Made by a program: the position numbers and the translations under genes
Assembly (NCBI GenBank): GCA_964477955.1
Contig: CAYZGG010000006.1
Coordinates: forward strand, 16,179-80,178
DNA length: 64,000 bases
Origin: an uncultured Opitutaceae bacterium
Lineage (GTDB): Bacteria; Verrucomicrobiota; Verrucomicrobiia; Opitutales; Opitutaceae
Direction of reading: 5' to 3'
The notes under the pieces: model-generated
Database searches by the model: none
Seen by the model: only the letters and a program-made list of their open reading frames with translations
Told to the model about the DNA's origin: nothing
In this document: piece by piece, positions 1 through 64,000 of the stretch
Position numbering within the stretch: position 1 is the stretch's first letter
Layout: the number at the start of each line of letters is the position of its first letter

Positions 1-51
1 CTCGCCAAAGCCGTGCGCGAAGAATTCATCCCGGCCCAGAGCAAGCGTTAG
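1..51 (+). CDS. 3' end of an unidentified gene (partial)
   Basis: Frame 1 reads LAKAVREEFIPAQSKR-stop with native GC3-rich codons; truncated by the window edge. Confidence 0.6.
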   Translation, partial: LAKAVREEFIPAQSKR

Positions 52-57
52 CGCGAA

Positions 58-185
58 AGGTGGAGCCCGACCTCCGGGCAGGCTGATGCACTCGCGCACG
101 CAACGGCTGTGGGCGGGGTGCCCTCACCCCGCTGGTCTTGGTCTTCGCCGCTCACGCCTCGCGGGGTGAGGGCACCCCGCCCACA
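58..185. repeat. REP-like cluster: GTGGAGCCCGACCTCCGGGC unit plus an inverted pair of TGTGGGCGGGGTGCCCTCACCCCG
   Basis: 108-131 and 162-185 are perfect 24-nt inverted copies; 58-89 matches the element at 32114-32145. Confidence 0.85.
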
Positions 186-192
186 TCAAACG

Positions 193-1335
193 CTACGACC
201 GGTCCGCCTTGCGGAACATCCAGACGCCGAGGCTCTGGAACGCGATGTTCGGAATCCACATCAGCAGGTCCGGACGGAGGTCGGGCTGATTTTCGAGCGA
301 CTTAACCGCAATCGTACAGAGATAGTAGACCAGCACGAGAGCGACAGCCACCCCAAAATTCGCGGAAGTCTCTTTGCGCGACACTTTGATACCCAGCGGA
401 ACCCCAAGTAGCGCAAATGCCAATACTGCAAATGCTGTGGCGCACTTTTCCTGTATTACAGTCTGAATCTTGATGCGCTGTTTATCTCGTTCCTTGGCTG
501 GAATTGCAGCATCTGGCAGCAAGAGTCGGTGTCTCTCCGTCATCAACTCCGTGAAAGTCCGCCACTCCAATTTTGTGCGCACTTCCGGTTGCCTAAAGAA
601 TTTCCCAAGCGGAATAGTCTGGGGTACAACCTCCGCACTAAGGGCCCCAGAATTGGAACTGGAGTAATCCTCTGGATCCTTCGAATTGCGGGCTTCGATT
701 ATCGCGTGATGCGCAATCAACTCGATTATGTTTTTCGGCTCGTTGTAGAAGATCTCGGCATTTTCCGCCCGGTAAAGTTTTTCCACCCGCTTCTGTTTGT
801 CTAAATCCCAGACCCAAATGTCGGTCAAGTGCTTGCCCTTCACTTCACCGACATAGATAACTTTATCTTTGAAGATACTTAAAAAGGTTCGCGGAACTAT
901 GAGCTTCAGCGGGTCGGAATTTACGGCCTCGTTTAGGTCCGCTACGTACGCGACCTGAGCGCGCGGCATGTAATAGAAGTTTACGGCAAGGCCCGCTGCA
1001 GTGCCCAAAAGAGCGAAAAAGAAAATCGGCGCGGAAATTCCTGCAACACTCACCCCAGCTGCCCGAATCGCTGTGATCTCACGGTCGGCTGACATCCTGC
1101 CGAGCACCAGGAGGACTCCAGTCAAAATGCCCATCGGCAGAGCATAACATACCATGTACGGCACCGTCAGCACAACCAGATGAACGAAAGTGTAGAAAGG
1201 AAGCTGGCCAGCCATCACATATCCGAGCAAATCCCGAAGTAGGCTTACTAACATCATGATGAACGTCAGTACCCCGACTGCCGCGAGGCTGGTCAGCGCA
1301 ACGCTCGCAAAGATGTGCCGGTCGAGAAGTTTCAT
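193..1335 (-). CDS. lptF: LPS export ABC transporter permease, LptF/LptG family
   Basis: KLLDRHI N-terminus, LGRMSADREITAIRAAGVS motif, 3+3 TM layout, C-terminal WIPNI. Confidence 0.85.
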   Translation of the reverse strand: MKLLDRHIFASVALTSLAAVGVLTFIMMLVSLLRDLLGYVMAGQLPFYTFVHLVVLTVPYMVCYALPMGILTGVLLVLGRMSADREITAIRAAGVSVAGISAPIFFFALLGTAAGLAVNFYYMPRAQVAYVADLNEAVNSDPLKLIVPRTFLSIFKDKVIYVGEVKGKHLTDIWVWDLDKQKRVEKLYRAENAEIFYNEPKNIIELIAHHAIIEARNSKDPEDYSSSNSGALSAEVVPQTIPLGKFFRQPEVRTKLEWRTFTELMTERHRLLLPDAAIPAKERDKQRIKIQTVIQEKCATAFAVLAFALLGVPLGIKVSRKETSANFGVAVALVLVYYLCTIAVKSLENQPDLRPDLLMWIPNIAFQSLGVWMFRKADRS

Positions 1336-1449
1336 CAGTCGGGTGGTAAACCGAGGTTTGGGCGTCAGACGTCAGACCGCAACGACTGACTTTGGCGCCG
1401 GTATTTTTCTTTCAACGCCCCGTCGCTGTCTCTCTACTCGGCCGTTCGC

Positions 1450-2565
1450 ATGAAATTCACGCCGGAAAAGCCGACCGTCTACGGCGAAACCCTCGATTCG
1501 CTCAGCGCGCGCCTGCAGGAAACCGGGCAGCCGTCGTTCCGCGCGCGCCAGGTCCTCGACTGGCTGTACAAAAAACGGGCCCGCTCCTGGGACGAGATGA
1601 CCAACCTCCCGCGCGCCTTCCGCACCTGGCTGGCCGGCGAATTCAACCTCGAACCCACCGCGTTCGTCTCCGACCGGCAGTCGGGCGACGAGACCGACAA
1701 GCTGCTGCTCGAACTGGGCGACAAATCCCTCATCGAAACCGTCATCATCCGCGCCCCCATGCTCGGCGTCGGGATCGACAAATCGCGCAAGACGATCTGC
1801 ATCTCCACCCAGGTGGGCTGCGCCATGGGCTGCAAATTTTGCGCGTCGGGCCTCGCCGGACTGAAGCGCAACCTCTCCGCCGGCGAAATCGTCCACCAGC
1901 TCATCCAGGTCTGCCGGCTGGAGGACGCCCACACGCCGCGGGCCCGCACCGAGCTGGCCTCGTTCGACAACATCGTCGTCATGGGCATGGGCGAACCGCT
2001 GCACAACTACGACGCCACCCTCCGCGCGCTCACCATCGTCAACGCCGAATGGGGCCTCGGCTTCGGTGCGCGGCGCATCACGCTGTCCACCTCCGGCCTC
2101 GTCCCGAAAATCCTCCAGCTCGCCGACGAGCCGCTCGGCCTGCGGCTTGCGATCAGCCTGCATGGCGCCACCGACGCGGTGCGCGAGCAGATCATGCCCG
2201 TCAACCAACGCTACCCCCTGGCCGAGCTGCTGCCGGCCGTGCGGGCGTTCTCCGCCAAACACGGCCGGATGGTCACCCTCGAATTCATCCTGATCGAGGA
2301 GATCAACGACTCGCTCGACCAGGCGGAAAAACTGCGCGACATCGCCCGCGACCTGCACGCCCACGTGAATCTCATCCCCTACAACACGGTGGAAGGCCTG
2401 CCCTGGAAACGCCCGAGCATCACGCGTCAGGAGCGCTTCGCCGACGTTCTGCGCCACGCCCGGGTGCCGGTGACCCTTCGCCGCGAGAAGGGGCACGACA
2501 TCGCCGCCGCCTGCGGGCAGCTGCGACTTCAGACCGAAAAAGCGCGTCAGGCTGTACCCGATTGA
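1450..2565 (+). CDS. rlmN: 23S rRNA (adenine2503-C2)-methyltransferase, radical SAM
   Basis: CISTQVGCAMGCKFC, MGMGEPL and DIAAACGQL motifs. Confidence 0.95.
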   Translation: MKFTPEKPTVYGETLDSLSARLQETGQPSFRARQVLDWLYKKRARSWDEMTNLPRAFRTWLAGEFNLEPTAFVSDRQSGDETDKLLLELGDKSLIETVIIRAPMLGVGIDKSRKTICISTQVGCAMGCKFCASGLAGLKRNLSAGEIVHQLIQVCRLEDAHTPRARTELASFDNIVVMGMGEPLHNYDATLRALTIVNAEWGLGFGARRITLSTSGLVPKILQLADEPLGLRLAISLHGATDAVREQIMPVNQRYPLAELLPAVRAFSAKHGRMVTLEFILIEEINDSLDQAEKLRDIARDLHAHVNLIPYNTVEGLPWKRPSITRQERFADVLRHARVPVTLRREKGHDIAAACGQLRLQTEKARQAVPD

Positions 2566-2711
2566 CGGCTCAGGCGTCACCCTACCGGCGCCGCATTTTT
2601 TTCTTGCCGACCCCGGCCGTCTTTTTTTTAGGACGGAACATTCCATTTCCGACCGCGCTCTTAGCCCTCGACTTTTCCGATCCCAATCTCTCCTTTCCTC
2701 CTTCCTACCCC

Positions 2712-3434
2712 ATGATCGAAGCCAAAGGTCTGGTCAAAACCTTCAATGCCAGGCACGCCGTGGACGGCGTTTCTTTCACCGTCAACCGCGGCGAGATCCT
2801 CGGCTTTCTCGGGCCCAACGGCGCCGGCAAGTCGACGACGATGAAAATGCTCACGGGCTTCCTGCGTCCGGATGCAGGCACCGCGACGGTTGACGGCCTC
2901 GACGTGACCGCCGATCCGGTCGCCGTGAAACGCCGGCTCGGCTACCTGCCCGAGAGCGCGCCGGCCTACCCCGAGATGAGCGTCGAGGAGTTCCTTGGTT
3001 TCATCGCCGAGGTGCGCGGTTTCCGCACCGCCGTGGAAAAACGCGCCCGGGTCGAGCACGTGCTCGGACTGACCCACCTGGGCACGGTGCGCAAACAGCC
3101 GATTGAAACGCTTTCCAAGGGGTTCAAGCAACGCGTGGGATTCGCCCAGGCGTTGCTCCACGATCCGCCCGCCCTCGTGCTCGACGAACCGACGGACGGC
3201 CTCGATCCCAACCAGAAGAACGAGGTCCGCGCGCTCATCAAATCCATGGCCGCGCAGAAGGCCGTCATTCTTTCGACCCACATCCTCGAGGAGGTGGAGG
3301 CGATCTGCACCCGCGTGATCATCATCTCGCGCGGCAAGATCGTGGTCGACGAGACCCCCGCGCAGCTGCAGGCGCGCGCGCCCGGCTCGCGGCTCGACGA
3401 GATTTTCCGCTCTCTCACGGTTTCCGACATCTGA
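2712..3434 (+). CDS. ABC transporter ATP-binding protein, GldA-like
   Basis: GPNGAGKST Walker A, LSKG signature, LDEPTDGLDP; real start is the ATG at 2712 inside ORF 1392..3434. Confidence 0.9.
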   Translation: MIEAKGLVKTFNARHAVDGVSFTVNRGEILGFLGPNGAGKSTTMKMLTGFLRPDAGTATVDGLDVTADPVAVKRRLGYLPESAPAYPEMSVEEFLGFIAEVRGFRTAVEKRARVEHVLGLTHLGTVRKQPIETLSKGFKQRVGFAQALLHDPPALVLDEPTDGLDPNQKNEVRALIKSMAAQKAVILSTHILEEVEAICTRVIIISRGKIVVDETPAQLQARAPGSRLDEIFRSLTVSDI

Positions 3435-3453
3435 TCCCTTCCGCCCCACCGCC

Positions 3454-4176
3454 ATGAGTCAGATCACCCCTGTCTTCAAAAGAGAATTCCTCGGCTATTT
3501 CCGCACGCCGGTCGCCTACGTTTTCCTGGTCGTCTTCTCCGTCGCCAGTGTCGGACTGGCGTTTTTCATCGGCGGATTCTTCAAGGCCAACCAGGCCAGC
3601 CTCGACAGCTATTTCACGTTCATGCCCTGGCTCTTCCTTTTCCTCATTCCCGCCGCCGGCATGCGGTTGTGGTCGGAGGAAAAGCGCTCCGGCACGGTCG
3701 AGCTGCTCTTCACCCTGCCCATCACCACGCTCGAAGCGGTGCTCGGAAAATTTCTCGCCGCGTGGGCGTTCATCACCCTGGCCATCCTGTTGAGCTTTCC
3801 GATGATTCTCACCGTGGTTTATCTCGGTTCCCCGGACTGGGGCGTCCTGGCCGCCACCTACCTGGGCACGATCCTGATGGCCGGCGCCTACCTGGGCGTC
3901 TGTTCGCTGACCTCCGCGCTCACCAAAAACCAGGTGATCAGCTTCATCCTCAGCCTCCTGGCCTGCCTCATCCTGCTCTTCCTCGGCTGGAGCGTGTTCA
4001 GCGGCGTGCTCGCGAGCGTGCTGCCCGTCTGGCTGGTCGATATCCTCGCGAACTTCAGCTTCAACACCCATTACGACTCGTTCATGAAGGGAATCATCGA
4101 TCCAAAGGATGTCGTGTTTTTCCTGTCGCTGACGGGTTTCACCCTCTTCCTGAACGTCGTCGCCCTCGAACGCTGA
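3454..4176 (+). CDS. ABC-2 permease, GldF-like
   Basis: MRLWSEEKRSGTVELLFTLP motif and multiple TM segments. Confidence 0.88.
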   Translation: MSQITPVFKREFLGYFRTPVAYVFLVVFSVASVGLAFFIGGFFKANQASLDSYFTFMPWLFLFLIPAAGMRLWSEEKRSGTVELLFTLPITTLEAVLGKFLAAWAFITLAILLSFPMILTVVYLGSPDWGVLAATYLGTILMAGAYLGVCSLTSALTKNQVISFILSLLACLILLFLGWSVFSGVLASVLPVWLVDILANFSFNTHYDSFMKGIIDPKDVVFFLSLTGFTLFLNVVALER

Positions 4177-4182
4177 TCCGCC

Positions 4183-6087
4183 ATGAAACCCGGAAGCAAA
4201 ACCCTCGCGATCGTCCTGCTTTTCGTCGGCCTCGTGCTCGTCAACTACCTGGCCACCTCCCTGCCCCTGCGCCTCGACCTCACGGCCGAGTCGATCTATT
4301 CCCTCTCGCCCGGCACCAAGGCGATGCTGGCCAAGATCGGGGAACCCGTGACGCTCGACCTCTATTTTTCCAAGGATGCGACCGGCCTGCCGATCCAGTA
4401 CAAGAACTACGCCGTGCGCGTGCAGGAAATGCTCCGCCAGTACGTCCGCGCCTCGCACGGCAAGCTGACCCTTCATGTCGTCAACCCGCGCCCCGATTCC
4501 CCGCAGGAGGAAAAGGCCACCGCCGCCGGGCTCACGCCCCAAGTCGCACAAACCGGAGGCGAGCAGTTCTACTTCGGCCTCGTGGTGACCCAGGCCGACC
4601 AGCAAAAGAACCTTCCGGCCTTCTCACCGCAGCGCGAACAATTCCTGGAATACGATCTCTCCCAGCTGATCTACAGCGCTCAGTTGCTCGACAAACCAAA
4701 ACTCGGCCTGGTCACCAGCCTTCCGCTGCAGGGCGGCAGCGCCCAGGAGATGCAATTGGCGAAAATCATGCACCGCCCGGTGCCCCACGGCCAGTTCATC
4801 GCCAACGAATGGGAGCAGTCGTTCCAGATCGTGCGGATTGAAAACTCCGCCGCGGCCCTGCCCCCCGACCTCGCGGTCCTGGCCGTCGTCCACCCGCTGA
4901 ACCTCCCGCCGAAGCTGCAGTACGCCATCGACCAGTTCCTCCTTTCCGGCAAGCCCGTCTTCCTCGCCGTCGATCCCTCCTCGCAATATTTCAAGGGACA
5001 GAATGGAAATCAGATGGGAATGATGGGCGGCCCGCAGCCGGGCGTGTCCAGCAACCTGCGCAAGCTCCTCGACGCCTACGGTATCGTCTACGACGCCCAA
5101 AGGATCGTCGGCGATCTCGAGAACGGCACCGACCTGCAGAATCCGCAGACCCGCCAGGTCTCGCGCTTTCCGACCTGGATCAGCCTGCGCAAGGGCAGCT
5201 TCAGCCCGAAGGCGCTCCCGACCGCCCAGCTGACCTCCACGCTCTTCGTCGAGGCCGGCAGCCTGTCCGCCAAGCCCGGCAGCACGCTTACCTTCACCCC
5301 GCTCGTTGAAACCTCCGAACAATCCGGCGAGATCGCTGGCATGATGACCCAGTTCGCCGACGCCGACCAACTCACCAAACAAGTGACCCCCAGCGGCCGC
5401 AAAACCATCGCCGCCCTTGTCACCGGCAAATTCAAAACCGCCTTCCCCGACGGCGCGCCCGCGGAACCGGAAAACAAGGATCCCGCCAAAAAGGACGAAC
5501 CCAAGCCGGCGCCCGCCCCCGCCGCGGAATTCCTGAAAGAGTCCAAGGGCACCTCCACCCTGTTTGTCGTCGCCGACACCGACTGGCTCATGGACGATTA
5601 CAGCATCCAACGGTTGAATTACTTCGGCCAGGCGGCCGCCGAGCCGATCAACGACAACCTGGAGCTGGCGGCTAATGCGGTGGAATTTCTCGGCGGTTCC
5701 TCCGACCTGATCTCCATCCGCGCCAAAGGCAGCTCGCTGCGACCGTTTGCCGTGGTCCGCCAGATGGAGGTCGAGGCGCAGAAAAAATATCAGGAAAAGC
5801 TCAGCAACCTCGAATCCCGCCTGCAGGCGGTGCAGGCCAAGCTGGCCGAGCTGCAGGGCAAAAAGACCGAGGGCAACCGGCTGGTCGCCACCCCCGAAAT
5901 GCAGAAGGCGATCGACGATTTCCAGAAACAGTCCGCCGTGATGCGCGGGGAACGCCGCGAAATCCGCCGCGCGCTGCGGGAGGACATCAATGCCCTGGAA
6001 AATCATCTGCTCGTGCTCAACCTGTTGGCCACGCCGCTGCTCGTCGGCGCCTTTGGCCTCTGGTTCTACCGCTCCCGCCGCACCTGA
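4183..6087 (+). CDS. GldG-family ABC auxiliary component
   Basis: RLDLTAESIYSLSPGT, FLEYDLSQLI, C-terminal coiled coil and TM. Confidence 0.85.
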   Translation: MKPGSKTLAIVLLFVGLVLVNYLATSLPLRLDLTAESIYSLSPGTKAMLAKIGEPVTLDLYFSKDATGLPIQYKNYAVRVQEMLRQYVRASHGKLTLHVVNPRPDSPQEEKATAAGLTPQVAQTGGEQFYFGLVVTQADQQKNLPAFSPQREQFLEYDLSQLIYSAQLLDKPKLGLVTSLPLQGGSAQEMQLAKIMHRPVPHGQFIANEWEQSFQIVRIENSAAALPPDLAVLAVVHPLNLPPKLQYAIDQFLLSGKPVFLAVDPSSQYFKGQNGNQMGMMGGPQPGVSSNLRKLLDAYGIVYDAQRIVGDLENGTDLQNPQTRQVSRFPTWISLRKGSFSPKALPTAQLTSTLFVEAGSLSAKPGSTLTFTPLVETSEQSGEIAGMMTQFADADQLTKQVTPSGRKTIAALVTGKFKTAFPDGAPAEPENKDPAKKDEPKPAPAPAAEFLKESKGTSTLFVVADTDWLMDDYSIQRLNYFGQAAAEPINDNLELAANAVEFLGGSSDLISIRAKGSSLRPFAVVRQMEVEAQKKYQEKLSNLESRLQAVQAKLAELQGKKTEGNRLVATPEMQKAIDDFQKQSAVMRGERREIRRALREDINALENHLLVLNLLATPLLVGAFGLWFYRSRRT

Positions 6088-6102
6088 ACCGATCTTTCCG
6101 CG

Positions 6103-7266
6103 ATGAAACTCCGCTCGCTCATCGTCACCGTGGCCGTTCTGGCCGTCCTTTCCGCCCTCGTGTTTCTGGCCCGGCGTCCCGAAGCCCCGGCCGCCTCCGA
6201 CCCCCGCGTCGGCCAGCCACTCGCCGATCCCGCGCTGCTCGAAAAGGCCGCGCAAATCCGGCTGAATGATTCCACCAAATCGCTCGTGGTCACCCGCACC
6301 GCCGAGGGCGGCTGGAAAATTCCGGGGTATTTCGACCTGCCGGCGGATTTCACCAAAGTCTCCGGCTTTGCTTCCAGCCTGACGGACGCGAAAATCGACC
6401 GTTTGGTGACGACCAGCCCCGAGCGCATCGCCCGCCTGGATTTCAAGGACACGCACATCGCCCTGCTCGATGCCTCCGGCAAGGAATTTTGGCAGGTGAC
6501 GCTTGGCAAGAACACCGACACGGGCGGCCGGTATGTGCGGTTCGGCGAAGAACCCAAAGCCTACCTGGTCACCACGAATCTTTGGCTCGACCTCGAAGCA
6601 AAAAATTGGGCGGACACACGGTTGCTTGAAATCAAGCCCGACGATGTCGCCAAAATCGAGGTCAGTTTTGTTGACGGCCCTCCGATGGCCCTCTCGCGAA
6701 CCAAAAAAGACCAGCCGTGGACGTCTGACCCGACGCCGGCGGGCTTGCGGGTGAAGGCCGACAAGGTCGCCGCCCTGCTGAGTTCGGTCGGCACAATCAG
6801 GTTCCTGGACACCAACGATCCGTCCGATCCCGACGTCGTCGCGGCCAAGGCCAATGCCCGCACGGTCAAGTTCACGACGTTCGAGGGCAAAACCGTTTCG
6901 GTGGCGCTGGGCCGCAAGCCCGAGGTGAAGAAGCTGAAGTCGCCGGCCGGCGAAACCAAAACGGCCCAAGCGGCAGCTTCTCCGACCCCCGAACCACCGA
7001 AAGCATCCGGGAAGCCGCCGGGTGCGGAGAAGCCGACCGTGACTGAAAAACCAGCGGTCCCCGAGATTGAAACGATTCCGGCCGGCCCGGTCTTCGTTTT
7101 CATTGGCGATTCAGACCCCCAGGCCGCCGTCAACAAGTTCATGCAATCGCGCGGCTTCCAGGTGTCCGAATATGAATTCAACGGCCTGCCGCAAAAGCCC
7201 GCGGAGCTGTTCGAACCCCTGCCTCCCGTGCCCGAGCCGAAAGACGCCGGGCCGAAAAAGCCCTGA
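6103..7266 (+). CDS. DUF4340-type membrane-anchored protein
   Basis: N-terminal TM, repeated W..P...AD..KV domains, fourth gene of the GldAFG module. Confidence 0.7.
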   Translation: MKLRSLIVTVAVLAVLSALVFLARRPEAPAASDPRVGQPLADPALLEKAAQIRLNDSTKSLVVTRTAEGGWKIPGYFDLPADFTKVSGFASSLTDAKIDRLVTTSPERIARLDFKDTHIALLDASGKEFWQVTLGKNTDTGGRYVRFGEEPKAYLVTTNLWLDLEAKNWADTRLLEIKPDDVAKIEVSFVDGPPMALSRTKKDQPWTSDPTPAGLRVKADKVAALLSSVGTIRFLDTNDPSDPDVVAAKANARTVKFTTFEGKTVSVALGRKPEVKKLKSPAGETKTAQAAASPTPEPPKASGKPPGAEKPTVTEKPAVPEIETIPAGPVFVFIGDSDPQAAVNKFMQSRGFQVSEYEFNGLPQKPAELFEPLPPVPEPKDAGPKKP

Positions 7267-7411
7267 ACCGGAATAATCAGGGAGTTGGAAGGAAGTTGTC
7301 CCGGTAGGTGGCGGGCTGGTCCTGCCACGTTTTGTTGCGCGGCAAGCGCGCAAGCTACCTCTGATTTGTCGCCCGGCTTGAGCAGATTTGCCCAAAATCG
7401 GTTCATTGCGC

Positions 7412-7444
7412 TTTACACACATCAACGTTTTCATATATGTTGAT
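7412..7444 (+). promoter_or_regulatory. Candidate sigma-70 promoter with an overlapping palindromic operator upstream of metF
   Basis: TTTACA(7412)-N18-TATGTT(7436); inverted repeat ATCAAC-N12-GTTGAT at 7421-7444. Confidence 0.5.
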
Positions 7445-7449
7445 ACGTA

Positions 7450-8328
7450 ATGCAGCCTGACCGGCCGATTTCCGAGTTTTTCGCCCTGGGCCGACCGCTC
7501 AGGTCGTTGGAATTTTTTCCGCCCAAGGACGACGCGCAAATGGACGCCCTGCGCTCCGCCGCCACGGCCTTGCAGCGGATCGCGCCCGATTTCGTGTCGG
7601 TGACCTACGGCGCCGGCGGAACCACCCGCGAACGCACCGCGCGGGCCGGCGCCATGCTGCGGACCGATTTTGGTTTCACCGTCATGCCGCACCTGACGTG
7701 CGTCGGACACTCGCGCGCCGAACTCCACGAGGTCGCCGACCGGATCCACGGCGGAGGCTTCCGGAACATCATGACGCTCCGCGGCGATCCGCCGAAAGGC
7801 GACGCGACCTTCACGCCCGCGCCTGACGGCCTGCGCTACGCCAGCGAGCTCGTGACTCTGCTCAAGTCGCGCCACGCCGATTTCTGCCTCGGGGTCGCCG
7901 GTTATCCGGAAAAACATCCGGAAGCGGCTTCGCTCGAGAGCGACCTGGACAATCTCAAGCGCAAGGTCGACGCCGGTGCGGCGTTCGTGACCACGCAGCT
8001 TTTTTTCGACAACGCCGTTTATTACCGCTTCGTGGAAAAATGCCGGGCGCGCGGCATCGCGGTGCCGGTCGTCCCCGGCCTCATGCCGGTGCTTTCGCTC
8101 AAGCAGGTGCAGCGTTTCACCTCGATGTGCGGCGCCAGCCTGCCTGAAAAATTGATCAAGCGCCTGGAGGCCGCCGGCGAGTCGCCCGAAATCGCCGAAG
8201 CCGTCGGCATCGACTGGGCGCTGATCCAGATCCGCGATCTGCTGGAGCACGGCGCCCCCGGCTACCACCTCTACATCATGAACCGCGCCAAGAGCGCCCT
8301 GGCGCTGGCCGCGGGCTTGGCGGCGTGA
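7450..8328 (+). CDS. metF: 5,10-methylenetetrahydrofolate reductase
   Basis: SLEFFPPK, VSVTYGAGG, HLTC, LRGDPP, GYPEKHPE and TQLFFD motifs. Confidence 0.95.
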   Translation: MQPDRPISEFFALGRPLRSLEFFPPKDDAQMDALRSAATALQRIAPDFVSVTYGAGGTTRERTARAGAMLRTDFGFTVMPHLTCVGHSRAELHEVADRIHGGGFRNIMTLRGDPPKGDATFTPAPDGLRYASELVTLLKSRHADFCLGVAGYPEKHPEAASLESDLDNLKRKVDAGAAFVTTQLFFDNAVYYRFVEKCRARGIAVPVVPGLMPVLSLKQVQRFTSMCGASLPEKLIKRLEAAGESPEIAEAVGIDWALIQIRDLLEHGAPGYHLYIMNRAKSALALAAGLAA

Positions 8329-8921
8329 AGAACGCGATGAGATTGCTTGGGCGAGGCCTCCTCGGTGCGCTTCTGACTGGGATAGCAGGTTGCGCGACTG
8401 AGATTCCGGTCACCAAGACGTATTGGCGTCCTGCCTCCACGAATGCGTATGCTTACTCCAATCAGGACGGCGTCGCTCGTTTTGAATTCCGGCACGCTGC
8501 CGGCGTGGTGTTTACCCTTTACCTTGGCGAGTCATCCGAGGCAGATAAGCTGGTGTTCTTCGGAGAATTTTTGATTCCGGCGCATGCGAGAATTCAGTTC
8601 GAGAACCGAGAATTTGAAATAAGCGATAACGCTGGAACCCCAATCACTGCGCAAATCGCCAACTTGGAGATTCTGGACGAACAGACAAAACGAATGGTGA
8701 TAATTCCGGTTGACCGCGAATTGATTGGAGCCAGCAAGACCGCATTGGCGGAAGCCCGGCGCCACCGACTATGCAATTTCTATTCCACGGGTTTTAAAAT
8801 TTCCTCCGCGACCACGGAAATCACCATTCCTACGATCAAAGTGAATGGTGCTATCTGGAGTCTGCCAAAACTCCTGTTGAAAAAGGAAACGGGGAAAGTG
8901 TTTCGCGGTTTTAGTCCCTAG
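8325..8921 (+). CDS. Hypothetical lipoprotein, low GC
   Basis: Signal peptide with lipobox IAG-C; AT-rich codons; alternative start at ATG 8337. Confidence 0.65.
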   Translation: MKNAMRLLGRGLLGALLTGIAGCATEIPVTKTYWRPASTNAYAYSNQDGVARFEFRHAAGVVFTLYLGESSEADKLVFFGEFLIPAHARIQFENREFEISDNAGTPITAQIANLEILDEQTKRMVIIPVDRELIGASKTALAEARRHRLCNFYSTGFKISSATTEITIPTIKVNGAIWSLPKLLLKKETGKVFRGFSP

Positions 8922-9340
8922 CCGCCCGCCAACACCGGCCTAAATCCCGCCTCGGTCAATATCCGCGCGATGGTCTCGCGCTGGTCGCCCTGAATCTCGA
9001 TGTCGCCGTCCTTGACCGTGCCGCCGCAGCCGCACGCCGCGCGCATTTTCTTCGCGAGCGATTCCTTCTCGGGGAGGCCGATGCCCATGAAACCCGTGAC
9101 CACGGTCACCGTCTTGCCACCGCGGCCCGCCGTCGTCCGCTTGATGTCGACCCGACCGCGATTTTTTGCCGGAGGTTTCTGCGGTTTCGCCAAACCGGCA
9201 GGGGCGGTTGCCCCCAACCGCCCTGCTTGGTTCGCCGTCGGCTGAACTGTCGGCAACCCCGCTCCGCTGAGGACGCCAAAAGGATTCTGTCCGAGCGACT
9301 GCCCGCCATCGGTGGAAATCTTGTCAGAGGAAGATGCCAT
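8918..9340 (-). CDS. yciH: SUI1/eIF1-like translation initiation factor
   Basis: GRGGKTVTVV and ACGCGGTVKDGDIEIQGD motifs. Confidence 0.88.
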   Translation of the reverse strand: MASSSDKISTDGGQSLGQNPFGVLSGAGLPTVQPTANQAGRLGATAPAGLAKPQKPPAKNRGRVDIKRTTAGRGGKTVTVVTGFMGIGLPEKESLAKKMRAACGCGGTVKDGDIEIQGDQRETIARILTEAGFRPVLAGG

Positions 9341-9360
9341 GTCAGCGCAGCCGCGTTGGT

Positions 9361-9432
9361 TGCAGGGCGGGGTCGCCGAACCCGCTTCGAGCGCGGCGCA
9401 CGCCTCGGCGGGGTCGGCGACCCCGCCCTACA
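9361..9432. repeat. Inverted REP pair (GTAGGGCGGGGTCGCCGA family)
   Basis: Arms at 9361-9385 and 9407-9432; same family at 45881-45960. Confidence 0.8.
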
Positions 9433-9447
9433 CAACCAGCCGCAAAT

Positions 9448-9717
9448 TCAGTCATCGTGTCCTCCACCACATCCACCCGGAGGCGACGCCGGCTTTGCAA
9501 ACCGACTCTCGCCACCGAGCCAGGCAATGGCCTTGGCGTAGCTGCGCCCCTCCAGAAAATGCACCAACTGCGGATGCAGCCCGATCCGGTGGACCGCCAG
9601 CAGCGCCTCCACTTCGCTCAAGCCCGCCGAAATCTCCCCGCCATCAGCGTTCGTAATCCCGGCATTGAAGCGGATAAGCGCGGCTTTGATTTTGTCCTCG
9701 GGCGTCGCGGTCGTCAT
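9448..9717 (-). CDS. Small hypothetical protein
   Basis: 89-aa ORF with a plausible helical fold (LHPQLVHFLEGRSYAKA); fills the gap upstream of yciH. Confidence 0.6.
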   Translation of the reverse strand: MTTATPEDKIKAALIRFNAGITNADGGEISAGLSEVEALLAVHRIGLHPQLVHFLEGRSYAKAIAWLGGESRFAKPASPPGGCGGGHDD

Positions 9718-9885
9718 TGGCTTAAGTTCTGTTAATCAGATACAAACAACGGATGATTTCAACTTTATCCGCCATCCGCTGGTCTTGAAACAATTTGCGT
9801 CGATAAAGAGCCGGTGTTTTGTTGATCCCCCCACTCTGCAACCTGCCCGGCCGGTAAGGCCGGATGCTTCCCTTCTTCTTCTGAC

Positions 9886-12642
9886 ATGAACCCACTCAAC
9901 GTTTCCGCCCAGGCCAATTCGGCGCTGGTCGACGAGTATTACCAGCGCTGGCTCGACAATCCCGACTCGGTCGACCCGACCTGGCGCGCCTTCTTCCAGG
10001 GCTTCAACCTTGGCTCCGACGGCAAGGGCCTCGCCGGCGCACCGGTGGCCGGCCTCGCTTCCGACAGCATGAAGCAGGCGGCGGTGCACTACTTCATCAA
10101 CACCTACCGTCGCATCGGCCACACCCAGGCGCACATCAATCCCCTCGACGCCAATCCCCCGCCGCCCGCCCCGAAGCTACAGCTGCCCCTGTTCAACCTT
10201 GCGGACGAGGATCTCGAAACCGTGTTCGACGTCGGCACCTACCTCGGCGGCGGCCAGATGAAGCTGCGCGAAATCGTCGCCTCGCTCCAACAGACCTATA
10301 GCGGCCACGTCGGCGTCGAATACACTCATATCCAGGACTCGGACTGCCGCCGCTGGCTGCAGGAACGGATGGAGTCGACGCGGATGCAGCCGAAGTTCAC
10401 CAAGCCGCAGAAAATGCGCATCCTGCGGAATGTGCACAAGGCCGAGCTGTTCGAAAAATTTCTCCACACGAAATACGTCGGCCAGAAACGCTTCTCGCTC
10501 GAGGGCGGCGAAACCATCATCGCGGCGCTCGACGCCGTCATCAACCACTGCCCCGAAAGCGGGGTCGAGGAGATCGTCATGGGCATGGCGCACCGCGGCC
10601 GGCTGAACGTCCTCTGCAGCGTCCTGCGCAAATCATTCGACCAGCTCTTCGAACAGTTCTCCGAAAACTACATCCCCGACTCCGTCGCCGGCGACGGCGA
10701 CGTGAAATACCACCTCGGCTACGAGTCGGTGCTGACCACCACGACCGGCAAGAAGGTCGAGGTGCGCCTCGCCGCCAATCCCTCGCATCTCGAGATCGTC
10801 GACCCGGTGGTCGAAGGCAAGGCCCGCGCGCGGCAGCGCATCCGCGGCGACACCATCGAACGGCGCAAGGTCATGCCGGTGCTCATCCACGGCGACGCCG
10901 CCATCGCCGGCCAGGGCATCGTCTCGGAAACGCTCCAGTTTTCGCAGCTGCCGGGCTATCGCACCGGCGGCACCGTGCATTTCGTCATCAACAACCAGAT
11001 CGGCTTCACCACGGATCCGAGCGATTCCCGCTCGACGCGCTATTGCACCGACATCGCAAAATCGATCGAAGCCCCGATCTTCCACGTCAACGGCGACGAT
11101 GCCGAGGCGGTTTGCATGATCGCGCAGCTTGCGGTGGATTTCCGCGTCAAGTTCCGGCGCGACGTGTTCATCGACATGTATTGCTACCGGAAGCACGGTC
11201 ACAACGAGACCGACGAGCCGTCCTTCACGCAGCCCGTGATGTACCGGCTCATTGCGAACCACCCGCAGGTCTCGGCCATTTACACACAGAAACTGATCGC
11301 CGCCGGCTCGCTCACCGCCGCGGAGGGCGAGGCGATCAAGGCGGAATACTCCGCCGCCCTCGACGAAAACCTCGCCAAGGCCCGCGCCCGCGAGGCCGCC
11401 AAAACCGAGAAGCGCAAGAGCTCGATCACCGCCAATCCCTTCAAGGGCTCGACCGCGATCTTCCAGCCCGCGTACTCCCACACGCCGGTGACCACCGCCG
11501 TCAGCGCCGAGGTGATCGACCGCGTCTTCCACGGACTCACCACCGTGCCGGCCAGCTTCAAGCTCCACCCGAAAATCCAGCGGTTCGTCGACACCCGGGC
11601 CACCGCCCACAAGAACGGCGGTCCCTTCGATTGGGGCATGGGCGAGGCGCTGGCCCTGGGCTCGCTGCTGCTCGAGGGCATACCCGTGCGCCTGAGCGGA
11701 CAGGACACTGAACGCGGCACCTTCACGCACCGGCACTCCGTTTTCCACGACACCGAGTCGGCGGAGAAATACACTCCGCTGAACAATCTCACCGCTGACC
11801 AGCAGGCGAAATTCTGCGTCTACAACTCGCTGCTGTCCGAAGCCGCGGTGCTCGGTTTCGACTACGGCTACTCGCTCGACTATCCCGACCTGCTTTGCAT
11901 CTGGGAGGCGCAGTTTGGTGATTTTGCCAACGGCGCGCAGGTCGTGATCGACCAGTTCCTCGCCGCCGGTGAATCGAAATGGCAGCGCGCGACCGGCATG
12001 GTCCTCCTCCTGCCCCACGGTTACGAGGGTCAAGGCCCCGAGCATTCCTCGGCCCGTCTCGAACGCTTCCTGCAGCTTGGCGCAGAGGACAACATTCAGG
12101 TGGCGAATCTCACCACCCCGGCCCAGCTCTTCCACATCCTGCGCCGGCAGATGAAACGCGATTTCCGAAAACCGCTCATCATCATGTCGCCCAAATCCCT
12201 GCTGCGCCATCCCGCCGCGATCTCGCGCGTCGGCGACTTCACCCAGGGTCATTTTGCCGAGATCCTCGACGATCCGAGGAGTCCGGAGAAAATCGATCGC
12301 GTCATCCTGTGTTCCGGCAAGGTTTACTACGACCTCACCGAGTACCGCGAGAAAAACCAGGCGGAGAGCGTCGCCCTGGTGCGCGTCGAACAGCTTTATC
12401 CGCTGCACCGGGACCGCGTGGCTGCCTTGGCCGCGAAATACCCGCGCGCCAAATTTGTCTGGTGCCAGGAAGAGCCCGAGAACATGGGCGCCTGGCGCTG
12501 GATCGCCCCGCAGCTCGAGGAAATCCTCGGCCGGAAACCGGCCTACGCCGGACGCGACGCCGCGGCTTCCCCCGCTGTCGGTCTGCTCGCCCTGCATCGG
12601 GTGCAGCTGGCCGGCTTTCTCAAGAAAGCCTTCACGCTCTAG
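9886..12642 (+). CDS. sucA: 2-oxoglutarate dehydrogenase E1
   Basis: [38 protein letters not shown] and [14 protein letters not shown] motifs. Confidence 0.97.
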
Positions 12643-12723
12643 CCTGGGTTGTTCCCTTGCGCGTCGTCTTTCTTCGGCCAGGGCCGGCGATTGCCAGACC
12701 AGCGGCTGCGGGAACAACCAGGC
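12642..12723. repeat. Inverted-repeat element between sucA and sucB
   Basis: GCCTGGGTTGTTCCC ... GGGAACAACCAGGC arms. Confidence 0.55.
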
Positions 12724-12776
12724 GAAGGCCGAAGATTCCACTTTCGTTCACCCGCACTTTCCCTCTCACTTCCGCC

Positions 12777-14057
12777 ATGTCCATCGAAGTCAAAATCCCT
12801 CCCATGGGCGAATCCATCACCTCCGGCGTGCTCGCCAAATGGCACGTCAAGGACGGCGACCTGGTGAAGAAAGACCAGCCGCTCTTCGAACTGGAAACCG
12901 ACAAGATTACCTCGGAAGGCACTGCTGAGGCCGCGGGCCGGATCGCCATCTCCGTCAGCGCCGGCGCCGAAGTGAAGATCGGCCAGGTCGTCGCCACGAT
13001 CGATGAGGCCGCCACTTCCGCCGCCGCTGCGGGCGCCGACTTGTCCGCCGCACCCTCGGCGAAGGCGGAACCCCGCGAGGCCGCAGCCCCGGCCGCGACC
13101 AATCAAAAATCCGCAATCGAAAATCCGCAATCGGGTGAGACGGCCGTCTCCCCCGCCGTCCGCCGCCTCGCCGCCGAGACCGGCCTCGACCCCGCCAGTG
13201 TCAGCGGCACGGGCAAGGCTGGCCGCGTCACCAAAGGCGACCTGCTCGCCGCCGTGGAAGCCAAACCCACGGCCCCGGCTTCTCTGGCCACGACCCCAAT
13301 AATCCCAGCCGCTGCGGCTACCCCAATCAAAAATCAAGAATCGAAAATCGAAAATTCAGCGCGCCAGACGCGGACCAAGATGACGAAACTCCGGCAGACC
13401 ATCGCCAGCCGGCTCGTCCGCGCCCAGCAGGAAGCGGCCATGCTCACGACCTTCAACGAGTGCGATATGTCCGCCGTGATGGCCCTGCGCGCGAAATACC
13501 AGGATGATTTCGTGAAAAAGCACGGCGTGAAACTCGGCTTCATGTCGTTTTTCGCCAAGGCTGTCGTCCACGCGCTCAAGGAAGTCCCGGCCGTCAACGC
13601 CCAGATCGACGGCGACCAGATCGTTCAGAATCATTATTTCGACGTCGGCGTGGCGGTCTCGACCGACAAAGGCCTCATGGTTCCCGTCATCCGCCAATGC
13701 GACCTGCTCGGCATGGCCGAAATAGAAAAAAGCATCGCGGAGGTCGCCAAGAAGGCCCGCGAAGGCAAGATCACGTTCGCCGACCTCGAAGGCGGCGTAT
13801 TCACCATCACCAACGGCGGCATCTTCGGCTCGATGCTCTCCACCCCGATCCTCAACGCCCCCCAGAGCGCGATCCTCGGACTTCACGCCATAAACGAACG
13901 TCCGATCGCGCTCAACGGCCAGGTTGTGATCCGCCCAATGATGTACCTCGCCCTGAGCTATGACCACCGCCTCATCGATGGCCGCGAAGCCGTGACGTTC
14001 CTCGTGAAAGTCAAACAGGCCATCGAGGATCCGGCCCGCCTCGCGATCGGAATCTAG
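12777..14057 (+). CDS. sucB: Dihydrolipoyl succinyltransferase E2
   Basis: Lipoyl domain ELETDK, E3-binding [16 protein letters not shown], catalytic YDHRLIDG. Confidence 0.96.
13101..13135 (+). repeat. Heptamer tandem (AATCNNN)x5 in the sucB linker
   Basis: aatcaaa aatccgc aatcgaa aatccgc aatcggg. Confidence 0.8.
13325..13359 (+). repeat. Heptamer tandem (AATCNNN)x5 in the second sucB linker
   Basis: aatcaaa aatcaag aatcgaa aatcgaa aattcag. Confidence 0.8.
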
Positions 14058-14065
14058 CAAGCATA

Positions 14066-14138
14066 GCCACAAAAGGCACAGAAAGCACAAAGGTCTGCCT
14101 GCCTTTAAGCTTTTTGCGCCTTTTGTGCTTTTTGTGGC
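14066..14138. repeat. Inverted repeat built from 9-nt units
   Basis: gc-cacaaaagg-cacagaaag-cacaaagg ... tttttgcg-ccttttgtg-ctttttgtg-gc. Confidence 0.8.
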
Positions 14139-14153
14139 CAGTCAATTCTTCTC

Positions 14154-15602
14154 ATGTCTTCCACTTCCTTCGACCTCCTCGTCATCGGCGCCGGCCCCGG
14201 CGGCTATGTGTGCGCGTTCCGCGCGCAGCAGCTCGGCCTTAAAGTCGCCCTGGTGGAAAAGCGCCCCACCCTCGGCGGCACCTGTCTCAACGTGGGTTGC
14301 ATCCCGAGCAAAGCGCTGTTGCACACGAGCGAACAGTTTGCCTGGGCCCGCCATCACGCCGCCGAATCGGGCATCAAGCTCGGCTCGGTCGAAGCCGACC
14401 TGCCGACGATTCTCCGGAAAAAAGACGAGGTCGTCACCAAACTCGTCGGCGGCGTCGGCCTGCTGGCCAAGGGCCGCAAAATCCCCGTCTACACCGGCGC
14501 GGCGGCGTTCCTCTCCCCCACCGAGATCGAGGTGGCTGCTCCTGATGTGGGCGGGGTGCCCTCACCCCGTGTTCGGCTCACCGCCAAAAATTTCGTCGTC
14601 GCCACCGGCTCCGCCCCCGTCGAGCTGCCGTTCATGAAGTTTGACGGCCAGACGATTGTCTCGAGCGACGAAGCCATCGCCTTCAGCGAGGTCCCCAAAA
14701 AACTCGTCGTGGTCGGCGGCGGCGCCATCGGCCTCGAGCTCGGCTCCGTCTGGGCGCGCCTCGGCAGCGAGGTCACCGTGGTTGAATTTCTGCCGAAGAT
14801 CGTGGCCATGTTCGATGACGATATCGTCCGCAATTTCGCCCGCCTGCTCCAGAAACAGGGCCTCAAAATCGAGGTCAACGCGAAGGTCACCGGCTTCCGG
14901 CCTTCAGCCCTCAGCTCTCAGCCCTCAGCTGCCGGCAGCACCGGCACCCTCACCGCCGAGCGCGACGGCCAGAAACTGGAATTCCCCGCCGACAAGGTGC
15001 TCGTGGCCGTGGGCCGCCGGCCGTTTACCGACGGTCTCGGCCTCGACAAGGCCGGCGTGCAGCTTGACGAAAAGAAACGCATCAAGGTCGATGCCCGCCT
15101 TCGGACCAACGTGCCGGGCATCTGGGCGCTGGGCGACGTGGTCGCCGGGCCCATGCTCGCGCACAAGGCCGAGGAGGATGGGGTCGCCGTGGCGGAGTGG
15201 ATCGTGGGCAAGGCCGGCCATGTGAACTGGGAGCTGGTTCCAGCCGTCGTGTACACCCAGCCGGAGCTCGCCTCCGTCGGAATCGGTGAAGACGCGGCCA
15301 AGGCCGCCGGGCGCGCGGTCAATGTGGGCAAATTCAATTTTGGCGCGAACGGCCGGGCCATCGCCATGGCGGCCACGGACGGTTTTGTGAAGATCGTCGC
15401 CGATGCCAAGACCGACAAAATCCTCGGCGCCCAGATTCTCGGCTACAACGCCGGCGAGCTCATCAGCGAAATCGTGACCCACATGGAATACGGCGGCAGC
15501 GCCGAGGACCTGGGCCGCACCATCCACGCCCACCCGACCGCGAGCGAAGCGCTCAAGGAAGCCGGCCTCGCGGTAAGCAAATCAGCTATTCATGCCCTGT
15601 AA
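14154..15602 (+). CDS. lpdA: Dihydrolipoyl dehydrogenase E3
   Basis: GAGPGGY, GGTCLNVGCIPSK, GGGAIGLE and HAHPTASE motifs. Confidence 0.97.
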   Translation: MSSTSFDLLVIGAGPGGYVCAFRAQQLGLKVALVEKRPTLGGTCLNVGCIPSKALLHTSEQFAWARHHAAESGIKLGSVEADLPTILRKKDEVVTKLVGGVGLLAKGRKIPVYTGAAAFLSPTEIEVAAPDVGGVPSPRVRLTAKNFVVATGSAPVELPFMKFDGQTIVSSDEAIAFSEVPKKLVVVGGGAIGLELGSVWARLGSEVTVVEFLPKIVAMFDDDIVRNFARLLQKQGLKIEVNAKVTGFRPSALSSQPSAAGSTGTLTAERDGQKLEFPADKVLVAVGRRPFTDGLGLDKAGVQLDEKKRIKVDARLRTNVPGIWALGDVVAGPMLAHKAEEDGVAVAEWIVGKAGHVNWELVPAVVYTQPELASVGIGEDAAKAAGRAVNVGKFNFGANGRAIAMAATDGFVKIVADAKTDKILGAQILGYNAGELISEIVTHMEYGGSAEDLGRTIHAHPTASEALKEAGLAVSKSAIHAL

Positions 15603-15659
15603 CTTCCGTTCACATCCAGCCGGTCCGGCGTCTCGTCGCGCCGTAGCTTCAGCGAAGGC

Positions 15660-15705
15660 GGAAGCCGGCCTCGCGGTGAGCAAGAGCGCGATACACGCCT
15701 TGTGA
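15660..15705 (+). repeat. Duplicated, synonymously diverged lpdA 3' end
   Basis: 15661-15705 encodes EAGLAVSKSAIHAL-stop, as does 15558-15602. Confidence 0.9.
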
Positions 15706-15766
15706 TTTTCGTGCGAACGGATCTTGTGGCCTTGCCCCGCCGCAGACCGGGCCGCGTCCTCCTGTC

Positions 15767-16663
15767 GTGACCGCATCCCCGTCCCGGACCAGGACCCATC
15801 GCCGCGCCATCGCGCTGATGCTGTTATCCGTCGCATCGTTCACCGCCAACGTCCTGCTGGTCCGCGCGCTGGGCGCCATGGGCGCCAGCAACATCTGGCT
15901 GGTTTCCTGCGCCCGCTTCGTCGTCGGACTGGCGATCGTCATGATCGTCTACCGCCGGGAATTCGAACCGGGGCACCTTTGGCGCAGCCGCAAACTGATC
16001 GAGCGCGGCGTGCTGGGCGGCATCGGGGTCTACCTCACCTATCTCACCGTGGTGAAACTCGGGGCCGGACGGGCGACCTTCATCAGCAACACGTATGTCG
16101 TCTGGGGCGCCTTGCTCGCCGCCTGGCTGCTGAAGGAAGCCCTGCATCCCTCCCTGTTCGTCGGCGGCCTCGCGGCCCTGGTCGGGCTCGGCCTGCTCAC
16201 CGATACTTTTTCCAGCCAGCTCCACCCGGGAGCCTACGACCTGCTCGCCGTGCTGGCCTCGTTGATCTCGGCCTTCGTCGTCGTGACCATCCGGCAGCTG
16301 CACCACGAGGAACACACCTCGACGATCTTCGCCGCCCAATGCGTGTATGGTTTGCTGATCTGCGCGGTGCCCGCCACCGTGACCTTTCAACCGCTGTCTG
16401 CCGAAGCGTGGGTGCTGCTCGGCGCGGCCAGCGTGACGGCGGGAACCGGGCAGCTGAGCATGACGCGCGCCTTCCGCGACCTGCCTGTGGCCGAGGGATC
16501 GTTGCTCCAGATCCTCGTGCCCCTCGGCATCGCCGGCGGAGGCTTTCTGTTCTTCCGCGAGCGGTTTGCCCCGCACGAGCTGATCGGCGCGGCCCTGATC
16601 CTCGGCGGCACCGCATACACGGCGTTTCGCAGCCAGCAGCCGGCCAGCGCTGAACCCGAATGA
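15767..16663 (+). CDS. DMT/EamA family transporter
   Basis: About 10 TM segments in two repeats; LLKE and FFRE motifs. Confidence 0.85.
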   Translation: MTASPSRTRTHRRAIALMLLSVASFTANVLLVRALGAMGASNIWLVSCARFVVGLAIVMIVYRREFEPGHLWRSRKLIERGVLGGIGVYLTYLTVVKLGAGRATFISNTYVVWGALLAAWLLKEALHPSLFVGGLAALVGLGLLTDTFSSQLHPGAYDLLAVLASLISAFVVVTIRQLHHEEHTSTIFAAQCVYGLLICAVPATVTFQPLSAEAWVLLGAASVTAGTGQLSMTRAFRDLPVAEGSLLQILVPLGIAGGGFLFFRERFAPHELIGAALILGGTAYTAFRSQQPASAEPE

Positions 16664-16800
16664 CTGCGCCCGGCCACCTGCGACGGCCCAATTCGCGTAT
16701 CCGCGCTTGATTGCCGCCCGCCGACGCTGTCTTTTGTCGGAGGCCGTTGGCAGGCGACCCGCAGAAGAGTCGCTTGCTGGCAGACCCCATCGCTCCGAAC

Positions 16801-17487
16801 GTGAAAAAACTCATCCTCTGGGACATCGACGGCACGCTGATCGTTTCGCACGGCGCGGGCGTTCGCGCCATGGAGCGCGCGCTCACGGAGCGTTTCGGCG
16901 TCTCGTGCGATCTCGGCCAGATCGACTGGGCCGGGCGCACGGACACCTGGATCACCACCGAGGTGCTGCGCCATTGCGGCCTGCCCGAGACTCCGGCAAA
17001 CGTGCACGACTATCTCGAAGCCTACCTGCAAACCCTCCCGCTCGAACTCAAGGCGGGAAAACAAGGCGGCGTGCTCCCCGGCGTCCTGCAGATCCTCCAA
17101 ATCCTGCATGAGCGCACCGACGTCGCCCAGGGACTGCTGACCGGGAATTTGCGACGCGGCGCGGAACTGAAGCTCTCGCACTACCGCGTCTGGCATTATT
17201 TCGAATTCGGCGCCTTCGCCGACGACAGTCCCTGGCGCAACGACCTGGGCCCGCACGCCCTCCGCCGCGCCTCGGAGCTCTACGACATGGAATTCTCGCC
17301 CAACCGGACCTTCATCATCGGCGACACCCCGCACGACATCGAATGCGGCAAGGTCATCGGCGCCCGGACCATCGCCGTGGCCACGGGCAAATACAGCGTG
17401 TCCGAACTGGCTTCGCACCAACCGACCGCCGTCTTTGCCAACTTCGCCAACGTCACGGCGTTTCTGCACGCGATCGACACCGGCTGA
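16801..17487 (+). CDS. HAD-family hydrolase
   Basis: WDIDGTL, LLTGN and IIGDTPHDIECG motifs; GTG start. Confidence 0.9.
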   Translation: MKKLILWDIDGTLIVSHGAGVRAMERALTERFGVSCDLGQIDWAGRTDTWITTEVLRHCGLPETPANVHDYLEAYLQTLPLELKAGKQGGVLPGVLQILQILHERTDVAQGLLTGNLRRGAELKLSHYRVWHYFEFGAFADDSPWRNDLGPHALRRASELYDMEFSPNRTFIIGDTPHDIECGKVIGARTIAVATGKYSVSELASHQPTAVFANFANVTAFLHAIDTG

Positions 17488-17517
17488 GCGCGTGCACGGC
17501 GGCAGAAAAGCAAACCA

Positions 17518-17637
17518 TCGCCTGCAAGCAGGCTCCTACAGTAAAAAGCTCGGGGGCTTTCCCGCCGAGACAATCCATTTTGTGGGAGCGAGCTTGCTCG
17601 CGACTCGTTCGATGTCGCGAGCAAGCTCGCTCCCACA
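17518..17637. repeat. REP cluster (GTAGGAGCCTGCTTGCAGGCGA and GTGGGAGCGAGCTTGCTCGCGA families)
   Basis: Perfect inverted pair 17581-17604 / 17614-17637; single unit at 17518-17540. Confidence 0.85.
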
Positions 17638-17712
17638 TTTTCAAGCAGGCCGAAGCAAGCTTCGGGATATTGGCCCCCCTGGAAATGAATCGCGAACTCT
17701 CCGGCTCGAGCG

Positions 17713-18132
17713 CTACCGCCGGGCGTACTCGATGGCGTGGACGCGACCGTCGCGAAATTCCACCCGCATTTTCTCGTTGGGCCCGTAACCGCCCGTCGAC
17801 GTCGCGACACCCACGCCCGTGGCGCTGTGCGAACCGAATGAACCGAAACCGAAGCCAAACGAAAACTGCGGCCGGTCGTCGTCGTAGCTCCAGACCTCGG
17901 CCTCGCCATGCTCGTTCTTGATGGTCGCTTTCCGGGCCGGCTCTCCCAGGGCGATGAGCACCATCTCGGGAGTGAAGCCGATGTCGACCCGACCCGTCCG
18001 GATTTTTTCCTGGGCATCGGCCGGAAACCTGTCGAAGGCCGCCCGATTCCCGTCGATGCGCGATTGGGGCGTGGAGCAGGCGGTCAGCAAAACCAGGAAA
18101 AGCAAGCCGAGGGGGTATTTTTTCGGGCTCAT
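17713..18132 (-). CDS. Hypothetical lipoprotein
   Basis: Lipobox LTA-C; GFTPEMVLIALGEP..EVWSY resembles SmpA/OmlA-like proteins. Confidence 0.75.
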   Translation of the reverse strand: MSPKKYPLGLLFLVLLTACSTPQSRIDGNRAAFDRFPADAQEKIRTGRVDIGFTPEMVLIALGEPARKATIKNEHGEAEVWSYDDDRPQFSFGFGFGSFGSHSATGVGVATSTGGYGPNEKMRVEFRDGRVHAIEYARR

Positions 18133-18217
18133 GGGATATTTTGTTTGCTGGCCTTTACGCTGTCCTGATTTACGACAGACGCAACTCAACTCCGCGCCCT
18201 TCGCCACCTCTTTGCCC

Positions 18218-18655
18218 ATGAACAAATTCACCATCGCCATCGGTTCCGACCACGCCGGTTTTGCCTACAAGGAAAAGATCAAGGCCTGGTTGCTCGTCGA
18301 AGGGCACACCGTGCGCGATTTCGGCACCACTTCCGAAGCGCCCTGCGATTATCCCGATTTCATCCGCCCCGTGGCCGAAGCGGTGGCCCGGGGCGAGTTC
18401 GAGCGGGGCATCGTGCTTGGCGGCTCCGGCAACGGCGAGGCCATCACCGCCAACCGAATCCGCGGCGTCCGCTGCGGACTGTGCTGGAACGAACAGGTCG
18501 CCGTGTGGAACCGGGCGCACAACGACGGCAACGTGCTCTCCCTCGGCCAGCGCACCATCGACGAGGAAATGGCGCTCAAGATCGTCAAGATCTGGCTGGA
18601 AACTGCCTTCGAAGGCGGACGCCACCTGCCGCGGATTCGGAAGATCGATCCGTAA
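18218..18655 (+). CDS. rpiB: Ribose-5-phosphate isomerase B
   Basis: IGSDHAG, DYPD, GGSGNGE, HNDGN and FEGGRH motifs. Confidence 0.93.
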   Translation: MNKFTIAIGSDHAGFAYKEKIKAWLLVEGHTVRDFGTTSEAPCDYPDFIRPVAEAVARGEFERGIVLGGSGNGEAITANRIRGVRCGLCWNEQVAVWNRAHNDGNVLSLGQRTIDEEMALKIVKIWLETAFEGGRHLPRIRKIDP

Positions 18656-18683
18656 GCGGCGACCCCGGGAACCAAAGGCTCGT

Positions 18684-18737
18684 TGTAGGAGCGTGTTTAC
18701 ACGCGACCTGAACTGTCGCCTGTAAACAGGCTCCTAC
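18684..18737. repeat. Inverted REP pair (GTAGGAGC family)
   Basis: tgtaggagcgtgtttacacgcgac ... gtcgcctgtaaacaggctcctac. Confidence 0.8.
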
Positions 18738-18748
18738 CTTAGCGGGGA

Positions 18749-18881
18749 TCATGCAGTTGGAATGAGGTGGAACCGGACCTCCGGGCCGGTTTTCGTTGCG
18801 TGACCACATCAGCCCGCCCGGAGGTCGGGCTCCGCCTTTCAAGAGCGCAAGTTCGCAGAAAAATCACGCGCAACTGCATGA
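18749..18881. mobile_element. MITE-like element, copy 1 (about 133 bp)
   Basis: Ends TCATGCAGTTG / CAACTGCATGA; inverted homologue at 32070-32201. Confidence 0.7.
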
Positions 18882-18905
18882 GTCCGGCTTAGGGCCGCCT
18901 CCTCC

Positions 18906-20408
18906 TCACAAAGCCTTCGGGAAAAACGGCTGCAGCGCGCGGGTCAGCGCGTCGTGCCGTTCCTGCATCCGCGCATAGAGGGCGCGGTGCCTTTTCTCGG
19001 GAGCGCAACGCGAGGTTTCGTCGACCGCCACCGCCCGGGCGCAAAGCTCGGCCAACGGCGTCTTCCGCCCGGAGCGCAATCCATCGCACCACGCGGCCTG
19101 CAGGGCGCCGCCCAGGGCCGCCCCTTCGTCCTCGATCATCTTCACCACCGGCACACCAAAGATGTCCGCCATGATCTGCCGCCAGGCCGCCGATTTCGCG
19201 CCGCCGCCCGTCAGCCGGATTTCCTTCGGCTTGATCCCCAGCTGGCCCAGCCGGCGCAGCCCGTAGTTCATGCCGAGGGTCACGCCCTCCATGGCCGCCC
19301 GCAGCAGGTAACTGCGCTCGGTCGTCGTCCGGGTCAGACCGAACATCACGCCCCGGGCCGTGGGCAGGTTCGGCGTGCGCTCACCGTCCAGATACGGGAG
19401 CAGCTGCAAGCCGTCCGCTCCGGCCGGCGCTGCGGCCACCGCCGCTTCCATCGCGGCGATGTCCGCGCTGAGCAGCTTCGAGAACTGGCCGGTCACCAGC
19501 GTGACATTCATCGTGCAGAGCAGCGGCATCCAGCCGCCCGTGGACGAACAGAAGGCCGCGATCTCCCCGCGTGGGTCGATCACCGGTTTCTTGCTGAAAG
19601 CGTAGATCGTGCCGCTGGTGCCGAAGCTCGCCGTCACCACCCCGGGCGCGACGTTGCCGGTGCCGATGGCCCCCATCATGTTGTCGCCGCCGCCGGCCGA
19701 AACCACCACTTCGCCGGTGAAACCATACCGTTGCGCCAGCTCCGGTTTCAGCACGCCGGCCGCCTTGTCCGGTGACGAGATCGGCGGCAGGCATTCGCCG
19801 AGCTTCCGATCGATGGCCGCGATCACCTCTTTCGACCAGGTGCGTTTGCGGACGTCCATCAGGGCCGTGCCGGAAGCGTCGCCGTGCTCCATGAAATAGT
19901 TGCCCGTCAGCCAGAAATTCAGGTAATCATGCGGCAGCAGGACGTGGCGCAGGCGCTTGAAATTCTCCGGCTCGTGGCGTTTCAGCCAGAGGATCTTGGG
20001 CGCGGTGTAGCCGGGAAGGAACGGCAGCCCGGCCCGGCGGATCACCGCCGCGGTGCCGCCGAGTTTCTTGGTCAGCCACGCGCATTCGGGCGCCGTGCTG
20101 GTGTCGCACCAGAGTTTGGCGGGGCGGATGACCTGCCCGAAACCGTCGAGAGGGACGAAGCCGTGCTGCTGGCCGGACACCCCGATGCCGCGGACGCGGG
20201 CGCGATCGATTTTTTCCGCCACTTCGGCGATCACATGGTCGAGCGCCGCGGTCCATTCCTGCGGACGCTGTTCCATGTGGCCCGGCGGCAGGCCGGCAAT
20301 GAGGGAATGAGGCGCGCGGGCCTCCGCGATCACCGCGCCGCGTTCCAGGTCGAACGCGACGGCCTTGGTGCTTTGTGTGCCTGAATCGATGCCAATGTAG
20401 ATGCTCAT
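18906..20408 (-). CDS. xylB: Xylulokinase (FGGY family)
   Basis: GIDSGTQSTK, SGQQHG, LWCD, GGGDN and PYLDGERTP motifs. Confidence 0.9.
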   Translation of the reverse strand: MSIYIGIDSGTQSTKAVAFDLERGAVIAEARAPHSLIAGLPPGHMEQRPQEWTAALDHVIAEVAEKIDRARVRGIGVSGQQHGFVPLDGFGQVIRPAKLWCDTSTAPECAWLTKKLGGTAAVIRRAGLPFLPGYTAPKILWLKRHEPENFKRLRHVLLPHDYLNFWLTGNYFMEHGDASGTALMDVRKRTWSKEVIAAIDRKLGECLPPISSPDKAAGVLKPELAQRYGFTGEVVVSAGGGDNMMGAIGTGNVAPGVVTASFGTSGTIYAFSKKPVIDPRGEIAAFCSSTGGWMPLLCTMNVTLVTGQFSKLLSADIAAMEAAVAAAPAGADGLQLLPYLDGERTPNLPTARGVMFGLTRTTTERSYLLRAAMEGVTLGMNYGLRRLGQLGIKPKEIRLTGGGAKSAAWRQIMADIFGVPVVKMIEDEGAALGGALQAAWCDGLRSGRKTPLAELCARAVAVDETSRCAPEKRHRALYARMQERHDALTRALQPFFPKAL

Positions 20409-20454
20409 GGGGATGGGTTGGAAGTTTGGTTAGAAAAGCATTTGCGGGCGAAAG

Positions 20455-21489
20455 TCACGACGGAAGCGCATTCGCCGCGACGCCTGGTCCAAGGGATGCC
20501 CGCAAGATCCGGCGCAGAACCGCACGGATGTGCCGGGCCAGCGCGGCGTTGGCGTAGCCGACCCAGGCCACGGCGGAGGTCGTGTCAAGCGGCTGACGCA
20601 AGTCCCCGCCGAGCGGGTCCTCCACCACGCAGCCGGCTTCGCGGGCAATCAACGCGGTGCAAATATCGTACGGGTGGCAGACGAGCGGAGCGGTGAAACC
20701 TATCTTGGCAAACACCAGCGGACGCAGGTCGGCGATGAAACGGTCGTGACCGGCGATCAGTTCGTAAAGCTGGCCGCCCGTGCTGATGTACTGGTCGTCG
20801 AACACGAGCGGACTGGCCTGCCGGTTCAACCCATAAAGCCGGTCCCAAAGCTCTTCCTCGATTCTCGCCGTGAGCGCTTTGCCTTCCGGAAAAAACTTCA
20901 CCAGCCCCGCGAATCCACCGCGGCAATCGCGCTCCTGGCTCGGGGCCGGCCGGAACGGACGCCGCGCCCCCGTGAGAATGTTAACCGCCATGGCCTTCAT
21001 CCCCTGCCCACGCACCGCGCTGAATTGGTCCGCACGCCATTGTTTGCTCGTGGGCAGTTCCGTCATGGCCGCCACAACGACATCCCCGAGATGCGTGCGC
21101 CGCCCGCGCTGCGGCGCGAGTGCGGCGAGGATCCATGCGCTGCGCTTGTCGTACATCAGGTTGCGGGTGCCGTCGATCGGATCGATGATGCACTTGCAGA
21201 TCGTCCGCGTCACCGGGGTCCCGGCGGGAAAGGTCACCGCGCCACGGTCCTCCAACCCCTCCATGACCAGTTCGACAGGCCACGCCTTCGGCCAGTGCGC
21301 CGCGAACCAATCGAGAATCGCGTCCTCGCTGAGCCGGTCCACGTGGTAGATTGTGTCGGCCGCGGTGACAGCGGCGACCTTGGCGAAATTCCGGGACTGG
21401 TGCCGGCGCGCGGCGGCCAGCGTCTGGCGAATGCAATCCTGCAGCCGGCACAACAGCAGGCGGGCCCGCTCGAGGTCGCGGCCGGTCAT
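20455..21489 (-). CDS. Inositol monophosphatase/FBPase-fold protein
   Basis: IIDPIDGT metal-binding motif; HPYD. Confidence 0.75.
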   Translation of the reverse strand: MTGRDLERARLLLCRLQDCIRQTLAAARRHQSRNFAKVAAVTAADTIYHVDRLSEDAILDWFAAHWPKAWPVELVMEGLEDRGAVTFPAGTPVTRTICKCIIDPIDGTRNLMYDKRSAWILAALAPQRGRRTHLGDVVVAAMTELPTSKQWRADQFSAVRGQGMKAMAVNILTGARRPFRPAPSQERDCRGGFAGLVKFFPEGKALTARIEEELWDRLYGLNRQASPLVFDDQYISTGGQLYELIAGHDRFIADLRPLVFAKIGFTAPLVCHPYDICTALIAREAGCVVEDPLGGDLRQPLDTTSAVAWVGYANAALARHIRAVLRRILRASLGPGVAANALPS

Positions 21490-21876
21490 GAGGTCTGCCT
21501 CCGCCACCGCACTGCCCGGGCCGGCGCCGCCCCGATCCAAATCCCTCCGGCGCGCCGGGCCGGGAGGAGCGCCCGTTCCACGTGCAAGGCCTGCCGCTGT
21601 TCCCGGGCCCGGATCATGGGGCGCGCAACCGGCAGACTGCATCGCCGGCGGTCCGTCTCGCGGGGCGACGCAGGATGCGCATGAAAACATTGGGCATAAC
21701 GCACCCTTTGAAATCGAAATCCCCGGCCAAAGTCATTCCCTAACTTCGTCAACTGTTGGACCGACCGCTGGCCGGTTCCCCGCCGCGCCGTCCGCGCCAC
21801 CGGCTATGACGTCCGGTTCCGGGGATCGGGCTTGCCATCCCCGGCCGCCGGTTCTGAGCTGGTTGGTTCCGCCGCC

Positions 21877-23400
21877 ATGCCACCCACCCCCTTCCGCAGC
21901 CAGCTCATCGCCGACGTCGGTATCTCCTTCGGTGACGAAGGCAAAGGCCGCCTGATCCCGGAGATCATCGACGAATTGCGCGACACCCCCGCCGCGGTGT
22001 CCGTGGTTTTCAAGGTCAACGGCGGCTCCAATTCCGGGCACACCGCCGGCGGCATCAAGCTCAACCTCCTGCCCGCCGGCGTCGTCGCCGCCGGCGTCCC
22101 CCACCTGTGCCTCGGCGCGGGCGTGGTGGCCGACCCGCGCAAGATCCTTTGGGAGGCCCTGCCGCTGGAGCGCAAAGGCTATTCCATCTTCCCGCGGCTG
22201 CTGATCGACGAGCGCACGCTGGTCTCCGATCTTTCGCACCGTCTGCTCGACCTCGCGTGGGAGGACTACCGCGTCAACATCCTGCAGGAGGAACCGCGCG
22301 GTTCCACCGGGCGCGGCATCACCCCGGCCTATCAGGACGAGACCGGTCAGTGGCAGATCACCTTCGCGGACTTTCTCGGCGGCCCGAATTATTTCGCGCG
22401 GAAAATCGCCGCCCGCGCCGACCGCGCCGTGCGCACCATCCAGCATGTCTGCCGCGTCAGCCCGGCCGCGTGGGATGCGTTTTTCGAGAAACTCACCGTC
22501 GCCGAGACCCGGGCCAATGCCGAGGCGACCGAAGCCGGACTGTTTGCCAAGGAGGAGTTCGATTTCGGCCGGTTCAAGGGCGACGCGCCCTTCACGCTCG
22601 ATCTCCCGAAGCTCACGGCGGCGTATTGGGACGCCGGCCAGCGGTTGCGGCGGAACATCGGCGAGGTGCGCGAACTCATGCTGCGCGAACTCGCCGCGGG
22701 CCACAGCATCGTGGGCGAATTCGGCCAGGCCTACTGGCTCGACAAACGCCATGGCTTTTCGCCGAACGTCACCGCCTCGCACACCTTCACGCCGGAATTT
22801 TTCGAGAGCGCCGGCCTGCCGCTCCAGCCCGTCCACGCGTTCGCCGTGGCGAAAGCCTACGACACGAAGGTCGGCACGCACACCTTCATCACGCAGATGG
22901 ACGAGGCCCTGCCGATCACGCAGCAGCTGAAACAGCTCGAGTTCGGCACGACCACCGGCCGCCAGCGCATGGTCGGCTGGTACGATGCGGTGGAGAAAGG
23001 CGACGCGCTGCGCTACGGCGGGTTTCAGGATTTGATGATCAACAAAATCGACGCCCTCACCGGTGCCCCCGAGCTGCTCATCTGCACCGCGTACGAGGAC
23101 CCCGCTGGCCGGCGCCATGCGCACGTGCCGCGCAACGAGGCCGTCCGCCGCACCCTGCGTCCCGTTTATTCGAAACATCCCGGCTGGACGGAGGATCTTT
23201 CCGGCCTGCGCAGCTTCCGCGATCTCCCGCGCAACGCCCAGCTCTACACCGCGGCCATGGTCCGCTCGCTGGTCCAGGTTGCCTATCCCGAGAAACGGCC
23301 CGCGATGCTGCCCAACCTCCGCTACCTCGGCGTCGGCCCCGCGCCGTCGCAGATCATCAAGGACGTGCCGCCGACGGCGGAGTTGATTCAGCTGGGCTGA
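21877..23400 (+). CDS. purA: Adenylosuccinate synthetase (divergent)
   Basis: [36 protein letters not shown] and NKID motifs. Confidence 0.9.
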
Positions 23401-23433
23401 GGCGCCTGGTCCGGGAACGTACGGTTTAGCAAA

Positions 23434-23706
23434 GGCGGGACCGGACCTCCGGGCCGGTTCGCAAACTCAGCTCAAGTAGCGCAGGCTTCCAGCCTGCTTC
23501 GGGTGCCAGCAGGCAGGGATGCCTGCGCTACGCCCACCTCCACGCGGGCGGTTTTGGTTGCGCAGAACGGCCCGGTGCAAAGTGAGCGTGATGATTCTGC
23601 TGGCCAGCAGAACGGACGGGCCGGCGGTGCGAAGTGCCATTGCCTTCGCGGTCCGTCCCTACCGGCGCTGCCCCGCCAAAGGCAAAATCCTACGGGCGCT
23701 TGGTAT
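23434..23706. repeat. Composite REP cluster and MITE end between purA and glmM
   Basis: Unit at 23434-23459; GTAGCGCAGGC pair at 23476-23531; 23648-23706 matches 38791-38849 at 54/59. Confidence 0.8.
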
Positions 23707-25073
23707 CACACCACATCCAGGTCCTCGCGCGCAGCGGCTTCCAGGCGCGCGAGGCTCGCACTGACGGTCTCTTCGGTCGGGCCCTCGACCAGCAGGCGCA
23801 GCAGGGATTCCGTGCCGGAGTAACGGACGAGCACCCGGCCCTGCGCACCGAGCTCGGACTCGACCGCCTTGATGGCCGCGGTGAGGGCCGGCAGGGTTTC
23901 AATAGGCTTTTTCTCCCGCACCAGCAGCGCGGCCGTGCGCTGGGGAAATTTCTGCAGCCCCTGGCGCAACTCCGACAGCAACTGCCGCGTGGCGAGCATG
24001 ACCTCGATGACCTTGAGCGCCGCGACCAGTCCGTCACCGGTCGGGGAGACATCCGCGCACACCACGTGACCCGACGATTCGCCGCCGAGGGTTGCGCCCT
24101 CGGCCAGCATGCGTTCGATCACATAGCGGTCGCCCACCGGGGTGCGGCAGACGCGGCCGCCGGCGGCTTTCACCGCCGCGTCGACCCCGAGATTGCTCTG
24201 CACGGTCACCACCAGGGTTTGGTTGGCGAGGCGGTCTTCCTTGAGCGCATGGAGGGCCAGCAGGGTGAGAATCTCGTCGCCGTCCAACACCTCGCCGGTT
24301 TCGTCGCACAATACGCAACGATCGGCGTCGCCATCGTGCGCTATGCCGAGGGTGGCCGTGCCCGCGCGGACCGCCGCGCACATTTTCTCCGGGTGCTGGC
24401 TGCCGACGCCGTCGTTGATGTTGTGCCCGTCGGGCTGGTTGCCCAGCAGCACCAGTTCGGCGCCAAGCTGCTGCAGCACGTCGCGGCTGGTGGTGCACGC
24501 CGCCCCGTTGGCGGTATCGAGCACGATCTTCCAGCCGCTGAGAGCGTTCATCGGCAAAAGGGCGGTAACCGTCTTCTTGTACAGCGTCGAGGCGTCGAGA
24601 AATGGCGCGGCCGTCAGCGGGGAAGCCGGAGCCGAACCGGACGCGCGGATGTCGGCGGGCAGGCCGTCCATCAGGCGTTCGATTTCGCATTCCTCCGCGT
24701 CCGAAAGCTTGAGGCCGGAGCCGCCGAAGAATTTGATGCCGTTGTCCGCGGCGGGATTGTGCGAAGCGGTGACGACGGCGCCCAGCACCGCCTTTTCGAG
24801 CCGCACCGCCAGATTGACCGCGGGGGTGGGCAGGATTCCCGCCTGCATCGGGACGAGGCCGGCCGAGGCGAGGCCCTCCGCCAGCGCGTGGGCGAGGCTG
24901 GGACCAGAGGCACGCGTGTCGCAACCGATAATCGCGAGCGCACCCGGCGTCGCCCCGCCCGCCAGAACGAACCGGGCCGCGGCAGCGCCGAGCCGGCGCG
25001 CGAAAGCCTCGTTCATCAGTTCTCCGCCATACCGCCCGCGGACCCCGTCGGTGCCAAAATAGTTCCGCTTCAT
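23706..25073 (-). CDS. glmM: Phosphoglucosamine mutase
   Basis: YFGTDGVRG, TASHNP, DGDADR, GGESSGH and RYSGTE motifs. Confidence 0.93.
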   Translation of the reverse strand: MKRNYFGTDGVRGRYGGELMNEAFARRLGAAAARFVLAGGATPGALAIIGCDTRASGPSLAHALAEGLASAGLVPMQAGILPTPAVNLAVRLEKAVLGAVVTASHNPAADNGIKFFGGSGLKLSDAEECEIERLMDGLPADIRASGSAPASPLTAAPFLDASTLYKKTVTALLPMNALSGWKIVLDTANGAACTTSRDVLQQLGAELVLLGNQPDGHNINDGVGSQHPEKMCAAVRAGTATLGIAHDGDADRCVLCDETGEVLDGDEILTLLALHALKEDRLANQTLVVTVQSNLGVDAAVKAAGGRVCRTPVGDRYVIERMLAEGATLGGESSGHVVCADVSPTGDGLVAALKVIEVMLATRQLLSELRQGLQKFPQRTAALLVREKKPIETLPALTAAIKAVESELGAQGRVLVRYSGTESLLRLLVEGPTEETVSASLARLEAAAREDLDVV

Positions 25074-25090
25074 CGAGAAAAGGGTGTCGG

Positions 25091-26137
25091 TCAGGTCGTC
25101 CGGTAAAACTCGCGCATCGCCGAGATTTTGCGGGCGACCGCGCCGCCGACCAGCAGGTCGCGAGCCGGCGCAATTCCCGCGCGGATGTCCGGGGTACGGC
25201 CGGTGATCCAGAGGCCCGCCGCGGTGTTGAGTGCGATGGTGTCAACCAGCGCCGCGGGGCCGCGGCCGGCCAGGATCGCCGCGGCGATGGCGAGATTCTC
25301 CGCCAGATCGCCGCCGACCAGATCCTCGAACCGCCCCGGCGGCAGGCCGAAATCGGCGGCGGCCCAGCGACCCGCGCTGCCCCGGAGGCGGCCGAGTCCC
25401 TGCACGTGATTCTCGGTGGCGCTGGTCATTTCATCGATGCCCCGATCCGCAGCGATGACGCCGTGAGCGACCAGTCCCGCGGTCGCGCCGAGTGATTCCA
25501 AGGCTGTCGCCAGTTTCGCCACGACCGACGGCGAGAAGACCCCGACCAGAGCGTGCGCCGGCCGGCCGGGATTGATCAGCGGGCCGAGCAGATTGAAAAC
25601 CGTGCGGCGGCCGCGGGCGGCCAGTGCCTTGCGGGCCGGCGCCACGTGCTTGAAGGCCGGATGATAGGCCGGAGCGAAGAAAAAGCAGAAGCCGAGCTCT
25701 GACAGAGCGCGGCGATTTTTCTCCGGCGACGCCTCCAGATCGACGCCGAGCGCGGCCAGCAGGTCGGCGCTGCCGCATTTGGAGGTGATGCCGCGATTGC
25801 CGTGCTTCATCACGGGAACGCCGGCGCAGGCCAGGGTGAGCGTGACGAGACTGGAGATATTAAACCCACCGGCGTGATCGCCGCCGGTGCCGACGACGTC
25901 GAGCGCCCGCGGCGCCCATTCCTCGACGCCGGGATTGCGCGCGAGCGTCCGATAGGCCACGGCGAAGGCTGCGATCTCGGCGGGAGTTTCGCCTTTTTCG
26001 CCGAAAGCCGCGAGAAACCCGACCTTGGCTTCTTCCGACACTCCTTCGGGTGCCGCCAGCGCGTGGGCCGCAGCGGTGGCTTCGGACGCGGTGAGGTCCT
26101 GGCGGGCGGCGAGTTTAGTAGTGAGAGACTCCAACAT
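25091..26137 (-). CDS. trpD: Anthranilate phosphoribosyltransferase
   Basis: GTGGD, FNISS, KHGNR, GSAD and FNLLGPLINP motifs. Confidence 0.94.
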   Translation of the reverse strand: MLESLTTKLAARQDLTASEATAAAHALAAPEGVSEEAKVGFLAAFGEKGETPAEIAAFAVAYRTLARNPGVEEWAPRALDVVGTGGDHAGGFNISSLVTLTLACAGVPVMKHGNRGITSKCGSADLLAALGVDLEASPEKNRRALSELGFCFFFAPAYHPAFKHVAPARKALAARGRRTVFNLLGPLINPGRPAHALVGVFSPSVVAKLATALESLGATAGLVAHGVIAADRGIDEMTSATENHVQGLGRLRGSAGRWAAADFGLPPGRFEDLVGGDLAENLAIAAAILAGRGPAALVDTIALNTAAGLWITGRTPDIRAGIAPARDLLVGGAVARKISAMREFYRTT

Positions 26138-26242
26138 GAATCAGTGCAGAGAAGTGTCATTTATACGTACCCGGCAATTCCTAAAAACTCGACACCGGAA
26201 AGCCGATCTGGGAACAAACCCGGCGTGTTTTCACGAAAGATT

Positions 26243-27232
26243 GTGCAATTCCACCTCTTGCTCGCAATTCTCGTCTGCTCGGCCGGCGTGGCTCGCGCGG
26301 CGGAACAGGACAAAGCGCCGGTCGCCGAGCTCAGCGTGCGCGACGCCGTTGTGCTCGGGTTGGTCGAGGGCATCACCGAATTCCTGCCCGTGTCCTCGAC
26401 CGGGCACCTCATCATCGCCAGCCATTTCCTCGGACTCGAATCGGAAAAACCGCTCACGGACAGGAACGGGCAGCCGCTGTGGTACAAAAAACCGGGACCT
26501 AAAAATCCGGAGGGCCAACCCCTGACGGTCAAGTTGGCGGCCGACACCTACAATGTCATCATCCAGGTCGGCGCGATCGCCGCGGTGGTGGTGCTGTACT
26601 GGAGTCAGCTGTGGAACATCGTGCTCGGCGTTCTCGGCCGCAGCAATACGGGGCTGCGCCTGCTGCGCAACATCGTCCTGGCCGTGCTGCCGGCCATCGT
26701 CATCGGATTGCCGTTGCACGAGTGGATCGAGGTGCATCTTTTTTCGCTCTGGGTGGTCATTGCCGCGCAGGTGTTGGGTGGCCTGCTGATGCTCTGGGCC
26801 GAAGCCTGGCGGCGCCGGAATGCCGGGGTCGGTTCCGACCGCAACGAGCCGGCGGAGCTCTCGCCCGGCAAGGCCACGGGCATCGGCCTGGCACAATGTC
26901 TGGCGCTGTGTCCGGGCACGAGCCGGTCCATGGTGACGATCGTCGGAGGCTACCTCGCCGGGTTGAGCCCGGTGAAGGCCGCCGAGTTCAGCTTTTTGGT
27001 CGGGCTTCCCACCTTGGGCGGGGCGGCCCTGCTCAAGGCGGTCAAAACGGGCCCGGCCATGATCGAGGTGTTCGGTTGGGGGAACATGCTTCTCGGCATC
27101 CTGATCGCGACCGTCTCGGCGGTGGTGGCGGTCCGGTTTTTGGTGACTTTTCTGACGCGGCACGGTCTGGCGGTTTTTGCCTATTATCGGTTTGCGATGG
27201 CTCTGGCCCTCGCCGTCCTTTTTCTGTTTTGA
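26243..27232 (+). CDS. uppP: Undecaprenyl-diphosphate phosphatase
   Basis: EGITEFLPVSSTGH, PGTSRS and AEFSF motifs; start (GTG 26243) uncertain. Confidence 0.9.
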   Translation: MQFHLLLAILVCSAGVARAAEQDKAPVAELSVRDAVVLGLVEGITEFLPVSSTGHLIIASHFLGLESEKPLTDRNGQPLWYKKPGPKNPEGQPLTVKLAADTYNVIIQVGAIAAVVVLYWSQLWNIVLGVLGRSNTGLRLLRNIVLAVLPAIVIGLPLHEWIEVHLFSLWVVIAAQVLGGLLMLWAEAWRRRNAGVGSDRNEPAELSPGKATGIGLAQCLALCPGTSRSMVTIVGGYLAGLSPVKAAEFSFLVGLPTLGGAALLKAVKTGPAMIEVFGWGNMLLGILIATVSAVVAVRFLVTFLTRHGLAVFAYYRFAMALALAVLFLF

Positions 27233-27354
27233 TGGGGTTTGTGCCCAGGCCGTTTAAACCCTTGACGGCTCCGGGGGGCAACCTTACCAACCTCACCTTT
27301 ACAACATCAACGTGGCCCGCCCTCGCAAGCGGTCTGCACTACTAAAACCGATTT

Positions 27355-27531
27355 ATGGCCAATCCGAAACGCAAGCAATCCAAGCGCCGCAGTGCCAACC
27401 GCCGTGCCGCCAACGCCTTCAAGGCTCCCACTTTTTCCAAGGACACCGATGGTGGTGCCTTCCGTCCGCACCGGGTCAATCCCAAGACCGGCATTTATCG
27501 CGGACGCCAAGTCCTCGATGTAACGGTATAA
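27355..27531 (+). CDS. rpmF: 50S ribosomal protein L32 (58 aa, absent from the ORF track)
   Basis: MANPKRKQSKRRSANRR...RPHRVNPKTGIYRGRQV; canonical position before plsX. Confidence 0.93.
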   Translation: MANPKRKQSKRRSANRRAANAFKAPTFSKDTDGGAFRPHRVNPKTGIYRGRQVLDVTV

Positions 27532-27553
27532 TTGGGCTGATTGGTTTCATCCC

Positions 27554-28642
27554 ATAAACCCCGAGACCGCCAGTTCCGCGACCGCCCCGGCACGGATTGC
27601 TGTGGATGCGATGGGCGGTGACCGTGGCCCTGAAGAGGTGGTCGAAGCCATCAGGCTCGTCCTGACCTCGGGCGAGGCAGTCGAGCCCATCCTGTTGATC
27701 GGCCAGAGCGAGGTCTTGTCCCCTCTGCTCACCCGGGCCGGATTGGCCGGGCATCCCAAGCTCACCCTGGTTCATACCTCCGAGGTGATCACGATGGACG
27801 ACAAGCCGCTCAAGGCACTCAAGGCCAAGAAGGATTCATCGATGGTGCGCGCGCTCGAGCTCGTGAAAAGCGGCGAGGCCCGCGTCGCAGTAAGTTGCGG
27901 CAACACGGGCGCGCTCATGGCCGGCGCCACGCTGCGCCTGCGCACGATGGACGGCGTCGACCGACCCGCGCTGGCCGCGATCATCCCGCGCGAAGGCGGC
28001 CATTTCGTCCTGATCGATGCCGGCGCCAATCCCGAGGCGCGGCCGGAGGACATCATGCGCAACGCCGTGCTGGGCTCCAATTACGCCCGGGTCATCCTCG
28101 GCGTGCCCGAGCCGCGGGTCAGCCTGCTCACGATCGGCACCGAAGAGGGCAAGGGCAATTCCCAGGTCACGGAAACCCACGATCTGCTCAAGAAAACGGG
28201 AGCGGTCATCAATTACCGCGGACCCGTCGAAGGCTTTCAGGTGTTCTGCGACGAGGTCGACGTGCTTGTCTGCGATGCGTTTGTCGGCAACACCCTGCTC
28301 AAGACCTGGGAGTCGCTGGCGAAATTCATCACGGGGCATTTGCGCAAGGAATTGCGCAAGAACCCCCTACGCATGCTTGGGGCCGGGCTGGCCAAGGGCG
28401 CATTCGATTCGCTGCGGGACCGCATGAACCCCGACCGCTACGGCGGGGCCCCGTTGCTGGGGGTCCGCGGCAACATCCTGAAGACCCACGGTTCCAGCAA
28501 CCGGCACGCTTGGGCCAGCGCGATCCGGGCCGCCCAGAAGATCATCCAACACGACCTGTATCGCCGCATGGAACAGGACATCGCCCGCGCCAACGAACTC
28601 GTCGCCCGCCCGCTGCAGCCCGCCTCGCACGCCACTTCCTGA
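27554..28642 (+). CDS. plsX: Phosphate acyltransferase (start uncertain: ATA 27554, ATT 27596 or GTG 27602)
   Basis: RIAVDAMGGD, KKDSSM, GNTGA, RPALA, DAGAN and YGGAPLLG motifs. Confidence 0.92.
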   Translation: MNPETASSATAPARIAVDAMGGDRGPEEVVEAIRLVLTSGEAVEPILLIGQSEVLSPLLTRAGLAGHPKLTLVHTSEVITMDDKPLKALKAKKDSSMVRALELVKSGEARVAVSCGNTGALMAGATLRLRTMDGVDRPALAAIIPREGGHFVLIDAGANPEARPEDIMRNAVLGSNYARVILGVPEPRVSLLTIGTEEGKGNSQVTETHDLLKKTGAVINYRGPVEGFQVFCDEVDVLVCDAFVGNTLLKTWESLAKFITGHLRKELRKNPLRMLGAGLAKGAFDSLRDRMNPDRYGGAPLLGVRGNILKTHGSSNRHAWASAIRAAQKIIQHDLYRRMEQDIARANELVARPLQPASHATS

Positions 28643-28651
28643 ATCTACCCC

Positions 28652-29638
28652 ATGGCCTCAGTTGTAATCGCCGGAGTCGGATCCTATACACCCGAACGTA
28701 TCGTAACCAACGACGATCTTTCCAAAACGGTTGATACCTCCGACGAATGGATTTTCAGCCGGTCGGGCATCAGGGAACGGCGCGTGGCCGCCCCCGACGA
28801 AGCCTGCTCGGACATGGCGATCCGGGCCGCCACCTCCGCCCTGGCCGACGCTCAGATCGCCGCCGCGGACATCGACCTGTTGATCGTCGCCACCTGCACG
28901 CCCGACTCCCCGCTGCCCTCGACCGCCTGCCTGGTGCAGCACAAGCTCGGCATTCCCCCGCACGCCACCTGCTTCGACATCTCCGCCGCTTGCTCCGGCT
29001 TTCTTTACGCCCTTGAAATCGCCTACGGGCAGCTGCTCACCAACCGTTACAAACGCGCCCTGATCATCGGCTCGGAAAAGCTCTCCTCGATCGTCGACTG
29101 GACCGATCGTTCCACCTGCGTGCTCTTCGGCGACGCCGCCGGCGCCGCCGTCCTGACCAAGGTCGAGCAATCGGGCGTGGGCATCATCGGCTCGGACCTC
29201 GGAGCGGACGGGGAGTTTGCCGACAACCTCTACATTCCCGCCGGGGGCAGCCGCCGACCGGCCAGCGCCGAAACGGTGGCCAGCAAGGCTCATTTCGTCC
29301 GGATGAACGGCCGGGAGGTCTTCAAAAGCGCCGTGCGGGTCATGGAAACGGTTTGCCGCGAGATGATGGAACAACACCAGCTGCAGCCTGACCAAATCAA
29401 CCTAGTGATCCCCCACCAGGCCAACATCCGCATCATCGAGGCCCTGTCCAGCAATCTCGGGATGCCGATGGAGAAATTCTTCGTCAACCTCAACCGCTAC
29501 GGCAACAGCTCCTCGGCCACCATTCCCCTCGCGCTCGACGAAGCCCGGCGGTCCGGCCGGATCAAGCCCGGCGATCTTACCCTCATGGTTGCCTTCGGTG
29601 CCGGCTTGACCTATGGCGCAGCTCTCGTTCGATGGTAG
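28652..29638 (+). CDS. fabH: Beta-ketoacyl-ACP synthase III
   Basis: AACSGF, LFGDAAGA, PHQAN, YGNSS and FGAGL motifs. Confidence 0.95.
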   Translation: MASVVIAGVGSYTPERIVTNDDLSKTVDTSDEWIFSRSGIRERRVAAPDEACSDMAIRAATSALADAQIAAADIDLLIVATCTPDSPLPSTACLVQHKLGIPPHATCFDISAACSGFLYALEIAYGQLLTNRYKRALIIGSEKLSSIVDWTDRSTCVLFGDAAGAAVLTKVEQSGVGIIGSDLGADGEFADNLYIPAGGSRRPASAETVASKAHFVRMNGREVFKSAVRVMETVCREMMEQHQLQPDQINLVIPHQANIRIIEALSSNLGMPMEKFFVNLNRYGNSSSATIPLALDEARRSGRIKPGDLTLMVAFGAGLTYGAALVRW

Positions 29639-29649
29639 CCCCCTCACTC

Positions 29650-30711
29650 ATGCGCCTGCGCTCCTTCTGTTTTCTCACGGTGGTCGTGACCACCCTCCTC
29701 GCGACCGTCCCGGTTCTCCGGGCCGATCTGGTCTGGACCCCCGGCACGGGCTGGCATGTGGAGGGCGGAGCCCTGAGCGCCCTGCCCAGCGAGGAAGGAA
29801 GGACTGCGCTCGACCTGATGAACAAAGCCCGTGAGGCGGAGGAAGGGGGCCACAATCACAGCGCGCTCAAACTCTACCAGAAAGTCATCAAGCGCTACGG
29901 CAACTCCGTCTATGCGTCCGAAGCTTTTTTCCGGGCCGGCCTGATTCTCCAGCACCGGAAGCAATATTCCAAGGCCATCCAGTACTACCAGGAACTGCTC
30001 CGCCTCTACCCCAACACCCAGAAGTTCAACCAGGTGATCGGCGAGCAGTACCGGATCGCCTCCACCCTGCTCGAAGGCGGCCGGCCCTATATCTGGGGCT
30101 TGTTTCCCGGTTTCAAGAACCGCGAAATGGGCGTGGAGGGCTTCCAACTGATCATCGCCAACGCCCCGTACAGCGACTACGCCCCGCTTTCCCTCATGAA
30201 CGTGGCCCGCGGTGAGCGCCGGCTCGGCAACACCGAGGAGGCGCTCGACGCCCTCGACCGCATGATCAACAATTATCCGAAGAGCACCCTCACCCCCGAC
30301 GCCTACCTCAAGCTGGCCGAGACCTACGGTTCCCTCGTCGAAGGCCCTTACTACGATCAAGCCTCCACCAAGGAGGCGATCACCTACTTTCAGGACTACC
30401 TGATCCTGTTCCCGGGCGATAGTGGCGCGGCCGATGCCGAAAAGGGCCTCGCCGCCATGAAAAAAATCCTGGCCCAGAGCAAAATGGTCATCGCCGATTT
30501 TTATTTCAAATATCGCAAGAATTATCAGGCCGCGAAAGTGTTCTACAACGAAGCCATCACCTCCTACCCCGATTCCGACGTGGCCGCCAAAGCCAAGGAA
30601 AAGCTGGTGAAGGTGAACGCCCTGCTGGAAAAGGAGCCGAAGCCGCCCGAGCCGGGCGCACCCGCCCCCGCCTCCGCACCCAAGAAGAAGAAGTTCTTCG
30701 GTCTTTTCTGA
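29650..30711 (+). CDS. bamD: BamD-like TPR outer membrane assembly protein
   Basis: Signal peptide, TPR helices ending YP.S, YDQ..T..A motif; next to lptE. Confidence 0.72.
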   Translation: MRLRSFCFLTVVVTTLLATVPVLRADLVWTPGTGWHVEGGALSALPSEEGRTALDLMNKAREAEEGGHNHSALKLYQKVIKRYGNSVYASEAFFRAGLILQHRKQYSKAIQYYQELLRLYPNTQKFNQVIGEQYRIASTLLEGGRPYIWGLFPGFKNREMGVEGFQLIIANAPYSDYAPLSLMNVARGERRLGNTEEALDALDRMINNYPKSTLTPDAYLKLAETYGSLVEGPYYDQASTKEAITYFQDYLILFPGDSGAADAEKGLAAMKKILAQSKMVIADFYFKYRKNYQAAKVFYNEAITSYPDSDVAAKAKEKLVKVNALLEKEPKPPEPGAPAPASAPKKKKFFGLF

Positions 30712-30752
30712 GCGCGCCCCCACCCGCGGACCCCGCGCGCCTTGGAACCCGC

Positions 30753-31265
30753 ATGAAACGTTTCGGCCTGACCCTGGCTCTCGGCGGTCTGCTTTTCGGC
30801 CTCGTGGCCTGCGCCCACTACCGGCTCGGCACCGGGACCCAGCCGCGGTTTTCCCGCCTCTACATCGCCCCGGTGAACTCCGACGCCCTCGTGCCCCAAG
30901 CCCAGGCCCTGGTCTCGATTCAGCTCCGTGAAGCCTTCCTGAAGGATGGCCGGGTCACTCTCGCCGACTCGGCCGACAGCGCGGACGCCGTGTTGAAAGT
31001 CACCCTCACCAATTACCGGCGCGAGGCCGTCGTGGCCCTGACCAGCGATACGAGCCTCGCCCGGCGCTTCGATGTCACCCTGACCGCGAAGGCCACGCTC
31101 ACGCTCTCCGCCGGGGCCGCACCTGCGTTTGCCGACCGCCCACTCGTGGCCACCCGCGGAGTCTTCACCGACAGCGGCCAGCAACAGGCGGAATATCAAA
31201 ACCTGCCGCTGCTCGCCGAGATTCTCGCCGGCCAGGCCGTCCACGCCACTCTGGACACCTGGTGA
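30753..31265 (+). CDS. lptE: LptE-family lipoprotein
   Basis: Lipobox LVA-C followed by HYRLG; ADAVLKVTL. Confidence 0.72.
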   Translation: MKRFGLTLALGGLLFGLVACAHYRLGTGTQPRFSRLYIAPVNSDALVPQAQALVSIQLREAFLKDGRVTLADSADSADAVLKVTLTNYRREAVVALTSDTSLARRFDVTLTAKATLTLSAGAAPAFADRPLVATRGVFTDSGQQQAEYQNLPLLAEILAGQAVHATLDTW

Positions 31266-31381
31266 CGCAGCGCGCCGGCCTGGTTTGGCCCCGACAATCC
31301 CGGCCCGGCCGGTCGACTCCCATCACGCGCGAAACAAAGATTGAGCCCGGCCCCGGGTCCGTGCTGCACTCCTGACGGCTC

Positions 31382-32041
31382 ATGTCGCACCCTCCCCTCC
31401 TCGTCCCGTCTCTTCTCGCTGGCGACCACGCGCATCTGGCGGACAGCGCCCAGGCGGTTTCTGCGCTCGGACTGCCCTGGCTGCACGTCGACATCATGGA
31501 CGGCCATTTCGTGCCGAACCTGTCTTTTGGCCCCGAGACCCTGGCCGCTTTGCGTCGCGCCGGCTCCCGGCTTTTCCTCGACACCCATCTCATGCTGGCG
31601 GAGCCGCATCGCTACGTCGAATCCTTCGCCAAGGCCGGCGCGAGTTCCCTGAGTATTCACATCGAGCCCGCCTACGACCACGCCGGCACACTCGCCCGCA
31701 TCCGGTCACTTGGCTGCCGGTGCGGCATTGTTTTGAATCCCGGCACGCCGGTCGAAGCCGTCGTTCCGCTGCTCGACCAGGTCGATCTTGTGCTCGTGAT
31801 GACGGTGCAGCCCGGATTCGGCGGGCAACCCTTCCGCCGGGACATGCTCCTCAAACTCCAGCAGCTGGACCGCTGGCGCCGGGAACGCGGTCTGCAATTC
31901 CGCCTCGAGGTCGACGGCGGCATCGACCGGGAAAACGCCGTCGAATGCCGGGCCGCCGGCGCTGACACCTTTGTCGCCGGCACCTCGTTCTTCAAGGCCG
32001 CCGATCAGCCAGCCTTCGCCGCCGCCTTCAGCCGGATGTGA
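31382..32041 (+). CDS. rpe: Ribulose-phosphate 3-epimerase
   Basis: HVDIMDGHFVPN, DTHLM, MTVQPGFGGQ and EVDGGI motifs. Confidence 0.95.
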   Translation: MSHPPLLVPSLLAGDHAHLADSAQAVSALGLPWLHVDIMDGHFVPNLSFGPETLAALRRAGSRLFLDTHLMLAEPHRYVESFAKAGASSLSIHIEPAYDHAGTLARIRSLGCRCGIVLNPGTPVEAVVPLLDQVDLVLVMTVQPGFGGQPFRRDMLLKLQQLDRWRRERGLQFRLEVDGGIDRENAVECRAAGADTFVAGTSFFKAADQPAFAAAFSRM

Positions 32042-32069
32042 ACGCCCCGCGCAGGCGCTCCAATGGGGC

Positions 32070-32201
32070 TCGTGCAGTTGGGCCTGATTTTCCTGCGAAC
32101 TTGTTCTCACGGAAGGTGGAGCCCGACCTCCGGGCGGGCTGATGCAGCCACGCAAAGCAAACCGGCCCGGAGTTCCGGTTCCACCTCATTGCAACTGCCG
32201 A
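32070..32201. mobile_element. MITE-like element, copy 2
   Basis: Reverse-complement homologue of 18749-18881; GCAGTTG / CAACTGC ends. Confidence 0.7.
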
Positions 32202-32233
32202 TCCCGGTTCAGGCCTTGGGTGAAGGACCGCGT

Positions 32234-32749
32234 TCAGCGCAACGTCCAGAGCCAGGCACCGAGATGCAGCGTCGCACACGCCGCCAGTGCAGCCGCAAAA
32301 TCATCCACCATGATTCCCCACCCACCCGGCCAGGACTGCAGCCGGGCGATCCCCAGCGGCTTGAGAATATCATAAAACCGGAAAAGGCCGAAGCCGGCCA
32401 GCGCGACCACCCATTCGGGGTGCGCGCCCAGGTGCCCGTGATGCCAGCCGAGAAAAACCAGGGGCATCACCACAAACTCGTCGAGATTCACCTCGCCCGG
32501 ATCGGTCCGCCCCATCAGGCGCTCGGCCTCACCGGTGAACCCCACCGCGACGTAGCCGACTAACAGAGTGATTACGCAGGTCTCCAGCCAGCTGGTGTGC
32601 CGGAAGAAAAGCAGCGTGTACAGCAGGCCGGCGAGGGACCCCCAGGTGCCCGGAGCGGGCAGCCGCCGGCCGAGCGGTCCGAGCGTGGCCACGTTCAGGA
32701 CGAATTTCGCCGGCAATCGCCGCGGCCAGCGGGGTTCAGGCAGACGCAT
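32234..32749 (-). CDS. pgpA: Phosphatidylglycerophosphatase A
   Basis: APGTWGS, DPGEVNLDE, FRFYDILKP and GGWGIMVDD motifs. Confidence 0.92.
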   Translation of the reverse strand: MRLPEPRWPRRLPAKFVLNVATLGPLGRRLPAPGTWGSLAGLLYTLLFFRHTSWLETCVITLLVGYVAVGFTGEAERLMGRTDPGEVNLDEFVVMPLVFLGWHHGHLGAHPEWVVALAGFGLFRFYDILKPLGIARLQSWPGGWGIMVDDFAAALAACATLHLGAWLWTLR

Positions 32750-32754
32750 GGCGC

Positions 32755-33357
32755 TCACTCCAGCACCGCATGCCCGTGGCGGCGGAAATACGAAAGCCCC
32801 GATGTAATCGTCAGTACGGCCGCGAGCACATACAGACCCATCCCAACATGCTGGATCCCGGCAATCATCCACTGGTCATTCCGCGGAAACAGGTCGCCAA
32901 AATCCGCGCCCATCATGCGGGCGCCCATCAGCCAGCCAATCGCATTCAACTGCACAAACGTCTTCACCTTCCCGCCGAGGTCCGCCTCGACCACCAGGCC
33001 TTTCGTCGCCGCCGCCATCCGGAGCCCGGAGATGAAAAATTCCCGGCCGAGGATGCAGAGCAGCAGCAGCAGGGCGACCCGTTCATAACCCATGAAATAG
33101 TCGCCCACCACGAGCGCGATCATCAGACCAATCACCATCACCTTGTCGATCACCGCATCCATGAACCGGCCGAACGACGACACCTGGTTGGCCCGCCGCG
33201 CGAGCAACCCGTCCAGCCAGTCCGTCAGCGCCGCCGCAATGAACAGCCAGAAACCCACCGTCGCCGCCCCGTGAAACGCACTGTTCATCAGCCAGACGAT
33301 CACGAACATGGCGGGCACACGCGATATCGTCAGCACATTGGGCAGGGTGAAACGCAT
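32755..33357 (-). CDS. pgsA: CDP-alcohol phosphatidyltransferase
   Basis: LPNVLTISR and TDWLDGLLARR..FGRFMD..DK motifs. Confidence 0.9.
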   Translation of the reverse strand: MRFTLPNVLTISRVPAMFVIVWLMNSAFHGAATVGFWLFIAAALTDWLDGLLARRANQVSSFGRFMDAVIDKVMVIGLMIALVVGDYFMGYERVALLLLLCILGREFFISGLRMAAATKGLVVEADLGGKVKTFVQLNAIGWLMGARMMGADFGDLFPRNDQWMIAGIQHVGMGLYVLAAVLTITSGLSYFRRHGHAVLE

Positions 33358-33464
33358 CGCGGTCAGTCGAGCCGTCCGCTGCGGGATTGGCAATCCCCGA
33401 GATAAATCCGCGAAAAGTTCCTCGCCATCGGTGCGCACCTGCCCTTCGCTGGACCGTGGCCGCA

Positions 33465-33947
33465 ATGAAACATTGCATCTATCCCGGCACTTTCGATCCG
33501 TTCACCAACGGCCATCTCGACGTCCTGCAGCGCGCCGCCCGTCTCTTCGAGCGGGTCACCGTGGCCGTGGCCGTCCGTTCGACCAAGGACCCCCTGTTCA
33601 CTCCCGAACAGCGGGTGGACCTGATCCGGGCCAGCTTGGGCGGGCTGCCGGGTGTCCAGGCCGTCAGTTTCGACGGCCTGCTGGTCGAATTCGCCCAGCA
33701 GCAGCAGGCCCACGCCATCATCCGCGGCCTGCGCGCCCTCTCGGATTTCGAATTCGAGTTCAACATGGCCTTGATGAACCGCCACCTCAACCCGCAGGTG
33801 GAAACGATCTTCGTGATGCCCAACGAGGCTTACAGCTACACGAGCTCCAGTCTGATCAAGCAGATCGCGAGGCTCGGCGGCGACGTATCCAAATTCGTCC
33901 CGCCCCAGGTTGCCCGCGCCCTGGCCGCGGCGCTGGGCCGGCCCTAG
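33465..33947 (+). CDS. coaD: Pantetheine-phosphate adenylyltransferase
   Basis: YPGTFDPFTNGH, RGLR..SDFEFE and SSS motifs. Confidence 0.96.
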   Translation: MKHCIYPGTFDPFTNGHLDVLQRAARLFERVTVAVAVRSTKDPLFTPEQRVDLIRASLGGLPGVQAVSFDGLLVEFAQQQQAHAIIRGLRALSDFEFEFNMALMNRHLNPQVETIFVMPNEAYSYTSSSLIKQIARLGGDVSKFVPPQVARALAAALGRP

Positions 33948-34136
33948 CCCGACCGCTTCCTCCCTCGCGAGGAGGACGGCGTGCCGCGACGCCCTCCGGC
34001 GCTCCCGGCCGCGCGCCGCCGCCGCCAAACGGGCCGGCGACAAACTGTTACGAAACGCCGTTTGCGCCAGCCTGGTTCGTTGTTATTTTGAAATCATCTT
34101 CTGCTGCCGGCGTCTTAAACTTAAACCCGATTGCCC

Positions 34137-34712
34137 ATGAACTCATCCCTCATCTTTCGTTTCGCTCTCGGAATTTTCGCGGTTTCCGCTCTTTCGACTC
34201 ACACCAGGGCCGACGACTCCGCACCGGCTGGAGCAACCTCCCCCTCGGACCGGCTTTACGTCACCGTCGAAACTTCCAACGAGGTGGCGTTTGACCGCTA
34301 CCGCTGGTCGACCGAGACCGGCGCCGACCTGGTGATTCCAACCTTGAAGGCCAAGGCCGTTCCCGAGGCGAGGGCCGCCGGCTTCACGGGCGAGATCGTC
34401 GTGCTGGACGAAAACACCCCGGCCCCGCCGAACGCCCGTGTCCTACGGCTGACTTGGTCACCCGCCGGGCACCGCCATGACATGACAATCCAGGTCGAGT
34501 ATCTGCTCAACGCCAAGGCGCATGCGAAATTCCTCGGGGTGGTCAGCCGTCAGAATCTGAGGAACAGCCGGGAATACGAGGAATTCGCCGACAAATTGAT
34601 GCTGCCAAAGTTTGTCCCGGACAAACGCGATGCCATCGAGGCGGCGAAAATTGCCTACGGCCTGTACTTCGGGCTCGAAAGCATCGTCAAGTTGCCGGCC
34701 TCGGCTAGGTAG
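34137..34712 (+). CDS. Hypothetical secreted protein
   Basis: Signal peptide (TRA-DD); native codon bias. Confidence 0.7.
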   Translation: MNSSLIFRFALGIFAVSALSTHTRADDSAPAGATSPSDRLYVTVETSNEVAFDRYRWSTETGADLVIPTLKAKAVPEARAAGFTGEIVVLDENTPAPPNARVLRLTWSPAGHRHDMTIQVEYLLNAKAHAKFLGVVSRQNLRNSREYEEFADKLMLPKFVPDKRDAIEAAKIAYGLYFGLESIVKLPASAR

Positions 34713-34829
34713 TCCGGGCCGACACGGCTTGGTAGATTGCGTGTTTGCCGCGCAACAAGAAGTGCCGTGACCAACCCACCACCTGCCGGGTGAGCCTGGC
34801 AACTGCAAGGGTTTGGCCAAGTCAATCCG

Positions 34830-34970
34830 TCCCAATTACGGGAATCGTGGTTCCCAACAGCGACGGGAAAACCCATTTCAGTACTACAGTAAAAACTTAC
34901 GAGATACTTTGTAATTATAGAAACAGTAGTGTTTTATGAATACATTTCGCTGGTTGGCATGCCCGGTGCA
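34830..34970 (+). promoter_or_regulatory. Sigma-54 (-24/-12) promoter with candidate upstream activator sites
   Basis: TGGCAT-N5-GTGCA at 34955-34970 (GG-N10-GC); palindromes TCCC-N6-GGGA (34830) and TTCCC-N9-GGGAA (34851). Confidence 0.65.
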
Positions 34971-35001
34971 AATAAGGAAGGCAAACCCACTCCTGATCAT
35001 C

Positions 35002-35298
35002 ATGAAACATCTCAAGACCTTTTCCCTTCTCCTCGCCGCCGGCCTCGCCGGTGTCGCTCTGGTCAAGCTCGGCAGCTCCTCTTTCGCGGCCAGCTTCCCC
35101 AGCGGCAAGCTCGCCGTCGTCGCCGTCAGCGCCGCCCTGATCGGCTTCGCCGCCTACGACTATTCCCGCCAGGCCAAGAAGCTCGCACTGAAATCGCGCG
35201 CAGTTTTGCGCCCGACGCTGCCCGCGGACGACGCCACCTGCCCGCCCGCCCCGCGCGTTCGCCGCGTCTCCGCCATCGTCGAGCGCAATGCCGCCTGA
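35002..35298 (+). CDS. Small hypothetical membrane protein
   Basis: Two hydrophobic segments, AYDY motif, basic tail; strong native codon bias. Confidence 0.7.
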   Translation: MKHLKTFSLLLAAGLAGVALVKLGSSSFAASFPSGKLAVVAVSAALIGFAAYDYSRQAKKLALKSRAVLRPTLPADDATCPPAPRVRRVSAIVERNAA

Positions 35299-35398
35299 GC
35301 CGGTCCTCGGCCGCCCCGCTCCACCTGGCGCGAACGGGGCAGCTCCTACCCGCCGCGCAACCTTGACACCTCCCCGCCCCCGCCAGTCACTCAACTAA

Positions 35399-36766
35399 AT
35401 GGCCGCCAACGATCCCGCCCCCCATCGTATTCTGGTGGCAGACGACCAGCCCGATGTCCTCGAAGCCCTCCGGCTGCTGCTCAAAGGTGAGGGTTACCTG
35501 ATCGACACCGCCAAGTCTCCCAATTCCGTGATGAAGGCGGTCGAACAGCGCGACTACGCGCTCGCCATCATCGATCTCAACTACGCCCGCGATACCACCT
35601 CCGGTCAGGAAGGACTCGAGCTGCTGGGCAAATTGCAGGGCGCGGATCCGACCCTGCCCGTCGTCGTCATGACCGCTTGGGCGAGCGTCGAGGTCGCCGT
35701 CGAGGCGATGCGCCGCGGCGCCAAGGATTTCGTGACCAAGCCCTGGGAAAATCCGCGGCTGCTCTCCATCGTCAAAAACCAGATCGAGCTGGCCAGCGCC
35801 GTGCGCGCCTTTCAGCGGCTCGAACAGGAAAACCAGATCCTCCGCGGCAAGGGCGGCCCGACGCTCATCGCCCAGTCCGCCGCCATGCGACCCGTGCTCG
35901 AGGTCATCGCGCGCGTCGGCCCGTCCGACGCCAACATCCTGCTCACGGGCGAAAACGGCACCGGCAAGGGCGTCGTCGCCCAGGCGCTGCACGCCGTCTC
36001 CGTCCGCGCCGGCAAGCCTTTCATCTCCGTCAACATGGGCGGCCTGCCGGAGGGCGTCTTCGAAAGCGAACTCTTCGGCCACGTGCGCGGCGCGTTCACC
36101 GACGCCAAAACCGACCGCGCCGGCCGCTTCGAACTCGCCGACGGGGGCACCCTGTTCATGGACGAGATCGGCAACATCCCGATGAGCCAGCAGGCGAAAA
36201 TCCTGCGCGTCCTCGAAACCGGCGAACTCGAACGCGTCGGCTCCTCCCGCACCTACCGCGTCAACGTCCGCCTCGTCTCCGCCACCAACGCCGACCTGCC
36301 GGCCGAGGTCGCCGCCGGAAAATTCCGCCAGGATCTGCTGTTCCGGCTCAACACGATTCACATCCATCTGCCGCCCCTGCGCGAGCGCCGCGAGGACATC
36401 GCGCTGCTCGCCCAGCATTTCTTGAAGGGCCACGTCGAACGCTACCGGAAACCCATCACGGGTTTCGACGATGCCGCGGTGGAGGCGATGAAGAACTACG
36501 CCTGGCCGGGCAACGTCCGCGAACTCGACCACGCCGTCGAACGCGGCGTGCTGATGACCCAGGGCAAGGTGGTGCGCGCGCCGGACCTCGGCCTCAACGC
36601 CGGCCAGGCCGCCCCGCGGCTCGAGGACATGAGCCTGGAAGAGGTCGAGGGATTTCTCATCCGCAAGACCCTCGCCCGCTGCGAAGGCAACGCGCGCAAG
36701 GCCGCCGAACAACTCGGCCTCAGCCGCAGCGCGTTCTACCGACGGTTGGAGCGGTATGGCTTGTAG
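35399..36766 (+). CDS. Sigma-54-dependent response regulator (NtrC family)
   Basis: Receiver domain, GENGTGK, ESELFGH..GAFTDA, WPGNVREL, Fis-type HTH. Confidence 0.93.
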   Translation: MAANDPAPHRILVADDQPDVLEALRLLLKGEGYLIDTAKSPNSVMKAVEQRDYALAIIDLNYARDTTSGQEGLELLGKLQGADPTLPVVVMTAWASVEVAVEAMRRGAKDFVTKPWENPRLLSIVKNQIELASAVRAFQRLEQENQILRGKGGPTLIAQSAAMRPVLEVIARVGPSDANILLTGENGTGKGVVAQALHAVSVRAGKPFISVNMGGLPEGVFESELFGHVRGAFTDAKTDRAGRFELADGGTLFMDEIGNIPMSQQAKILRVLETGELERVGSSRTYRVNVRLVSATNADLPAEVAAGKFRQDLLFRLNTIHIHLPPLRERREDIALLAQHFLKGHVERYRKPITGFDDAAVEAMKNYAWPGNVRELDHAVERGVLMTQGKVVRAPDLGLNAGQAAPRLEDMSLEEVEGFLIRKTLARCEGNARKAAEQLGLSRSAFYRRLERYGL

Positions 36767-36800
36767 CAGTCGGCTTTCAGCGGTTAGCTGTCAGCCAACC
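36766..36800. repeat. Left heptamer tract (GCNNTCA) flanking the four-helix-bundle gene
   Basis: gcagtcg gctttca gcggtta gctgtca; inverted match to 37161-37183. Confidence 0.75.
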
Positions 36801-36813
36801 AACCGCCCTAGCT

Positions 36814-37179
36814 TTGAAAGACTATCGCCAATTGAAGGTCTGGCAACGCAGCCACCAGGTCGTGCTTTCGGTCTATGCTGCCACAAAGAATTTCCCCAAA
36901 GAGGAGCTCTACGGGCTGACCTCCCAGTTGCGCCGCGCAGCCGCGTCCGTTCCAGCAAATCTCGCCGAGGGTTGCGGGCGGGACAGCGAGGCGGAATTGA
37001 AACGCTTTCTTGATATCGCTCACGGCTCGGCGGCTGAGCTGGATTATCATTTGCTGCTGGCCCGCGAATCGAGCTATCTGGGCGCACTGCAACATGAGCA
37101 GATCGCCGCCGAACTTTCGGAGATCAAACGCATGTTGGGGGCGTTTTCCCGGAGGCGAAGGCTGACCGCTGAAAGCTGA
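36814..37179 (+). CDS. Four-helix-bundle protein (23S rRNA intervening-sequence protein family)
   Basis: DYRQLKVWQRS, FPKEELYGLTSQLRRAAASVPANLAEG, FLDIAHGSAAE; TTG start; hidden at the end of ORF 35677..37179. Confidence 0.92.
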   Translation: MKDYRQLKVWQRSHQVVLSVYAATKNFPKEELYGLTSQLRRAAASVPANLAEGCGRDSEAELKRFLDIAHGSAAELDYHLLLARESSYLGALQHEQIAAELSEIKRMLGAFSRRRRLTAES

Positions 37180-37183
37180 CCGC
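37161..37183. repeat. Right heptamer tract
   Basis: gctgacc gctgaaa gctgacc gc; contains the gene's TGA. Confidence 0.75.
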
Positions 37184-37187
37184 CCGA

Positions 37188-38549
37188 ATGGCCGCCCAAA
37201 AACACCGCCGCGTCCCGCACGAACAGCGCATCTTTTATTACGCGCTCCTCGCCGGCCTGCCCGCGATGATTGTGGCCGAAGCCTTGATCTGGACCGGCAG
37301 CCTGTCGTCCAACAGCCAATGGACGCTGACGCTCCTGCTCGTCAGCTTCTGGTTCGGTTTTTCCCTCGCTTTGCGCGAGCGCGTCGTGCGCCCGCTCCAG
37401 ACGATGGCCAACCTGCTCACCGCCCTGCGCGAAGGTGACTTCTCCACGCGTGCGCGCGGCGCCAACCGCGACGAACCGCTCGGCGACGTGCTCGCGGAAA
37501 TCAACCTCCTCGGCAGCGTATTGCAGGAACAGCGCCTCGGCGCACTCGAGGCCACCGCCCTCCTCCGCACCGTCATGGAGGAGATCGACGTGGCCATCTT
37601 TGCCTTCGACAGCCACGAGACGCTGCGCCTGGTCAACCGCGCCGGCCAGGAACTCCTCGCCCAACCCGCGGAGCGCATTCTCGGCCGGGCGGCCGGGGAA
37701 CTCGACATGGCCGACTGCCTCACCGGCGACCAGACGCGCGTGCTCAACCGGACCTTCCCCGGGGGCGCGGGCCGCTGGGGCATGCGCCGCACCTCGTTCC
37801 GCGAGGGGGGCCTGCCCCACTCGCTCGTCGTGATCGCCGACCTGAGCCAGCCCCTGCGCGAGGAGGAACTCAAGGCCTGGCAGCGCCTCGTCCGCGTCAT
37901 CGGCCACGAGCTCAACAACTCGCTCGCCCCGATCAAGTCGATCGCGGGCTCGCTCACCACCATCCTGCGCCGCCCGCAAAAGCCCGCCGACTGGGAGGAC
38001 GACCTGCGCGGTGGATTGGAAATCATCGCCACGCGTGCCGAGGGCCTGAACAAGTTCATGCAGTCCTATGCGCAGCTGGCCAAGCTGCCCCCGCCGTCCA
38101 GGCAGCCGGTCGGACTGGCGCCCCTGCTCCGCCGCATCGCCACGCTCGAACATCGCGTGGCCGTCCAGGTCGAGGCCGGCGCCGACGTGGTGGCCCGGAT
38201 CGATGCCGCACAGATCGAGCAGGCCGTGATCAACCTGGTGAAAAACGCCGTGGAGGCGTCGCTCGAGGCCAACGCCGGCCGGAGCCATCCGCCGATCGAG
38301 GCGCCCGGCGGCGTGTGGATCCGCTGGCACCAGACGGCGGGGGCGGTCGACGTGCTCGTCGAGGACGACGGCCCCGGCATCGCGAACGTCCAGAATCTTT
38401 TCGTCCCGTTCTTCACCACCAAGCCCTCCGGCTCGGGCATCGGCCTGGTCCTCTGCCGGCAGATCGCCGAAAACCACGGCGGCAATCTGACCCTCGAGAA
38501 CCGCGACGGCACCCCCGGCTGTCGCGCCCGCCTGCGTCTCCCGTTGTAA
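37188..38549 (+). CDS. Sensor histidine kinase (TM-HAMP-PAS-HK)
   Basis: HELNNSLAPI H-box, NLVKNA, DDGPG, PFFTTK and GSGIGL motifs. Confidence 0.92.
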   Translation: MAAQKHRRVPHEQRIFYYALLAGLPAMIVAEALIWTGSLSSNSQWTLTLLLVSFWFGFSLALRERVVRPLQTMANLLTALREGDFSTRARGANRDEPLGDVLAEINLLGSVLQEQRLGALEATALLRTVMEEIDVAIFAFDSHETLRLVNRAGQELLAQPAERILGRAAGELDMADCLTGDQTRVLNRTFPGGAGRWGMRRTSFREGGLPHSLVVIADLSQPLREEELKAWQRLVRVIGHELNNSLAPIKSIAGSLTTILRRPQKPADWEDDLRGGLEIIATRAEGLNKFMQSYAQLAKLPPPSRQPVGLAPLLRRIATLEHRVAVQVEAGADVVARIDAAQIEQAVINLVKNAVEASLEANAGRSHPPIEAPGGVWIRWHQTAGAVDVLVEDDGPGIANVQNLFVPFFTTKPSGSGIGLVLCRQIAENHGGNLTLENRDGTPGCRARLRLPL

Positions 38550-38683
38550 AGGGAGGCAACCATTTTCTCCTTCCCGCGTGCTCCGTGAGAATCGCCGTCG
38601 GTCATCCGCCGTCCCTCGCCGGAATGCCAGCCAGCTTGTGAAATGGAGCGCTCGAAGCGGCGAAAACCGCAAAAGCTCATTTT

Positions 38684-38849
38684 ATACCAACATCCTTTTG
38701 CATTTGGACTATCGAGTCCGATTTGGCAGGTAGGGCGTGACCGCTGGGCGCGCCGTCAGGATTTTGCTGGCCACCAGAGCGGACGGCCCGGCGGTCCGTC
38801 CCTACCGGCGCTGCTGCGCCAAAGTCCAAATCCTACGGGCGATTGGTAT
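38684..38849. mobile_element. MITE-like element with ATACCAA / TTGGTAT termini enclosing a REP pair
   Basis: 7-nt terminal inverted repeats, internal GTAGGG...CCCTAC pair, right end repeated at 23648-23706. Confidence 0.65.
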
Positions 38850-38966
38850 TACAAATCGACTGTTGTCTCGAAAGGCATTACTCTTCCTCTTTCGAATAGG
38901 CCATTTTGTTTAACGTGGTCTTTTCATGGAACGAATAATTCTGTTGGGAAAAACATAACTTATCCC

Positions 38967-39323
38967 ATGTCAATTCAAAGAGTCGTGCCAGATATAACGT
39001 CCGAGCGGATGGACGAGAGTCGAAAGTTCTACACGGAATTCCTCGGCTTCGACATCGGAATGGACCTGGGCTGGGTCGTCACATTTGTGTCTCCACAAAA
39101 CCCGACGGCGCAGCTTACCGTCATGCAGGCACAACCGCCCGCGCCGGCGCCCGCGGTCTCCATCGAGGTCGCCGACGTCGATTCGGTGCACGCCAAGGCG
39201 GTGGCGCAGGGCATCCAGATAGTTTATCCGCTGACGTCCGAGCCGTGGGGTGTTCGCCGCTTCTTTGCGGTCGATCCAAACGGCATCGTCATCAATGTCC
39301 TCAGTCACGTCAAAAAATCCTAA
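38967..39323 (+). CDS. VOC/glyoxalase family protein
   Basis: FYTEFLGF, SIEVADVD and EPWGVRRFFAVDPNG motifs. Confidence 0.9.
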   Translation: MSIQRVVPDITSERMDESRKFYTEFLGFDIGMDLGWVVTFVSPQNPTAQLTVMQAQPPAPAPAVSIEVADVDSVHAKAVAQGIQIVYPLTSEPWGVRRFFAVDPNGIVINVLSHVKKS

Positions 39324-40158
39324 GCTATTCAGATTTCAAGACGTCAAATCAGGGCAACCTTAACGTGACGTCTTCCTGCCCCAACCCGGTTGCGTGGCGG
39401 CTCCGCAGGGTATGATCCGGGGACATGGGTTACCCTTTCGACGAAAACCAAAAGGGTCAGGTTGCAAATATTATATTATTTCCGATTCGAGGAAGGCTCA
39501 AGACCTCACGCCGCACTCGTGCCAGGCTGCGCTCTCCTCCGCGAGCAAAAGTTGGGCAAAACCGGTTCGGGTTGAGATGTTGACACGGACTTTCGCCCTA
39601 ACGGATCCGACACTGCTTATTCATGTGCTAGAGAGCGAAATCTAAGACCGAATGCGGGGGACCCCGCGGTGGAATTGCTGCCCTAACCACCCGTTGCCAG
39701 TTGGGCGCTTTTCCAGTCCAGGCCACCAAAGTCATTTTTCCCGCCGGCCGACTTGGACTTGGCGAATTCGGTCGCTTGGCCCAACGCGATCAATCCAAGC
39801 CGGAGCGGGCCCCAGCCGAGGATCCGCCCGTCGGCCGGGCCCCGCCCATCCCAAGCCCGTGCGTCGGCCGCGAGCGCGTGATCTTTCACCAATGGGCGTC
39901 CCTCCGAGCGCACAGCCTCGCCCGTGGTTGCACAAGCCCTGTTCCGGCCCGCCGGATTGCGGACCGCAGACGGCCCGTTCAGCATACCCGGGCTGTTGAT
40001 CCGCTAAATCTTCAATCATCGGCGCGCTTCCGCGCGAATCTCCCCGCGAAGTGGAGAGCGCCCCTTTCCCACCGCTCGATTCGCGCCCCGATCAGGCGGG
40101 AGTGGTCAAAAGTTCTCCGCTTGTCTGCCGTCCCCTTGGCCGTCAGGGTCGCGGCTGC

Positions 40159-40926
40159 ATGTCCGACTTTCGCGCCTATGCTCCCGGGGCCGCCGCCGAC
40201 ACCCGTGAAATCCGCCTGGACGCGGCGGAGAGTCACCACCTCGTCGCCGTGAACCGGTGTGCGCGCGGCGACCCGGTGGTGGTGTTCGATGGCCGCGGAC
40301 GGGAGTGGTTCTGCGAATGCGCCGACCCCGCCAGGCACGCGGCTTTGCTGCGCGTGAAGGAATCGCGCCAGGCCGCCGCGCTCCCCTGCGCGATCACGCT
40401 GGCCCAGGCCCTGCCGAAGGGTGCGACCATGGACGAAATCGTCCGTCAGGCCACGGAAATCGGCGCCGCGCGAGTCGTGCCGGTGCTGAGCGAGCGCACG
40501 CAAGTGCACCTCGACGGCGATCGCGCCGGGAAGAAAATCGAGAAATGGCGCACGACCGCCATCGAGGCGGCCAAGCAGTGCGGGAATCCGTGGCTGCCCG
40601 AAATCGCGCCCGTGCAGCAGCTCGCGAACTTCCTGACGGCCACCGGCGACCACGACCTCAAATTCATCGCCAGCCTCCATGCCGGAGCCACTTCGCTGAA
40701 AAGGACCCTCGCCCAGTTTCACGCCAAACACGACCGTTCGCCGCAAAAGGCGCTCTGGCTCATCGGGCCGGAGGGAGATTTCTCGCCGGCGGAGATGACC
40801 GCGGCCGTCATGGCCGGTTTCATTCCGGTCACGCTCGGCCCGCTGGTCCTCCGCTGCGACACCGCCGCCGCCTACGCCCTGAGTGTCCTCAGCCACGAGC
40901 TGGGAAGCGCCAACGCCGGCGTCTAG
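40159..40926 (+). CDS. rsmE: 16S rRNA (uracil1498-N3)-methyltransferase
   Basis: ATEIG, EAAKQC, IGPEGDF and LGPLVLRCDTA motifs. Confidence 0.92.
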   Translation: MSDFRAYAPGAAADTREIRLDAAESHHLVAVNRCARGDPVVVFDGRGREWFCECADPARHAALLRVKESRQAAALPCAITLAQALPKGATMDEIVRQATEIGAARVVPVLSERTQVHLDGDRAGKKIEKWRTTAIEAAKQCGNPWLPEIAPVQQLANFLTATGDHDLKFIASLHAGATSLKRTLAQFHAKHDRSPQKALWLIGPEGDFSPAEMTAAVMAGFIPVTLGPLVLRCDTAAAYALSVLSHELGSANAGV

Positions 40927-40992
40927 ATGACAGGAGCGCTTGCCCCAGCGCTCTCGCGCCAGGGCCATTGCAGGAATGCCCCACCCGGCCGG

Positions 40993-41790
40993 TTAATGAA
41001 AGGATCTGACGGCCTTCCACACCGCCACGCACGAGGCGATCAGCGCGGGCAGCTCGGCGAGCGGGATCTGGCTCTCGGCGTCGGAGATCGCACGGGCCGG
41101 GTCGGGATGCGTTTCGAGAAAAAGTCCGTCGGCGCCGGCGCCCAGGGCGGCGCGCGCGAGGGGCGGCACGAATTCGCGCTTGCCGCCGCTCTTGCCCCCG
41201 GCCGCGCCAGGGAGCTGCACGCTATGGGTCGCGTCGAAAATCGTCGGCGCGCCGAGCGCCTTCATCAGCGCAAAACTACGCATGTCCACCACGAGGTTCT
41301 GGTAGCCGAACGTCGTGCCGCGCTCCGTCTGCCAGATCTCCGCGGCTTTGCCCTGCCTCAATTTGCCCACGACGAATTCCATTTCCTGCGGCGAAAGAAA
41401 CTGGCCCTTCTTCACGTTGACGACGCGGCCGGTCGCGGCCGCAGCCAGCAGCAGGTCGGTCTGCCGGCAGAGGAAAGCCGGGATCTGCAGCACATCGCAC
41501 ACGGCGGCGACGGGCTTGGCCTGGGCACGCTCGTGGATGTCGGTCAGCACGGGAAAACCGTATTCCTTTTTGATCAGCGCCAGCAGCCGGAGCCCTTCCT
41601 TCAATCCCGTGCCACGCCCGCCGAGCGAGGTGCGGTTCGCCTTGTCGAAGGAGCCCTTGAAAACAAGGTTCAGCTCGCGGTGCTTTTTCGCGAGCCGGGT
41701 GAGGACCTCCGCGACCGCCCGGCAAACCTCCTCGTTTTCCAGCGAGCACGGCCCGGCGATCAGGAGAAGTTTGTCGGGATTAAAAATCAC
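40993..41790 (-). CDS. kdsA: KDO 8-phosphate synthase
   Basis: [29 protein letters not shown] and DATHSVQ motifs. Confidence 0.95.
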
Positions 41791-41800
41791 AGTATTTAAA

Positions 41801-41863
41801 TGTGGAAATCAGGAAAGGAGGAACCAGTTGGGAACAATCTTTCCTGATTTCCTGAGTTCCACA
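41801..41863. repeat. Inverted repeat with 8-nt AGGAAA-type units
   Basis: tgtggaaatcaggaaaggaggaa ... ttcctgatttcctgagttccaca. Confidence 0.7.
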
Positions 41864-41866
41864 TTG

Positions 41867-43941
<2,075 letters not shown>

Positions 43942-43947
43942 ACACCC

Positions 43948-44955
43948 ATGGCTCAACCCGCTTTCGATCTCATCGGCGTCGGCAATCCCATCATGGATCT
44001 GCTCGCCCACGTCAACGACCCCTTCCTCGCCGCGCACGTCGCCGGCGACAAAGGTGGCATGGTGCTCGTCGACGAGGCCGAGATCGCGGCACTGGTCGGC
44101 CAGATCAAAACCCCGGTCGAAGTGACGCCGGGCGGTTCCGCCGCCAACGCCACCCTCGGCGCCACGCGGCTCGGACTCAAAACCACCTACCTGGGAAAAA
44201 TCGGCAACGACGCGACCGCCGCGACCTACCATGCGAATTTCGTCGCCGCCGGCGCAGACGGTTCGCGTTTCAAGCGCGCCGCGGTGGCCAACGGCCGCTG
44301 CCTGTCCCTCGTCACACCCGACGGCCAGCGCACGATGCGCACCCACCTTGGCGCCGCCATGACCCTGCACCCCGACGAAATCTCGCTGCACGATTTCCGG
44401 AACGTCCGCCATGCGCACATCGAGGGCTACCTGATGTTCAACCCGGCCCTCGCGCAGAAAGTGGTGAGCACCGCCCGCGCCGCCGGCTGCACTCTGAGCA
44501 TCGACCTTTCGTCGTTCGAGGTCGTCAACGTCGCCCGCGACTGGATCCTGGCCCAGCTAAAGGAAGGCGTGCAGGTCGTGTTCGCCAACGAGGACGAAAT
44601 CCGCGCGCTCTTCCAAACCGAGGCGGCCTACGAAGATCAGGCCCGGACGCTCGCGGGTTTCGGAGGAATTGCCGCCGTGAAACTTGGCAAGGACGGGGCG
44701 TGGATCGCGCGCGGCCGCGAATTGCACCGCATCGCCCCGGTGCCGGCCGCCTGCGTGATCGACACCACCGGCGCCGGCGACGCGTGGGCCGCGGGATTTC
44801 TTTATGGTTACCTGCGCGGCCAGTCGTTGGCAGCGGCCGGTGCGCTCGGTTCCCTGCTCGGCTGCGAAACCGTGCAACACCTCGGTCCGACCGTCCCCGC
44901 CGTGCACTGGCCGCGACTCCGGTCCCAAGCCGAGTCGCCCGCGCCCACCGTCTGA
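43948..44955 (+). CDS. PfkB-family sugar/adenosine kinase
   Basis: GGSAAN, FANEDE and DTTGAGDAWAAGF motifs. Confidence 0.9.
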   Translation: MAQPAFDLIGVGNPIMDLLAHVNDPFLAAHVAGDKGGMVLVDEAEIAALVGQIKTPVEVTPGGSAANATLGATRLGLKTTYLGKIGNDATAATYHANFVAAGADGSRFKRAAVANGRCLSLVTPDGQRTMRTHLGAAMTLHPDEISLHDFRNVRHAHIEGYLMFNPALAQKVVSTARAAGCTLSIDLSSFEVVNVARDWILAQLKEGVQVVFANEDEIRALFQTEAAYEDQARTLAGFGGIAAVKLGKDGAWIARGRELHRIAPVPAACVIDTTGAGDAWAAGFLYGYLRGQSLAAAGALGSLLGCETVQHLGPTVPAVHWPRLRSQAESPAPTV

Positions 44956-45030
44956 AGCCGGGCAAGACCTCGCTGGTTTATTTCCGGCAGTCCTCTTACG
45001 CCGGGGGTTGGCCTCGGCCTGATTTCCAAA

Positions 45031-45225
45031 TAGGGGAACGGGCTCGCGCGCGACGCGGGTCGACCGCGCGGGCAAGCTCGTTCCCACGAAATGGATTGTC
45101 GTGGCCGGGAATGCCATGGCATTTGCCCTCGAAGATCCTTGCCGGTTGTGGGCGACGTGCCCTCACCCTGCGAGCCATGGCACTGCAAAAACCAAAACCC
45201 GCGGGGTGAGGGCACCCTGCCTACA
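45031..45225. repeat. Two degenerate REP pairs
   Basis: 45031-45100 is related to 17569-17637; 45147-45225 is related to 108-185. Confidence 0.75.
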
Positions 45226-45342
45226 AAGCCTCCACCCGGACGGCCTGTCTTGCAAAGGATTGGTCCCTGGCGCCGGGCGGTCGGAAGCTGGACGCAAATT
45301 TAGGGTCGAACCCCGTGCGATTTCTGCTGTCACTATCCGACC

Positions 45343-45870
45343 ATGCAGCCAAGCGTCGCTCGGCTATCTCACGTCTGTTGCCTGTTGGCGGTGCTGACGG
45401 TCGGCCTGCGCGCGGAACTGTCCGAGAAGATCCGGAAGGAAATTTCCGCGACCCTCCCGAAATTCGATCCGAGGGTCGGGGAGAAAAAAACGCCGGAGTC
45501 CCCGGTCGGCACCCCGGCTTCGCTGGCCGACGACTTGCTGGTGCATCTGCCTGATTTCTTTGTTCGGGAGGGCCGGCTGCCCGGCAACGATCCCGACATG
45601 TGGCTCGGCTCGCGTGAGCGCGCGCAAAAGGCCATGGCGGCGTACCGGGAATCCATGACCAATTTCGAATGGGCACTGAATGGCTGGTACATTCCCCTGT
45701 TCGGGTCCCCGCCCTCCGTCCGGGCCAAGGCCTACTACGACGAACAAAAGCTCCGCGACGAACTGAGTTCCCTGGCGCATGTTGTCACCGGACCCGGCAT
45801 GGAGGGCGATCCGGATTATGCAAAAAAAATGCTCCGTGTCCTCGACCTCGGCCGGCACCCGGAGGATTGA
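45343..45870 (+). CDS. Hypothetical secreted protein
   Basis: Signal peptide (LRA-E); no recognised domain. Confidence 0.65.
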   Translation: MQPSVARLSHVCCLLAVLTVGLRAELSEKIRKEISATLPKFDPRVGEKKTPESPVGTPASLADDLLVHLPDFFVREGRLPGNDPDMWLGSRERAQKAMAAYRESMTNFEWALNGWYIPLFGSPPSVRAKAYYDEQKLRDELSSLAHVVTGPGMEGDPDYAKKMLRVLDLGRHPED

Positions 45871-45880
45871 ACCGTTTCGT

Positions 45881-45960
45881 TGTAGGGCGGGGCCGCCGAA
45901 CCCCGCCGGCACCGTGCGCGATGTAACGTTCGCGGCGGGGTTCGGCGACCCCACCCGACA
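45881..45960. repeat. Inverted REP pair
   Basis: Same family as 9361-9432. Confidence 0.8.
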
Positions 45961-45983
45961 GTTTGCCTTTGCCCGAACCCGGT

Positions 45984-46280
45984 TCACGCGTCCAGCAAAG
46001 CCTGGACGATCTGCTCCCACTCGGTCACCAACGCCACGGCCTCCGGCGGGGCGCGGCCCGCGCGGGCGTACCAGTAACCGGCATTCATCCCGTCGCCCTC
46101 CTTCCGGTGCAGGTACGCATGCACCCAGGCGCCGTTGCGCCCGCTCCCGGGCTGGACCTCGGCGTGCGCGCCGGCCCAGTCGCCCCGGGCATCGAGCCAG
46201 AGCGCGCGCAGGGGCGCGTCGAGCCCCGGCGGCGGTGCCGGATCCCGCGCGAGCGATTGCTGGAATTCCGTAAATGACAT
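45984..46280 (-). CDS. Conserved hypothetical protein
   Basis: ALW..GDW..AH..Q and WVHAYLHRKEGD..NA.YWY pattern. Confidence 0.8.
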   Translation of the reverse strand: MSFTEFQQSLARDPAPPPGLDAPLRALWLDARGDWAGAHAEVQPGSGRNGAWVHAYLHRKEGDGMNAGYWYARAGRAPPEAVALVTEWEQIVQALLDA

Positions 46281-46345
46281 TTGCGCTGCCCCCCGTTCCT
46301 CCCTTTGTTAGAGGACTCATCCGGCCGGTGGCCAATCCCAAATCC

Positions 46346-47338
46346 ATGCTCAGCAGCGAAGCCCTCATCCTTCATGAACTGCTCTCGGCCGACCGCGAGC
46401 CGGTCTCGGGGCAGAAGCTGGCCCGCCTGCTCGGCATTTCCCGCGTGGCGGTCTGGGCGCAATTGCAGAAACTGGAAAAACAAGGCTTCGCTTTCGCAGC
46501 CGTCCGCAGCCGGGGCTACCGCCTCGTCCGGACTCCGGTCGGCGTGCATCCGGCCCTGATCCAGGCCTATCTCGGACGGCGGCGTGGCACCCCGCAACTG
46601 GTCTGCCTTGAACAGGTCGACAGCACCAATTCCGAAGCCGAGCGCCGGCTCGCCGCGGGCGAGACGATGCCGCAGGTGATCGTGGCCCACCACCAAACCA
46701 AGGGTCGCGGGCGCTTGGGCCGCGTCTGGCACAGCCCGTCAAACGGCAACCTCTATTTTTCCTTCGCCTACCGCCCGCAACTCGAACCCTCCCGCCTGCA
46801 AAACTTCACCCTCTGGATGGGCCTGAATATCTGCGAGCTCGTCCGGAACTTCTGCAAGCTCTCCCCCGGATTGAAATGGCCCAACGACCTCCTCGTCGAT
46901 GGCCGCAAGGCCGGGGGCATGCTCACCGAGGCGCGGATCGACGCCGACCAGGTGCGCGAACTGGTCTTCGGCCTGGGCCTGAATGTGAACGGTCGCGCCA
47001 GCGCCCTGCCGACCGACGTGCGCCGCACCGCCATCTCGCTGGCCGAGGCCACCGGCGCCCCGGTCGACCTCAACCGGCTCTCCGCCGCGCTGATCGGACG
47101 CGTGAGCTCCGCCTACGCGCAGTTTGTCGAGGGCTCCTACCACGACAAATACGCCGATCTCTGGCAGCGCTACGACATCCTCCGCGGCCGGTCCGTGACC
47201 GTGATCCAGGGCGCGCGCACCGTGCGCGGCACCGCCATGGGCATCGATGACCAGAGCTCCCTCATCGTGCGGTTGGAATCGGGCCGCACCGAGCGCTTCC
47301 GCGCCGGCGAGGTCACCCTGGCCAAAAACACCGCATGA
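46346..47338 (+). CDS. birA: Biotin--acetyl-CoA-carboxylase ligase with N-terminal HTH
   Basis: SGQKLA..LGISR, DSTN, GRGRLGRVWHSP, KWPND and KAGG motifs. Confidence 0.94.
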   Translation: MLSSEALILHELLSADREPVSGQKLARLLGISRVAVWAQLQKLEKQGFAFAAVRSRGYRLVRTPVGVHPALIQAYLGRRRGTPQLVCLEQVDSTNSEAERRLAAGETMPQVIVAHHQTKGRGRLGRVWHSPSNGNLYFSFAYRPQLEPSRLQNFTLWMGLNICELVRNFCKLSPGLKWPNDLLVDGRKAGGMLTEARIDADQVRELVFGLGLNVNGRASALPTDVRRTAISLAEATGAPVDLNRLSAALIGRVSSAYAQFVEGSYHDKYADLWQRYDILRGRSVTVIQGARTVRGTAMGIDDQSSLIVRLESGRTERFRAGEVTLAKNTA

Positions 47339-47400
47339 CACCAAGCTTGCCCGCGGACCGGATTCCCCGTGTTAATGGCGAGGCCTTTGTGCCCAGCTCC

Positions 47401-48423
47401 ATGGCCGACATTCCCGAAACCACCATCGAAGTCGAACACCTCGTCCGAAACTACGGCTCCTTTACGGCCATCCATGATCTCAGTTTCAGTGTCCGCCGGG
47501 GTGAGATCGTCGGCCTGCTGGGACCGAACGGCGCCGGCAAAAGCACGACGATGCGCATTCTGACCGGCTACCTGCCGGCCTCGTCGGGTTCGGTCAAGAT
47601 CTGCGGCGTGCCCGTCGCCAGCCATCCCGAGCTGACCAAGCACCACATCGGCTACCTGCCGGAGAACAACCCGCTGCCCGAGGACATGCGGGTCTCGGAA
47701 TACCTGTGGTTCCGCGGCCGGCTGAAGGAAATCCCGCGCGCCAAGCTCCGTCAGCGCATCGACGAAGTGCTCGAACTGTGCGATCTGAAACGCAACCGTC
47801 ATCGCGTGCTCGACCGTCTCTCCAAAGGCACGCGGCAGCGCGTCGGCATCGCCGAGGCGATCCTGGCCGAGCCCGCCGTGATCATCATGGACGAACCGAC
47901 CATCGGCCTCGATCCCCACCAGATTCTCATCGTGCGCGACCTGATCGCCAGCCTCCGCGGCCGCATGAGCGTCATCATCTCCTCCCACATCCTGCCCGAG
48001 ATCGAGGTGACCTGCGACCGCGTGCTCATCATCAACTCGGGCCGCATCGTCGCCCAGGGCACGCCCGCCGAACTGCGCCACCAGATTTTCGGCCACACCA
48101 GCTACCGCGTCGAGATCGCCGGCGACAGCGGCGCGCTGCCGGCGCTGCTCCGCGACGTCCACGCCTCCCTCAAACTCAGCTCACTGGGCGAATGCGGGCC
48201 GGATGGCTTCTGCGTGGCGACGCTGACCACGGAAGCCGAGGGCGATCTGGGCGAAAGACTGCTGCAGTTTTTTCCGGCAAACGGCTACCGGATCCGGGCC
48301 ATCAGCCACACCCAGCCCTCGTTGGAGGATGTCTTCCTCGCTGCGACCCGTCGCAGCTGGGACGCCCGTTTGCCCGACAAGGACGGGCCGGCGGAAAACC
48401 GCGCCCCGCTCCCCAAGTTTTGA
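47401..48423 (+). CDS. ABC ATP-binding protein, GldA-like (second copy)
   Basis: GPNGAGKST, LSKG, DEPTIGLDP and SLEDVFL; could start at 47335. Confidence 0.9.
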   Translation: MADIPETTIEVEHLVRNYGSFTAIHDLSFSVRRGEIVGLLGPNGAGKSTTMRILTGYLPASSGSVKICGVPVASHPELTKHHIGYLPENNPLPEDMRVSEYLWFRGRLKEIPRAKLRQRIDEVLELCDLKRNRHRVLDRLSKGTRQRVGIAEAILAEPAVIIMDEPTIGLDPHQILIVRDLIASLRGRMSVIISSHILPEIEVTCDRVLIINSGRIVAQGTPAELRHQIFGHTSYRVEIAGDSGALPALLRDVHASLKLSSLGECGPDGFCVATLTTEAEGDLGERLLQFFPANGYRIRAISHTQPSLEDVFLAATRRSWDARLPDKDGPAENRAPLPKF

Positions 48424-48502
48424 AACCCGCGCGCCCGCCGCGCGTTCGGGTTGAAATTCCGCCCCCCGTCCAACCGCCGCCGCTGACCGCCCTTCCCTCG
48501 CC

Positions 48503-49264
48503 ATGCGTCATTTCTTCACGATTCTCTCCCACGAAATCCGGGCGCTGCTGTTCAACGCGAGCACGTACATCGCTGCGGTGCTCTTCCTGTTGCTCATGGC
48601 CTTCATTTTCACCGGCATTCTCGACTCCTACTCGAAATCCCCCCAGGAGGCGCCACCGGCCGCGGTCTTTTTCCAGCTCTTCTGGATTCCCGTCTGGTTC
48701 ATGGTGCCGCTGCTGACCATGCGGTCGATCGCCGAGGAACGCCGGCTGGGCACGCTGGAAACCCTGCTGACCGCGCCCGTCTCGACCACCGAGGTGGTCC
48801 TCGGCAAATTTTTTGCCGCCTACATTTTCTACATCATGTTGTGGGCTTCGACCCTCGGATTTTATTTCATCCTCCAGCACTATGCCCGCGACCCGCGGCT
48901 GCTCGACCCCGGCCCGCTCGCCGGCGGCTACCTGTTCATCGCGGTGAGCGGACTGCTCTACATCTCGGTCGGGATCTTCGCCAGCTCGCTGACCCGCAGC
49001 CAGGCCGTGGCCGCGATCATCGCCTGCGTCATGTTGATCGGCCTGACCGTCGGGCTGAACTACCTCGCCACCGCCCCCATTCTCAGCGCCGAAACCTTCC
49101 GTCATTTCAAACCCGCCGCCGAATCCCTCCAGGTCTTCCGCCATCTCGACGATTTCACCGCCGGCGTGATCGACACCCGGCAGATCATCTTCTATTTTTC
49201 CGGCGCCACCCTGGCGCTGATCTTCAGCATCCTCGGCGTCGAGGCCAAACTGCTCCAGGGCTGA
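48503..49264 (+). CDS. ABC-2 permease, GldF-like (second copy)
   Basis: MRSIAEERRLGTLETLLTAP motif. Confidence 0.88.
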   Translation: MRHFFTILSHEIRALLFNASTYIAAVLFLLLMAFIFTGILDSYSKSPQEAPPAAVFFQLFWIPVWFMVPLLTMRSIAEERRLGTLETLLTAPVSTTEVVLGKFFAAYIFYIMLWASTLGFYFILQHYARDPRLLDPGPLAGGYLFIAVSGLLYISVGIFASSLTRSQAVAAIIACVMLIGLTVGLNYLATAPILSAETFRHFKPAAESLQVFRHLDDFTAGVIDTRQIIFYFSGATLALIFSILGVEAKLLQG

Positions 49265-49267
49265 CCC

Positions 49268-50740
49268 ATGCGTTTTGCCGACAGCTTCCGCGCCGCCCGC
49301 TGGGTCCGAACGGTCAACCTGCTCCTCCAGGCCCTGCTTTTTCTGAGCCTTTTCGGCGGGCTGAACTACATCGCGCTGAACCACGCCTGGCGCTTCGACC
49401 TCACCCGGGCGCGACGGCAATCGCTGTCCGCCGAAACCAAGTCCTACCTCGAACGCCTGGAACAGCCGGTCCATGTCGTGGTCACGTTGCCCAAGGACAG
49501 CGACAGTGTTGAGATCTCCGACGCCTATCGCGACGTCAGCGGGCTGTTGCGGGAATATGACTATGCCACGAGCAGCAACGCGCATGCCCGCATGACCGTC
49601 GAATATCTGGACGTTTACCAAAACCGGAAACGCGCGGAGGAGCTCGGCATCGACCAGCCCAACATCGTGCTCCTGCTCTGCGGCGACCACCGCCGCATCC
49701 TCCACATGCAGGATCTCTACACGATCAAGAACAAGTCCACGCGCGAGTCGTTCACCGGCGAATCCGCCCTGACCGCCGCCGTCCTCGACGTCTCGTCGCC
49801 GGAGAAAAAGAAGATCTATTTCCTGCAGGGCCACGGCGAGATCAGCCCCGACGAGGTGAACCCGCACGGCCTGTCGCTCCTGCGCGATGAACTGCAACAA
49901 AGCAATTTCGACCTCGCCGTGCTGGACCTCGCCCAAAGCCACAAGATCCCCGACGATGCCGCCCTCGTGATCATCGCCGGCCCCGTCGGCCGCTACCGAC
50001 CCTTCGAGGAGGAGCTCCTGCGCAACTACCTTCAGACCCGCGCCGGCCGGGTCATCGCCATGATCGACCCGCAGCGCCCGCACGGACTCGAGAATCTTTT
50101 GTTAGACTGGGGCGTGATCGTCTACGACGACGTCATCTACGACAGCAACCCGCAGGAACTGGACGAAACCGGCAATCTCCGGCTGCGCCACTTCGCATCC
50201 CATCCCATCACGGAGAACCTGATCAACAACAGTCTGCCCGTGATCGTCGGACCGGCCCGCGCCGTGAGCGAAGACCCCAGTCACGTCTCCGACAACGGCC
50301 TGACGGTCAAGAAACTCATCGCCACCAGCGCGAGCGCTTGGGGCGAGACCAGCTATCGCCTCGGCACTGTGCCTCGCTACACCCCCGGCGAGGATCTGCG
50401 CTCGAAGGACGGACTCGGCGTGCTGGTGATCTCCGAGCGCGTCAAACCCGCCAACCTGCCCCTCAGCGTCCGGGGGGGCCGCCTCGCTGTCTTCGGCACC
50501 GCCGACCTGGTGACCAACAATCGCATCATCAACCAGGGCAACCTCAATATCTTCCGCGCCACCGTCGACTGGTGCGTCGATCGCGACACCCAGCTCAACA
50601 TCCCGCCCCGTCCCATTCAGCGCTTCCAGCTCGCCCTGTCGCAGGAGGAACTCAACCGCCTCCGGCTGGGTCTCCTCCTGATCGTGCCCGGGGCGGTGGG
50701 CCTGCTCGGCCTGCTTGTCTACTGGACCCGCCGCCGCTGA
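49268..50740 (+). CDS. GldG-family protein (second copy)
   Basis: RFDLTR..SLSAET, IYFLQGHGE, C-terminal TM followed by RRR. Confidence 0.85.
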   Translation: MRFADSFRAARWVRTVNLLLQALLFLSLFGGLNYIALNHAWRFDLTRARRQSLSAETKSYLERLEQPVHVVVTLPKDSDSVEISDAYRDVSGLLREYDYATSSNAHARMTVEYLDVYQNRKRAEELGIDQPNIVLLLCGDHRRILHMQDLYTIKNKSTRESFTGESALTAAVLDVSSPEKKKIYFLQGHGEISPDEVNPHGLSLLRDELQQSNFDLAVLDLAQSHKIPDDAALVIIAGPVGRYRPFEEELLRNYLQTRAGRVIAMIDPQRPHGLENLLLDWGVIVYDDVIYDSNPQELDETGNLRLRHFASHPITENLINNSLPVIVGPARAVSEDPSHVSDNGLTVKKLIATSASAWGETSYRLGTVPRYTPGEDLRSKDGLGVLVISERVKPANLPLSVRGGRLAVFGTADLVTNNRIINQGNLNIFRATVDWCVDRDTQLNIPPRPIQRFQLALSQEELNRLRLGLLLIVPGAVGLLGLLVYWTRRR

Positions 50741-50764
50741 ACCCGCCTCCAACCCTCTGCCGCC

Positions 50765-52747
50765 ATGCGCACGAAAGTCACCGTCGTCCTCCTCTTCCTC
50801 AACGTCGTCCTGTTCTATTACATCTTTCAGTTCGAGAACACCCCGCCGCCCGACGCCAAGGGCCGGCGCGTCTACGGCCCCGAGGTGTCCGCCATCGATT
50901 CCCTGACCCGCACCGCGCGCGTCGGTGCAACCCTGCATGTCGAGAAACGCGGCGATGCCTGGTGGCTCACGAAACCCTATGAATGGCCGGCCAACGCCAA
51001 CGCCATTTCCGGGATCATCGGCGAATTGCAGCATTTGGAACACGAAACCAGTTTCGCCGTGGCCGACCTGGGAAAAAGCGGCCAGTCGCTCGCCGACTAC
51101 GGCCTCGCCGATCCCGCCATCATCCTCACCTTCACCGCCGCCGGACGCACCTACGAAACCAAGATCGGCGACGACACCAAGATCGGCAACCGCCTCTACC
51201 TGCTCTCGCCCGACGGCAGCCGCATCCACGTGGTCGGACGCAGCCTGGCCGACCGCATCAATCTTCCCCTCGACAAACTGCGCTCCGAATCCATCTTCAG
51301 CATCCCGGTCTTCGAGGTCCGCTCGCTCAGCCTGCAGACCGCCCCGCCCGACAATCTCAAGGTCCGCCTCCGCCTCGAAGCCGACCGCTGGTCCTTCGAA
51401 GCCCCGATCCTGGCCCGGGCCAACAAAAACGCCGTCGAGGTCACCATCAACTCCCTCAACGCGCTGCAGGTCGGAAGAATTCTCGAGGACCGCGAGACCG
51501 ACCTCGACCGCAGTGGCCTGGCCGCACCCACGCTGCGTGTCACGGTCGAGGGCAACCGGCGCCGGGAAACCCTGCTGCTCGGCGCCGCCGTCCCCGCCGC
51601 CACCCCCAAACCCGCCGCCGACCCGGCCGAGCCGGTCGCCTACTACGCCAAGATCGAAGACAAGCCCGTGATCTTCACCACATCGGTGCCGCCCAAACTG
51701 CTGAAGGATCTGGGTGCCGCCCAGGAGACCCTGCGCGATGTGCGCATTCTGGACGTCGACCCACACACGGTCACCTCGATTTCGCTCACCGCCCCCGGAC
51801 AGCCGGCGCTCGAGCTGCAGCGGCTGGAGCCGGCCCAGGGCAAGGAATCCTGGCTGCTCGTCGCGCGCTCCCCCGGCAACCAGGCGCCGCAGACCGTCCC
51901 CGCCGACCCGGCCCTCGTCGCGGACCTGCTCCAGAAACTCACCGTCCTTTCCGCCCAGAAATTTCTGAGCGATGCCCCGTCCGCCGCCGATCTCGAGAAC
52001 TACGGCTTCAACCGGCCCGAACGGGTGGTCACGCTGAACCTCTCGACGGGCGGCGGACCGCGCGGATCCGATCCCTCCACCCTCGTGCTGCAAGTGGGCG
52101 TCAAGCCCGAGGAAAGGCATGTGGCCTACGCGCGCCTGGCCAACGCCCCCTTTGTCTACCAGATCGATGACGGCATCCTGGATTTCGCTCCGGCCCTGCC
52201 GCTGCATTTCCGGCTGCGTCTGCTGCGCGACCTGCCGGAGGGCGCGCGCATCACCGGCCTGGCCCTCAGCGAAACCGGTCCGGCCGCCCCCGCGCTTTAC
52301 AGCCACCAACTTGCCGCCGGTGAATCGTGGGACGGCGTGCTGGCGACCGAGCCCGAGGCCCGGCGCAAGGCGCTGGTCGCTCTCATCGCCCAATCCCGCA
52401 CGCTCCAGGCCCGGGAGTTCATCGCCGACACCTTCAACCCGGACCATGCGGAATCCGGCAACACCACCTTGCCGTGGAAGTACCGGCTCGACGTCACGCT
52501 GGCCCTGACCACCGGAAACGGCTCCGCCCAGACCACCACTTCGACCCTGTTCCTGACCGACCGCATCGGCGGCACCACCCAACTCGCCGGAAACGCGGAA
52601 TTCGGCGTCACTTTCGCCGTGACGCAGGAGATGCTCGACGCGCTTTTCGCTCTGACTTACGCCGAAAAACACGATCCGGGTCCGCCCGTCGAACCGCTCA
52701 AACCCGAGCCGCCCCAGCCCAAACCCGTTCCTGCCACCTCCGGCTGA
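50765..52747 (+). CDS. DUF4340 multi-domain protein
   Basis: N-terminal TM; repeated W...P...A / L..YGL..P units. Confidence 0.75.
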   Translation: MRTKVTVVLLFLNVVLFYYIFQFENTPPPDAKGRRVYGPEVSAIDSLTRTARVGATLHVEKRGDAWWLTKPYEWPANANAISGIIGELQHLEHETSFAVADLGKSGQSLADYGLADPAIILTFTAAGRTYETKIGDDTKIGNRLYLLSPDGSRIHVVGRSLADRINLPLDKLRSESIFSIPVFEVRSLSLQTAPPDNLKVRLRLEADRWSFEAPILARANKNAVEVTINSLNALQVGRILEDRETDLDRSGLAAPTLRVTVEGNRRRETLLLGAAVPAATPKPAADPAEPVAYYAKIEDKPVIFTTSVPPKLLKDLGAAQETLRDVRILDVDPHTVTSISLTAPGQPALELQRLEPAQGKESWLLVARSPGNQAPQTVPADPALVADLLQKLTVLSAQKFLSDAPSAADLENYGFNRPERVVTLNLSTGGGPRGSDPSTLVLQVGVKPEERHVAYARLANAPFVYQIDDGILDFAPALPLHFRLRLLRDLPEGARITGLALSETGPAAPALYSHQLAAGESWDGVLATEPEARRKALVALIAQSRTLQAREFIADTFNPDHAESGNTTLPWKYRLDVTLALTTGNGSAQTTTSTLFLTDRIGGTTQLAGNAEFGVTFAVTQEMLDALFALTYAEKHDPGPPVEPLKPEPPQPKPVPATSG

Positions 52748-52838
52748 CCGGCCCGCCGACCGATGCCGCCGGGCCGGAACCTTCTCAGGATAAAGGGCGT
52801 CTTCTGAAGCACCGCCGCGGCGACCGCGCGCCCCCCTC

Positions 52839-55667
52839 ATGGCCTCCCACCAAGTACCGCAACCGCACACCACCGCCTGGCAGTTTTGCCTGAGTTGCGG
52901 GAGCTCGCTCTTGTTCAGCGCGCTGTGGCTGGCACTGGCGGCCGTCCTGGTCATGCAATGCTATGTCGCCACCATCAGCGACGTCCCGGTCCCGGCTTTC
53001 GTCCTGCGACGTCTGGAGACGCAGCTGGCCGCGGAAAACCTCGAGGTGCGTTTCGGCCACGCCAGCTTCGCCCCCGCCGGCCGGCTGCTGCTCGAAAAAG
53101 TGGAATTGCGTTCGCGCGCCTTCGAGGAGCCCCTGCTGTCCAGCCGGTTCGTTCTCATCCACAAGAGCCTCTGGTCGATCCTCGCCGGGCATCGTCTGCC
53201 GGACGACGTGCGCTTGGAAGGCGCCGTGCTGCGCCTGCCCGCCATGCTTTCGCCGAGCGGCCAGGCCGAGCCCCTGATCAGCGACCTCGGCGGCGAGCTG
53301 AGCTTCGCCGGCGGCCAGTGCATCATCAACGATCTGTCCGGACAGATCGGCAACCTCAGCGTGAGCCTCTCCGGCAGCCTCGCCCCGCCGCGCGATGCCC
53401 GCGGCACGCCCCTGACCGTGGCCGACACGCTCGGCCATTTTCTCCAGTACGGCCGCCGCGCGGCCTTGGAAATGCCCGAATTGCAGGCCGCCGAACACCC
53501 GGCGCTGTTTGTCGACCTGACTCCCCTCTCCGGCGGAGGCATGAACGTCGCCCTCCGCTTCACTGCCGAGTCCGTGCACCAGCCCGCGGGACGGCCCCTC
53601 GACTTCGGCCCACTGTCGATCACCGGCCATTGGATCTGGGATGGCGTGCATCCGCATCCGCTGCAGGTGCACTTCGCCACGCGCTCGATCGAGGGCCCGA
53701 ACGGCAACAGCGCCACGAACGTCCGGGCTTCCCTCGTGCTGGAACCGGGCGCCGAGCCGGCCTCCTTCGGTTCGGTGCAGGCGCACATCGCCGCGGCTGG
53801 AGTGCGGGCTTGGGGGGAAACCCTCGACGCGCCGGTGCTCGAAGGCGCCTATTTTCTCCATGAACGCCACGCCAGCTTCGACGCCACCTGGCGTTCGCGC
53901 GGCGAGATGCTGCATGCCGCCGGCCAGGTCGATCTCGCCCGGAACTCCGCCGCGCTCTCCCTTTCCGGCCGGGTTCCCCCCGCACTCGTCACCAACATCC
54001 TCTCCCAGCACGCGCCCAAGCTCGAACCGTATTTCCGGTTTGGCGACCGCGTGGACGTCCGCGCCGCCGTCACCCTGGCGGCGGGCTGGCGGTTCACCCG
54101 CCTGGATTCATCGGTGCTGGGCGGGCGCCTCGATTCCCACGACGTCGCGATCGATTATTTTCGCGGCCAGATCGACGTGGACGCCGATCTCAACTTCCTC
54201 GCCCATGACGCCTTCGTGGTGGCCGGAGCCAATGAGGCCCGCGGCTCCTATGGCATGAACTTCCGCACCCTTGACTACCGCATGCTGCTCCGCGGCCGGC
54301 TGCGTCCGCCTGACATCGGGGGCTGGTTTCGCGGCCGCTGGTGGCCGGATTTCTGGCAAAATTTCTCGTTCCCCGTCGCGCCCCCACAGGCGGACGTCGA
54401 TGTCGCCGGTCGCTGGACCGATTCCCGGCTGACCTCCTACTTTGGCGAAACCGACGCGCTGGGGCCGCAGGTCCTCGGGGCCGATTTCGAACGGGCCCAT
54501 ACGTTGATTTTTCTCCGGCCGCAATTCACGCATGTCCTGGATCTGGCGGTCGAGCGGGCGGGCGGCACCCAGCGCGCCGCCGGCTGGTTCGAACGCACCG
54601 CGGAGGACGGCGACCACAAGGGCAGCCGGTTGGAATACGACCTCGCCGGCAATCTCGATCCAGCGGTCTTCGCCAAGCTGGGGGGGGCCAAGACCGCCGG
54701 CTGGCTGGAGTACGCCAGTTTCACCCAACCGCCGCAAGTCCACCTGTGGGGCCGCACCAGCTTTGTCGACACGCACGCCGACAACGATCTGCACTTCGTC
54801 GCCACCGCCGCCGGACCGCTGGAACTACGACACTTCCCGGTGGAAAAACTCGCCGTCGCGGGCAGCCTGAAGGGCGAGGCCCTCCGGCTGGACCAGGTCG
54901 ATTTCCAAGTCGCCGGCGGCACTGGCAGCGGACATCTCTCGCTGGCTGGTCCCGAAGCGGACCGGCAGCTCGCACTCGACGTGCAAATCAAGGATGCCGA
55001 CCTGGCGCGTTCGATCCTGACCGTGGAAAAATTCGAGGCCGAGCGGACCGGGGCCAAGGGCACCTCTCTCGCGCAAAGCAAATTCATCAAGCGGGCCAGC
55101 GGCGGCAAGCTGGAGCTGGCGGCGACCTTGCAGGGCAACCCGGCCCTCCCCGCCGACTGGCGCGGGAGCGGCAGCGCCCAGATTTCGGGCGCCGTGCTGG
55201 GCGAAATCCAGCTGTTCGGCCTCCTGTCCCAGGTACTCAGTGCCGTCTCGTTGAATTTCTCCTCTCTCAAGCTGGAGGCGGCGCGCACCTCCTTTCAGCT
55301 GGCGGACGGGCGCCTGCGTTTTCCCGACATCAAGATCACCGGCCCCAGCGCGGTCATCGACGCCAAGGGCGACTACCTGCTGGCGAACCAGGCGCTGGAT
55401 TTCACCGCGCGCCTCAAGCCGTACCAGGAAACCCGCAATCCTCTGGCCGCGGTCGTCGGCGTGCTCATCGATCCGATCGCCAGCATTTTCGAACTGAAGC
55501 TCACCGGCGCCCTGACCAAGCCGTCGTGGTCGGTCGTGCTCGGCTCCTCCGGCAAACCGGCCGAGCCGGAAAAGAAACCGGTGACTCCGACGCCCGTCGC
55601 GCCGGCCGCAACCACGTCCGCATCCCCGCCGGCTCCCGTCGAGGCGGGCGCTCCCTCGGGAAAGTAG
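52839..55667 (+). CDS. AsmA-like protein
   Basis: N-terminal TM, long beta-rich body, C-terminal LKLTGALTKPSW. Confidence 0.7.
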   Translation: MASHQVPQPHTTAWQFCLSCGSSLLFSALWLALAAVLVMQCYVATISDVPVPAFVLRRLETQLAAENLEVRFGHASFAPAGRLLLEKVELRSRAFEEPLLSSRFVLIHKSLWSILAGHRLPDDVRLEGAVLRLPAMLSPSGQAEPLISDLGGELSFAGGQCIINDLSGQIGNLSVSLSGSLAPPRDARGTPLTVADTLGHFLQYGRRAALEMPELQAAEHPALFVDLTPLSGGGMNVALRFTAESVHQPAGRPLDFGPLSITGHWIWDGVHPHPLQVHFATRSIEGPNGNSATNVRASLVLEPGAEPASFGSVQAHIAAAGVRAWGETLDAPVLEGAYFLHERHASFDATWRSRGEMLHAAGQVDLARNSAALSLSGRVPPALVTNILSQHAPKLEPYFRFGDRVDVRAAVTLAAGWRFTRLDSSVLGGRLDSHDVAIDYFRGQIDVDADLNFLAHDAFVVAGANEARGSYGMNFRTLDYRMLLRGRLRPPDIGGWFRGRWWPDFWQNFSFPVAPPQADVDVAGRWTDSRLTSYFGETDALGPQVLGADFERAHTLIFLRPQFTHVLDLAVERAGGTQRAAGWFERTAEDGDHKGSRLEYDLAGNLDPAVFAKLGGAKTAGWLEYASFTQPPQVHLWGRTSFVDTHADNDLHFVATAAGPLELRHFPVEKLAVAGSLKGEALRLDQVDFQVAGGTGSGHLSLAGPEADRQLALDVQIKDADLARSILTVEKFEAERTGAKGTSLAQSKFIKRASGGKLELAATLQGNPALPADWRGSGSAQISGAVLGEIQLFGLLSQVLSAVSLNFSSLKLEAARTSFQLADGRLRFPDIKITGPSAVIDAKGDYLLANQALDFTARLKPYQETRNPLAAVVGVLIDPIASIFELKLTGALTKPSWSVVLGSSGKPAEPEKKPVTPTPVAPAATTSASPPAPVEAGAPSGK

Positions 55668-55689
55668 ACCGGCGCCGGCCGCTTCCGGT

Positions 55690-55746
55690 GTAGCGCAGAC
55701 ATCTTGCCGGCCCTCTTTTTCCCTGCAGGCTGGAAGCCTGCGCTAC
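55690..55746. repeat. Inverted REP pair (GTAGCGCAG family)
   Basis: Related to 23476-23531. Confidence 0.75.
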
Positions 55747-55792
55747 TTTACGGCCGATACCCCACCGGAAGCGTGCGCGACTCCAAGCGGCC

Positions 55793-56893
55793 TCACGGCG
55801 GTCCGACCGTGATCCAGTCCACCTTGGCCGTGTCGCGGTAGCCGACGCCGAGTTGCTGGGCGAAATCCAGCATCCGGGCCTCCTCGCTTTCGATCGGATC
55901 AAAGCCGGTGTGTTTGCGCGCGGCATTGAGGCGGTCGAGCATGATCGCGTCGAGCTGCACCGGGTCGGCACTCATCCAGAGCAGCGGTTCGGACACCGTG
56001 TAGAGCGAGTTGAAATACGGTCCGCCGATGAACTGGTAGAGCTGCAGGCTGGTGATCGTGAGAGCCCAGCCTTCACGCAGCTCGGGAATGGCCGCCATCT
56101 CGGCCACGGCCGCGGGCGCGGTGGCGGGGCTCTTGAAGAACCGGAAGGTGTTGCTGGCGTTCCAGAGCGTGGCGTTGACGAGCGCGCCGTTGATGCCCAG
56201 CACGGGGTGATCGGTGTAGACCGGCAGGTTGATCCAGAAATCGGCATCGAGGAAGAGCGGCGTGGCGAGGAAGCTCTTGCGGTCCTCCTCCGTGGTCGTG
56301 GTGTTCCGGCCCTTGGCGGCGGTCTCGACGGCGCGATCATTCGTGATCGGATCGAAACGCGAGGGCAGCGGACTGTCGTAGAACCACGACGGATCGTAGA
56401 ACTTGCCCGACTCGAGCACGTACAGCGGATGGCCCGGAAACGGGGCCACGCCGGTCGCGAAGGAGGGCAAAAAGCCTGTCAGGCGCAACCGCAACGGGTT
56501 GAGCCCGACCAGAAAGATCTCGCCGGTCTTGTAGCCGCGCGCCTCGAGCGAGGCGATCACCGCCCGGATGAGAGGGAATGGCGTCGCCAGCCCGGGCCCG
56601 GAGTCGGCGTAAATTTTCAGCCCGACCTTCCTTTTGGCGCCCGGCACGAGTTTGTGTCCGCTGCGGCGCTCGAATTCCTCCAGCATCCGCTCGACCGCAT
56701 ACCGGTAGGAGGTGTCGCCGAAGTCCAGCAGCCTGCATTGATAGACAGGCTGCCGCGGCGGCATGACCGGCTTGTCCGCCGCGGATTTGTCGGGCTCGGC
56801 GGCCCCCAGCGAGGGATGCCATGCCAGGGCGGCGGCCAGCGCCAGGGCGCGGAGGGAGAAAAGACGGGGGTTCCGAAGCGAGGGAAGGATCAT
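55793..56893 (-). CDS. Secreted DUF362-like protein
   Basis: Signal peptide, KVGLK, DFWINLPV..H..LGINGALVN and SADPVQLD; C-terminal part of ORF 55793..58831. Confidence 0.7.
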   Translation of the reverse strand: MILPSLRNPRLFSLRALALAAALAWHPSLGAAEPDKSAADKPVMPPRQPVYQCRLLDFGDTSYRYAVERMLEEFERRSGHKLVPGAKRKVGLKIYADSGPGLATPFPLIRAVIASLEARGYKTGEIFLVGLNPLRLRLTGFLPSFATGVAPFPGHPLYVLESGKFYDPSWFYDSPLPSRFDPITNDRAVETAAKGRNTTTTEEDRKSFLATPLFLDADFWINLPVYTDHPVLGINGALVNATLWNASNTFRFFKSPATAPAAVAEMAAIPELREGWALTITSLQLYQFIGGPYFNSLYTVSEPLLWMSADPVQLDAIMLDRLNAARKHTGFDPIESEEARMLDFAQQLGVGYRDTAKVDWITVGPP

Positions 56894-57082
56894 GTGGGAG
56901 GAAAGACGTTGCGGGCGGGCCGGCCGTTTCAAGCGGCGCAAGTTGACAGACCGCCTCCGTCGGGAAAAGTTTAATCGATTCGACGGATTCGCCGGCCGAT
57001 AACGCTCGCCCGCCTCGCGGAAAAGCCGATTTTGTGCTCGGCGGCCGTCCCGCCTCGCCGCTACAGCTATCCTCCCTCCACC

Positions 57083-58954
57083 GTGCCCGTCATCAAAGCC
57101 CGCAGCCTCCAGGATCTGAAGCAGCGCGTGAACATTCACGACGTGGTGGCCCGCACGGTTGCGCTGAAAAAAGCCGGCGGCAGCCGCTTCAAGGGTCTGT
57201 GCCCCTTCCACAGCGAGAAAACCCCTTCGTTCAACGTCGATACGAACAAGAATTTCTACAAGTGCTTCGGTTGCGGCAAGGCCGGGGACATCCTCAATTT
57301 CGTGATGGAAACCGAGGGCCTGCAGTTCACCGAGGCCGCGGAGGCGCTCGCCAAGCGCTTCGGCGTGAATCTCGAATACGAAGAGGGCACCGGCGGCCCG
57401 TCGCGGGCCGAACGCTCGCTGCGCCAGGAGCTCTTCGACCTGCACGAGGCCGCCGCCGAGCACTACCGCCAGGCCTTCCTCGCCCCCGGGGCGCCGGGCG
57501 AGTTCATCCGGAACTACTGGCTCAAGAACCGCCGCTTCACCGCGGAGCTGGCGGAGGAGTTCAAGATCGGCTTCGCCCCGCCTGAGGATGCCGCGCTGGC
57601 CGCCGCGCTGCTGAAACGGAAGTTTTCCGAGGATGCTCTGCGGCAGTGCGGACTGTTTTTCATCCGCGACGGCGCGCTCCTCACCCTGGGCGCGCTGCGG
57701 CCGCGTTTCCGCGGGCGGCTGATGATCCCCATCCGCGACCACCAGGGCCGCGTCGTCGCGTTCACCGCCCGCCAGCTCGAGGTGACGCCGCAGGACGATC
57801 CCTCGCACGAGGCGAAATACGTCAACTCGCCGGAGACGCCCATTTTCACGAAGAGCCACCTGCTTTTTAACCTCGACCGCGCCCGCACGCACGCGGGCGA
57901 AGGCCATCCGTTTGTGCTCGTCGAGGGCCAGCTCGACGCCATGCGCTGCTGGAGCGTGGGTCTCAAGACCGCCGTGGCCCCGCAGGGCACCTCGATCACC
58001 GAGGGCCAGCTCGCGCTCCTGCGCCGCTATCATCCGCAGGTGGAATGCTTTTTCGACAGCGACAGCGCGGGGCAGAAGGCCGCGCTGCGTTTTCTGCCGC
58101 TCGCGCTGAAGGCCGGGCTGGAAGTCCGGTTCCTGATGCTCGCGGGGGCGGAGAAGCTCGACCCCGACCTGCTCTTTCTCGAACGCGGCCTGGCCGCCTA
58201 CGACGAGGTGAAAAAATCCTCGCTCAGCGCGATGGAGTTTGCCGTGCGCTCGGTGTTGCCTAGAGCCGCCACCGCCGGGGCCGAGCAGAAGGCCCGCGCG
58301 GCGCAGGAATTGTTCGCCATCGTGGCCCAGGCGGAATCGGAAGTGGCGCGCAACGCCTTCGTGCAGGAGATCGCGCAGCACCTGCGCGTGGCGCCCGGCG
58401 CGCTGGAGCGCGATCTGCGCGGCTACGCCGCCCGGCACGCCGGCGTGCGCACCGCCGGCAACGCTCCGCCGGCCGCACCTCCGGTTCCCGCCGGCGGCAC
58501 CAACGCCCACACGAAAGGCTTCGAAGAGCATTTCCTCTATCTTTGCCTCCATCATGAGTCGATTCTCGTCCAGTTGAGCCAGCACCTGCCGCACGAGTGG
58601 ATCGATGCTTCCACCCTCGCCGGCCGCCTGCTTGACCGGCTGCTCGCCGAAGTGCTTCACAATGGCTGGAATGGACGCGAAATGCTCGAGCAACTCCTTG
58701 AAACGCATGAGGAAAAGACATTGGCCGCCACGCTGCTCTTCGATGCCCCCGGCGAGGAGAATCTCGAAAAACTGGCCAACGAGGGCCTCCGCGCGATGCA
58801 ACGCCGTTTTCTCGAACCACAACTGCGACAAATAGAACTTGAAATAGCCTCGAAAGGCACGATAGGTGACCCCTCACTCCTCTCCCTCTTGAAGCAGCGC
58901 ACCGAAATCACCCGACAGCTCCAAAATCCTCCGAAGCTCACGCTTGAGCCCTGA
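57083..58954 (+). CDS. dnaG: DNA primase
   Basis: CPFHSEKTPSF, CFGCG, KYVNSPET, VEGQLD and DSDSAG motifs. Confidence 0.96.
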   Translation: MPVIKARSLQDLKQRVNIHDVVARTVALKKAGGSRFKGLCPFHSEKTPSFNVDTNKNFYKCFGCGKAGDILNFVMETEGLQFTEAAEALAKRFGVNLEYEEGTGGPSRAERSLRQELFDLHEAAAEHYRQAFLAPGAPGEFIRNYWLKNRRFTAELAEEFKIGFAPPEDAALAAALLKRKFSEDALRQCGLFFIRDGALLTLGALRPRFRGRLMIPIRDHQGRVVAFTARQLEVTPQDDPSHEAKYVNSPETPIFTKSHLLFNLDRARTHAGEGHPFVLVEGQLDAMRCWSVGLKTAVAPQGTSITEGQLALLRRYHPQVECFFDSDSAGQKAALRFLPLALKAGLEVRFLMLAGAEKLDPDLLFLERGLAAYDEVKKSSLSAMEFAVRSVLPRAATAGAEQKARAAQELFAIVAQAESEVARNAFVQEIAQHLRVAPGALERDLRGYAARHAGVRTAGNAPPAAPPVPAGGTNAHTKGFEEHFLYLCLHHESILVQLSQHLPHEWIDASTLAGRLLDRLLAEVLHNGWNGREMLEQLLETHEEKTLAATLLFDAPGEENLEKLANEGLRAMQRRFLEPQLRQIELEIASKGTIGDPSLLSLLKQRTEITRQLQNPPKLTLEP

Positions 58955-59015
58955 CGCTGTCGGTCCCGCGCTTTCTTCCCGCTGTCACTCTCACCGAGTC
59001 TGATTATACTTCCCT

Positions 59016-61013
<1,998 letters not shown>

Positions 61014-61060
61014 GCCGCTTTCGGCCTTTACTCAGTCAATTCCCGGAGTAGCTTGATATT

Positions 61061-61291
61061 ATGCACTCGTTCTCGCATCCCGTGCTGGCGGCCTTCGGTC
61101 TCGGCGGCACGGAACTGATCGTCATCCTGCTCATCATCCTGCTGCTGTTCGGCGGTTCCAAGCTTCCCGCCCTGGCCAAGGGCCTCGGCGAGTCCGTCCG
61201 GGAATTCAAGAAAGCGGCCAACAAGGACGAGCCCGACGAAGCCAAGAAGGCGGATGCCGCCAAGGCCGCCGACGGCCACGGCAAGAACTGA
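61061..61291 (+). CDS. tatA: Twin-arginine translocase TatA/E
   Basis: LLLFGGSKLPALAKGLGESVREFKK motif. Confidence 0.93.
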   Translation: MHSFSHPVLAAFGLGGTELIVILLIILLLFGGSKLPALAKGLGESVREFKKAANKDEPDEAKKADAAKAADGHGKN

Positions 61292-61316
61292 GCCTCAACC
61301 GAATCGCCCAAACTTG

Positions 61317-61345
61317 AGCCGCGCCCTCTGGCGCGGCTTTTTTTT
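61317..61345 (+). terminator. Rho-independent terminator after tatA
   Basis: AGCCGCGCC-CTCT-GGCGCGGCT stem-loop followed by a T run. Confidence 0.85.
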
Positions 61346-61366
61346 GCGCCCGGCTGCAGGGAATGC

Positions 61367-61525
61367 TGTAGGGCGGGGGGGGGGGGCCCCCCCGGGGTGG
61401 GTTTTTGGAAAAAACAAAGGAAGGGGCATAAAGCCGCGCGTTGGGGGGGGCCCGCCCCCCCCCCAAAAAAACAAACCGCGCCCGCATCTCCCCGGGGTGG
61501 GGGGGCCCCCCCCCCCCGCCCTACA
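61367..61525. other. Homopolymer-degraded REP-like stretch, probably low-quality sequence
   Basis: Ends TGTAGGGCGGGG / CCCCGCCCTACA match the 9361 and 45881 REP family; the interior is G, C and A runs. Confidence 0.7.
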
Positions 61526-61733
61526 TTCCGACAACGGGCGACCACAAAATCGCGCGAATGCGCCCGACTCTTTTCTCTCTCTTGATTTGGATTGCACCCG
61601 CATCGGCCTGCTTCCGCCAAAATTTCCGGCGCTGCCGACCGAGCGCGCCGCCCAAACCCTCATCCTTCAAGGGGTTTGGCTTTGACAATTTCGCTTGAGC
61701 ACGGCTTTGATTTGGAAACCTCGTCACCGCCTC

Positions 61734-62759
61734 ATGTTCAACCAACTGCTGGGACTTTTTTCCAACGACATCGGCATCGATCTCGGCACGGCCAACACAC
61801 TCGTTTACGTCAAGGACAAGGGCATCGTCCTCCGCGAACCTTCCGTGGTCGCCGTCCATACCGGATCCCGCAAGGTCCTCGCTGTGGGCGACGAGGCGAA
61901 GAAGATGCTCGGCCGCACTCCCGGCAACATCACCGCCATCCGCCCGATGAAGGATGGCGTCATCGCCGACTTCGACATCACCGAGGCGATGCTGCGCTAC
62001 TTCATCAAGAAGGTGCACAACAATTCCAAGGTTGTCTCCCCACGCGTCGTCGTCGCCATCCCGAGCGGCATCACCGAGGTGGAAAAACGCGCGGTCAAGG
62101 AATCCGCCACCCACGCCGGCGCGCGCGAAGTCATCACGATTCTCGAACCCATGGCCGCGGCCCTCGGCGTCGGTCTGCCCGTCGCGGAACCGGCGGCCAA
62201 CATGATCGTCGACATCGGCGGCGGCACCACCGAGATCGCCATCATCTCCCTCTCGGGCATCGTGTTTTCCAAATCGATCCGCGTCGCGGGCGACGAGTTC
62301 GACACCTCGCTCATCAGTTACATGAAGCGGGCGTACAACCTTCTCATCGGCGAGCGCACAGCGGAAGAAATCAAGATGACGATCGGCTCCGCCTATCCGC
62401 TGGAAACGGAGCTCGCGATGGAGGTCAAGGGCCGCGACTCCGTGGCCGGCCTGCCCAAAACCATTCACATCACCTCCCAGGAAATCCGCGAGGCCATGGC
62501 CGACACCACCGCCGCGATCGTCGAGGCCGTGCGCGCCGCCCTCGAACGCTGCCCGCCCGAACTTTCCGCCGACCTCGTCGACCGGGGCTTCGTCATGGCC
62601 GGCGGCGGTTCGCTCATCCGCGGGATCGACAAGCTTCTCTCCGAAAAGACCGGCCTGCCCGTCACCGTCTCCGACGATCCCCTCTCCGCCGTGGCCAACG
62701 GCACCGGCGTGTTCCTCAACAACCTCGACGAGCTCTACCGCGTCGCCGCCGATTTTTGA
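61734..62759 (+). CDS. mreB: Rod shape-determining protein MreB
   Basis: [24 protein letters not shown] and AGGG motifs. Confidence 0.96.
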
Positions 62760-62903
62760 GCGAGGCCAAACGCGTGCGTGCCTCGCAACGCAGTGTCGGA
62801 ACTGATTTGCCCGCGGGCTTTCTGATCCCCAAGGTAGGGGCGCTTGCCCTCAAGCGCCTTCGGAACGGTTGGGCCACCCGCCCCGACCAGACCCTCCACC
62901 GCC

Positions 62904-63737
62904 GTGCTTCCCAAACGATTTGACCAGGCCCGCCCGTTCGTGACCCTCGGCCTCGCCCTGCTCGCCTGGCTCGTGGTCCCGACCGTGGTCAAGACCTTCG
63001 CGCGTTCGGCCTTTTTCGAAATCCAGGCGCCGCTCGGCGTGGCCGATTCGTTCGTCGCGGACCTCCAGAATTTCTGGACGTCGGAACTGCATTCCAAAAA
63101 GGAATTGATGGTGACCGGCCGCGAAACCGCCGGCCTCATCGCCCAATACAGTTACAGCGTACAGCAAAATGAGGAGCTCCGGGCGGAGGTCCTCCGTCTC
63201 GAAAACCTGCTGAAACTCCCGCCGATGCCGGCCTACCGGTTCGAGGCGGCCCGGGTCACGCGCAGCGATTTCTCGGGCTGGTGGCAGCACCTCATCATCC
63301 GCAAGGGCTCCAATTACGGCATCCCGGTGGGCGCGCCCGTGATTTTCTCCGGCGGCGTGGTCGGCCGGGTCATCGAGGTCCACACCTACACGTCCGTCAT
63401 CGATCTCGTCTCCAGTCCGACTTTCCGCGTGGCCGCCAGCGCCGAAGGGGACAACCGTCCCGTGAGCTACCAGGGCGGCGTCAACCCGCCCTTCTCCGCC
63501 CCGCGGGGCATCGTCGAGTTCGTTCCGCTCGACATTGCCTCCACCAAGAATCAACCGAAGCGGCTCGTCACCTCCGGCCTGGGCGGGGTTTTTCCCGGGG
63601 GCCTCACCATCGGCGACATCATCATGCTCGAGCCGTCCACCGACGGCCTCTTCAAAAACGGCGAAGTGCAACTGGACACCCGCCTTGGCGCCTTGAACGA
63701 GGTGACGGTGCTCGTCCCGCTCAACCCGGAGAAATAA
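62904..63737 (+). CDS. mreC: Rod shape-determining protein MreC
   Basis: TM, coiled coil ENEELR-like, GVVGRV and VTSGLGGVFPGGL; follows mreB. Confidence 0.92.
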   Translation: MLPKRFDQARPFVTLGLALLAWLVVPTVVKTFARSAFFEIQAPLGVADSFVADLQNFWTSELHSKKELMVTGRETAGLIAQYSYSVQQNEELRAEVLRLENLLKLPPMPAYRFEAARVTRSDFSGWWQHLIIRKGSNYGIPVGAPVIFSGGVVGRVIEVHTYTSVIDLVSSPTFRVAASAEGDNRPVSYQGGVNPPFSAPRGIVEFVPLDIASTKNQPKRLVTSGLGGVFPGGLTIGDIIMLEPSTDGLFKNGEVQLDTRLGALNEVTVLVPLNPEK

Positions 63738-63813
63738 AGACTCCCGGAGCAGGCTCCGGGGAATTTGTCCAAACCAACTCCAACTCTCCATGCACACCGT
63801 TTCTTCGCCTTTT

Positions 63814-63929
63814 TGTAGGAGCCTGCTTGCAGGTGATTCTTTGTGGCACGGGTCTCCCGACCCGTGTTCCGACCATCACGGGTCGGGAGACCCGTGCCAC
63901 GTCCGAATGAGTCGCCCGCAAGCAGGCTC
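63814..63929. repeat. Nested REP pairs
   Basis: GTAGGAGCCTGCTTGC...GCAAGCAGGCTCC encloses a perfect GTGGCACGGGTCTCCCGACCCGTG inverted pair. Confidence 0.85.
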
Positions 63930-63980
63930 CAGCAACTCAAACAAACCGAAGCAAACTCCGGGGTCTCATCTCACTCGTCA

Positions 63981-64000
63981 ATGAACCAACGCGACTACCG
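63981..64000 (+). CDS. Start of the next gene, possibly mreD (partial)
   Basis: ATG AAC CAA CGC GAC TAC; assignment rests only on position after mreC. Confidence 0.35.

Follow-up and report, generated by a model that had tools for sequence, protein, structure and literature searches.

How does a gene for a housekeeping membrane protein come to carry, between two ends of native composition, an interior whose codon usage is alien to its own genome? The question is raised by lptF of an uncultured soil bacterium of the Opitutaceae (assembly GCA_964477955.1, here G000; 4.5 Mb), which lies in a window of 64,000 nucleotides, the whole stretch of DNA analysed here and a part of contig CAYZGG010000006.1 (C6). 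The gene occupies positions 193..1335 on the reverse strand and codes for an LPS export ABC permease of 380 aa, identified by PF03739 and TIGR profiles and by a structure model. An initial annotation of the window, made from the letters alone, had described an intact frame and a normal LptF, and this description holds: the product matches PF03739 over its full length (profile positions 1-353 of 353, 215 bits) and scores higher with TIGR04407 (LptF, 170.5 bits) than with TIGR04408 (LptG, 122.1 bits), both scores lying below the cut-offs (230 for the curated TIGR04407) and the F/G assignment being one of relative scores. A second paralogue, on contig C49, scores nearer the LptG model. The AlphaFold model keeps the succession of transmembrane helices, periplasmic beta-jellyroll and transmembrane helices (pLDDT 82), and the top Foldseek matches are LptF/LptG chains, with E values down to 2e-13. 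In sequence profile and predicted fold the product is therefore like the LptF of LptB2FG(C) (PDB 8frl_F, 6mhu_F, 6mit_F), although identity to those solved LptF/LptG chains is only 16-18% and, unlike the genes of that complex, lptF and lptG are unlinked in G000. The gene is present in 382 of the 401 family genomes and gives a single BLAST match in the G000 assembly, that is, one copy. From what is known of the family, we take it to serve LPS transport and to be essential.

The alien block, delimited with codon-usage profiles and thus with approximate edges, runs from 301 to 1290 on the reverse strand (codons ~16-345) and shows a GC3 of 0.53-0.62 in every domain. Between 301 and 1260 the count is 186/320, against ~0.86 in the core genes of this genome (binomial p=4e-34), and the block holds rare codons such as TTA (3), CTA (3), ATA (4), GTA (8), CGA (3), AGA (1) and AGG (2). 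These counts had been given in the initial annotation, with AGA and AGG as one sum, together with the 31/35 of the last codons, and every one of them was exact. The 3' tail (193..300, reverse strand), which codes for the conserved last helix, has native composition (the last 35 codons versus the block, Fisher p=0.0004), and the first 15 codons (1291..1335, reverse strand) are native-compatible with a GC3 of 11/15, the genome mean for the first 20 codons being 0.76. The native look attributed to both gene ends was borne out by a synonymous-only likelihood profile, where codons 1-15 are native-like, codons 16 to ~335-345 alien and the last ~40 native. In a change-point fit the block spans codons 29-349; within 2 lnL its 5' limit is fuzzy, lying anywhere in codons 2-32, and its 3' limit falls in codons 332-363. 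GC3 is low even at the 100 conserved residues (0.64, versus 0.55 at variable ones), so the shift does not simply follow from altered amino acids. At four-fold sites the block reads A.19, C.24, G.35 and T.21-.22, versus A.02, C.56, G.36 and T.06 in core genes. Its codon usage is best fitted by accessory-like ORFs of G000 (lnL -374) and by uniform usage (-379), then by lptF of clade B, composed of G005, G011 and G012 (-400), and the core usage of every sampled congener fits worse (-440 or lower); the block thus resembles DNA near mutational equilibrium.

Two observations could have made this block unremarkable according to the initial annotation, namely a value within the spread of the membrane-protein genes of the genome or the same low GC3 in orthologues, and neither was made. 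With 0.62, lptF has the lowest GC3 of 25 membrane-protein genes (median 0.86, next 0.76). When the median GC3 of other core genes (at most 15 per genome) is subtracted, lptF stands at -0.24 in G000, but at -0.08 to +0.06 in 25/25 congeners with an intact lptF match (G015 and G022 gave none at the threshold used) and at -0.06 to +0.16 in 79/79 Opitutaceae of other genera, these being the genomes with usable neighbouring genes out of 80 drawn from top-ranked lptF matches. The three closest congeners have lptF values of 0.63-0.67 on genome backgrounds of 0.71-0.76. Moreover, lptF shows the most negative GC3 difference among 229 G000-G014 orthologue pairs (-0.26; median -0.02, sd 0.04), a sample made of 0.8 Mb plus 8 loci of this one comparator, with lptF, atpB and mnmG among the loci added on purpose. 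A genome-wide percentile of about the lowest 1-2% is indicative only, as some of the genes called de novo are shadow frames, and the orthologue-based sets are preferred; flagellin was dropped as an internal control, its profile being distorted by 100 masked bases. Nor does the drop follow from protein divergence alone, since windows with 40-60% protein identity still average a GC3 of 0.81-0.83 (1627 windows).

A first possibility to weigh is that the block was made by assembly or by design. An assembly of 202 contigs with 1.97% contamination offers some opportunity for a chimera, but contigs from four rhizosphere runs, one of which may be the source sample, carry the same sequence with 0-2 differences across both edges: X1 (157-717) and X4 (107-426) bridge the 3' edge, and X2 (475-1371), X3 (953-1754) and X4 again (1107-1746) the 5' edge, no single piece covering the whole stretch. 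Such contigs make an artefact or an engineered recoding very unlikely. Among the runs listed as carrying the sequence there is no RNA run, which has no bearing on expression in either direction. Recoding was also expected to leave saturated dS with near-zero dN, and this is not what the gene shows: against congeners pS is indeed saturated (0.65-0.80), but pN reaches 0.25-0.30, staying gene-wide well below pS, when LptG gives a lower pN of 0.14-0.20 in the same genome pairs. The suggestion that the shift is concentrated at silent positions is not confirmed: GC1 is shifted too, the amino-acid composition leans to AT-rich codons, as in G005, G011 and G012, and no relative shares more than 54-62% protein identity. 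Codon junctions hold 10 TpA against 19.7 ± 3.1, a depletion like that of natural genes. Altogether, the pN values and the recurrence of the sequence in four runs refute the deliberate or artefactual recoding that had been listed as a third option, and we give a chimera or a recoded gene a negligible chance.

The second option put forward in the initial annotation was a further layer of information in the silent sites, which selection would then maintain for the pacing of translation or for RNA or DNA signals; an overlapping element would be another such role. The third positions of lptF, where a periodicity had been proposed as a sign, show none (Fisher g p=0.75), the longest open stretch in another frame or antisense is as in shuffles (p=0.29), palindromes stay at shuffle level, and neither Rfam matches nor promoter-like sites were found inside the gene. 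The sole exception is a 14-bp inverted repeat (13/14) at 818..854, single copy and picked post hoc, which is predicted to form a stable hairpin inside the block (z=-3.9); such a repeat occurs in the first kb of only 2/150 genes, and of 15 folding windows in lptF one stands at z=-3.1 and another, which overlaps it, at -2.2. However, this hairpin takes up 37 of the ~990 bases of the block and has no counterpart in 16 orthologues, and the low GC3 itself is uniform over the transmembrane and periplasmic domains and not common to orthologues, so that a second layer of information appears very improbable. A replication origin inside lptF was also discarded: the window holds no DnaA-box-like motif, and there is no skew switch at the gene.

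There remains the option named first in the initial annotation, homologous replacement, which is the best-supported reading of the locus. We consider it probable, at roughly 0.6, that the interior of lptF was swapped in place by homologous recombination with a divergent allele of the same genus. Such an allele would have come from the genus pool by crossing over within the conserved stretches at either end of the gene, some 15 codons at the start and 35 at the finish (the 5' zone being weakly resolved), in such a way that promoter, ends and locus stayed native. Its silent sites had likely drifted to mutational equilibrium outside the GC-biased regime of G000, and the donor would be an unsampled one, related to the allele group of G011/G012. 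The event, its direction, the donor and the cause of the donor's low composition are all inferred, and we regard them as likely. In favour of import, the block both begins and stops within lptF, at the points where the conserved ends lie, and lptF joins the marks of a mosaic core gene, i.e., an ancestral locus, a single copy and a bounded tract unlike its flanks. In this regard, the gene adjoins rlmN at nearly all genus loci, as it does here, where an rlmN-like radical SAM methyltransferase gene of native GC3 (0.89) lies at 1450..2565 on the forward strand. The divergent intergenic region between the two (1336..1449, 114 bp), delimited by alignment, looks native, and resembles that of G010, G020 and locus L037, whereas G005, G011 and G012 have a 56-bp type; the long type of G000 may be simply ancestral. 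Synteny downstream of lptF is not common to the aligned loci, and the lptF tail is consequently the last homology available. A 25-bp perfect inverted repeat of a REP-like family sits just downstream, at 108..185. The family is genome-wide (229 BLAST hit lines in G000), with many relatives in the rhizosphere contigs, and the copy at 108-185 gives a weak Rfam miRNA match, far below gathering score.

The replaced part would also account for the protein. The distance of LptF in G000 is 1.33 times the expected one, when 13 other genes give 0.87-1.09 times, and its closest non-self relative is 61-62% identical, versus 80% for LptG. In no comparison with a relative do the synonymous sites fall short of saturation, so that the block edges cannot be mapped by identity. 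Among the lptF matches listed (best 150 of 385; 401 family genomes) none has a near-identical tract, nor does any of the 120 best protein matches, the best of which is 61-62% identical, and it counts against import that no donor was found, that the 5' edge is fuzzy and that no congener core usage fits the block as well as uniform or accessory-gene usage does. A donor outside the genus was rejected, the best identity being 54% among the same listed matches, and no phage-borne lptF was detected in viral contigs by single protein or alignment. Nor is G022 retained as donor, since the pieces of its lptF do not group with G000 with support. The lptF of G022 (G022:C4:15672-16782, L413) is in three pieces, in a genome of 2.2 Mb and 74% completeness where stops also occur in the pyrG and lptB matches; degradation and sequencing error are both possible.

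Phylogeny agrees with an affinity inside the genus and gives a less decided answer on transfer. Concatenated trees place G000 in a six-genome clade with clade B and clade C (G004 and G042), its exact position there being unsettled (p-AU 0.48 for G000 with clade B), and a single-gene discordance with respect to rlmN was dropped on account of this placement. In the LptF tree, G000 joins the G011/G012 group and G005 is left outside (97/97; terminal branch 0.72), a grouping that the concatenation rejects (p-AU 3e-58). On the other side, the species-tree grouping is not rejected by LptF, either with the whole protein (p-AU 0.121) or with the periplasmic domain (0.126). The periplasmic domain of the G005 protein groups with other sequences, and it may therefore be G005, not G000, that is displaced. 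For these reasons a transfer of the lptF interior into G000 is no more than suggested by the trees. Of the two signs of recombination proposed in the initial annotation, the raised pN is thus present, and the discordant tree is well supported as a topology yet short of significance on the LptF data.

An alternative without any import would see the interior of lptF diverging fast in its own lineage and drifting to mutational equilibrium once GC-biased conversion no longer reached it. Mismatched alleles do not recombine, which would have cut the interior off from conversion, and tracts entering through the conserved flanks could have kept both ends native, a detail as tentative as the whole. Several data are consistent with it. 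The best single-gene four-fold fit to the block is the lptF of G022 (A.14, C.26, G.39, T.21), a small genome with fragmented genes that is not the closest relative of G000 by tree, and the compositions are nearly the same. The closest clade also has fast LptF and LptG, with an lptF GC3 0.06-0.08 below background, and in cysS and ileS the variable regions have a low GC3 in more than one lineage at the same time. The placement of LptF is coarsely congruent with the species tree, although this is expected under import and decay alike, as G000 is sister or near-sister of clade B anyway. In the analysis of Lassalle et al. (PMC4450053), as far as it bears on this point, recombining core genes had a higher GC3 in 11/14 bacterial groups, and lptF would be a like case of low GC3 where recombination is scarce; however, that paper deals in averages over gene classes, when lptF shows a sharp intragenic drop of 0.25-0.3. 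Moreover, the effect (-0.24) is absent in every congener and every other family genome compared, 104 in all, which decay in place leaves unexplained, and the lptG, lptA and lptD genes of G000, whose proteins are equally divergent, keep, like lptB, a GC3 of 0.85-0.88. Decay in place would also require long-lived allele divergence in the population, and the listed contigs of the four runs differ by 0-2, a weak objection since contigs drop rare variants. Three cluster members of the lptF product differ by one residue each, in a within-species sample of contigs only. We consider decay in place possible but on the whole unlikely; if true, lptF would record GC-biased gene conversion with unusual sharpness inside a single gene.

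The proposed replacement of the lptF interior has counterparts elsewhere in the genus. Between G014 and G002, lptF (L012, L022) gives pS/pN of 0.47/0.14, versus 0.18-0.31/0.00-0.06 for 11 other genes, its first 40 codons being normal, and the lptA of G041 (L156) carries a segment of the G014/G002 type where its sister G021 (L155) has the G019 type. The atpB tree is discordant with the species tree, as G000, G004 and G042 join G043 and G016 with a support of 100; in G000, atpB and atpE (G000:C2:28887-30039, L312) have GC3 of 0.67 and 0.69, and the adjoining atpF and atpA are native. In cysS, the gene for cysteinyl-tRNA synthetase, mutually dissimilar blocks of low GC3 (0.3-0.5) stand between conserved high-GC3 ends in 5/16 genomes (G000, G005, G011, G012 and G007), the 11 other congeners lacking them (loci L414-L428); in these five the block lies in the C-terminal helical region and is longer than in most congeners, that of G000 (gene at G000:C92:108-1589, reverse strand) covering codons ~341-440. 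A bolder view of these cases is that a few essential genes of this lineage (lptF, the anticodon-domain region of cysS and atpB) behave like antigen cassettes. A stock of divergent alleles that have drifted to AT would supply them with new interiors time and again, since soil phages, toxins or antibiotics attack their proteins or enter the cell through them. Low-GC3 interiors would then flag essential proteins engaged in an arms race, an idea that we regard as speculative and rather improbable. If the recurrence in lptF, lptA, cysS and atpB did reflect exchange driven by antagonists, a scan of intragenic GC3 would be a cheap way to find attacked essential proteins in uncultured bacteria. Lpt-pathway genes, including lptG of G021 and G041, show block-wise allele mosaics among close congeners.

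Replacement in place, as we read it for lptF, goes by the term xenologous gene displacement in situ. Both the homologous replacement of core genes and low-GC exchanged alleles at fixed loci are already known (PMC3542582; bioRxiv 10.1101/2023.10.25.564063). The cases described by Williams, Gogarten and Papke (PMC3542582) are core genes homologously replaced between species, this being in their account the usual mode of core-gene transfer in haloarchaea, and lptF resembles them in its ancestral locus, single copy, divergent allele and native flanks. It differs from them, as there presented, in that the exchanged tract is confined to part of a single gene, no sampled genome represents the donor and the departure of the gene tree from the species tree falls short of significance (AU p=0.12). 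No precedent for mosaicism or a codon anomaly in lptF was found in a literature search restricted to open-licence PMC and bioRxiv. As matters stand, lptF illustrates clearly how a core gene can be a mosaic, and indicates that Lpt-pathway alleles move between congeners despite working in a multi-protein machine. As to cassettes, the central domain of flagellin is one such variable region, and the pilA of Vibrio another. The latter is described as a cassette-like variable gene with tree incongruence and about 9% lower GC (bioRxiv 10.1101/2023.10.25.564063). What lptF has in common with cassettes of this type is that a fixed place in the chromosome, with conserved ends, is occupied by a divergent allele of low GC; in contrast to them, as they are described, LptF is an inner-membrane housekeeping permease and no surface antigen, and no co-existing divergent alleles were seen in the contigs.

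Some other regions of low GC3 deserve a mention. The mnmE-mnmG genes (G000:C2:22333-25630, L312) have, almost throughout the genus, a GC3 below that of the other core genes, which points to a conserved regional effect. A cause shared with lptF was discarded, as the drop in mnmE and mnmG is genus-wide and that of lptF is not. GC skew on the same contig changes sign near 24 kb. The variable 3' region of ileS (G000:C61:~700-950, L313) has a reduced GC3 in G000 and in the 5/5 congeners checked. Within the window, a 194-aa ORF at 8337-8921 on the forward strand, between genes that by sequence appearance are metF-like and sucA-like, has a lipoprotein-like N-terminus, a GC3 of 0.56 and no Pfam match, and a glyoxalase/VOC-domain gene at 38967-39323, also on the forward strand, lies within a low-GC stretch.
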